DNA from: Octopus sinensis
Lineage: Eukaryota
Length of the DNA: 64,000 nt
Direction of reading: 5' to 3'
Assembly: GCF_006345805.1 (NCBI RefSeq)
Contig: NC_042997.1
Span: forward strand, 163,060,001 to 163,124,000
Every line of letters starts with the position of its first letter. The first letter of the stretch is position 1. A model generated the notes under the pieces. The model made no database searches, had not been told where the DNA came from, and saw only the letters and a list, made by a program, of their open reading frames with translations. Shown here in pieces: positions 1 through 64,000 of this stretch. A program made the translations under genes and the position numbers.

Positions 1-620
1 TTACATGAGAAGTAAAAATATCGACTTTTATGCAAGTACCCACATAGATATATGTATACAACATTACATATAAATTACATACACACACACACACAAATGT
101 AGCTATATGGAAACTAATGTACTAAATCACATCATCGTCATCTAATGTCTGTTTTCCATGCTGGATAGTTCAACAGGAGCTGGTGAGCAAGACGAGTGCA
201 CCAAGCTCCAATGTCTGCTTTGGCATGGTTTCTACAGCTTGATGCCCTTCCTAATGCCAACTGCTTTACAGAGGATACAGAGTGCTTTTTATGTGTACTG
301 GCACTAGAGAGATTACCAAGTAACTTGCAAGGCAAGACCTCCTCAACTGAGAAAAGGGAGCAGTACTGAGGGAGGTGGCTTTAGGCCAGGTGATGAGAGG
401 TTAGGAATGAAAGAGGGTGGCAGGGACAGGTGTTTTACTGTAGGGGATATAAATGGTTACCTCAGTTGGAAGAGGAGGAGGACGGTGGTGGTGAAGGTGT
501 TTCAGGGCTACCCCTCAAGTTACAGAAAGACGAATAAAGAGAAGTGGTGTGGGAAGAGAAGTGGTGTGGGCAGATAAGTTTGTGGGAGAATGAAAGGTAA
601 GCAGTGGTAGACCAACATAC

Positions 621-750
621 GTTTTTGTAATCTTCAACAGTTCACTAATTAACTCATTAGCAAAAAAAAAACAAAAAACTATTCTTATATAAATTGGCAT
701 GAATTCAAGTAAAGTTTCTTGAGTGGTTATGAAAATCAACAATGGATAAA
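621..750 (-). other. Candidate exon following 5120-5205; ends the ORF (S-LSIVDFHNHSRNFT*, stop at 705-707)
   Basis: Strong acceptor ttcttctcttttacatttcag| and a possible donor AAC|gtatgt at 620. It could be a terminal coding exon or a stop-containing cassette. Confidence 0.4.
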
Positions 751-1782
751 CTGAAATGTAAAAGAGAAGAATTTCTGAAGGAGAATCCACACAATATTGA
801 CCAGAATTAAATTCACTATAGAGTTTCTTAGACATACTTCATTGCAAAAAATTTCCCTGAGTGACCTATGTCCAGTTTTGGTTAACCATAGATATATAGA
901 TATCAAATGTATATAGATGGCTGGATAACTGGACTTGTAGTCCCTCGAAATAGAAACTAATATTTATTAAGATAGGTCAGTATTTTACTTAATGCTGTTA
1001 TAAGTATAAATCTGTAAATTTTTCCTAGACTGCACACTAAGTAATGGAGAAAATATCTGGATTCACTAAATACAAAAGAATGTTGAAATAGACGAGGACT
1101 TGTCTTTTGATCTAGTTTTCAAATCGCTATCATTCCTACCACTGTCCTCCTCCTCTCTGTATCTCTCTCAATGTATGTCTCTCTCTATTCCACTATATGA
1201 AGGAGAGATAAAAGATTAAAGAGAGAGTGAAAGAGAAAGAAAACAGGGCTTGACATGACACAAATGTACCTCTTTCATCATCACCAATGTTCTCTATTTC
1301 TATCTATTCCACTAATCAAGAGAGACAGCCAGAGAAAAAGATTGATATGACTAATCCATTTCAACTGTCTTTCTACAGCTCCTTCCATGACAAACACTAG
1401 GGTGTAACTTGAGGGAGATTTAACAACTTTTTCAAAAAATAAGTATTACACAAATCTTCCCTGAGAGGTGACAATAATATATATGATTTTATCAGAGTTC
1501 CTTGTAAAGTTTCTGAATACAAGACATGGATATAGCCTCTGGGTGCACATGCAATTATGTTTAAGTTGAATATGTGTCCCCTTGTCTTGACATCATGAGC
1601 CTCATCAACTATATAAATGTTATTGTTTCAAATCTGCCATGAATGACATGTGTGGCCTACAGAAGATATTTACTTAGAAACAGGTTAGGGTTGGTAACAC
1701 GAAAGGCATTCAGCTGTAGAAATTCTACCTCAATGAATTCTAACTGACCCATGCCAGCATGGATAAGTTAACATTAAAATGA

Positions 1783-1989
1783 TGATATATATATATACAT
1801 ATATATATATATACACATATATATATATAATACACATATATATATTACACACATATATATACACACATATATATATACACACACATATATATACACATAT
1901 ATATATACCACATATATATATACACATATATATACACAATATATATATACATATATATATATACACATATATATATATATAATATACAC

Positions 1990-2020
<31 letters not shown>

Positions 2021-2158
2021 TATATATATATACACATATACAATATATATATAATATACATATATACACACATATATATATTAACATATATACACATATA
2101 TATATACACACATATATATATATATATATACACATATATAATATTATATACACATATA

Positions 2159-2208
<50 letters not shown>

Positions 2209-2272
2209 TATATAATATATATATATACACATATATAATATATATATATACACATATTATATATATATACAC

Positions 2273-2303
<31 letters not shown>

Positions 2304-2596
2304 TATATATATATACACAATATATATATATATATACACACATATATTATATATATACACACATATATATATATATATATACACATATATATATATATAT
2401 CACACATATATATATATACACACATATATATATATATATATATACACATATATATATATATATATATACAACATATATATATATATATATAACACATATA
2501 TATATAGATATATATATATATATAACATATATATATATATATATAACACACATATATATAATATATATATACAATATATATATATATATACACATA

Positions 2597-2632
<36 letters not shown>

Positions 2633-5077
2633 ATACACATATATATATATATATATATACACATATATATATATATATATATACACATATATATATATAT
2701 ATATATACACATATATATATACACATATATATATATATATATAACATATATATATATATATTATACATATATATATACACATATATATATATACACATAT
2801 ATATATATAACATATATATATATACAATATATATATATATATATATATAATATACACATATATATAATATATATATATATATACCATATATATATATTAT
2901 ATATACATATATATATATATACACATATATATATATATATATACATATATATACATATATACACATATATATATACATATAACATATATATATATACACA
3001 TATATATATATACATATATATATATATACACATATATATTATACACATATAATATATATACACATATATATATATACACATATATATATATACACATATA
3101 TATATACACACATTATATATATATACAATATATATATATACACATATAATATATATACATATATATATATATACACATATATATACACACATATATATAT
3201 ATACACATATATATATATACACTATATATATACATATATATATACACATATATATATACACATATATATACACATTATATACACATATATACATATATAT
3301 ATACATATACATATTACATATATATACATATATATATACATATACATATATATACATATATATACATATATATATACATATACATATATATACATATATA
3401 TATACATATACATACATATATATATACATATACATATATATACATATACATACATATATATATACATATACATACATATATATATACATATACATACATA
3501 TATATACATATACATACATATATATATACATATACATATACATATATATTATATACATATATATATAATATACATATACATATATATATACATATACATA
3601 TATATATACATATATATATACATATACATATATATATACATTACATATATATTACATATATATACATTATACATATATATACATACATATATACATATAT
3701 ATATATACTATATACATATATATACATACATATATACATATTATACATATATATATACATTATATACATATACATAACATATATATACATATACATATAT
3801 ATACACATATACATACATATATATATCACATATACATACATATATATACATATAATATATACACATATACATATATTACATATATATACATATATATACA
3901 TATATATACATATATATATATAATATATATATACACATATACATACATATATATATACACATATACACATATATATTACACATATACATACATATATATA
4001 TACACATATACATACATATATATATACATATACATAATATATATATACATATATATATATACATATATATACATACATATATATATACATATATACATTA
4101 TATATATACATATATATACATATATATATACATACATACATATATATATAATATACATATATACATTATATATATATATATATAATATATATATACATAT
4201 ATATAATATATATATACATATACATATATATATACATATAATATATACATATACATATATATATCATATACATATATATATAACATATATATATATATAT
4301 CTACATATATATACATACCATATATACATATATACATACATATATACATATATATACATATATATAGATACATATATATATACATATAATATATACATAT
4401 ATATACATATACATATACATATATATATATACATATATATACATATATACATATACATATATATACAATATACATACATATATATACATATATATATACA
4501 CATACATATATATACATATATATACATATATATAACATATATATACATATTATATATACATATATATATACACATATACATACTATATATATATACACAT
4601 ATAATAACATATATATTACACATATACATACATATATATACACATATACATACATATATATATACATATATATACATACTATATATATAACATATACATA
4701 ACATATATATACACATATACATATATATACATATATATACATATATAATATACATAATATACATACATATATATACTATATACATACATATATATACATA
4801 TATATACATATTATACATACATTATATACATATATATATACATATATATACATATATATACATATATATAATACATATATATACATATATATACTACATA
4901 TATATACATATATATACATATATATACTACATATATATACATATATATACATATATATACATATATATACATACATATATATACATATATATATACACAT
5001 ATATATACATATATATATACACATATATATACATATATATATACACATATATATACATATATATACACATATATATC
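1783..5077. repeat. Giant (~3.3 kb) compound (TA)n/(CA)-interrupted microsatellite
   Basis: Almost pure alternating purine-pyrimidine A/T/C sequence. It is the source of the many YIYI/CVYI ORFs. Confidence 0.97.
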
Positions 5078-5119
5078 ATAAGAGAGTTTTTTTTTTTATT
5101 TTACATGAAATTCCCTTAC

Positions 5120-5205
5120 CTTTCAGAGCAGAAAGATTCAGCACCTCCTTTGGTCACATGACCACATGGAGACTTCCTATCATGATCAACACTGTAGTTT
5201 TTAAT
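5120..5205 (-). CDS. Internal coding exon, 86 nt ([28 protein letters not shown] + AG, phase 0 to 2)
   Basis: Strong acceptor aattttttcttccag| and strong donor AAG|gtaagg. Only the phase-0 frame is open; the other two frames contain stops. This matches the phase-0 donors upstream. Confidence 0.7.
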
Positions 5206-5378
5206 CTGGAAGAAAAAATTAATTAAAATGTAATACACAATTTAACTAATTAAAATATAATACACAAAGCAGATGAACTTTCAGCTAATCTCTTCATCAC
5301 TAATGTGTTTTTGATGTTTTTATAACAGACACTTCATTACAATACCACCACCATATTGCAACAATTATTCACACACAT

Positions 5379-5445
<67 letters not shown>

Positions 5446-6817
5446 ATGCGCACATGCACTTTGTTTTTCTTTTTGTATTGGCATATATCATTCCATGGTT
5501 TTTTTTAGTTGGATGGTACCACTTAATGGTACTATCTTAAATACTACATAAGAAAATATATCTGAAAAGAAATTCCGATTTTACCTTTCAAAATCTAGTT
5601 CCAGAGGATCTAGAAAAGCTCATAGGCACAGCTAGGCACACTGACTAAACTGCAATAAAATTCAAACCCCACAGTTAAAGGGACGATTAGGGAACAAAAA
5701 GATGCCACTGCCGGGAATGTGATATAAACCAATCTAAAGCAATACAGTAATATTCCGGTCAATAATAATGCTTGCACATAGTCACTCATCATGCAGAAAT
5801 AGTAGCTAAATATCTCTCCAATTACACCCGACTGTCATAAAAAAAAAAAGGACAGATTAAATTAATAGTCCTCACTACATTATGCTTTGGAAGGGGAAAA
5901 AAAAAGACAGGCTGGTCACAGCTGGAATGCTTCCACTGGCAGCCTATTCAGTCAGGGCAAATCTGAAGTAGCAACAAGACACACTAATAAAAATAACTAT
6001 TAGCTCATACCATTCTTCTTAGCACATTAATATCAATTAATTCTTCACTCCACAGACATTTTGAAATTAGAAAGAAAATTACCTGCTCAACTGACTAAAC
6101 AACAAACAGTTTAGTAGCTTAAAGTTGTGAATTTGAATTTTGTCAAAATTACCTCTGCTTTTCATACAATTGAATGAAGAAAATAACATACTTGCATAAC
6201 TTGTCAAAAAAATAATAATGTCTATCTACAATGCCAAGTATTTGGGCTACTTTCAAGCATTTAATTGGCTACTTTTTGTGACAAGTCTGCTCAACCAGAA
6301 TTCAATAGCAATATAGACAAAAATTAACTCAAATTTGGACAAAATATTTTCACTGTTCAGTACCTTTGTGAAATCACATCCATATACACACATACAACAT
6401 ACATAAGGCATAAGCATCAATCTGAGAGTAAAAAATAAAATAAAAGTCTCAGGGCTTAATTTATATTCTTGGGATTGCTCATTTTGACAAATATGCAGTA
6501 GAAGTGGGATAGTTGGCTATGTTAATCAATAGTAGGATAGCCTGTTTTGCTAGGGCTTAGTAGCTGATGAATTACCTGTGAAACAAGCAATATACTTCTT
6601 GCAGTAGAAATTTTAGTTAACTGCTAGAACATATAATAGTCCTTAAAATTTAGCATGAAGGAACAGCAAGTAATATGTAGTCTAATCAATAATATGATTA
6701 CTTTGTAATAGGTATGCTGTTCCAATCCTATTAGTATAGGTTTTTGTTTTTTTATGTTCATGTTTCAAACCATATTAGTGACTTGTATTAAAATATTAAA
6801 TTTCCTAGCTATTAATT

Positions 6818-6854
<37 letters not shown>

Positions 6855-6856
<2 letters not shown>

Positions 6857-7250
6857 CATCATCATTTAACGTCCGTTTTCCATGCTAGCATGGGTTGGAT
6901 GGTTCGACTGGGGTCTGGTAAGCCATGGAGGCTGCACCAGGTTCTAGTCTGATGTGGCAGTGTTTCTACAGCTGGATGCCTTTCCTAACGCCAACCACTC
7001 CGTGAGTGTAGTGGGTGTTTTTTACGTGCCACCGGCACAGGAGCCAGAGCAAGCTGCCAAACGGCCACGATCGGTTGGTGCTTTTACGTGTCACCGACAC
7101 AGACGCCAGTCAGGCGACGCTAGTATCTGCCACGTTCGAACAGTGCTTTTTACGTGTCACCGGCACGGGTGTCTTAACTACAATTTCGATTTGAATTTTT
7201 ATTTTGATATTGACGAACTTGACTCAACAGGTCTCCTCAAGAACAGCGGG
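6855..7250 (-). mobile_element. (GAT)n-tailed SINE / LINE-3'-end family (representative copy)
   Basis: CATCATCATTTAACGTCCGTTTTCCATGCTAGCATGGGTTGG...CTGGATGCCCTTCCTAACGCC. Related copies lie near 129, 1640, 8760, 14335, 16975, 29270, 31585, 37915, 43160, 50645, 56205 and 63140. Confidence 0.85.
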
Positions 7251-9229
7251 TCTCTTTTACTTGTTTCAGCCATTAGGTTGCAGCAATGCTGGGGCAACAC
7301 CTTGAAGAATTTTAGTCAAATTTACCCCAGTACTTTTTTGTGAAGCCTGGTACATATTTTATTTGTCTCTTTGCTGAACAACTGAATTACAGGAACATAA
7401 ACACACCAATACCGGTTATCAAGCAGTGGCAGGGGACGACTCATGCAAGCATGGTGTGATGATGATAAGATATATGTAAAATTCCTGTTGGTCAGGACTA
7501 AGTTTTATCTGACAGCATGTTCAACCAGTCTGGATGAACAAACTGTCAGATAAAACAAAGTTCCAGTCTACACAAACTTTACCATAAATTTAGCTATTCT
7601 CATTACTGAGTTCCTCTATCATCAAATGTTCTATTGGTTATTCTTAAACTTCATTTAACCTAATAGCAATATAGTTTATTCTGTCAAATGTAATGCTTAT
7701 TTATAGACATTGTGTTGAATTAGTCAAGCATTATCTCACAGCTCCAAAATTTCAATGTTGTGATAGTATTTTTTCAGAATAACATCATAGGATAGGCGAA
7801 AGAGGCTGGATCTGGTTGGTTTGAACATAAAACATGTAGCATATTTGGGCCAGATACAGCTGGTTTAAATGCTAAAAGGATAGAATAATAACCACAACTT
7901 AATGTGTGGTTGTAGTAGCAAAATATTCAAACAGTCAGGATACTTCCATTTTATGAAAAATTTGAAGAACAGTAACTTGTAATAGTTTCCAGTTACCAAA
8001 TACTGAATCATTTTACAGCCCATACTTAAACCATGTGTGTGCATGTGCACACATGCAGTGTAGTATATGGACAATGCTAGACAAAAGATAATACACTGCA
8101 AGTGTTTACAAATATATAAAATAACCCAGTAAAATCTGTGAAGATATACAGGACAAATTTAAGTCATAATTTCAAATTAATCTTTTTATTTCATAAAATA
8201 ATTACTATAAGTTTGGAGTATGTCTACAGACTGCATGTACCATGCTTTCAACACTGTCTGCTGTGGGTTGGGTGGGTGGGGGGTTAAATAGTATTTATAT
8301 AACTAGAAACATCTGTAAAAACTGAACAGGGAATAGAAAATATGTTTGTATATAACATTATAATCAAAACTCAAAGCCTTCCACTTTATCCTCACTCACT
8401 TTTCTTTTATTGGATACATTTAAAAATGTTATATTTGAAAATACACTGCTGCAGCCCACATTATTTTCACTAAAAGCAAATAGAACTCCCCATTGCTTTC
8501 CATGTACCTGAACACTCCAGATAAGATCAATATATTTTAAAGGAAAAGAATATCAAACAAATTGTATCTAATATATGTATATTATGGTTATCGTTATTTA
8601 ATATCAAATAGGTTAATTTGAAAGTTTATTCCATAAGTTTTCACATGTGCATTTGTGTGCGCGCGCTCATATGTGGGAGGTTTGCATCCATTGTCATGAC
8701 ATCATGTAATAATTATGAGTATATATTTCATGCATGTGGTATCCATTATCAATCTTACATGCAAACATGTCTAGTCATGGGGAAATATCACCTCGCTTGG
8801 AAACAGGCAAGAGTTGGTGAGAGGAAGGGCATTTGACCATACAAAATCTGCCTCAACAAATTAAATTCTATCCAACTCACACAAGCATGGAAAAATGAAT
8901 ATTAAAATGATGTTTTCATTAAAAACAAAAGCGAAAACAAACATGCATACAAATGATACAACTCTTCACTTTTGCAAATAGGCTCAGTGGTTGGCAAAAT
9001 TTATGTGCAATAAATTGCTTAAACTTCTGCAATACACAAAATATTTTAATTTGTTTTTTATACAATTCCTAATAATACTTAATTATAAAAATACAGTAGG
9101 ATTTTCTTTTATATATACACCAAATAATTATGAGGGTCCCATAGGGTAAAATAGGAATCAAAGGGGTCCATTGGCAATAAATAGTCGAGAACCACTGATA
9201 GAGTCTCGGGACTTCATATCAAAACTTCA

Positions 9230-9597
9230 TTGCCTCCATGAAAAGACCTTGAAAATATCCTCTAATGAGACCATAAAATTTTGTCACTTTCAACAGTTCT
9301 AAAACACAATCACTTGCTAAAATAGTCTAAAACAATATGTAAGTAAACACTCTCAGTTGTTACAAATGCTAGATAAAATCAATTTATGATGACATTACCT
9401 TGTGATCCCTTCAAAAAACATAGCTAAAATTGTACTCAAAAAGGTAAGTTTTCTGCCAGTCAATGATTCCAACAAAACCCAAGTGAAACATACAATGGAA
9501 TATTGCTCCATTTTGGACAGTGCTGTTGCCTGCTACACATGTATTATATATATATACATATATATATATATACACATATATATACACACACACATAT

Positions 9598-9648
<51 letters not shown>

Positions 9649-9831
9649 TATACACACACACACATATATACACACACATATATACACACACATATATACA
9701 CACACATATATACACACACATATATACACACACATATATACACACACATATATACACACACATATATACACACACATATATACACACACATATATACACA
9801 CACATATATACACACACATATATACACACAC

Positions 9832-9877
<46 letters not shown>

Positions 9878-10060
9878 CCACATCCAAAAGATGCTCCTCA
9901 TAATTAGCTCATAGATACACCCATCTTTTTCTTGTCACTCCTGCAGTGTGTCATGCCACTTAGGCACCATACAAACTGCAGTGTCTAATCTTTCTTCTTC
10001 TGGGCATCAAACATTCAGAATTCCTTCCTTGGCCATATTTTACCTGCTGGGATTAACTTA
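9230..10060 (+). mobile_element. LINE ORF2 C-terminal remnant split by a microsatellite
   Basis: KTQVKHTMEYCS..DSA ... DHIQK resembles the YKAQIRPxMEYCSHIW...LDRIQK motif. Confidence 0.6.
9545..9875. repeat. (TA)/(CA) compound microsatellite with a 14-bp higher-order unit TATATACACACACA
   Basis: Directly visible. It interrupts a LINE remnant. Confidence 0.95.
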
Positions 10061-11524
10061 CTAATGTTCAAACTAAACATCAATCATATTCATCTTAGCA
10101 AGTCTTAGAGAACCTGCAATGGTCATGAGCATTGTCCCCTGTTCAGAGTGTCAAATGAAATGTGTTGCAATATTTATTTTACATGTCTGAGTTCAATGCT
10201 CAACTTCCACTGAGATGAATTTTGCCTTTTGTCTTTTCAAGGGCCAGTAAAGAAAATACTACATACTGTTACATCCTGGATGTTCTGCTGTGTCAAGAGT
10301 TGGGGACTGAGAAGTGTCTATGTCTATTTGTGGCTTCATGGGTACATAAAACAATTAGTGAAACCCTGGTATATGCTACCAAGTCACCCTCAGTCCTGAG
10401 TGATGGTTGTACTTTATCTAGAACTGCATGATATTACAAAATTTGCTGCAGCGCTCCATCACGTACTCCATCTATCAAATGTCCATAACATTTCAATAGA
10501 AAGCTTTGCTGACAGCTAGTCATACATAATATTCATGTGAATACTGTTAATTGCCAGAACATAAAGAGGATGTTGTGTAGTAATCTAGAGGGAGACAGAC
10601 ATATAAAACAGTTCATGCAAGTAGGATTAACATTTTCAATACATGGCAGAACATATCAATGTTATTACGATAGTGTAAAACACAGCTATGTAACTGAGAA
10701 ATGGAATGCACATTTTTTTTTGCACATTTGGAGACAATAGATTTATTAGTTACAGTATTGCTGAAATAATGGTTTAATTTAGTTTGTTGTAATCATCCTT
10801 CTATATAATCATAAAATAACAGAAATATATAAATTTATTCAAATATATGGGTAGTTGTTTTAACCTATTTCCATAAGCTGACAACGCGCAAACTAGCTGA
10901 TTAAATTGCCTCTTATCAGAAATAGTATTAAGCAAATTACCCTTCAACAAATCAACCTCTGTCCAGTAAAGAATTCATAAAAACAAATAAATAGGTTATG
11001 TATTATCCATTAAAGCCCAATCAGGCAAATCTTCATATATTTTTTTTCTTACTGTGACATCCTTCAAAAAAAATTGCAAAATTTAAAAAATATTAGCTAA
11101 AATTGATTTGTACAACATGTGGTCTAGTCATGCAAAAATGGTGAAAAAAAACTAATACACTTAATAATTCTATAAGAAATAATGTTACACATGAAAAATA
11201 AGAAATCCAGTTAATTTGTATTAATCAACATTAACGAGATCAACAACAGTAACAGTTGTGAAGTCTAATGAACACAAGAATACTTACAATATATTTTGAT
11301 ATAGATATCTTTCATTTAAGCCCATGCTATAAAGTAGTTGGTAATGGCATAAAATATGCCAAAAGCACATGCCATATGCAACAACAAAACAGTGACATGC
11401 TTTTCTCTGCTGTTGTATGTACATAGAAAAAGGATCCCGCCACATGCAGCATGATGCTGCCATCCAACCCATACCAAAAAGGAGGAGGAGGATATACCAC
11501 CGCCTACTTGCAGAAGCAACTTAC

Positions 11525-11539
11525 ATACTTCATAGAAAA
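11525..11539 (-). CDS. Candidate 15-nt microexon (FSMKY), frame-preserving
   Basis: Reads ttttttcttttactataattag|TTTTCTATGAAGTAT|gtaagt, with a consensus GTAAGT donor, length divisible by 3 and an open phase-0 frame. Four GCATG motifs lie within about 200 nt downstream. Confidence 0.55.
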
Positions 11540-11596
11540 CTAATTATAGTAAAAGAAAAAATTCATGTCTCTCCTAATTTACATCAGGGTATGTAG

Positions 11597-11599
<3 letters not shown>

Positions 11600-11635
<36 letters not shown>

Positions 11636-11657
11636 AAACAGAAAGTCCTTGGTACAG

Positions 11658-11702
<45 letters not shown>

Positions 11703-11761
11703 ATATATATTATATATATATATATAAGAAACAGAAAGTCCTTGGTACAGTATTATATATA

Positions 11762-11804
<43 letters not shown>

Positions 11805-11832
11805 TAGATATATATACATATATATATATACA
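11600..11832. repeat. (TA)n microsatellite containing a duplicated ~30-bp unique island (AAGAAACAGAAAGTCCTTGGTACAGTAT)
   Basis: Identical island at about 11633 and 11726, each flanked by TA runs. Confidence 0.9.
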
Positions 11833-12562
11833 TACACACACACAAATAACCATATATAAATTAATTCATAAACAAATATTCTTGGCCATACTTCAACAAC
11901 TGAAGCCAGCAAAAGTATAACAGAATATATAAATAGATTTTATAATACATGTTCAAAGAAATCCATCTACAATGCTTAGACTGAAAAAACTATCAGTGAA
12001 ATTTTCCAGAAATTTGTTTTTAAAAAAAAAAAAATTCTCTCTATACACACAACTCTTCATACACAAATTCCAAGCTTTGCTCTAATTTTTATATTTGTTA
12101 AGTGAAATTCTTGAAAGATTACAAATCAATGCTGAAGCTGACTGAATTCATTAAAAATGTCAGTTTAAGGAATTAGAAACAAACCAAAAGCAGTCATTAA
12201 TTAGAAAAGAGCTCTCACAATTTCAAGTTATTCATAGATTGCAGAAACCAGCAATTTAAAAATATTTACCATTCTTTATTTACAATAAAATTTCCATCCT
12301 AATAAATCAAATAACTCCTCAATACTACACGATTTTTACCTTCTAAACAGATTTCATATAAATTTTCCAGCAATTTTATAGAGAAAAAGCAGCTTGTTGG
12401 TACAGCATGTCAATAAAACAAATATGATGTTGTACCAACTCCATTCAAGTTGCTGAAGGAGTAAAAATTAATAACATAATCCAGTCAAACCAAAATGAAA
12501 ATAAAGATAATTATTAGAATTGTAAACAAATGATTTGAATCAGCCAAGTCAATTTAATAGTT

Positions 12563-12912
12563 TGTGACTGTGTGGTTAACAAGTTCACTTTGCAACCACA
12601 TGGTTACAGGTTCAGTCCCTCTGTGCAGCACCTTGGGCAAGTGTCTTCTACTATAACCCTAGACTGACCAATGCCTTGTGAGTGAATTTGATATACAGAA
12701 ACTGTGGGGAAGTTCTGTGTGTGTGTGTCCCACCTCCAGTGCTTGACAACTGGTGTTGGTTTGTTTGTATCCCTGTAACGAAAGCAACTGACAGAATAAG
12801 TACCAGACTTAAAAAAAAAAGTACTGGGGTGTATTTATCTAACTAAACCCTTCAAGGTGGTGCCCCATAATGGTTGGAGTCCAATGACTGGAACAAGTAA
12901 AAGATAAAAAGA
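12563..12912 (+). mobile_element. tRNA-derived SINE (same family as 41961-42392)
   Basis: A/B boxes, the CACCTTGGGCAAGTGTCTTCTACTATA core and an AAGTAAAAGA tail. Confidence 0.85.
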
Positions 12913-13701
12913 TATGAAATGGAATTTGATGGTACGACATGAAGAGAAATAAATTCCAAAATATTATGCAGTGACTGTATATCAGATTCTTTCACAATAA
13001 AGGACCCTGCTCACAATATTCAAAAAAGAGATATGATACTGCAAAAGACATTTACAAAGACTATGAAAGCACTAAGACCAATTAATCCTCTCAGCAACAG
13101 TTTCTCACCATAATCTATAACCATAACAAGATTTTCTTGATTATAATAAGTTGCTAAGTTTTGACAATGGAAATATACACATATAAACATTACTTAAACA
13201 TACATGATCAACTTATCAGAAACTATTGCTGTGGGTGTATGTGTATATATATATACACACACACACATCACGATGTAATTCCACCGAGGTCAATTACTAT
13301 TTAATCGTTTGGGAGGTAGAGGAGCATAAATAAAGCACTAGTAAGTACTGGGTTGTCTCTTCTCCCTCACGCACACTATCTAAAAGACATCAGCTTTGTT
13401 CAGACCTAGAACAAGATAGGGTCCATCAGCTTTAAAATGTCCTGCCCTGCACATACCCTATGTCATGATGATACTACTAAGAATCTGACAGAGGTTGGAC
13501 CCCCACCCCACCCTCACCATAGTATAAACATTACCAGTAATAGAAAGAGGACATTAATAATGATGGCAGTGATGTGTGCATACATGAATATCTTGTGAAC
13601 TTTCTTATGACAAAAAACTTTTGTTAAGGTTATACAGGGAAAGAATTTGTCTTATTCAGCCAAGCCAATGCAGGAATGAAAAGTATACAAAATGATAATG
13701 A

Positions 13702-14845
13702 TATTGGGTTGCCAGATAAATTTGTTTTTTAGTCCAATGTTATTTGAATTAACATGTAAAATATTTTTTACATAGTGTTTTATGTTGTTGTAGTTATGGT
13801 TTTTTTTTTTTTTGCAGCTCTGTTCTTTCTCTACAACTTTTACTTATTGTTTTCAAAATTTAAATAAATTTACCTCTTTTCAGGCATATGATGAGGGAGT
13901 GCCAATTAGAAAAGCATTTTTGGCACCTGCTTCTCTTTGCTTTCAATCAAGGTTCAAAGCTGCCCAAAGTCATTCAAAGACATTTGTGCTGTGTACAAAG
14001 TTGCTACCATTACCAAAAGAGCTACACAGAAATTTTTTTTTCCATGCTTCAAGGCGGGGAAATTCAACTTCACAGGGTCTCTGCATTCCAGCCAATCTGT
14101 TCAATTCAATGAGACTTAGTTGAACAAGTTCTTCCATGAGGACCTGTGCCAATCTGTCAGGAAACTGGCCTAAGAGATGGAATACTTTTATGAGGCCATG
14201 ACCTGTCATCTTCATTTAATGAGAAAGGTCCATGGGTGTCGCACACTCTGAATATAAGAGAAACTCTAGCACTGCTAGTATACTTGCTTGACACCAGGGT
14301 ACTTATAGACACAAACAGATTTCTTTACCGCATCACTCTCGGAGTAGTTGGCGTTAGGAAGAGCATCCAGCTGTAGAAATTCTGCCAAATCAGATTGGAT
14401 CCTGGCGCAGCCATCTGGTTCGCCAGTCCTCAGTCAAATCATCCAACCCATGCTAGCATGGAAAGTGGACATTAAACGATGATGATGATCATCATCATCA
14501 TCAACAACAGCAATGAAAAATGGTGTCTTTAAATCAATACAAAGCAGAGGAATGGTTATCCAAGTCCTGAGAGGTAAGTGACACTGCAAGCCCAGCCAGA
14601 GTTACATCCATGCAAAACAATGATCTGTGTTTGGTTGTATTGGGATGGGCTAATCCATTACAAAATGCTTGAAAACACCCACAGTCAGTGCAGAGCTTTA
14701 CATTCAGCAAATGCACTGGCTCAACACAATAATCCACCTCTAATGACCCGACATACTTCAACATAATGCTCGCCCATGTATCGCTTATTTGGCAAAGAAT
14801 GCTATTCAAGAGTTCAGTCGGGAAGTTCTGCCACACCCACTATAT
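13702..14845 (+). mobile_element. Older mariner remnant interrupted by a SINE (about 14332-14500)
   Basis: Fragments HFWHLLLFAFNQG, NEKW (from TGDEKW), ELHPCKTMICVW..WDGLIHY and EVLPHPLY. The SINE is inserted at a CATCA run just before the first catalytic motif. Confidence 0.85.
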
Positions 14846-17217
14846 TGTCTCTCTCACACACACCCACATATATAATTATTATTATGAGGCTTCAATTAAA
14901 AGTTGCTTACACAGTAATTTTAACATTTTCTAATATAAAATGCATTTAATTTGATATTAAACTCAATGATACTTAAAAATTCAGAATTAAAATTACACCT
15001 AAAACTAAAAATATTTTTTTTTTAAATTAATAACAAGGTATTTTTAAATCAATTCTTCCATAGTCTTATATTTATAGAAGTTATTCTGTTTTTCTTGATT
15101 TCTATATATTTATTTCTATGTCATAAATAAACAAATATTTTTTAATCTTATACATAAAACTGTAGTATATATGAATATATTATATATATAAAATACTATT
15201 GTATATAAAGAAATATAGAAATGCTATTATATATAAAGAAATATATATAAAAGATACTATTATATATAAAGAGATATAAAAATATATATATATACTAAAT
15301 CCTATGAAAATATTTTAAGTAACAAAGAGCAAAATGAAAATATTGTTCACAAAAGCTAAGAAATAAAACCAGACACAATTACCATGGTTGACAACCACTT
15401 AAATAGTGTGAGAAAAAAGAACAGAAATAGTAACAGAATACAGCAAAGCCAAAGGTGGAGTCAAATGTAAAAGCACATGTATCTACATGTGTTTTCCAGG
15501 GACTATTATTATACTCTAGTTGAATAACTACAATGCATAAAACTGAAATGAAACCTACCATGAAACTTTTTTTTTTTACTTTCAATAAGACACCATAACT
15601 ACAAAAACATTTTTCAAAGTATATTTGATCAGTCAGTTAAAAAAAAAAATGAATATCAATGCAAAGATATTTAGCATTTAAAACAGCCATATTAGGCTCA
15701 AATATTCTACCTGTTCTATGTTTGAACTGGCCAGATCCAGCCTATCACCCCTACCCAACAAAGTCATTTTAGAAATATACAATCACATCATTGAACCCTT
15801 AAAGCTGCAAGACAGTGCATGATTAATTCAAAGCAATGTGAATAAATAAATAAATAAGCATTACATTTGACAGAATAATATGAATGTTAAAAGGCTAATT
15901 TACTATTTTCTTTAATCTTAGTTTGTAATTGAAGCACTCACTCTCACTCTCTCTCTAAGGATACAGATGGAATATTAGCAAGTAGGATTAGGCTGGCTGT
16001 AAATTAGGTCTGCATCTCATTTCATAACACCCACTAAAATTACACTACATAAGCATGTGCCATCTCTTACATGATCACTTGGCATGCTAGAAATAGCAAC
16101 CAAATATCCCTAAAAATCACACCCAACCACCTATAAAATGAAGATGAAAATACATTATATATCAGAATGGAAGGGATAATCACTACTAGAACACTTTTGA
16201 TCAGCAGTCAGCTCAATCATAGTTGACCAAAGCCGAAACAAGAACAAAAACATAAGCAAAATGAAACATTCAGAGAGTGTTAAATAATATCCTCAAATAC
16301 CAATGAATCTTCACAAATACTCAGTTATAGGTATCTTATGGTGTGGATAAGACATGTGCTTTGCAATTCCATGGTTTGGGGTTCAAACTCACTGCATAGT
16401 AGTAGAATCTTGGGCAAATGTCTTCTGCCAAAACCTCAAGCTGACCAATAACTTGTGAGTGAAATCTGGTAGATGGAAACCGAAGAAATCAGAGGTAGTT
16501 CTTTATTTTGGGAGATGGTCTTAATCCGTCACCTAGTTAAACACTGCCATCTTGAGTACTTCTAGCAAATCCATTTTATAGGAAGCATTCAGGCCAAGTC
16601 CCTGGTCTGAGCATAACATCCTTTTGCCAATCATAAGTGCCTCAAAAAGGGTCATAGCAGGATGGGCAGTAGCCAAGCCATGAAAATAAGTCCACATTAA
16701 TTGTAAATCAAAACACTTGAAATATACCCATGACATGTAATTTTATTTGGAAATAATCAAATCTATCCAAATATCAAAATAGAAAAAACAAAATCCAGAA
16801 CATATTTCTTTATGTGTGGGCAGGGACAGGACACAAATCTTTGAGCTTAAGTTCACCAAACAATGACAAATAGATCACCAATCCTACATAGACGAGTATC
16901 TTAAAATAATCACATCTATTTATAAAGCTACTAAATACAATAGTTAAGCACTGGTTTTAAGAACACATAGCCTCATCATTATTATTTAACATCTGTTTTC
17001 CATGCTGGCATGGGTTGGATGGTTTGTCAGGAGCTGGCAAGCCAGAGAGCTGCATGCATCAAGCTCCAGTCATCTGTTTTGGCAAGTGAAATGGAGTGTT
17101 TTGCTTAAGAACAAATCACATCACCCAGTTCAGGAACCAAAACCATAATCTTATGATCATGCATCCAACACACTAACCACTAAGCCATGTGCCTCCATGA
17201 AGTTAAGATATAGATGT

Positions 17218-17517
17218 TTGTTCCTTCTCAAGCCACGCCTGGCTCATAAGGGTTGGTTTCCCGGTTTCCTTGGCATATAGGTTCCCCACCTGGACAATAC
17301 GCCGATCCGTCGCAGATGAGCTGCTAGATGCAGGAGGAAAGAGTGAGAGAAAGTTGTGGCGAAAGAGTCAGCAGAAGTTCGCCATTACCTTCTGCTGGAG
17401 CCGCGTGGAACTTAAGTGTTTCGCTCATAAAAACACACATCGTCCAGTCTGAGATTTGAACCTGCGATCCCTCGACCGCGAATCCACTGCTCTAACCACT
17501 AGGTCATGTGCCTCCAC
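17218..17517 (-). mobile_element. Second tRNA-derived SINE family, with an apparent TSD (ATATAGATG)
   Basis: Head GTGGAGGCACATGACCTAGTGGTTAGAGC...GGTTCAAATCTC. ATATAGATG is repeated on both flanks. An older head of the same type lies at about 17090-17197. Confidence 0.8.
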
Positions 17518-19304
17518 GATATATAGATGACTATATTCAGATTTATTCATGTAATGTTTCTTGGTTGTTTTTGCTTTTTCATTCTATTGAAAGCTATTAT
17601 GGAGAGGTGGGAAGGGTTACTTCAGCACAGATATGTGCAAAATTTGCCTTTGAAGTGTTCATACCATCACTTCAGTTAACTTGACATTGTATAGTCTGCA
17701 GTGTTAACTGAAACTAAAAACCAAAAAGAACAAATGACAATTGAGAATACATTTTTATTATTTTCTCTTTTTTTTTTTAATTTTTTGTTAGATGTAAATG
17801 ACCTGTAGAAAACCAGTGTCAAAATACAAGCAACATCAATAACAAATATGATCGAACTAATACTAAGTTAATGCATTAATAATTCATAACATTAATGATC
17901 AGAATAATATTAACCAAAACTGTTTCAGTGTTACAAATGAATGAATAGACATGCTCAATTATTTTTACTTTTATAAGTTCAATAATTCCTTAACAGATCA
18001 ATTGATATTAAAGTTAAGATATTTGTATAGATTTTACAACTATTTCAAAGAGACATTGTGCATATTCTAAGCTTCAAGCAATCTGCAATCAATAATACAT
18101 TTGACATTTGAAAGAACATGCAACCATAGAATCTTTCACTTCAGTTTTACTTCAAGTGTATTTAATACAACATACCCCATTAGGAGTCTGAGCTATGTTA
18201 GCAGCTCAGACTCCTAGTTTAAAGAACCATCTAGAAGCAGATGCTGGTGGTGATTGACCATTGTTTATGTTTAATAATGCTCCACAATGAGTATCTAGTT
18301 TCTTTCGATCCTACATCTGCAAATTTTCAGACCCATATAGTTTAAAAACAGCTCTTGAAGAGATCAGTGGGTCTACTATATATGCATATAATATTTGTAA
18401 CAAACAATACAGTTTGAATCCTAAAGCATCACCAAATAATATAGCAGACTTTATCACTAGATGGGAAGTGGAAAATAAGAAGGGCAAAGAAGAGGTTAGG
18501 ACTCTTCTATAACATCCAATATTTCAGAGGCTAATACAATAATTTGTTTAGCAAAATAGTATGAACATTACAAAATAACAAGAAAGTCAAATGAGATAAG
18601 TGATCAATAGATCAATAAAACCAAACTAAAGCACGAAAAATTCTATCAGCAAAACAACTTTAAAGTATCAACAGAATATTAAATTTAAATACAAGTTGGA
18701 ATGGCATTCACTCTAGTGATCATTACCACAGCCTGGTGACATTATATTGAATATCAATAAATCCTATACGTTTGAGAGGTCATAAATGAAATATATTCTA
18801 AGAAAATATCCAACTTCAAAAACCAATTATGCTTTCTCCATGTGTAAGTTTCAGAATTAGATGACCTTAAGTTTCTTCCATTTACCATTTGTGAAACTTC
18901 AGGAAAAAAGGGAAAAAAAAAGAAAACATGTTTATTATTTATAATAATTATTTCTAATTTAATTGGAATCAGATACACTACTGGAAACTCCAGCATAAAA
19001 TATATTCAACTAGCTCTTTTTCACATTACCAATGGTTGTCTCAATATATATTGATTTGCACACGTACACCACAAAATTCAATAGGTTCCCAGTATTTTCA
19101 TAGGTTCAAATCTCACTAACTTTGCCCCTTCCAACAACAAAACTATTTTAAACGTATTTAAAACACTCACATGTTCACGTTTGGCTAAAAGAGAGAAACA
19201 ACAGTATTAATGATATGCAAACGGTACATTAGACTTATGAATTATGTCAGCCCTCTCCTGTGCCCCCAATTCCTCTCTAATAGAGATTAGAGCAGTAAGA
19301 GGTC

Positions 19305-19475
19305 GTTAAGTCTGCTAGAAATAGCAGTCAAATCTTCCACAAAGTACACTCAACCGTCTCAAAATAAAAAGAGGTTCACACTGGACAAATGAAGTTCTAG
19401 ATATACAAAGAGACGGCTGGAACGTGCTTTATCATAGGTCTGCCTGATCAGGGCAGATGCGGAACAAAAAACAAG
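19305..19475 (+). repeat. Old interspersed repeat (GCTAGAAATAGCAGCCAAATCT...(AAC)n tail), probably a LINE 3' end or SINE
   Basis: Diverged copies near 5790, 16085, 22295, 22600, 25900, 31830, 41405, 44820 and 59010, and inverted copies near 24520 and 57450. Confidence 0.65.
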
Positions 19476-21015
19476 AGTACTGCTAACATACTAAGCTGAA
19501 ACAAAATACAAATTAATTAATTCTTGAAATTTTATCAGCTCAGTTGAGCAGAACCGCAGCTTTGATGAACATGAGGTATTTTAGAGGTTAGGGTATTGAA
19601 ACCTTAGCTATAAATTTCAGTTTATGAGAAAAACAAATGAATAAGGGGGGCGGCCTATAGATACGTATGTGAGTGTGTTAGAACAAACAAGATAAATCGA
19701 ACCCAATACATGACCATACTCTATAGAGAGAAGGTTACGAAAGTGGTTCAAGAGCCGGCATTCTTTCAATATAACTCGACAAAATCAAACCATATCACTT
19801 CGAGTATTTTCGTGAAAGCAAATGACATTTCGATTCTGTTTTCTACTTGGAAATTTGCGAATTTTACATACACACATGAAACAGGTAAGAACAAATATGC
19901 AAGGCTTTTTTTTCTTCAAGTTTAAAATGAGACATTGCAGGTATAATTTTGTTATATCTATGCTCCGCAAACCACGGAAATACTAGGAGTGAAATGTTTT
20001 GATTTTGTCGAGTTATATCGAAAGAATGCCCAAGAGCCAAAGGTTTCGTACGCAGCCCTAATGTGCGCGCGCGTGAAAAAAAATTACATCAGTAATTTGA
20101 AATTTGGAAATGTTCATTTAATTTTAAGATTTCAAGAAGTGAAAGCCAAACAGAAAACATCCCAAACAATTTAGGTCTTTAGCGCCCTGCGAAATACCTG
20201 GCCAAAATAACAATGAAATATTTCTTTAAAAATATATATCAAAGTGCACTGCCAAACGAATAAAAAGAAATAGACGAATTTAAAGATTAAATATTTTGCA
20301 GGTCAAAGTGATTCAGCAAAAATATAGTTAAAAGTCGAAACGTCACGTCTAAATATTTAAGAGGCACACAATTCAGGAAACATTTTTCTGATTGCCAGGA
20401 GTAATATGTTATAAACTATCCCATTTGAGACAGAACGAAAGTACATCATTTCGAAAGAAATATGCTAAGAGAATTTGAAGTATTTTATTCTTTTAGCAGT
20501 CCCGTGTTACACTCCTTGAAACTAAAGAGGGCTTGTCGTTGTCATTGTAGAGAAAGAGAGAGAGGTGAGGAGACGTAATAAAGTGCTTGTATCCCACTCA
20601 ATTAACTCGAGGAATTACAAAGATTAAAAACCGGCGAGTGAGCTTACATACATGCATTACACACACAAAATAAGCCAGATACAAATTAATATCTAGTTCT
20701 AAACAGACTCATGGATGGGCTGTATCTCAGACAAACAATGTTAGCGTACACGCGCTTCTGTGTCTGTCTGTCTGAGAGTGAGAGAGATGGAGGGAAGGAG
20801 CGTCCCAGTCCCTTTTCGCAGATTATTACAGACGTCGGTTCTACTTGAGTGCATTACATTCGTCATTTACGGAGGTAAACCAAATTGGAAGGGGGAGGAG
20901 ACGATCACTAATGACTAAAAACATTAATTACGAAAAATTAAATTCGGAACCAAGATGAGGCAAAAAAAAAAAAAAAACAGTCACATTATATAAGAAATTT
21001 TAAAATGATATTTAC

Positions 21016-21093
21016 CTGGGGTGGATTAGATACAACTCGTGGCCTTTTTCGTTTCGAACCACAAATGAATAAATCCATAAATACAGTCTTCAT
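21016..21093 (-). CDS. First coding exon of an unidentified minus-strand gene (MKTVFMDLFICGSKRKRPRVVSNPPQ, phase-0 donor)
   Basis: The minus strand reads tccaacATG (good invertebrate Kozak context), then 26 open codons ending CAG|gtaaat. It lies just downstream of the main CpG-enriched region. It splices in frame to the exon at 5120-5205. KRKRP is NLS-like. The protein family is not recognised. Confidence 0.6.
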
Positions 21094-21373
21094 GTTGGAT
21101 ATCAAAAGTTCTGTGGGTCCAGTGTAAAAATAAAGGTACTCTCTATACTAATTTTGAACCAATAGCTTTAATATTGGTAAGGTGTTAAATAAACAGTTGT
21201 GTAGTGTCTTGATAAAGTCCAGCACTCCCCCGTGAATTACAAAAGTTCTGATTTACATAGGTTGTATAAGTAAATCTATCTCTATTTAACGAAACAACAG
21301 CAGCAGCGACCTGGGATTTGTGGTGGGTGACTGGTGTTTGGTTAGTCAAGACGGCGAGTTTTCCATTATTTAC

Positions 21374-21900
21374 CTTGCACATTTACATATAAAAGTGTAA
21401 CACTTCAATGGGACACCCCATCTTACCACCTGCCAACAAAGCCGACCAACGTCTGTTAAGCCGTTAGGTAATTTGAAATAACAAAAGACATATGTATAAA
21501 AAGAAGACAAACAAAAAAATAGATCAAGAAGAAAACGGTGCTTCCCCTTCAAATTTATATGTAAAATATTTCCAGATAAAAAAATAAAAATAAGCAGGGA
21601 TTGGTCGGTGATCAGTGCGACCTACATTTAGTTGAAAATAAAATAGTAGGCGGGGTGGATTATATTATCTCTCTCTTACTCACTCATTGACACAGATACG
21701 ACTAGAAGAGGTGTCGTCAAGATTTATTAGCGAACCTGAAGTCTATATGTCTGTATGACATCAGTGAGGGATATCCTGACTTTGAAAGAACTAACTAGTT
21801 AGGCTTTGAAAATTTACTACAACTGCAAAAGGCAGGCGCGAAAAAAAGTCAATCAATAAAGCTGTGTACCAAGAGTTGTAGGAAAAGCGGGAAAATTCAA
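21374..21900 (-). promoter_or_regulatory. Probable promoter / 5'UTR exon region of the minus-strand gene
   Basis: Local CpG enrichment (about 19.5-22.3 kb). GC-box-like AGGCGGGGT near 21648 and CRE-like TGACATCA near 21756. E2F consensus sites at 21835-21844 and 21887-21895. TTTGAA at 21781 and 21805. Possible 5'UTR intron at 21111-21373 (AAG|gtaaat ... cccacag|). Confidence 0.5.
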
Positions 21901-24788
21901 CTCAGAATTTAAATGTAATGACTGAATTCCAGTAATAAAAAAAATATATATAATAAAAAAAAAAAAACTAACAGGTTCTTTGTCATTCACACTTCACAAA
22001 ATCCTATTATACTTAATAATCCTCCCATTGACAATTATGCTCGGAGGAAGGACACTCAGGTGAATTGTGTATACTAAATAGGAGGGAAACAAAAACAAAA
22101 GACTATTCAAAAAATATTTTAAAAAACAAAGCACACAACTTGAGATTAAAAAACAAATAAAAAACGAAGAAATTATGGAGTAGATACGTTTAAATTGTAG
22201 TACGTCCGTACTTTCGCTTCTAGGTAAATAATGTCACAATACCCCCAAAACAGACACTGAGCCAACGAAAGACACAAAGCAAGTCGTTCAACTTTGCAGA
22301 AATAGCAACCGAATTGCCCTCAAATCACATCTTACCAACTTAGGAAAGATAAGATGTGACATGTAGGATAATACAGTCTCAGAAACATTATGTTTGAAAA
22401 AAAATTACGATAGCTTTTGATAACTAACCCACTCCATTCAAGGCTGATCTGGGACTTAACACTTCAGACTGAAGTCTAACAAAACAAACACAGCAAGTCT
22501 TTTGCACACATGATTACATAAATGTAATAAAGTCCAACATTCAGCTGAGAAAAAAATAAAGTATGTGATCAGTGTAAAAACCTCTACATGGTCCTTCGAG
22601 CTGTTAGAAATAACAGCCAAACTTCACTCAACTCATGTCCTACAGTCTTGAATCTTTTTTTAATGTATTACATAATTTTAGTCCTACATACTCATGAAAT
22701 GCTGGTCACAGCTCAAGATTGACCTACAGCTTACTGACTGTCAAAAGGCAGTGAAGCATTCTCCAAAAACAGATATAAGTTTTAATCATGCTGGGGTTAC
22801 CTTTGCTTTTTATATTCAATATAGTAAAGTAGGTGGTAAATTGCTTTGTAATGAGAGTGTATGGCTTAGTGTTTAAGGTGTTTCACTCATGATCATGAGA
22901 CTGTGGCTTCCATTCCCAGGCCTTCATGGTGCTCTGCAATCAGTTCAACATCTGACATATGGCACATCATGCACCTTTACAGGTAATGTCAATTTAATGA
23001 AGGTTGTGAGCTAATCACTAGAAATGAATAACCCGTGCAGGTTGTTCAGCAAAATATTGTGGAATGCTCATCTATAGTCTATGACAGCTTAGTCCACAAA
23101 ACTGCTTTCTAGGTGAGAAATTAGCAGAGTTGTTTACTGCATAAGACATGCCTCCTTGCATGTATTCCAGCTCTCTGTACTTAATTCAAATCCTGCCATG
23201 GTCAACTTAGCCTTTTATCCTTTCAAATTCTATAAAGCAAAGTACCTATCTGAGGTACTTCTGAATTCATTCCCAGGCAAGGCACTAAGGTGAATCACAA
23301 GATACCTGAAGAAGGCTAGAGTGTACACAGCTGAAACAGTGAAAACAATCATATGGACACCACTCTGACTAATACATAATATCAGATGAGAGGTCTTGTA
23401 GGATTAACTCCAGCTCTTTGCATTCTGAGCACTAGGGTTGTAGACTTAATTCATGATCTGGTTTCATTCCACCACCCATTACTTCAGAGTTCATTCTATT
23501 ATAAGTATTGGAGGGTTAAGTCCTTTAGCAATTAAACAAGCCATATTCAGCCCAAACATTCTACCTGTTTTATATTGAAAATGGCCAGATCCAGTCTCTT
23601 ACACCTAGCCTACAATGTCATTCTAAAAATAAACAATCACACCTTTAAAATCTTGAAGCTACAAGGTACTACATGATTAATTTTTAAAAACGTAGATAAA
23701 TAAGGATTACATTTGATAAATTAACCTGAATGCTAAAGAGTTAAGGATAACTTTGTTTTTCTACCACCAATTTCAGAGAAGAAAAAATGGATCACAGACA
23801 CTGCCCATCTTTCCCAAACTTTTTTTTCACTGTTTTTGCAGATTCCCATGATTCTCTGTCACCCTCCAATTCCATTATTATGAGGTTGAATTGAGAATTT
23901 GAGTCATAATGAATTTTTCATTAGCTAATTATAAAACTATAGATGCCACTTTTACGGATGTGTTGCAGTTACTCTGTTGATAGAGCTTAGTGATCCTGAC
24001 CCTTGATCTATGACTTCTCCACTCAGCATCAATGTAAGAAGTATAATTGGCTCAGCTGAGTTCTTCTGCTACCTCTTCATAACCCACTATGCTGCAGCTC
24101 TATGACTTCACCATAACCTTGGAAGGATGGCTGAACAGATGTTATACCTTGTCAAAGGGCAGCTCATAACTAACCAGGGCACAAGGTATTTTCAAAATAC
24201 CCACACACTTATTTTCCCTGACTAAACAGGTGGGAAAAATAAAAGAAAAAATATCAGTCAAATACTGATATTAATTAATAACTCTTATACGACATCCTAG
24301 ATATATAAGGAATTATAATAGAAAACAAACTAAGATATAAATCACAAGACAAATTCAAAATCAGCAGGGATGGTTTGTTGCACTGTCATCATGCTTTTTA
24401 CAGATTATTCCAATCAGACAATGACCTCAGTAACGTCATCAAGCTAATCATTTTTGGAACTTATGCATAATCTTTGACCTAGCTATTTTCAGGGAAAAGA
24501 TATAATGTTCTTTCTAACTGTGGTTGTTGTTTAACTCCAAAACAGCCATGATAGAGCAAATCTATGATCAAGGGTATTTCAACAGTGACCATTTGAGCTT
24601 TCGAGTAAACCTGTAATCAAGAACCTCCCCATCCTATCTCTTTTATCTGAGTAAAAGATCCAAAAATCCTCATGGCTTGAGCAGCTTGGACAAGATCTGC
24701 TCTACCAGAGCTGAACTAAGACTAAGCAACTCTTCTTGTATAAAACTATCTTCATATAACTAGTAGTCCAAGATGGTATCCATTACCC

Positions 24789-25017
24789 TTAACCCTTTCA
24801 TTACCAACCCGACTGAAACCGGCTCTGGCTCTGGCGTCCAAATGTCTTGTTTTCATAAGTTTTGAATTAAAATTTTCCACCAAACCGTAGTCACAATTTA
24901 TGTTCCTAACACTAGCTTAATGATAACTAAGTTATTTTACTAAATTCTTTGTTATATTTAAAATAATTGAAAGAAACACAAAGCATCTCGAAATAAATAC
25001 AGTAATGAAAGGGTTAA
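24789..25017. mobile_element. TTAA-flanked MITE (piggyBac-like) with a perfect 16-bp terminal inverted repeat
   Basis: TTAACCCTTTCATTAC ... GTAATGAAAGGGTTAA. Confidence 0.9.
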
Positions 25018-25039
25018 TGAGAATAACAGTTTTTAAAAC

Positions 25040-25268
25040 TTAACCCTTTAGCATTCAGGTTAATTTATCAAATGTAATCCTTATTTATCTATGTTTTTAA
25101 AAATTACTCATGTAGTACCTTGTAGCTTGAAGATTATAAAGGTGTGATTGTTTATTTTTTAGAATGACATTGTAAGCTAGGTGTAAGAGACTGGATCTGG
25201 CCATTTTCAAGATAAAACAAGTAGAATGTTTGGGCCGTATATGGCCTGTTTAAATACTAAAGGGTTAA
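25040..25268 (-). mobile_element. ~230-bp TTAA-flanked MITE family (TTAACCCTTTAGCATT TIR), at least 9 copies in the window
   Basis: Copies at about 7655-7882(-), 15670-15897(+), 23516-23744(+), 25040-25268(-), 30222-30449(+), 42807-43026(+), 45157-45370(+), 45825-46023(-) and 58239-58456(+). All share the internal CCCAAATATTCTACCTGTTTTATGTTCAAACTGGCCAGATC consensus. Confidence 0.9.
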
Positions 25269-26222
25269 AGAAAGCCAACATAAAACTACAAACTTAATAT
25301 CTGCTTTTCGTTCTCTGACATGTATTTAGGCTTTCACTATTTTAAATTAAGACCTTATGAACATGATTGGAGGTGGGGATAGTTGGATGGATGGAAGTAA
25401 AGTGAGAATTTAATAAAAAAATAAATCATTACCAATGAGTAAAACAACTATAACCACATAAAATCTTCAGAAAAGGTTTCCTTGACAGTCGGAACATGAT
25501 TTTAGAATAAAACTATATCAAAATATTCATGCACACATACATACATTTTTATTTACTGAGGTCACTATGTACTATGAAGCATTTTACTAGCCTAGAATAA
25601 TGAGATAGTAAGCTTGTTGACCTTAAATTAGCATTTACATAGAAGAAATGTTGCCTATAGAAGGTTGATAAATCTATCAGCTACAAGCTGATAATTTCAC
25701 ACAGAAATTGTTGTTTTAGCAAGAATCACAAAACTATTAAATCTCAACTCTTATTCTACGTATTCATCAATTCCAAGTAAAAAGAATTCTAAGAATAACA
25801 CTAAAATGTTATTAGGCATAAAGAGAGGACTGTCAGAATAATAAAAAAATGCCAAATGGAACTGATTTAGCTAAAGAGGGTATTTCTATATGGTTGCTTG
25901 ACCTGCAAGAAATAGCAACAAAATTTTTTTCAAACCACACCTTACCATTTTAATGCCAATGTGTTGTTTACATTAACCAACTGAAACATAAGATTAGATA
26001 GCTATGGCTAAAACACATTCTATCACAGGAAGCTTGATTAGTGCTGACCTAAAACCAACCAATAACAACATAAACTGAACTGACCAGCAAGTGTAAAAGA
26101 ATGTGTTAGTATTTGCATAATAAATGGTTTCTAGCAAGTAAATTGGCATGAAAGACTGACTTTTTAATAATATTTTATTCAAAGAAGAATTCTCATTATT
26201 TTATTTAGTAGTTTCTTCAAAT

Positions 26223-26372
26223 GCTTGGCACTAATGAGTTTGGGTAAGTTTAGTAGTATCAAAGAGGCTTAGTACTAATGGATTTGGCTGTGTTTAGGAA
26301 TATCCAAAAGGCTTGGCACTAATGGGTTTGGCTCAGTAAAGAATTATCTGATAGGCTTGGCAGTAATGGGTG
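26223..26372. repeat. 44-bp tandem repeat, about 3.4 units
   Basis: GCTTGGCACTAATGRGTTTGG recurs at 26223, 26267, 26311 and 26355. Confidence 0.85.
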
Positions 26373-27659
26373 TTGTTGAATGTATTCGTGTCTTCAGCAG
26401 GCAGTGTTCCAATATGTTTGCTAAATTTAAATTTGATGTACATGTATGCATTGAAAACAAAACAAACTACAATAGCTACATTTTCAATCTGGATGATTAG
26501 GGAACAAAAAGAAAAAATAGGGTGTTGTAAGTATATGTTACCAGAGAAAGAGCTTCAATTCAATAAATCTGGGTCAACAGTCAAATATATTAACCACTCA
26601 ACTATTGAATTTTTATATAAGAGAAATAAAACAGACATTTGTATGACTAGATATTTTCTTTGTGCCAGCTTGAAACTATTATTGATTACCAGCTAAATAG
26701 AATATTCTCTTACATAGGCATAAAAATTCATTGATATTTACAGGGGGATTATGATATTCAAGTGTTTCATATTGTGACTTAAATCTGACATAAGTAATAT
26801 CAAACAACTCCAAAAATCAGAAACTGAAACCAAATTATCAGAAGCTTAGTTCTATCCAACCCATGTTTCAACTCTTGAAACAGAGTTTACAAGTTCATGC
26901 ATGTTCTTAATTTCCATTTACAAATATATTTCTAACCAGAAACAGAAGAAAAACAAAATACAAAGTCCTGAGAGCAGATTTAAATACTGGCATTGGTTGG
27001 GCAAAGACTTATGAAGACAGTATTCAGTATTTTACAGCCAAATACCCTTCCTGTCCCCAACCCTTATCTGTTTTCCAAGTAAGAGTTTTTTTTTTTTTTT
27101 TATTCCACTGACTCCAGAAGCATAGAGCTACAGGATACAAATATGCAAGGAATATAAATACATCACTGCTCGAGTAGAGTCATACAAAGACTCATAACAA
27201 GTTTTATTTTTGTTTTGCTCTTATTTTCTTTGTTAACTTGATTGGGGTTGTTCATGTGGATTTAAATATTTTCATAGAAACTTATTCTTTTATATGTTTC
27301 AGTCATTAGACCATGTTCAGGCACTGCCTCTAAGGATTTTAATCATTAACATCAACTCAGTACATTTTAAGTCTAATCTTTAGTTTTGCAATTTATATTT
27401 ACCAGATCATATTTTTTTCTTCTTTCAAACTCTGTCAAAGAGAAAGACAGCCATAGAGGCAGACACAAATACACACACACACATATATATACACACACAC
27501 ACTATATGTATGATACCTTACATACAGCTTTTGTTTACTAATTTTACTGAAATGGCACTTGTATGTTTACAGCTACATCAGAAAACACATGTCTACTGTG
27601 CACAGACTGGGACTGAATCCTAGGCCATGTGGTTGCAAAGTGAACTTCTCACTATGCAT

Positions 27660-28340
27660 GCATCATCATTTCTTGCTACCTCCACCTGCTGTAGAATGCA
27701 CACCAGCATGAGATAGTTGCCTCCTTAGTATTCGATCTTTGGCAAGAGTATTCAGAAAAATTATGTCAAGACCTGTCCATGCTACAATGTTATCTTTCAG
27801 GTTGCTAAGCTTTGTTCCTCTCTCCATTAATCATGCCTTCCAAACAGATTTTGCTGACACCACAAATAATTAGCTTAGTGGGGCCAAGCAGTTTGAATAC
27901 TTTATTTTTGATGACAGAGATGATTGATGGTAATATGGTCCAAGAGTTTGGTGTCAGTAATAAGTCCCATTACATGATCCTCAAGAACTTCCAGTATCTG
28001 TAGTGCAACAGAAGAGCAGTTGATACAGTCTAGCCCATATAAGACTAAAGAAGGAGCGTAGGTGTTGCAGATGTTTGATTTTATGTGATATGGGATCTGT
28101 TTTGAAGTAAGTGTAATTTTGTTCTTAAAGGCTCCCTGACCAAGTTCAGTTCTATGGTTCACGACTTTCATTCCATCGTGGTTTTATTTTGTTGTTTGAG
28201 AGAGTCTGTGTCCGAGGTACATGAATTCAGAGACTTGATTTACTGGTTTGATTTGTATTATAGGGTTGGGGTCTGGATTAGATTTGTTGGTTGTCATGTA
28301 TTCTGTTTTTGATACATTGATAGAAAGTCTCGCTTCTGCA
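27660..28340 (-). mobile_element. RTE-clade LINE 3' remnant
   Basis: The minus strand gives AEARLSINVSKTEYM, EFMYLG and LYGLDC, ending in an (ATG)n-like tail near 27660. Confidence 0.7.
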
Positions 28341-31300
28341 GCATGTTACCACACAGGTAACACCATCCCCATTAATGCATACCATCCTTGCTGTTGCTAA
28401 CTGCTATTCAACTAAAGAGCAACTTTCCAGCTGACTGAGGGAAAATAGATTAATGCAATCAGTTATGAAGTATAACACACTGACTATGGAAAATTTGGAC
28501 CATGTTATCAGTAAACTAACAACAAAATCTCAATGTATTTGAAGCCCAGTGTTGTAATTTCAAAATCTCCTGAACACTTAAAATGAGTAAAATCTATTCC
28601 CATACTGTCATCATTTCAATTGACATCAGGTATTTTGTCTTGAGTATTTAAAGTTTTAAAGGATTTGCTCCATTAAAACAATGACTCTCCAAAAACGTTC
28701 CATGTGTAACCACAACAACTGGATGCCTTTTCTTAGGCACACACACATACACACATATATATATATATCAATGTCACAGTCCAATATAGCATTCTCTAAC
28801 ATACAAACACACTACTTATAGCCCTTATACATACACACACACAAATATACACATGAACACTATTTAAACATGTACTTTCACATATGCATGCTCACCCATT
28901 CACACACACACAATAGGCTTTTTCATGGGTCGCTCCCCCTTTCATGTCTTTTTTTCTTCCATTTGTCAAAGGACTGTTCAAAACATCACACTGTTTCTCT
29001 TTATAAGTTGTTTTTGCCTTCTTCAAGGGTGAACCTAATGATATTACTTGTGAACATCCCATGGACTTTTGTTGTTTTTGTATTTGATTTCATCTTTTGT
29101 AATTGATTTAACATCCCATGATGGTAGAGATTAGCAGGGTCAACAAGGATCCAATGAGTCTAAAGACCTCATCACGCTCCAATGCCTGTTTTAGCAAAGT
29201 TTCAACAGCTGGATGCCTTTCTTAATGCCAATATCATATCAGTCCCTCAGAAGATGAAAAGCACTCATGACAGTGGAATGTAAAAGTGCCCATGTGGTGC
29301 CATTCAAAGGCACCTATGCAGTGCCACGTAAAAGCACCCAACACTCTGTAAAATGGTTGGCATTAGGAAAGGCATCCAGCTGTAGAAACCATGCCAAAGC
29401 AGACCAGAGTCTGATGCAGCTCTCTAGCTGGCCATCTCTGGTCAAACCATCTAACCCATGCCAGCAGGGACAATGGATTGGATAATGATGATAGTGTGTG
29501 TGTGTGTGTAACAGTTCTCCATCCTTACAAAAGTGAAAATTCTAACAGTAACACAAGAAACTAAATTCCATCTTTTGCCAGTATGCTCCACAACAACTTG
29601 GCGTACATACAAAGAAACTCCAGCTTAATGCACTTAACAGCAGAAAATATGACCAGTCAAAGAAAATCAACATTGTGGTCAAAAACAAATAGCATTAAGT
29701 AGTTTTCATTTACTCAAGAAAATAGTCATTCATAATTAGTCTTTCAATAACTTTGATTCAATGATTTATTGAAAAACTCTAATGCAGAATGAAAACTAGT
29801 TTTTAATGTACATAATTCTAGTCACACAACACACTGGGTTTCTATACTGAGTAAGTAGATATTCATGTCCATATTATTGTAAGTTGGCCGTTTTTGGTCT
29901 CCTTGGTTTCTAGTTAGGCAGGGAGGGTCTCCAATATAGCAAGAATTATTAAACATTCTAAGTCACTCAAACACACTCCAACCACCAGACCACAGATATA
30001 TTGTCCCTTCACTCTACCTTTTCTACCACTACTGCATACAGTAGTTTCTGCTCCTCAGAACTGACTGATCTAGTGCTACCTCTTCTCAAACACTCCACTA
30101 TCTCTTCATCTTCTCATTATCCATACTGTATACCATCTTATCACTATTCCAAACCCTTTCTTCCCCTAATGTCATTCCCTTGACATTCCCCCCCCCCCAC
30201 CACACATCATTTCTGCAGCTGTTAACTTTTGAGACTTTAAACCAACCATATCCAACCCAAATATTTTACCTGTTTTATGTTCAACCTGGCCAGATCCAGT
30301 CTCTCACACCTACTCTACAATATCATTCTGAAATGTAATAATCACATCATTGAAATCTTGAGATTATGAGATAATGCATGATTAATTTTTAATAATGTGG
30401 ATGAATAAACATTTACATTTGACCAAATAATCTGAATGCTAAAGGGTTAGGCATAATTTTTAGATCAGTTCAAATATATCTGAGATATATTTGACTTGCA
30501 AAAATACCATTCTCACTGTGGTTTGCCATGGAGAAAATGGCATTTCTGCTGATCAAATATGTCCCAAACATATTTGAAGTTATCATAAAGTTTGTTTATT
30601 TCACAACACAGTTTCATGTACCAACCATATATTTTGTCCCAGCCTGGTAGCTGCAGCATACAGTCAGAGAATTATTTCTACTGATTTCTTGTAAAGGAAG
30701 CCAATCCGTTCAGTCATTGCAGAGTTGTCCTCCTTGACATCTAATACTGATGAGAACAGAAAGTGCTCAAAATGCATATATTAGTCTATATATTAGGGGG
30801 AACTTTGAAATAGCTTTGGTGTTTTCCATCTTTTGCCTAAAAGGTAAGAATTTTTTTCCCTGACAAACTGCAATAAAAATTGCCTCTTTACAGATCAAAT
30901 ATGTCCCACGTGTATTTGAATTGATCTAAAAGTTTGCTTATTTCACAACACTACTTTGTGTGCCAAACATGTATTTTAAGTTGAATGCTAACAGCATCAA
31001 CCTCAGCAGACTTGGCAAGTTTTATAGAAGCCTTGAGCACAATCCCTTCCTCCAAACCAAACTTTAAAGAAAAAGAAAAATTATTTCTTGACAAATGCTT
31101 CTTCACTGTTACCATAAATTCTCCTATCGAATATCTCCAATCACCAATAAATTAGAATACCTCTGTTTAGTTCAGTTTGTTGAATTGATTGATTGTCTGC
31201 TCTGGTATCCCAGAAACAATTGAAATGAAGAAGTCCAAATACTTTATCAATGATTTTTACTAAGCAAAAGCAATAGCTTTTGGTAAGGATTTTTTTCAGT

Positions 31301-34300
31301 TTTCTTTTTTTTTTAAAGTTGTTTTAACAAGTAATATTGATACATGCTGAATGAGCTATACATTATACAAAAATGAAATGGAAATACAAAATGTAATGAA
31401 AATACATTCATACACAGGATTACATTTTCTTTCAGATATTGATCATTTTCATTTTAAAGTCTACTTCTCTATGCATTCATAAGTCAGAAAGAGTTTATTG
31501 AAGCAGATTTTCTACAGTCAGATGCCCTTCCTGTTGCTATCACTTATTTGTTTCCAAAGAAGGTAATATTTCCCCTATAGTCACCTGTGCCAGTGGCATG
31601 TAAAAAGCACCTAGCACACTTAAGTGGTTAGTGTTAGGAAGGGCATCCAGCCATAGAAACCACACCACAAACAGTTGGAGTCTGGCCATGTCAGACTGTC
31701 CAATCGATGCCAGGATGGAAAGCAGACTTTAAACAATGATAATACATAATTTTTATCATGATTTTTATCAATAATTTAGCAGATCTGATTCCTTCATGAT
31801 AGAGCAGCTTAGCTGTCCTTCCCCCTTGAAAATGCTACTAAGAGCAGTCAAATTTCATTCAAGTCATACTAGATAAAGAAAATACACATAGACACTGTAG
31901 TTTTACAAACCAGTAAAAAGACAAGATTGTTATGCCTGGGATGCCTGTACTTGATCAGAGTAAGATGGAGCTAAACAACAGTAGCAATCACACCCAGTGG
32001 ATTTTACTTAGGTAAGATTCAGAAGGACTAATAGTATGATATTTATATAATGAGATCATATTTAATACATGAATTTTCCTCTCTCTACCTTTTCTTCTAT
32101 TACAATAATTGCCTTTGCTTTTCAGAACTGGCTGAGCTCATGCCACCTCTATTCAATTACTCCCATCTTGTCTCATCTTTCCTCCTACCATCATCTTTGT
32201 TGTGTCCAGCCTCCTCTCCCTAGGCCCCACACTAATTACTTTACTATGTCCAGTTTTCCCTTACCCAAACATCAGCTCTCTGCAATTGCCTCCCTGTTTG
32301 TTCTTTTCCCACATGTGCTGACTTATAAAGGACCAAAGAAACATTAATGGCCTCAATTCCACACATCTTTGAGGTCCTTCCTCTAAACCCAGCAAGTAAT
32401 AAAAAAAAAAAAAAATAAATAAATAAATAAATCAGTTACTGGTTCCACACCAGTAACTCACAAATGTTTCATAAGTTAAAAACAAGTATTCTAACAGGTG
32501 ATCCAATAGACAATTGTTACAGGTGTGCATGGTTGATGATATTCAACATGTCAAAACAGCCAACAATCACACAATTTCTGGGCTTTCTGCTCGTTATGAG
32601 TCATTCCTCACTTAACTGCTTTTTTTTTATATACTAAAACAATATTATTTCATGCACCAGTGAGATAGAATTATGAGGTTTATTAACTGCAGGAGGTAAG
32701 GTGAGAATTGTGAGGCTCATGGACAAGTTTTTAAGAATAACCTAGAACATATAAGTAATAACTGGTAATTAAACCACAGTTCCAAACTTAATTCGCCAAG
32801 AGCTATACATTGGAGCACTGTATACTCCATCTTTATACAACTTATGAACCTACAATACGTTTCTCATATACTGTAACTAATCTTAACTCTTCCAGATTTA
32901 CATTTTTAAGGATAAACCTATAATACTAAGGTGCACGGGTGTAACAGCTAAAACCATTTGTACAAGTGTGCCATGAAATATTGTTATTTATCATAAGAAA
33001 ATGTAAACTGGCTCATCTTAGCAGCAAAATAACAAGCTTAAGCCCTGTCAAAAGCTATCAGATTTTTCCTCCTCCTCACAGCAAACTAACTTATTCCACT
33101 GTGTGATCATTTGCCATTAGACTATCTGATAAATGGCAGAGGGAAAGGCAAGTTCACTTGGACTCAGCTGAGCAAGCTTAAAGCAGTTAAAAAAAGAAAG
33201 GGTATTGCTGATACTACAACAAAGCATATGATACATGGACATATAATAAGAATGGCTGAAGTAATGCTATCAGTTGACATTAACTGCTAAATAGTAATCC
33301 CGAGAAAATTTGCTATAAAGCAATTTCACAAATGTAATAGATTAGAATCAAATTAAGTAAAGAATTGAGAAAATATTGGACAAACTGAAGTGTAATAATT
33401 CAGCTAAGATAGATTGCAAACAGAAAAGGGAATGTAAAACCAATATGAAAGAGTTAAAGTAATTACATGAATATACGAGAAGTTAACTGAAACAAGCATT
33501 TAACTTTCAACCATCTTGAAAATTGCCTTCATTTCATTTCCAGAACACTACATTGTCCCTTCTTGCATGCTGCAAACTATATTTCCTTTTACTGTTTTAT
33601 ATAATCTACAATTCTTTTCCCTGTTGTGTGCAATAAAGTAATGAATAAAACTTATAAAAAGCATTATGTTACTATAAGAAACAAACAATACTGCCTTAGA
33701 ATTCCACAAACTAAATAAATGCCAATGCTGGCAAAAAGGTCTCCGTTATTTAATTGATGCAGAGAAAAGAAAAGAAAGCTGTAACAAATCAAATTCAAAT
33801 ATCTGAGAATATTATTACCAAACATTCACAACAATTAAGGAGTGTTATATAAATCCTATTTGTATAGTAAAACAAGTATTTATCTCAAAGTTTTTACAAT
33901 ATATTGTAATCTTCAATTCATGATCCCATTTTCTATAGTAGTGTGTGTATATGTTTGTATTTTCTTTCTCGACAAATGTAAATGTCAAAAAATTCCATCT
34001 CCAATAGTAGATAATGCATGACTTTGAAGCTTAGTCGCAAGTGCAAAAATAATCAACAACAAATTTTAATGGTAACTCAATACATAATAAGCAAAGGCAA
34101 CAAACTGATGTTCATCCAAGATATGAAAACAACCAAGCTGTGATGTATGTAAAAGCATAATACATTTTCAGAAGTATCAAAACAAAAACAACTCCAACTT
34201 GAATGGAAATTAGGGCAGCACAAAGTAGATCACTGCATATTTTAAGAAGCTTACTGTTGAGGCATAGATAACTACTAATGATCATCAAAATGAAGAATCT

Positions 34301-34359
34301 ACAGGAATTTTAAAGATGAATGTAACTAGATACATTTTTTTTTAATAAAGGTACTTGAG

Positions 34360-34660
34360 CACTAAGTGATGTACTATTAGCACAGCTAATAGAAAGGACT
34401 AGATGTTGTACTAGTGGTACAGCTAGTAGAGAAAATTAGATGCTGTGCTAGTGACACAACTAGTTGAGAAGACAATCAAGTATTAGAGTACAGGACTAGA
34501 TGCTGTGCTAGTAACTCAGTGAATAGAGGGGACTAAATGCTGTATTAGCAGCACAGCTACTACAGCAGATTAGATGGCATACTCATAGTGTACTAATTGC
34601 ACAGCTAGTGGAATGGACTATATGAAATACAAGTGGTACAACTAGTAGTGAGGATTAAAT
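34360..34660. repeat. Degenerate 37-bp minisatellite, about 7-8 units
   Basis: Approximate consensus GGACTAGATGCTGTRCTAGTGGCACAGCTAGTAGAGA. Units start at 34396, 34433, 34493, 34530, 34567, 34615 and 34652. Confidence 0.85.
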
Positions 34661-36305
34661 ACTCTACAATACCTAATTTTTAGCCTCATGTTGCTAAGAT
34701 CAAACACCAAGGTAGATTATGCCATTAATCTATGGAATGTAAATAAATTCAAGTATAATGCTAAACTAATACAAATGACTATGACATTAGATGTACAGGT
34801 AACAACTCAATGTGAGCTGAGGGAATTGGGAATTAAAGGTAGCAACTAATGCGGGAGATAAACCTATGTCGGTATGGATATGTAATGGGAATTGACAGTG
34901 AGTGCTGCATCCTGACAGTGGAAGTTTTTTCATAGAAGAGAAAATAGTGAAATTAGATTTGAAGAATTTTTGCCTCACAGACAAGATAAAATACTGCATA
35001 CCCTTCTGATCCATTCCAACATGAGGCAGGGGGGGGGGAATAAAAGACAGCCATCAAAGCAAAGCAGCCTTGACAGAAGTAGGAGGTATACAAGGATTAG
35101 TGGCCTAGTAAAACAAAATATCAGTGTAAAGACAGCTTAGCACAACAGCTACTGATGTAAATAAACACAATTAGTAATAGCATGGAAAGAACGGTAAGCC
35201 CACTGCAGCAGATGACGTAAGCTTTAAAAAAAAAAAAAGGAAAACAAAAACGAAAGATCAGTTTTCGAATTGTAAGCTATTACTTAGAATAGTTAGACAA
35301 GTTGTTTTTTTTAAATAGTAGAATCCTAAAGCAGAGAATAGGTGTAGTTCTTGACAAAAATGTATCTAGATCTAGTTCAAATGGCCTAGATTCTGCAACA
35401 ACTTTAATAAATATTCATAGCTAGTGAAATATTTGTTTGCAAGCAGGACTAAAAAATAACAACAAGCCTAGTAAGTTGGCCATCAGCATTCTATAGCTTT
35501 TAACTTAAGACAGAAATAAACTGCAACAGACACAGGAATAAACATATAACAATTATTATAATAATCATCTTCATATGACTATGTGTATATATATATATAT
35601 ATGTGTGTGTACACATACACAGAGAACATCTGTATCTGCTTTTCATAATAAAATATTTCTTAACACCAGGGAAAGTCTTTTGCTTTCTGAATAAAATGAA
35701 TGCACATTAGCAAGAAAAAAATCCAAAGGATAATCAACTATAAACAAATTAATTAACTATTACATATAGTGAGTAGTCTATTTTTTTTCAATCCCATTCA
35801 TACATTCAAGTATATTATTATATATATGTTATAAAAATCTGAAATGTAAAATGGTTGAGTGAGAAGCTGATAAACCTTTCTCATAAAAAAACTGATATGT
35901 TATTATCATTAACTAGAATAACTGGTAACATTGCTAGGGTGAATCACAATTGGCAATAACAGAAGTAAATTGCTGCAGCTTGTAATAATATTACTAACAA
36001 ACAACAAAATTAAATTCTAATGATGTAATTACACTCTAGAAAACAGGGAAAGTAATTTCCCCTACATTATTTTTGACTGGTCATGAACTGGTATTGTACA
36101 ATAAAAGCTATTAAAATAGCCATCTACATATCATATTCAATGTATACACATTACTGACAGTATTTGTCCTGACATAATATCTCTTATGGATTTGTGTTAA
36201 AAATACAATAAATATCAGAGAGACAAAAATTTAACCCAGTAACATTCAGTGTGAGCACTAGACACATTTGAGCCGTTTGGAGCCTCTTCAATGGAATATA
36301 CTCAC

Positions 36306-36340
36306 AGCCAATCACTTGCATGGATGAGAATTCGTTGTCT
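36306..36340 (-). other. Candidate 35-nt internal exon (coding status unclear)
   Basis: Reads atttttttcactttttctgtatcag|AGACAACG...TTGGCT|gtgagt: a strong pyrimidine tract and a consensus donor. Confidence 0.4.
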
Positions 36341-37687
36341 CTGATACAGAAAAAGTGAAAAAAATTATTCACTGATACTGTGAATAGCTACAGAGCTTAT
36401 TAAAAATCTGATATATACAATCAAAACATATTTACTTAATTAAAACAGCCATCTAAGTACCATCTTTTCTTTATTTATTTTCTTTGGGGTTTATTCTTAC
36501 TTGTGGTAGCTTAAATTCAATTGAAATGGACAACAAATCAGTGCAGAAAAAATAGAAAAACATTAAAAAAAGTTTTAAAAATGAAATAACTTTTTCGTTT
36601 TCATTGTACCTCCCAAGAAGAAAAAAACAATGTTCTTCACCCCCTGTGGCATCAACAAAAAGATAAAATAGATGGAGATAAAAGGAAAGACAGTGTTGTA
36701 AACAGAAATCAACATCAGAGAAAATAACAAAATATTAATAAAATTAACAAAACAACTGGAAAAACTCCAAGGGATATTACATTCAATTTTTTAATATTTT
36801 GACAAGAACATTGTTCAGATAAGATTGTCCCACAATGCATTTGGTTTTTACAGGAGCACAGATGATTTCATCTTCAAGCAATGTATCTAGGGAAGTTAAG
36901 TTAGCATACCACATGCTTCTTCAAGTCAGGTTATATAACAAAAGTATTTACAAATTTTATATTTTTAAGGAGATTTAAAAAAAAAATAGTTTAAAGATTG
37001 AATGGAATATTAAAGACGTCTATAAACCGAGTGTTCGTAAAAGCTTAAAGCAGAAAGTTGATACACCTAACAATTTTCACGTACATACATATTCACACAC
37101 TACAACTACCCAATATTTCCAAAAGACTTAATAAGCCATATTTTCTGCCACCATTGTTGGGTCCTTGTTTGTTTTGGTATTCATGAAGTATAAGCATCTC
37201 CTTATTTTTACTCATTCCTTTCTAATTCTATTTCAGTATTGTCGTTCGGATATGTTGTATCAATCATTGCGAGCTCCTGTCAACAGCAATTTCATTCTCT
37301 TTGATATATTGCAGATTGGTCTGCCTCCACTTCTCCTTCTTTGGTGCCAAGCAACACAAGGAAAACATGTAGTACTTCCTATGTAGCATATATTTTTGTG
37401 TTGTCATGGTAACTGAATAGCAACACGGACAAACATTTCTGCTTTATATATAAATAGTGAAACCAAAACAATATTCTCTTTAGTTTCAGTGTGTTTGATG
37501 AAGGGGACAAACAGAACACAAAAAGCAAATAAAAAAAAAATGAATAGAAATGTCAAGGGAATTGACATGTAAAGATTGAGAGAAGTAAATTTACATAAAA
37601 GAGAGAAACATTGTACACCATTTTACAATTACCTTGATGATAACTAAACATTATACAAGCATAATAAATATATGTATACGTGTGTGT

Positions 37688-37735
<48 letters not shown>

Positions 37736-38480
37736 GAACGCCTGCATCTGCTTTTTGTAATAAAATATTTCCTATCACCAAGGAAACCCTGGCTGCCTGA
37801 ATGGATGCCACACAAATAGGAAAAATTTTGAATGAATAATGGAACAAATTGTCTCTATTACATGTATTGAGCACATTTTTCATTTCATCCATATACCCAA
37901 ACATACACATATGTATCATCATCATCATTTAACGTCTGTTTTCCATGCTAGCATGGGTTGGACAGTTCGACCTGGGTCTGGGAAGCCAGGAGGCTGCACC
38001 AGGCTCCAGTCTGATCTGGCAGTGTTTCTACGACTGGATGCCCTTCCTAACGCCAGTCACTCTATGAGTGTAGTGGGTGCTTTTTACATGCCACCGGCAC
38101 AGGGGCCAGGGGAGGCTGGCAAACGGCTACGATCAGTTGGTACTTTTTACGTGTTACCGACACAGACTCCAGTCAGGCGGCGCTGGCATCAGCTACGTTC
38201 GGATGGTGCTTTTTACATGTCGAAACATAGAGTGGGTTGAGTGAGGAGCTAACAAGCTCTTCTGATAGAAAAACCTACTACTGAGTTGGGGCTGTTCAAG
38301 GACAAACAATATTCTGCATAGTACAGAAATAAAGAACAGAGATGGATAGACAAACAGACAGATACACATATAACTAATTAATTAATTAATTAATTGATGA
38401 TGAAGTTGCAACTGGTCAAAGAATACGATTGAATATTTTAAAGAGTGAACAAAGAAGGCACAATGAAAAATAAATATGAT

Positions 38481-39688
38481 CAGGTCATCCCATAAGTTCT
38501 GTCCGATTTTACCTTTTTTACAATTGAATGAAATTTAATAGTATTTTAGAATGTCTAATAGAATTAAAAATTATTTTTATGAATTTTTTATGCATTTGTG
38601 TACATTTAAACTAATTAAATATTATTTTACAGAATAGAATTAAAATTTCTTTGATTAAAACCCTTTCCAACCTGGAAATATCCAAAGAGCATTTGAGGCA
38701 CATAATGTTTTATGAGTACAAAAAAGGAAACTCTACAGCCAAAGCGACTTGAAACATACACTTAGTTTATGGGAAAGAATGCTTGAATGAAAGAACTTGC
38801 AGAAGATAGTTTTCAAAATTCAGAAGTGAAGATTTCAGCTTTGAAGATGAAGACCGAACAGGATGTCCAGTTGAGTTTGATGATAAGCTCCTTGAGGCAT
38901 TACTTGAAGAAAATCCTGCATTATCAGTTGAAGAATTGGTAATAAAGCTTATTGTCATCTTCAACAACTTGGAAAGGTTCCAAAACTTGGAAAATGGGTG
39001 CCTCATGAATTGTCTGAAAGCAACCGCAAATCCTGAGTTGACATCTGCTCTTCTCTCCATTCTCGCGAACTCATTTCACCCTTTTTAGATAGACTTGTGA
39101 CTGGTGACAAAAAAATGGAACTTCTATCGACATGTTAAACATTGTAAACAGTGGCTTGGTAAAAGGGAAAAAGCTCAACCATAACCGCGAAGGGAAATTC
39201 ATGGGAAAAAGGTTCTCTCTATCTGGTGGAATTGCAAAGGAATAATTCACTTTGAATCAAGCTTTGAAGAAAAAAAAGACCTGCTTTAGTGAATCGAAAA
39301 GGAGTGATGTTTCATCAGGACAACGTGCAACCCCACACTGCAAAGATCACATCACAGAAGATCGAAGAGCTTGGTTGGGAAAAAATTCCTCATCTACCTT
39401 ATTCTCCTGACCTTGCTCCTTCAGACTACCATTTGTTTCATAGTTTACAGAATCATTTGGGGGACATAACTTTTGCAAGCCAGGAGGAGGTCAAAACTGA
39501 CATTTCAGAGTTCTTGGCTTTGAAACCAAAAGAGTTTTACATTGATGGGATTAAAAAGCTTGTAAATAGATGGAATGAAGTTATAGATAATCAGGGAAAG
39601 TACATTGATGATTAAATTTCAATTAAATATAACATTTGATCACTTGTTTTCTTTATTCAAAATTCAGACAGAACTTATGTGATAGCTA
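38481..39688 (+). mobile_element. Mariner (D,D34D-type) DNA transposon, near full length, transposase pseudogenised
   Basis: Degenerate TIRs aggtcatcccataagttctgtccgatttt / aaaattcagacagaacttatgtgatagct. Fragments translate to HLRHIMFYEY, WVPHEL, LVTGD, FHQDN and YSPDLAPSDYHLF, with stops, frameshifts and an internal deletion. Confidence 0.93.
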
Positions 39689-41960
39689 GGACCTAGCTGT
39701 TGCTTTTTGTTCCTTCCTGTTGTCCTTGGTTCAGAATAAACACATTTTCATTGAGGCATGTATATCAGTACATATATAAAAGGATTACCTTAAATGCATA
39801 ACATTATAAGCAATTAACTAGGATATAACTTCGATCAAAGCACAGACATTTCTTTCTCATTAAATCCAAGTCATCAACCCAAGTAATTAGACATGTTAAT
39901 ATTTATTCAAAACAGAGTAAACACACACACACACACACACACACACGAGTGATAGTTATTACTTAGAGCTTATCGATAAATATTTAATCAGCAAACAACT
40001 GGCTTGGTCGTTAACTGTAAAATAAAATTTATCAATAGATGTTGACCAAAATATCTCATCCATCATTTCCGAGTTCCCAAGTCCAGCTAAAATGTTTTTA
40101 CACTCATCAATCTATTTCGGGCCCTCCCCTGCCACGTTTCCTTCCCAAAACACAACAGTAAACAGCAGTCTAGAACTTTACTTTTGCAGTACTGACTTTC
40201 ATTTTGAATTATTTGCATGGGAGAAGAGTTGCACACACACGCACGCGCACACACACACATACACAAAGCAAACTTTTAGCAACATACTGATAATTCCACT
40301 GTGAAAAAGTTCAAATCAGTACAAAGACACAAAAATATTTCCTTTGTATTTCCTACTTTCATCTCTGCACCAAGAATGGTAGGAGAGATTCAACAACGAT
40401 TAACCCTCAACCTATTCTTCACTGATTCGCAAATTAAATGACTATATCCATTCTAAGATCTACTCCAAGATCAGGGGATATATTACAAAATTATCAGAAT
40501 GTTTTTGTTTTCTTGTTTAAACCACATCTCTATTTTAAGAAATTTCAACTAACATCCATTAAAACAAGAAACAATTGCAGACAGAATACTCAATGACTAT
40601 GTTCAAACTGCAGTAAACAGTAGCTATCAAATATAGAGAGTTATAGATCAGTAATATTCACAGCAGTTTTTCCATCACATACAATTTTGTAGTCTCATTT
40701 ACAATATGTCATTACCATCATAACCATTATCATCACTGCTACCATTATCATTTATAGGCTTTAGTTCCACTTCTTGCATGCTTGTGCTGGCTTCAATTAG
40801 AGAATCCATTTAACATAAAAATATTTTAACTGAGAAACAAGGTTACTCTAGTATTAAAGTAACAAGCCAAAGAATTGTGAATCAATGAAAGATAATCAAA
40901 ATGGTCTACAGAGAACAAACAACAGACCAGACTAGGATGATACAGCAGTTATTTTATAGTGCATTAAAGACTAAAGACAATTTACTGGTACAATATACAA
41001 TTCTTAAATTGATTATGACATTCAAACTGAATTCTTTTATTAACACTTGCAGTAATTTAGAGATATGAGACTATAATGGCTGGATAAATCATCAATATGG
41101 CTAACAATTTTCTGTCCATTTTCCCAGTCCATCATAGAATGGACAAAAGGAATTTATGGAAGGAGATAGATTTACTGGACAAAGTACTGGATGGAAGGAA
41201 AGACAAAGGAATATCTGGAAGGAGTGATGTATACAGAGGCAAAGGAAGGGATGGTGGGAGAGATAGAGAAAGAGAGGGGTAAAGGAATGGATGGAAGAAA
41301 AGAGATATACAAGGACTAACAGACAAGATCTATGCTTTGGCTTCCCTGTAGCTGTCTTTAACTTTGGTCAATACTCCAACAAGAGCTTCAACATGGTCGC
41401 TCAATGGGCTAGAAATAACAGCCAAATCTCCCTTAAACCATACCCCACCATATCACATAAAGAAAGGATACATTACACAATGTATTTCTGGGCAAGATGG
41501 CCAAGGCTGGTTTGTTTAATCAAAGTTGGCCTAAAGTTAACAATTCATAAATGCAGATGCTATTTTTTTTTCTCTAACACCGAGTTATCCCAACTGCTGT
41601 CAATTCCTATTAGAGTTTAGCTTCCTTTTTCAGTTCATTTTTTCCATAATCTTTGTGTTTCAAAATTACATCATGCTTACTATCTGCTAATATATGTAGT
41701 TTATCTTATCTGAAAACATTTGATCATTATTGCTCAATATGTGCTTATTTAGCTGCAAAATAACTCAGTTATCAAGCAAAATAACTCAGTTATCAAGTTA
41801 TCAGTTATCAAGCATTTTTTTTTCTGTGGTAGGTTATTCATACAGAGTTCAATTTCACGTCTTATTTTTTGTTTTTGAAAAAAAAAAATGAAAGAGAAAC
41901 ACTGTTATCCACAGAGGACAATTCTGCTAAATCTTTCGAATTGTTCAACACTATATAGTA

Positions 41961-42163
41961 TACTCTTTACTCTTTTACTTGTTTCAGTCATTTAACTGCG
42001 GCCATGCTGGAACACCGCCTTTAGTCGAGCAAATCGACCCCGGGACTTATTCTTTGTAAGCCCAGTACTTATTCTATCGGTCTCTTTTTGCCGAACCGCT
42101 AAGTGACGGGGACATAAACACACCAGCATCGGTTGTCAAGCAATGCTAGGGGGACAAACACAG

Positions 42164-42235
<72 letters not shown>

Positions 42236-42392
42236 GACAAGCTTCTTTCAGTTTCCGTCTACCAAATCCACTCACAAGGCATTGGTCGGCCCGGGGCTAT
42301 AGCAGAAGACACTTGCCCAAGATGCCACGCAGTGGGACTGAACCCGGAGCCATGTGGTTGGTTAGCAAGCTACTTACCACACAGCCACTCCT
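41961..42392 (-). mobile_element. tRNA-derived SINE, young CpG-rich copy with an internal (TA)/(TG) tract
   Basis: Head GGAGTGGCTGTGTGGTAAG (A box) and GGTTCAGTCCC (B box); tail (AGAGTAA)n. Other copies are at 12563-12912(+), 46068-46440(+) and 62693-63067(-), with partials near 7250, 16345, 27290, 43420, 49950 and 56455. Confidence 0.9.
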
Positions 42393-43789
42393 TATTTTAT
42401 TTATGTGTCTAAGAGGATTTTTTTTTTTGTCAGAGGTCTGAAACTGGTAGATGGGGTGAGGAAAAACTCATTATTTCTCCTGGTCCAAAGTGCTTATAAC
42501 ACTAAATCCTCTCAAGAATCAGGGACATGATGTTAAATCAGGTGAAGGATTAGGTCTAACACCTAACAACTGGCACAATGCAATTTTCAAGACTCTGCAT
42601 GATTTCCATCTACCCAATTTCACTCACAAAGCCTGCACAAGACCAAAATTATATTAATATTACAAGAGATAACACTTTTCCAGGTTTCACTGGACTGTGC
42701 AGCAGTCCAATGAAACCATTAAAAAAAAAAAAAAGATTTCTTATATCTGACTTAATAATTTTCTTTGGTGTTGTCCAACTATTTCATGCATATTCATATT
42801 TTTAGCTTAAGCCTTTATCATTTCAACCAGTCATATCTAGCCCAAATATCCTATCTGTTTTATTTTCAAACTAGCTACATCTGATCTCTCACACTTACCC
42901 TACAATGTCATTCTAAACATAAACAACTATATCATCGAAATTTCAAAGCTATGAACGATCGATTCAAAACAATGTGAATAAATATGCATCACATTTGACA
43001 GAGTAATCTGAATATTAAAAGGTTAAGTTGTGGTGGTTGTTGTGAATGCAGAGATGGTAATTGACATGGTAAATGTAATTAGCTTCTACAATAGCTATGA
43101 TATCAATGTACAGCTGCTATTGATTGACAGCCATAGCCAAATCATCTTAACTGCAATTCATTATCATCATCATTGTTTGAACATCCACTTTTCCATGGGT
43201 CAGAAGATGGAATTTGTTGAGATGGATTTTCTAAAGCTGGATGCTCTTCATGTCACCAACCCTCACCTGTTTCCAAGTAAGATAATATTTTCCCCATGAC
43301 CGGACATGTTTTCACAGAAGACTGGAAATGAAGAACATCGCTTGTATGATGGTGACACTCATTTACAATTATCATGTGATATCAAGGCAAGGAGACAATC
43401 ATACACATACACAGACAATGGGCTTTCTTTAGTTTCCATCTTTCAAATCCACTCACAAGGCTTTGGTTGGACCAGGGATACATTAGAAGACACTTGTCCA
43501 AGATGCTATGCAATAGGACTGAACACTGAACCAGTCCTATTGGTTGGAATTAGAAAGCAAATTTCTTACCACAGAACCACACCTGCAATTCTAACATTGA
43601 AAATCTGAACTTCCCATTGAGTTCTCCTCACTGCAGTGTAACAAGCAAAATGTCATCAGGTCTCATCAACTTGGGGGGATTTTAGCAACAGAAGAAACTA
43701 CTGTACTTAGTAGACACAAGCCCAAAAGAGTAGAAAGAATGTTCTACTTCAGTTTGATGTTTGTTACAAGCATAAAACCCATGAATATT

Positions 43790-43985
43790 CTTTTCTACTC
43801 TAGACACAAGGCCCAAAACTTTTGGAGAGGGGCCAGTCGATTAGATTGCTCCCAGTACACAACTGGTGCTTAATTTATCGACCCCAAAAGGATGAAAGGA
43901 TGAATTTGAACTCAGAACATAAAAACAGATGAAATACTGCTAAGCATTTCACCCGGTGTACTAACGATTCTGCCAGCTCACTGCC
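43790..43985 (-). mobile_element. Third SINE family copy with a 26-bp target-site duplication
   Basis: ttacaagcataaaacccatgaatatt (43764-43789) versus ttacaagcataaaccccatgaatatt (43986-44011), one mismatch. Confidence 0.85.
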
Positions 43986-46067
43986 TTACAAGCATAAACC
44001 CCATGAATATTGAACAAATAATAAATTGACAGCTAAGATTTTAATGCAAATGATATTAAACATAAGAAGCATCAATGTGAGACAAAAAATAAGCAACTAG
44101 GCCAATGAGGACACACCAGTCACAAATGAATTATCTGTGAAGCACAAGATACTCATTGAGATAATCTACCTGTTAAAATAAAGATAAAACACTATGGTAA
44201 AAATACAGTACTTCATTTTAGAAAAGAAAATGGCAAGAACTTTGTTATGTAATCAATAATGCAGTTCCCTAGTAAGCGATAACTATATGATTTAAGTCCC
44301 GCAATGAGCCTGTTGTTTTTTGGGGTTTTTTTACAATTTCAAATTGGTATTTACAACTTCTCATATAATTTACATTAAAATTATAGCTGTTAATTTATAA
44401 TTAGATCAATTGTGTTGAAAAAGTTTGATAAATATTTTTTTTTTATTTTCAACTCTAAATAAGCATTTCTAAGAAAATCTACATTTGATGAAATTTTATA
44501 CTCATAATGACAATGTTGTCTGGAGCCTGAATCATTTGGCTGCCATATAAAATCTAAATACAACAAAAAAAATGAATACATTTTGTTTTTAATTTTATCA
44601 TGACACAAGTTATTTTTATCCTTTGATTACTTGCCTGTAGATCTCACAAGCATGCCATCCAATTCACGCACTTTAAATTAGCAAACCATTATAATACAAA
44701 TCATTAAAGAAAAACTAATTATATGATTTGTTTCAAACATTCAGACAGTAGAAGACATATTTCTTCATCATTGCTTCTCCATTATATCTCTACTGAGAAA
44801 GAAAAACAGAACAAACAATTTTACTTCAAATCATGCTCTACCATCTTAAAGAAGGAAGACCACAATGGATAATGTAGTCCTCAGTATATACAGAGAAAGG
44901 ATGGTCACAGCTAACATACTTTCGGCCATACGTCTACTGGACCAGAGCTAACTTGGAGTTTAATAACAATAACAAATATCAGTTACTTTTACAATGCACA
45001 TTCCACCATGTAGAGTAAAGCATTCCAGTACAACAGTTAGAACATTCCATTCAAGCAAAATTTGCCTTTTATTCAATAATTACCACAATACACTGGAATT
45101 AATTCAACTCACTATACAGGGATTAGTTCTAGCAATAAATTTCCCCGCAAGCTTTTTTAACCCTTTAGCATTTAAACTAGTCATATCCAACCAAAATAAT
45201 CTACCTGTTTTATTTTGAAACTGGTCAGATCTGGTCTCTCACATTTATCCTACGATATTATTCTAAAATCATTGAAATCCCTAAGCTACAAGATAATACA
45301 TGACCAACTCAAATCAATGTGAATAAATAAACATTAAATTTGACAGAGAAATCTGAATGCTAAAGGGTAAAAAAAATTTACACTTATAATACGTAAAAGG
45401 ATTTCTTAATATTATATGCAACAATCTTCATTTCACTGTAGTTTTGTGGTGCTAGAGGTTTCTAAAAACCATTTGCTGTAATATGCCATGGTACAAAAGC
45501 TTGCAAAATTTTTTTAAAGTATATGATAGTTGTACAATAACAACAAAACAAACAGAAAGGTACTTTTACGTTTAAACTGTAAAAGATATTTTTAGTTACA
45601 TAATTGTATGCATCTTTCACTCTCTCTCTCTCTCTCTCTCATATACACTTCAGCTGTTTGTTTCATTTTAATGGTAAATTATTCCAAGGCAAATTGTCAT
45701 AAGAATCATTAGTGATTACAGATATTCAAAGCCATAATCAATATTTGTTTTGCTTTGCTTTGGCTCTTCACAACATATGTCTTGAGTGTTGCTAGACCTG
45801 GAAGAGCTCAAATCTCTCCAGCTCTAACCCTGTAGCATTCAGATTAATCTGTCAACAGTAAAGCTTATTCATTCATGTTTCGAATTAATTATGCATTATC
45901 TCATAGTTTTGGGATGTCAAGGAAGTGATTGTTTATTTTTGAATGACATTGTAGGGCAGGTGCAAGTTTGAAAATAAAACAGGTCAAATATTTGGGCCAT
46001 ATATGGCCTGTTTAAATGCTAAACACAGCCAATTTCTTCCAGAAAGACAGACAAACAGAAGAAACAC

Positions 46068-46440
46068 AGACAGGCACAGCTGTGTGATAAGAGGCTTGCT
46101 TCCCAACCACATGGTTCTGGGTTCAGTCCCACTGCATGGCGCCTTGGGCAAGTGTCTTCTACTATAGCCTCAGGCTGACTAAAGCCTTGTGAATGGATTT
46201 GGCAGACAGAAACTGAAAGATGTGTGTGTATGTGTGTGTGTTCCCCCATCACTGTTTGATAACCAGTGGTGTGTTTTTTTTTTTTTGTGTCCCTGTCACT
46301 TAGCGGTTCAGTAAAAGAGATCAATAGAATAAGTACCAGGCTTTAAAAAGTACTGGGAATCGATATATTCAACTAAAAAGTTCTTCAAGGCAGTGCCACA
46401 GTATGGCTACAGTCTAATGACTGAAACAAGTAAATAGTAA
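46068..46440 (+). mobile_element. tRNA-derived SINE (same family)
   Basis: Same head, core and tail. Confidence 0.85.
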
Positions 46441-47099
46441 AAAAAAAGTAAAAAGACAGATAGAAGAAACACAGACAGACAGTGAAGAATCAACTCCAAG
46501 CAACTCTGCCAATTCACTACCTTATTATCACAATGTGAATTATTGATTACCTCATTATTTGACAACTGAAATTGAACATTATCATCAACACAGCATAATA
46601 ATACTAAATTATTAAGAACTAACAAATAAATTCCAAACATGTGATACAGTCTGAATGGAACATTTTCAGAAGAATATTACTCCAACATGTCAAAGTAAGT
46701 GATAAAAGCTGATGCACATTGGAGTTCTATTTACAGAGACATTTCCAGGAATAGATAAATTGTTCAGCCTAAAATGCAAAAAAAAATTCATGTCTGAAAT
46801 GTCAAATTTTGATGATATTTGTTGTCATTTGATGAACAGCCTTGCCATGACTGGCTTATATGTCATTGTAGATGCACTTTTCTAAGATTAAAAGTGTTGT
46901 AGTTAGTGGTGAGGAAAATCTGGCTGTTATTTCAGGCTAAGTTACTAAAAAAAAAAATCTTGGTAATCCATTTGTAGAAAATTTACAGCATTTGTCTCCC
47001 CACACCTGTGCTTCCACCAAACTTTAACACACACCCCACAAAAATTCCTTCATAACATCCTTCTATTTCAATTATTTTACTATATATTAACGACTGCAA

Positions 47100-47950
47100 A
47101 ATTTCCCCTAATGCACAATCCAACAAAAGTGACTGGATTGCTTTTAGGGTGATGGAAAGAATGGTGTATTTTCCATCACCCTAAAAGCAATCTAGAATTT
47201 GCTCCTCGCCTCACAGAACCCTTGAATCTTGCCTCTCTACAAAGATTTATCCCAATCTATGGAAATACACTGGAGTGAGTCACATTCCCAAGAAAGAAAA
47301 TTACTCAGCTACTGCTACTAACCACTTACTACTGTCACCTGATAACCTTTCAAAGTTAGCAGAAACAAATTGCAAACAAAACCACTTCTTCACTTTGAAC
47401 CTTCCTTTTACCATCTATACAGTTTCCCTTATGGATAGGTCTAACAGAGAATTGCTTTTTATGTCATGCAGTGGTCTCTCGCCTTTGAGGACTTCAGTGA
47501 AAGCAATGCTGTGGTCCTTAACAACAACAAAACCTTCAGTACTATTTAACACAAGAACCTGCAAGCTAAGTTGCCAACCTAGTGGATTTATTTATCTCAT
47601 GGATTAGTAGTTTCTTTTCAGACAGCTCCAGTGCAGCATGTTGTGGAGGGACACTCTCAGACCACTTTTTAGCAACTCTGATACAGTCCAAATTTTGGTT
47701 GTTTTGCACACTCTACCTCCACTACATTAATAACCAACTGTTGTTATTGATAATTATGTATGCTACTTATGTAGATGATACTGTTGCTCACTCATTGACC
47801 ATCTATGCATACACATCATCCTCATGCAACCTAGCTGCCTCATGCCAGAACTGCATCAACCTGAAATGGGATGACAAACTGAAACTTCAAAGTTGCTGGC
47901 CCTTCTTTCGTGGTGACTACATTTCTATAACATTGCCAAAATAGTACCCT
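47100..47950 (+). mobile_element. LINE (CR1/L2/Jockey-group-like) reverse transcriptase remnant
   Basis: Degenerate WK...HIPKKEN, ESNAVVL..KTF (from DISKAFD), SWISSFFSD, LYLHYINN and YVDDT motifs, in the expected order. Confidence 0.8.
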
Positions 47951-48555
47951 AAAGTCTAGTCAGGGAAAGAAAAATAGTTTAGCTCCAATCAGTAGCTGAC
48001 CAACCCTCTACAAAGCTCAAGTAAGACTTACATTGAAGAACTATAAAAAACAGATGGTGCTGCTACTAATATACACAAATATCCCAGACTGCATCCAGCA
48101 CCATTCAATTAAATAGTAAATATTCTTACACCATCACATTATAACCATTTTGTCCCAGATGTGCTGTTTCTATTCTGTATCTCCTCTTTTGCTAGTACAA
48201 TGGTTTCTGTTTCCCTGAACTATCTTGTTGCATGCTCACTCCACCCAAGCCTGTCTAATACACTCCTACTCTGACCCCTTGTCAAACCAACCCACTGAAA
48301 CATACACTTTGTCCATGTTTTCAATATTGACATTGATTTAGAGAATGCAAAACAGAATATCAATTTCACCAGTCTGTGAAGGCCTGCAAGAGTCACAGAC
48401 ACGAAGCATTCCTCTTCCTTTGTCCAACTAATATTAAAACAATATAAACCGAACAAATAAAATTTTCAATTTGACCCTAAACAAGATTTAAATGGGTACA
48501 GTCAAAGGTAACTGAAAAATAGAAACTTGAACTGGGGCTGGACTTTTTTTTTTCC

Positions 48556-48591
<36 letters not shown>

Positions 48592-48844
48592 GAAAGCTGA
48601 ATAATTAACTGATTTAACTAGACTTAGCCATGTCTCCTCTCCAACAGCAGTACATCAATACCATAAAAAAATGCTACAGATTGTCTCCATTGAAGTTGGA
48701 AATAGCTGCACCATTCAGTGGCCATTCAGAAAGTATCTCATTAGAATAGAAAATGTAGTTTTAATAGGCTGCTGCTGCTGCTTCTGTGGCTGGTTAAAAC
48801 AGCCATGACATTTCTAATCTTTGAAAAACAAAAGCTAAAATACA

Positions 48845-48878
<34 letters not shown>

Positions 48879-50340
48879 GCAATAGTAGTAGTCATAGTAG
48901 TATTTGCTAATTTTCTTTGTGAATATCTCTTGTCAGCTTGGGAACAAATGTTACATAATCTATATGGAAATACTTGTGATATAAATAAATATTGTAGGAG
49001 AAATAAACAAAACAGTCAAATAATCCAAAGTCAATATTCCAAACATTAATTATAAATAATATAAAACAGCCCAAAAACATTAACAGTTATATCAATATAA
49101 TCTACTTTCAAATGATAAACAATCACAAAACAACAACAAATGGTGATAGTGATTGTGGTGATGGCTAAGGGGTTGTCGTGTTACATTTTCTTAATGCTTA
49201 GATAAATTCAATAAAACTGGAACACATCTAAGAGTCAAAAGACATCTAGAGTACAGTAAACAATTTCATATGTTCAATGTGTGGATGTGTTGTTTACAAC
49301 TTCTTGAAATTCCATGGAGGGGGAAGCCAATCCCAAGATTGCATTACATGAGAAAGCTAAACATTTGAAATTTCTCTATTAATCTTTTCTCATAGCGTGA
49401 ATGTCTCTGGAAAGTAGTTTTGAATCTAGTCACATTACATCTTAGCTTATCTGAAGCTGCAATATTAATTACAAATTAGAACTTAGGACTAGGTCACATT
49501 AACCATTACACACCAAAGGAGTCATAAATAAAAAAGCAAACATGAAATGCTGTTATCATTGAGAAAAGAAACTCTAGATTTGATTCAGAAAAACAACCAG
49601 TTGATTTATTAGAGAGATTATTGGAATATTCTGGGTTAACGGAAAGTCGGTGGGGAGAGATACTGCCTTTTATTTCTTGAAGAAAAATAATAAATGTGTG
49701 TATGTAGATGAGACAGAGGGGAGCATATGGGAGACAGAGTGAGAGAGATCCTGAAAATAAATGTGAGATTGTGCATGAGAGGGAAGGAGCAAAAGAGAAA
49801 AAAAGTGTAAAAGAGTGAAAGGAAAAACCATTTCTTGCTTTTCTTAATGTAAAAAGAACAAAATATAATCCATCACTGTAATCTCTGTAACTGAATTCAA
49901 CTGAACACACCAGCAAATAAAATGAGTTTATAGTATATATATTTCTTTCTTCTTTTACTAGTTTGGACTGTGAAAAAGCTGGAACACCATATTCAAAGAT
50001 TTAGTTGAACATATCAACTCCAATCAGTGTATATTTTCGAGTCTGGTATTGTTTTCACTACATCTACTTGTTGAATTACCAAGTTGTGGGACACACAAAT
50101 TCTGGATTTTTTTTAAGCAGAGTCAACACAAGAAGACAGAGGTGTATGTGCATACAGATGTATATATCAGTGATGGAGGCAGTATTAATACGGAGGTAAT
50201 ATTTATTCCCACTTAAACATGATGTTCTATTAGAACAAACTTTACTGTGGTAGATACCATGAGAGAAACTCTCACATAAGCTTTTGGTACAAAATGTATA
50301 CTTGTTTATATTGCTATTGGGGAGATAAATCCCCACCAAC

Positions 50341-50416
50341 TCCAGCACCGAGAACACCAGATCACATGGTTTGAACCTTCCTTGATCTCATCAGTGATGA
50401 ATGCTCGACTGCTAGA
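50341..50416 (-). ncRNA. Degenerate type I hammerhead ribozyme within a direct-repeat-bounded element
   Basis: The minus strand reads tctagca-g-tcgag-catt-CATCA-CTGATGA-GATC aaggaa GGTT-CAAA-CC atgt GA-TC^TGGTG-tt-ctcgg-tgctgga. Stems I, II and III can be drawn. The GAAA core is mutated to CAAA. Confidence 0.6.
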
Positions 50417-51489
50417 GATAGCAGTGAATCACCTGCCCACCATCAATATATAGCAAATCAATGCTAGAACAGGTGCTGATATCACGATTACCCAGTGAGC
50501 TTGTTAAAAAATATATATACTAACAACAGAGTCAGTTTCAATACTGAGAGGTAATATCTATTCCCACTTGGGTGTTCTATTAGAAAAAAAAACTTTACTG
50601 CAGTAGACACTATGAGAGAAATTCTCACATAGGCTTTTAGTGCACTTGTGCTGGTGCCATGTAGAAAAGCACCCATGCTGGTGCCACATAGAAAAAACAC
50701 CTGTGCCAGTGCCACATAAAAAGTAATTTGTTAGTTCCACATGAAAAAGAACCAGTGCCATATTAAAAAGTACCCACGCCAGTGCCGCATATAAAGCACT
50801 GATACTAGGGCCATGTAAAAAGTACCAATGCTAGTACCACATAAAATGCACCCAGTACACTCTGTAAAGTGATTGGTATTAGGAAGAGTATCCAGTCACA
50901 TGCCAAAACAGACAAGTGGAACCTGGCCAGCTTCTGTCAAACCATCTAACCCATGCCAGCATGGAAAACAGACGTTAAATGACGATAATATGCATACACA
51001 AATATAATTTCAAAATACTTTGTAACTAAAGTCTTCACCCAACATCAGATGTGTCTTGAAATGGTATCAACAATGTGTAGTCATTGCTTTCCAACAATTC
51101 CAAATGAAATGAGATTTCAAAAACAATACGATTTTTCATTCAAATTCCTTCCTTCTATCAAAAAGGGAGCATTAAATAGACAGAAAAATCCAATAAATTT
51201 TTACTAAACTGTCCTTCCTCTTCTATTCAAATGTAAGAATTCAATATAAGTTCAAGAATTCAATGGTATTAGCATCATTCAAAAGAAAACATTTCTCCGG
51301 CTTCCATAGCTGTTAATGTTCTCTGTGGTATTAGCATAAGAATTACAGATGGATTTATTTAATTTCAATCTATATTCAGCCACTGTTTTGCAAATAAAAT
51401 TCACTGCAACTCTGATCTATCAAGCTAAAAGTCAAGTATTGTAACTACACAGCCATCACAATTAATCTGTATCATGATCATCATCATTA

Positions 51490-52113
51490 CTACTACTACT
51501 ACAATTACTACTATTATTGCTACAATTACTATTATTATTACTATTGCTATTATTATTACTATTATTAAGTGAAAGAGCAGTGCATGCCATCAAAGTGACA
51601 CTGAGGTAAAATATACGAAGCCTAGTATACCCATCATGACTACCCATCTGATAAGGGTACACCAAGCACATGCATCACAACCATATATGCATAACATGGT
51701 GATCTCATATCAAGATAATAATGCATGACCTTGCAGGTGGGGTCCAGTTAGAATTTTCTTCAGGTCAAGTAGCCCATCCCACTCAAAAGGTCCCTGAATA
51801 AGAGCTGTTTAAGGATGTTGAACGAAACACCCATGTTTCCAAAGTGAATTATCGAAACCCCAGAGAATTCCTCTCAATACATGGCTATGATGTTCCTCCA
51901 CTACTTCTGCTCGTGATCGGAGATGCACATATCATCAGTTCCTAAGGGACATGCTCAACTGGTTGAGGTCAAACAACTGACAAGCAAATCTGTGGTATTG
52001 AGCAGAATATTTGCTGTAACCCATCTTTTATACCAAAACAAAACAATGTACATGATAACACTTCCAATGAGTTAAGATCAGAAGCCATGAGAGCCACTGC
52101 CTGGTACTGCATC
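51490..52113 (-). mobile_element. (TAA)n-tailed retro-element fragment
   Basis: An (ATT/ACT)n tract precedes a ~545-bp GC-richer block that resembles a common octopus repeat (recalled, not verified). Confidence 0.5.
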
Positions 52114-54099
52114 TATTATTATTATTACTACTACTATTTTTGTTGTTGTTGTTCAGAGAGATTTATTTGCTTGGTCAATAAATATGATTGATCATTAAGA
52201 TCAGACTTTTAAGGTGATCCAGCTGACTAAACTGATTTGATAAGAGAATAAAGTTAAATGGAACTTTGTATGGAATGAAATTCAACACTTTATTGATCTA
52301 CTTAGGGTCACTTGGTCCCATGGCTGTTATTAATCTTATGCAATAACAAAATATAATATTAGAACTAGGTTCTGGATTGTATTTATTTTAAACAAAAGAA
52401 AAACTACTACAGACTAGATTGTAGATCCAACAATGAAACTGAAATACACTATTATTGCTGATGTAATTTTTATTGCTGTTGTTCAGTTGCTGTAATTGCT
52501 GTCACCAACCCAATCCCTACCATAGAACTAGTTAACCAAACAGCTGCTGGTGGTAATTTCTAAATAGAATATGTCAGAAATGGTAGTTTTCAACCAATTT
52601 ATTATTGGTATTTATTTGCAAATTTCAAAGAATTAATGGTTTGTTTGTTTGTTTTAAGTTAGGTTTTAGCAAAATTCTTATAATAGAACAGCAAAATAAG
52701 AGTTGCCAACTAAAATTATCTCGGGAAGACAAGAAAAAAATAGCCATTAATACCATTGATATTTTAAGCTTATTTTTCCAACCTTGTAACATTTCTATAG
52801 AATAAGAATTATTGCACTGTGTCATTAATGTTGCAAGTTATAACTGTTGTCATTGCTTTTTAAATTTCATTCCCAAACTGACAAAAAAAAAACTCTTTCA
52901 TTCATCAAATTGGTACATTTTACTATTCTAATCTAATTTCTTCAACCAAATGGTGTCTGTACCCAGACACTTCTATATGTGGTATATCTCAGTTTAAATT
53001 CGAATAAACTTTATATAATCAACATCATTACATTCTTTCTATATGTTCTTAATTTTTTTTTTTGACAAATATATTTATGTAATTTTGCTTATGTATCATC
53101 AGTATTTTACATCTAAATTGCTATGGATTGCACTGGTCTCACAGAATTTCATTGTTGTACTTTGTTGTCTGATATAGTACACATAACTGAGAAAACTGGC
53201 CATTTTTACTTTGTTAGTCATAATTTTGACATGGTTTTTGCAGCTGGGTGCTCTTCATATCACTAACCATTGTAAATGAAAACAGGCATTGTGGCTTAGC
53301 ATGATGTAATGTATTATGCAACATCATGAATGCATGAATAGATGTAACCATAAGTGCAATGTTCTAAACACTTCTTTGCAAGTGCATTTTGTGTTTATTC
53401 CATACTCAAACCTTGTCAAAAATAATGGTACTTTGTTAATATACATACACAGTATTTGAATAAGTACAAGATTCTTATACATATCTTTTTATGTAAAAGC
53501 ACATCACCCACCCCCATTTACGTGCATGAAAGAGAGAGGGGGGAGATAATTTAGTTGGATATAAGTACTGTAGAGTATTTGTATTCTAATTTACCAGTTT
53601 TTGTTACCTCTAAACCAATATAAACATGAGATGGTGGGGCTTCCATATATTGGCTCAGACTTATCTCTAGGTATTTTCTCAAATTACTTGCTCTTAAACT
53701 TACTCAAAAGTTAACACTGGATATTCAACAAACCATATTCAACTTCTTTCTGCTCATGAGTATTACACACATGTAATATAGTCTGTTTCATACATTAAGA
53801 CAAGATAAACTACTTTCTATCCTCTTAGATCTAATAACTAGCTCTCATTAGCACCATTTCTAGGACTGATTATGTCACAGGTAACAAAAACATTTTTAGC
53901 ATCTTCCTAGTTGCCTATCGTCTTCCTTTCAAATATTTAAAGGTTGGTTCCCTACTAAAATCCATTTCTCTAGTTCTATTCTCAAAGCCTTAGTCTTTAT
54001 AATTTTTTTTTAACATATATTAATCAGTTTAACACTACCACCTGAATATTGGATTGACTCATACTGTTAAAACTCAAATTCAACAAAGATTTTAACCAG

Positions 54100-54830
54100 A
54101 TTTAAGGATGGCTTCATATCTTGATGTGCTTCTTTCCACTGCATTGTTCCTTGGTTTATGGTGCCGTTACCTTGATATGTACATTAATTGACTAAGTGCT
54201 GCTGAAAGAAACTGGATAATCATGCTTTCACTGGGAGATGCTTCAATGAACAACAGGTATCTGTTCATTGAAGCAGTGCAAGTTCAGCAAGTGCGAATAA
54301 ATTGCATGCACATGCTGCTCATGTTTGGGAAGTTAAAAAGAAGAGTTATGATTTGCATTGGAATGTCTGTGGTGAAGAGTGAAGTAAAGAAAGAAAAGTG
54401 TGGATGACTGAACGAGACTTTAGGATACACCAAAAATGAGGGCAGGGAGGAACAGGACCTCCATCAGCACATTCTATAATGATGTGATTAGACAGCAAGT
54501 TTCCAATCCAAGAAATGATAGACAGGTGACAGTCATAGGTTGGTAAGTTAGGAGGTTCTCATACCAGACTGTTAAAGCCTTTGCTGATATCAAAAGTTCT
54601 CACTGGTGAGAAACTACTGATGACTAACAGGAGAGTAAGATTGTGATAGATATTGTTCTATGGAAACAGTATTAGTGGTCACTGAACAGGGAAACAAACT
54701 CGAGACGATGGAGGTTATTTTTGACAACTGTTTACATTGCCTTTAAGATGTGGGAAGAGAGTGTGGCAGGGTAGGACAGACACCCCTCTTTAGATGGCAT
54801 GCATGTTCAAATGATTTCATAATTTAACAT
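54100..54830 (-). mobile_element. LINE RT remnant (similar family), minus strand
   Basis: The reverse complement gives FDISKGFNS, LPTY..SWIGNLLSN and STLFFLY. Confidence 0.7.
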
Positions 54831-55041
54831 GCAGTGCAATATTTCATAGCTAAACAGGTATGCTACTTCTTATATGAGACCAGTATTGCATGATGGAATA
54901 TGTGTGTATATGTAAAATATTACTTGATTTTTAGATTGCCATTGGAACAAAGAGAAAGAGAGACAATACCAGTTATCAAGCTTCAAATAAAGTGAGCTAA
55001 AGGAACAAATTAAAAAAAAAAAAGAAATCAAATCAACATAC

Positions 55042-55062
55042 CTCAAGCTTTGTCTTAAGCAT
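55042..55062 (-). CDS. Candidate alternative start (MLKTKLE) at the 3' end of a 148-nt exon, 55042-55189
   Basis: Strong acceptor tttttcctctttctcattcag| at 55190 and donor GAG|gtatgt. The aacATG start has an in-frame stop upstream. The phase-0 end is compatible with exon 5120-5205. Confidence 0.4.
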
Positions 55063-57275
55063 GTTAGTACCAACTAAGATCCTAAAACCTTCGTTGCTAC
55101 CTGGGATCACTAACAGCTTTGCATCTTTTTATTTTATTTGGGGGTAAAACCTATTTTGTTTCATTTGTTTCTGTTTATATTGTGTGAGTCTGAATGAGAA
55201 AGAGGAAAAATAAATTAATATAAAATCTCATGTTGCATAAAGATTAATGTTTTAATCAACAAAAAGAAAAGTACAATTGTTTTATGGTGTATGGGGGTGA
55301 GGGAAACAAAGAATTTACATTGTTATTGGCAAGTAAGCACATACGAACACACACACACGTACTTGTTCAACATTTTCAATTTAGTGGTTTCACTAAATGG
55401 TATGATCTGGAATTGAAAGCAATTAAAATGTGAAGCAGTGGAACTTAACTTTCATATGAAGCAAAACATATAAGCAAAAAGTGTTCATGTGCAGAAAATA
55501 GAGGTATTAATTCAAAATTTATACACTTAGCAAGTGTTTTGAGATATAAAAGATGTAACATTAATAGATAAACAAGTTGCATTCATATTTTATAAGTGTT
55601 CAAAATACAGTAAATGGATTATTATTAAAACACGCAACAAGACAACAGATATAATAGAAGCTGTAAATTAAGCTTGGTTTCCTCAAAACCTGACCACTCG
55701 ATGGCAAGAAGTGATAGTTTCGTAAAGGACTTATTTGTAACAGCATCTGCAACCACATTGCACACTTTGCTAGCTTCTCCAACTGAACCCACATCTCAAA
55801 CATTGAAACAATTACTGACTGCCACGAGGTAGGTCATTAGGAATTTTAAAATTGCCAACAGAACGAAGACAAAACTCAGTTTCAAGCAGTTATTAATGAT
55901 CAAAAGTCATACCTGTATATCATGAAAATACATCTCATATCACTTATTATATAGATGATGTCAACATATATGGTCAAAACAGCAGAAATAAAAAACCTTT
56001 TTTCTTTTTGCTAAGACATGGCAGTGGCTTCTCAGAATAACATGCTTAGCAACTAAGACTACACTATAGCAGATTATCAATGAAGCAAAAATGCAAAATT
56101 CTTTTCAAACACCATTAAACTATAGATATAACTGTCTTGTAAGGACTAAGTTTCATAGCTCCAGAGAAGAATTAGGCTAAGTGGTTCTTAAAACCTGCAT
56201 ATTATCATCATCATTTTAACATTCACTTTTCTGTATTTACACAGAATATCAAAAATTTTATTGAGTTGAATTTTTCAACTGCTGGATGCCTTTCCTATCA
56301 CTAACTCTCACTGGTTTCCAAGTATGGCAATCTTTCCTTATAACCAGACATGTTTTCAAGAAAGATTAGGAATGAAGGACACTGCTTGCATAATGGTGAC
56401 ATCCTTTTACATCAGTTATGCAATATCATGACAAGGAGACAGCCACACACACAACGGGCTTCTTTCAGTTTCCATCTATCAAATCCACTCACAAGGTTTT
56501 GGTCAACTCAAGGTTATAGTAGACGTCACTAGCCCAAGATTTCACACAGTGAGAGTGGACTCAGAATCATGTGGTTGGAAAACAAGCTACTTACCACATA
56601 GGTATGCCTACATATATCTTCAAAAGATATCTGATTTATTTGAGGGGTTATATTTTGGATATTAATCTCACAAAGATAATATGACCATAGTTAATGCAAC
56701 TCAACCTTTTTCTGTAACTGGCTAATTAGTTAGTTGGTAGAGGAGAAGAGTCCAGATAAACACTCATCCACATCCAGTACATGGACATAATTAAAGACAC
56801 ATTTGTCAACCAGCTGACACAACACACTGGTTTTAATTGCACTGACCCATCTTTAGATCAGGATTACCCAACCTGAGCTAAAGGTCAATGTCAAATTGGC
56901 TCATGGAAGGAAGATCATAAGCACTATCTTAGAATAGTTGGACTCCGTAGCATTCAAGAAGAGTGCTGAACAGCACCTGGTCTATTATGTAATTGAAGTT
57001 TGCTAATGAAAGAACACAACTTAGCAATGACTGTGGGATATTGAAAAGACTATGTTTGCTTTAATACCTGTAAAAATTTCATGATTTCATTAATGGATCC
57101 TCAGCCAGAATGGAATCTTTGGTTTGGCTGAGCACAACTTCAACATATCAGAATCAGTTGAAGAATGATGACAAAGATGATACAGTAACATCAGGTTGGT
57201 GCCGGGGTAGTTGTTTCAGAGTATCTGATGGCCATTTGTTTTTAAAGTGACAGTAAAACCGGAAAGTAGATTATT

Positions 57276-57953
57276 TATCACAAATACTAGAAATTTCATA
57301 TTGTAACCCTACACAAAAAGAACAGTACAAACTGTGATGACCTCAATAACAATATCATTTTCACTGGGTGTGGTGTTTTTCAGCCTGGAGACGTTATTTT
57401 GATTTCATCTGCAGCTTACATATATCATCAACACCATATTGTTGAGTCACTGTTGCTTAACCACATGTCAGCCATGGCTGAGCACACCTATGATCAAAAA
57501 CATCACACCCATGACCATCTCAAACTTTATTCAAGCAGTATATCTAGGATAGTATAATTCAACATGATATTTCATTTTTAAAGACAAGAGAGTGCAATTT
57601 AAGAGTGTTTCAGCTGCTAGAGGCTCATAAGATTAGACCAGTATCTAGTGCAGTAATTCCTATATCAAGATTATGATTTTTAAAATAATTTTGACCTTGT
57701 ATTTTTCATTCAGTGTGGTGATATACTGGTACTTAATCTGATGGAGAGCTTTCTAATGTTATTGATGGAAGAATATTCCAGGCTCAAAGCAGTTTATTGT
57801 CTTAGCTAATTGTTACTTTAAATGTTATACTTCAATCAGTTGGAATGATCTGATACTTAACTGGTCCTCCAATTACTGAGTGTTCAATCCAAGACCATCT
57901 GTACTGTTCTTTATGTGTAGGGTACCAATATGAAATTTCTAGTATTTGTGATA
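57276..57953. repeat. 54-bp long-range inverted repeat bounding 570 bp (MITE/foldback-like)
   Basis: 57276-57329 matches the reverse complement of 57900-57953. The outer 28 bp are perfect, with 3 mismatches overall. Confidence 0.9.
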
Positions 57954-60829
57954 TTACCTTTATATACTGACCATGTAGTATCAACTCTAGTAGTTAAGGA
58001 GAATAAAATAATGTATATGATAAAACTTGAATTCCCCTTCATACCACACAGTTGGCAGAAATATCAAATGTTTCAAATTATAAGTTGCAGATAAATTTTC
58101 ACTTGTACCAGTGTAGTGGCTGAATTGTGTTCACTAACCAGCAGTTCAGTATAGTATGCAGACAACTGTCAAGAGCTTACATATTCCAGTGACAATTGTT
58201 CAGGAAGTAATCCAACTAGCCATCATTATAGTAGGTGTTTAAACATTTAGCATTTAAGCCAGCCATATCCAGCCCAAATATTTTTATCTGTTTTATGGTC
58301 ACACCAGCCAGGTCTAACCTCTCACACTTACCCAACAACGTTGTTCTAAAAACAATCATATCAACAAAATCTAAAAGCTACAATACATGGTTAATTCAAA
58401 ACAATGTGAATAAATAAGCATTACAATTGACAGTAATTTGAATGGTAAAGGGTTAAGATCAAATCAGCCCTAATTGAGTTGACCTTATTAAAAAAAGACG
58501 TATTTCAATAGTTGTTCTGTATATTTATGGCTACATTGTCCATTGTGCCTGTGTTTTCATGATGGCAGATGTAATTTGTGGGATATTTGGTGACTATATT
58601 TATAGACAGTGGATGTGAATAATCACCACACCCAGAGATAGGCTCTTGAAGAAGTGCTTATATAGTTTTATAAGTGATGCTGTAATGACAATTGTTCACA
58701 ATTTAACAATGACACTGGAGCTCTAAAGCATATTACAATAAAACATAAGATTGTGAGCCTTTGGCAGCAAGTCTCTAAACTTCTTTTATACTCTCCACAT
58801 AGGAAAAATAATCATAGTTTGCAGAACATTTAAGTGACTTTTAAAAAGGAGATCCTCCTCCATGTTCTTTTGAAAAATAAAAAATTTGTAAATTAACACT
58901 AAATATGAATTAATGATAATAAAATGAGTTGACCCTGATAATTATTGTTTTACACGGTCACGAAAAACACACTTAAAATGTACAAATGGGGGCTACAAAG
59001 CTACACAATCAGCTTGAAATAGCAGCCAAAATCTTTCTGAAGTTGCCCTCTACCATTTCAGAAATATAATGCAAAGAAATATTGGATTATTTAGTCTTTG
59101 ATAAAATATACTTGAAAACAAGATGTGACAGCCAAAGTAGGAATACCTTTGTCCAATCTGAGCTGAGGCTAAACAACAAAAGTAAAACTTGAAATTCTAC
59201 ATTAAAGAAATTGATGTTGGAATGACTAAAGCACTAATGTGTCATGGCATACCATTTGGAAAATAAAGATTTTAAACTAAACAGAAAATCAGTAACAAAA
59301 ATTGGATAGGTACAACTGTTTGGAGAATGATTTGCAAATAAACTTTAATTGTTAGTTAAGTCAACTAGTAATTAAGTAAATTTGATGCTGTATAAAAAAA
59401 GAAAAACTAGTGTTGATTTTTTTTTTCTTTTTATGGCATAAGCTTAGTCAGAGTAGGAAGGGCATCATCCATGACCTTTTGCAGGACTTCCAAAATTGGT
59501 ATGAGGTGAAAGAAAAGAACCATGACACGTATTGTTACTGCAATAGATTATAACACATCAAGATGTCAAGTTATCCTCTCATCAGAGGTCTGGTCTAAAA
59601 GTGATGGTTAAATAATCTATATTACCAAATACAATTTTCTGTGCATATGTCTGCATGGCATTCTAACTTACAGACTCAGCTCCTTGAGAGGCTATACCAA
59701 CAAAGACCAAATATTAGGAAGCATGGTAACCCCAAGAGTGTTCCTATGCTACTTTTTTTTCTCCACCAGCCTGCAACACAAATTCAGGCCACCCTATAAC
59801 ATCTTTAGATCTTACAACCAGCAACATGCAAAATAAGAAGTATAACAATGGAACCAGACATGTTGAGAGCAAACAAGTAGGAGATTGGTTACAGAGTTAT
59901 ATTTAACCTCTTCAGAAATAGAATGACAATCAGTGAAAATAATTAATATTTTTGGAATTTGGAACTCTTTTAGCAGTAATGCACTCTTCAAGTTGGTTTG
60001 AACAGAATTTTTGTTATCAATTAAGTCCTTTCCCTCCAGATAAAATCAAATTTGAATTTGGAAACAGTAAAGATTTATTGAAGCCATCTCATGTTTTCTT
60101 TTTAATAGATTCTTCAACTTTATGATCTTACTAAAGGCCAAAGTCCCAACAGCATTTTACAGCAGTCAGACTATAAATCTGCCCAGGGAGTAACTTTTTG
60201 GCTAGTGAGAAATAATGAGTTTTAACAATTGGTAATAAACTGTTGAAATTGGTTAACTCTATGGAAAATTAAAACATAGATTTAAACTCAAAGAGGGATT
60301 ATATCATATGCAGAGTGGTGTAATATATAATTATTTAACGAGAAGTGGATAAAAAGAAAATCACACACACACAAAGAACTATCCCTAAATTTAAGTGTTC
60401 ACTGTACAAAACTATGACATAATAGTTAGAGCTTTGAAACTCTGTAATGATAATATGAGGTTTGAGTTCAAAGCCAGCATTAAAATGTTTGTAAGATAAA
60501 TTGATGGCAGAATCAAAAGAGTATCAAACAAAAATGCCATGTTTCACTTGGTTCTGTCTCTTTATAGTCTGAGTTCAAATTCTACCCAAGTTCACTTTGC
60601 TTTTCATTTTCCCCAAGTAAGTAATAAAATAGTGGGGACACTGTTGTTAATTATAGAAGGCGGTGCCTCAGCATGGCCAATGACTGGAACAAGTAAAAGA
60701 ATAGTGTATCTAATGATTATCAGAGAATGAAGCATTGTAAACACAGTCAAGAACAAAGATACAGGAAAAAGAAAACTGAAAGGCATATTGTGTAAGTAAT
60801 ATGTATGAGAAAATAATAAAAATTAGTTT

Positions 60830-62690
60830 CTTTTTCGGGATTCTCAGATCTTGAATTTCCAGGAAATGTTGTTGATAATGAGTATTTCAATGGGTATTTC
60901 CTATGATTGTATTCTATTTCCTGGGAATTTCTGAACATTTAAAAATTACAAGTTACAAGAATGTGTTTAAGTGTTCAAGAGGTCCATGTGATCTTTTACA
61001 CTATTTAAAGATAGGTCACAAAGGCATTTTGTCAGGAACAAATACAATTGCAATAGACAAACCTCTTTCAAAAAGAATCAACAAAAAATATTCTTTGCGG
61101 TAAAACAGACAGAGACTATAGAAGAAATACATATCCAAATTAGTTGCTATTGACAGAGTTTCCATGAATGCAATACTTAAAAATGCTTTTATTAAGAAAG
61201 CTATTACAGATAAAAGGTCTGATTTTACCAAAGAATGGGTCTCATTTAATGTAAATGATTCAACATCAATATAAATTGAAAACAAAAATTCTGATTATTA
61301 AAATAACTAAATGAAAGAGGAACTCTGAAAAAATTCAGTATTTCTATAGATGAACATATATCTTTGTGTAAAGGTATATTCATGTAAATATACACTCGTA
61401 TAGTAAATTCTGAAACTTAGGAATGATCAGAATTTATGAAAGTTTACTTGCTGGAAAATGTTTCAACTTATAGAAGCAAAGCTTTCTGTGATCAATCCTG
61501 AATTGAAAAAATATTTTGCAGTCATGACTGATGGTGCAAGCAATGTGGTAAAAATTTGGCAAGGAATATTAACAGCATGTATCAATTTTGTTGTGTATTT
61601 GAATTTCATTTGTCTATTAGTAACGTTCTTTAGAAGAAAACTAAATCAAATTCTAATGAAGGTAATTTAATTAATAAAACTTGCAATGACAAATTTAAAG
61701 ATACATTTGAAGAGGAGGATGATTAAAATGTACGTTCTTCAGATATGAATCTGGTTGATAATCATGTCATTCTGCTGCAAACTGAATGGTACCTATTGCA
61801 GAAGACCTCTCCACTGAAGAAAATGGCCATATCATTAAATATACAAGAACAGTTGCCAGTTCATTTCATAGGTTCCAAGATGAAATACTTCAGAAATATG
61901 TTAGAGGGAAACATGGTCATGAAGTGCCATTAATAAATCAAATGCAATAGTTTATTTACAATCTTAGAACAATTCTTACATCTTAAACACTGTATTGCAA
62001 AAGTCATATTTGATATAAGTAACCTCTTGACCAAGACAATTAATTTAATGCTATTCATGTTCTTATATTAGCAATGGAACCAATTAGAATAGAAGCTGAA
62101 AACCTCAGTCATGGAAACGCAACCTTGATCATATCTATTATTCTAGAAGAATTGAATCAACAAAATACACCAAAGTTTCTCTTGCTGAGAGAATATGCCA
62201 CAAGAAAAAAAAATTATACAGCAAATGAATGAAAACCTGATTAGATTTATTAATTATTTAAATAATTGTCTTTTAAATTGGATGCAACTGACTCTTGACT
62301 AATTTTCCCATCAGAAGCCTCATAGCAAAATAACACAACCTGTATGTAAGACTGTTCATTACATAGTTGACAGAATATTCTACTTTGCATCCCAAATCTG
62401 AATCCATGACAGTCAAAGGTACCCACACTCAAAGCTGTTGTAAACAATTAAAAGAGCATTCATCTTATGATTAAAAAAAAAACACTAACAAAAACAAAAT
62501 GCTCAAAATTGCTGAGAAATTGTTCTCTGTCTCAGTACCCTTTCTCCAGCTTCCACTGAAGCAAAGAAGACCATTTTACATATTGTTTTTTTTTCTTTTT
62601 TTGTTTTGTTTTTTGGGGTTTTTTTTACAGTTATAAAATTACAGCCAATTTTAAGTGACAGCATCATCAATAGTTTATGCTTAATAGTTT
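60830..62690 (+). pseudogene. Heavily decayed hAT-superfamily transposase
   Basis: Collinear fragments resemble a BED finger region, FSISIDE (first Asp), VMTDGASNVVK (second Asp), NSLFTILEQFL (TRWNS motif) and a C-terminal dimerisation motif. There are many stops and frameshifts. Confidence 0.75.
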
Positions 62691-63238
62691 ATCTTTTACA
62701 CTGGACTATGGCCATGCTGGGGCACCACCTTCAAAGGTTTACTCAAATAAATCAACCCCAATATTAATTTTTTAATCTGGTACTTTTTCTTTCAATCTCT
62801 TTTTACCAAAACATTTAGTGACAGGGATGTAAACAAACTAATACTGATCGTCAAGTAGTGATGGATAACAAACACAAGGACACACACAAAAACACGCACA
62901 CAAATATAGATATATAAACAATGGGCTTCCACACAGTTTCCATTTACTGAATTCACTAACAAGGTATCAATCAGCCTAAGGTTATAAAAGAAAACATTTG
63001 TCCAATGTACAATAAGACTGAACCTGAAACCACATTGTTTCAAAGTGAGCTTCTTAACCACAGAGCCATCTTCGTTGTTTTCTTTTATTTGTTTGTTTTT
63101 GTTTACATAAACCATTAGCCCGTTAACATTTTCCATATATATCATCATTTAACATCTGTTTTCTATGCTGACATAGGTTGGATGGTTTGACAGGGGCTGG
63201 TTAGGCAGAAGACTGCACCAGGCTTCTGCCTAACCAGC

Positions 63239-63450
63239 AGAATAAGGCAGCAAGCTGGCAGAAATGTTAGCACACCAGGTGAAATGCTCAACGGTATTTC
63301 ATCTGCCATTATGTTCTGAGTTCAACTTTGCCTTTCATCCTTTCAGGGTCAATAGATTAAATACCAGTTACGCACTGGGGTCAATGTAATCAACTTAATC
63401 CCTTTGTCTGTCCCCTCTATGTTTAGCCCCTTGTGGGCAATAAAGAAATA
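63239..63450 (+). mobile_element. Third-family SINE nested in another retro-element, with a 19-bp TSD
   Basis: AGAAGACTGCACCAGGCTT at 63207-63225 and 63451-63469. The head AGGCAGCAAGCTGGCAGAA matches the element at 43790-43985. Confidence 0.85.
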
Positions 63451-64000
63451 AGAAGACTGCACCAGGCTTTACTGCCTGTTTTGGCAGGGTTTTTACGGCT
63501 GAATGCCCTCCCTAACACCAACCACCTTACAGAGTGGACTATATACACCTGTTATTTTAATGGGATAAACTTGTATGCTCACTATCCTTTCTTTTTAGTG
63601 ACCAAAACTCTAAATCTTCAAATAAGAGGGTTAAACATGAAAAGTAAGAGTTCAGGTTTATTCTTGGGAAATTTCCACTGTTTTATACTTACTATTAACC
63701 AGAAATGACAAGTGCCAGGAAACTGAGAAATACTATCAATAGCAAGTGATCATTTAACAAAATGACCTAACATCTGTATAAAACTGAAACAAAATGTTTG
63801 TTACATGATCATTTTGATAGTTTCATTAACAATGCATAATACAATGACTCATACTGGGAAAAATTCTTAATATGCGTTTGTGTGGATGTGTGTGTTTATT
63901 TATTTATATATCTGACTGGAGCTGCACTAGGCTTCAATTTGTTTTGGCAAGGGTGTCCAGCTATAGAAACCAAGCCAAAACAGACTAGAGCATGGTGAAG

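Follow-up and report, generated by a model that had tools for sequence, protein, structure and literature searches.

The stretch of Octopus sinensis DNA analyzed here (64,000 nt, hereafter the window) lies in a gene read on the minus strand. Judging from its domains and protein matches, this host gene is the octopus RalGPS gene. A profile search matched the RasGEF domain (PF00617) on two exons located downstream of the window, the next exon, used as a query, retrieved RalGPS proteins from octopus and from other molluscs, and the exons map to named RalGPS proteins bearing both PF00617 and PF00169. The association of a RasGEF domain with a C-terminal PH domain, by which RalGPS proteins are recognized, was thus found, and the gene is an ordinary annotated member of this family. 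The pentapeptide FSMKY, which would be encoded by the 15-nt candidate microexon considered below, is absent from every isoform listed.

The exon map was established from four isoforms placed on 264 kb. The exon at 5205..5120 (minus strand, 86 nt, IKNY...SER) is the common acceptor of several alternative first exons. It is the second exon of two of them, with coding parts at 21016..21093 (minus strand, MKTVF...NPPQ) and at 55042..55062 (minus strand, MLKTKLE). Direct joins to 5205 were observed in RNA runs X16 and X17 for the former and in X16, X17, and X22 for the latter, the join in X22 being obtained by deconvolution of a blended loose end. Once the 55042 exon was subtracted from the X22 pattern, the remainder gave one genome match, directly followed by GTAAGT on the strand of the gene. 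This distal exon extends from G000:C1:163185203 upward (minus strand), 120 kb above the 5205 exon to which it is joined in run X22, and ends with an in-frame TAG immediately before GTAAGT. It fits the short RalGPS isoform X8; it is non-coding in that frame and its surroundings are CpG-rich. Another first exon, 20 kb past the low end of the window (G000:C1:163039843-163040003, minus strand, MLETTV...), bypasses the 5205 exon. The first exons of the gene number at least four, and three of these join to 5205. The N-terminal region that holds the candidate site is poorly conserved and differs widely among molluscs.

Structure of the Candidate Microexon

The candidate occupies positions 11525..11539 (minus strand), 9.5 kb below the 21016 exon and 6.3 kb above the 5205 exon. 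Its 15 nt are in phase 0 and read FSMKY, with an in-frame ATG at 11533 that carries a T at -3. The putative 3′ splice site (11540..11561, minus strand) is weak; it is made of a U-rich tract at 11561-11551, followed by ACTATAATTAG at 11550-11540, so that an A-rich stretch stands between the tract and the AG of the final TAG, and its AG-free zone measures 27 nt. On the other side, the putative donor GTAAGT (11519..11524, minus strand) is the commonest donor of the RalGPS gene (11 of 20). The original prediction, which described a TAG, 15 nt, and a GTAAGT in this order on the minus strand at 11539-11525, was right about each of these elements and their places. It was also right about the phase of FSMKY, as the upstream exon end at 21016 and the downstream exon start at 5205 are both in phase 0 and 15 nt keep the frame. 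The element thus has the structure of a cassette microexon, i.e., 3-27 nt between an AG and a GT, with the frame kept and no stop codon.

Splice sites were scored with a model trained on one gene (18 acceptors and 20 donors of RalGPS), which is crude. With this model, the candidate acceptor scored 5.0 and 15 of the 18 real RalGPS acceptors scored higher (leave-one-out), while the donor was average, with 10 of the 20 RalGPS donors above it. The overlapping GTATGT donor that had been predicted to give an 11-nt form is present and scored 6.7 vs. 8.8 for GTAAGT; a 3-nt form would also be possible through the internal AG of the candidate. No TGC occurs in the last 30 nt of the acceptor. In a genome search that skipped common words, the candidate stretch was single-copy. 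The search for a repeat origin of the region yielded no more than 17 nt echoing a common repeat, and an exact 24-mer scan of metagenome contigs gave 0 matches.

Downstream GCAUG Cluster and GC-Rich Block

All five downstream motifs announced by the prediction were found on the minus strand: TGCATG at 11448-11443 and 11134-11129, and GCATG at 11400-11396, 11372-11368, and 11327-11323. Their offsets from the candidate donor are +78, +125, +153, +198, and +392. The four proximal motifs (11323..11448, minus strand) read TGCATGT, AGCATGT, GGCATGT, and AGCATGG. The distal TGCATG (11129..11134, minus strand, +392) is broken at 11132 in runs X4, X8, and X10, and because of this change it probably lies outside any conserved element. 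Three inverted repeats of 7 bp, formed around GCAT/ATGC, either overlap the motifs or lie next to them (window 11350-11460).

The motifs had also been described as partly included in an unusually GC-rich non-repeat block. This block (11430..11520, no strand assigned) is indeed GC-rich and single-copy, with 52.7% GC, a value reached or exceeded in 2.3% of the 91-nt windows over 464 kb; only one of the five motifs is inside it. The block corresponds to no Rfam family and to no stable fold. The fold gave z = -1.23, with 26 of 200 shuffles equally good, and the two Rfam matches, both at 11551-11620, were far under the gathering score. An intronic small RNA (snoRNA, miRNA) was rejected on the basis of these sub-threshold matches and of the ordinary fold. 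In three low-depth DNA runs, cover was lost over the GC-rich part (window 11250-11550), which may be due to a filter, to heterozygosity, or to depth.

Chance Expectation

AG..GT pairs of 9-27 nt whose length is a multiple of 3 were counted over 464 kb. At the scores of the candidate, 4 pairs were found on the minus strand and 1 on the plus strand; within 1 score unit the counts were 7 and 6, and within 2 units 20 and 22. The antisense strand holds similar pairs just as often, so that the pair of splice sites is by itself ordinary and within chance.

The cluster of motifs gave another picture. Over 928 kb, groups of four GCATG within 130 nt were encountered 10 times. Judged by eye, nine of these consist entirely or in part of GCAT/ATGC microsatellites, which leaves the cluster of the candidate as the only non-microsatellite one, on the sense strand. 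For similar 5-mers, the median in this 928-kb sample was 1.5 clusters. With comparable 5-mers (27 control words), four copies fell together in 0.11% of the 250-nt windows, and this number was not attained in any of the 1107 site-by-control-word tests at slack 2. The proximal downstream intron thus carries (U)GCAUG above chance, as in Rbfox-regulated exons, with 4 motifs in 250 nt, and the proximal cluster exceeds local chance. By our own arithmetic, made after the fact, the coincidence of an in-frame pair with such a cluster would occur about 0.001-0.003 times (0.1-0.3%) per 64-kb strand, and some 80-270 chance cases would be expected genome-wide (2.7 Gb, both strands). Over the whole genome, short AG..GTAAGT units with a TGCATG coming 5-35 nt after them were not in excess (40 vs. 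45 for the reverse-complement control); this count is a weak test, being dominated by repeats and restricted to spans of 5-35 nt.

Transcript and Protein Evidence

Four probable RNA runs were compared with the 5205 exon, and three of them, from three studies with unspecified tissues, covered it, the fourth (X13) having no cover there. Two joins to 5205 were seen in each of X16 and X17, from the 55042 and 21016 exons, and two in X22, where the loose ends were blended. None of the 6 contigs crossing the 5205 junction in these 3 runs contained the 15 nt. This absence is evidence against inclusion, although modest, because the tissues of the runs are unspecified and contigs drop rare forms. A sequencing-run search on 11100-11600 returned no RNA run among the matches listed, and was not used as evidence.

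The prediction also held that annotation would miss the element, and FSMKY was indeed absent from all 12 octopus and argonaut protein models that span the junction (among 15 of 23 cluster members). Five of the same 12 models include another microexon of the gene, of 18 nt, which shows that annotation is able to catch such exons. Among the Logan relatives, which are probably other cephalopods according to their identity, 14 were aligned and 10 span the junction, 5 of the latter with the 18-nt exon; none of the 10 has a five-residue insert at the junction, and one has two extra residues there. No homologous FSMKY insert was found in the 142 fetched proteins. A search with the 5205 exon gave no match among proteins of 22-72 aa, and among longer proteins it returned only the octopus cluster representative.

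Conservation in Relatives

Four DNA-sized runs (X4, X7, X8, X10) were compared over window 9950-11595. X7 barely differs from the window and so represents no independent species; its cover, like that of X8 and X10, is missing over parts of 11250-11595. The cover of X8 ends at 11247 and that of X10 (about 5% diverged, with changes listed mainly up to 10888) at 11408, which places the candidate exon outside both. Run X4, a close relative, spans 9950-11595 in one contig with 38 substitutions. Its listed changes in 11105-11595 are at 11132, 11273, 11420, and 11478; the list for this interval was taken as complete from the ranking of the table, and all 42 gap letters are accounted for. Two deletions also lie there, one of 3 nt at 11379 and the other of 13 nt starting at 11506, which leaves GTAAGT whole. 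No listed change falls in the exon, the acceptor, GTAAGT, or the four proximal motifs.

Nevertheless, the calm of X4 appears not to be specific to the candidate, because the adjacent intron (10445-11104) is similarly unchanged, with 6 listed changes. Also, at 1-2% divergence, the lack of change over some 66 nt would be unremarkable. The conservation of 11320-11560 proposed as a check of the candidate could be read in X4 only, where the neighboring intron has changed just as little and the distal UGCAUG is lost. Over window 10450-11595, about 1% change was measured vs. X4 and X8, against 3-6% over 9957-10450, and this contrast is absent vs. X10. The low change over 10450-11595 could reflect constraint, or a faster decay of the repeat-rich part.

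Comparison With Known Microexons

The 18-nt microexon is annotated in the same gene (YVFGFSPN, G000:C1:162991854-162991871, minus strand), within the RasGEF domain, where Y-D becomes YVFGFSPN. Like the candidate, it has a TAG acceptor, a GTAAGTTG donor, and no UGC in the last 30 nt. Downstream, it has TGCATGT at +28 and AGCATGT at +137, an order of motifs that is the same in the candidate. Unlike the candidate, it occurs in RefSeq models for two species of octopus as well as in 8 of the 14 Logan relatives, and its acceptor is better (8.0 vs. 5.0). The likeness in motif order is the best argument for a real exon at 11525..11539, yet it is one example. The 18-nt microexon is a better Rbfox test case than the 15-nt candidate.

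In human brain, TGCATG is described as the one motif enriched downstream of RBFOX-enhanced alternative micro-exons (Li et al., 2015; PMC4317164). If the candidate functions like any known system, it would be these exons, with which it shares a length that is a multiple of three and a TGCATG in the downstream intron. They differ in that the human exons were defined by junction reads and conserved flanks, whereas the candidate is known from sequence alone, and in that only one of its four proximal motifs is a full TGCATG.

Neural microexons that depend on the eMIC domain of Srrm3/4 and Srrm234 follow another code, described as a UGC near the AG, a UCUC-rich tract, a strong CUAAY branch point, and a long AG-free zone (PMC8797185). 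The candidate resembles the exons described there in being very short with a weak 3′ splice site. It departs from them by lacking both a UGC close to the AG and a tract rich in UCUC, and by having an ordinary 27-nt AG-free zone, no CUAAY (the nearest match being CTGAT at -48), a strong donor, and long introns. Its assignment to the eMIC/Srrm4-type neural microexons was rejected on this cis-code.

Concerning the regulator, an Rbfox-like (RBFOX3-like) transcript has been reported from Octopus vulgaris (PMC5736919). The Fox-1_C profile (PF12414), which covers this domain only and not the RRM, had no match in the genome. Alternative splicing in octopus was reported to reach its highest level in neural tissue and to be nothing exceptional for an invertebrate (PMC9699675); RalGPS and the word microexon do not occur in 65,650 characters of its supplements. 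Our literature search on Rbfox-driven inclusion of short exons in cephalopods returned no paper. A study of 20 species with vast-tools, Octopus bimaculoides included, may list this exon (10.64898/2026.09.05.749416).

Interpretation

The reading of the 15-nt site as an exon is unproven. The best explanation, to which we would grant about an even chance, is that these 15 nt are a pseudo-exon skipped in all or nearly all transcripts. The first exons would then be joined straight to the 5205 exon, as observed for three upstream exons, and the 15 nt passed over. With a weak acceptor and introns of 9.5 kb and 6.3 kb, so short a unit would need a helper in order to be defined, and the cluster of GCAUG could stand beside one of many AG..GTAAGT pairs by coincidence or serve something else. 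The absence of the 15 nt from the 6 junction contigs, the 12 models, and the 10 Logan relatives argues for skipping, as do the acceptor, weaker than 15 of 18 and without UGC before the AG, the frequency of similar pairs in antisense, the lack of conservation of the distal UGCAUG, and the lack of a genome-wide excess of the motif order (40 vs. 45). However, a sense-strand cluster of this kind is rare, its coincidence with an in-frame pair at 0.1-0.3% per 64-kb strand likewise, the annotated 18-nt microexon has the same layout, X4 has no listed change in the exon, splice sites, or four motifs, and the RNA came from unspecified tissues with contigs that drop minor forms. The chief rival reading is a real, tissue-restricted cassette microexon enhanced by Rbfox through the downstream GCAUGs, which we hold as tentative and somewhat short of even. 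Through its binding to the four GCAUGs, Rbfox would bring the spliceosome to the strong donor, and the weak acceptor would in this way be rescued; inclusion would take place in neurons or muscle and would place FSMKY in the variable N-terminal tail, about 100 residues before the RasGEF domain. A rare, strand-specific cluster at a position known for alternative microexons (PMC4317164) points in this direction, together with a kept frame without stop, the layout of the 18-nt microexon, 4 listed X4 substitutions in 11105-11595 that all spare the element, a 13-nt deletion that spares GTAAGT, and the Octopus vulgaris transcript mentioned in PMC5736919. It is opposed by the 6 junction contigs, the 12 octopus models, and the 10 related transcripts, none of which shows inclusion, by the low change of X4 being common to the adjacent 10445-11104, by the 142 proteins without a homologous insert, and by the poor conservation of the N-terminal tail among molluscs.

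Two other readings bear on parts of the element. GTAAGT might belong, as donor, to a further alternative first exon, starting upstream of 11540 and using the ATG at 11533 for a protein beginning with MKY, the acceptor being incidental. The multiple first exons of the gene (at least four, with three joining to 5205) and a donor stronger than the acceptor would agree with this, and oyster and mussel RalGPS models include N-termini of 3-5 residues that start with MK before the equivalent exon. But the ATG has T at -3, where annotated starts have A in two of three cases and T in the third, the CpG observed/expected ratio downstream is 0.28 vs. 1.10 for the 21016 exon and 0.71 for the distal exon (0.00 for the 55042 exon), and such an exon is absent from the 6 partners of 5205 seen; we consider it improbable. 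Even less probable, in our judgement, is that the cluster is a functional element unrelated to the exon, either a DNA enhancer with the palindromic CATG as its core or a set of remote Rbfox sites that would influence the 5205 acceptor or the donors of first exons. In X4 and X8, divergence from the window is lower over about 10450-11595 than over 9957-10450 (for X8, 8 changes in 732 nt vs. 17 in about 500 nt), and three motifs read RCATGY on both strands and sit in short inverted repeats, whereas X10 offers no contrast (47 changes in 1021 nt vs. 19 in 379) and CpG is not retained. The weights given to all these readings are judgements and not computed values.

Returning to the cassette microexon, we regard it as possible, though below an even chance, that it is an unannotated octopod-specific exon of RalGPS, switched on by Rbfox without the eMIC/UGC code and the second such exon in the gene. 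This would suggest an Rbfox-driven microexon programme in cephalopods, parallel to the mammalian one, with a two-exon test case within one pre-mRNA. A real exon would add one microexon to an annotated gene and provide a clean assay of Rbfox-driven inclusion of short exons in cephalopods; if always skipped, it is no feature at all. A large effect of the insert on the protein is unlikely, because it falls in the poorly conserved N-terminal tail.

Other Features of the Locus

Several observations were made elsewhere along the gene. A SYLCYS variant (G000:C1:162980054-162980072, minus strand) was rejected as a cassette exon, since it comes from the use of another 3′ splice site, 18 nt upstream; in one Logan relative (P0043), the version counts 13 residues. 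Two alternative last exons, at G000:C1:162972049 and 162968402 (minus strand), account for the C-termini LRPKCS... and TPVNLMSFD, respectively, the former being found in O. sinensis models only. In the window, a TA/CA microsatellite of 3.3 kb (1800-5090) lies directly below the 5205-5120 exon, and below the 55042 first exon two TGCATG fall within 250 nt of its donor (54740-55041, minus strand). Finally, broken reading frames at 38810-39612 (plus strand) resemble a mariner-type transposase.
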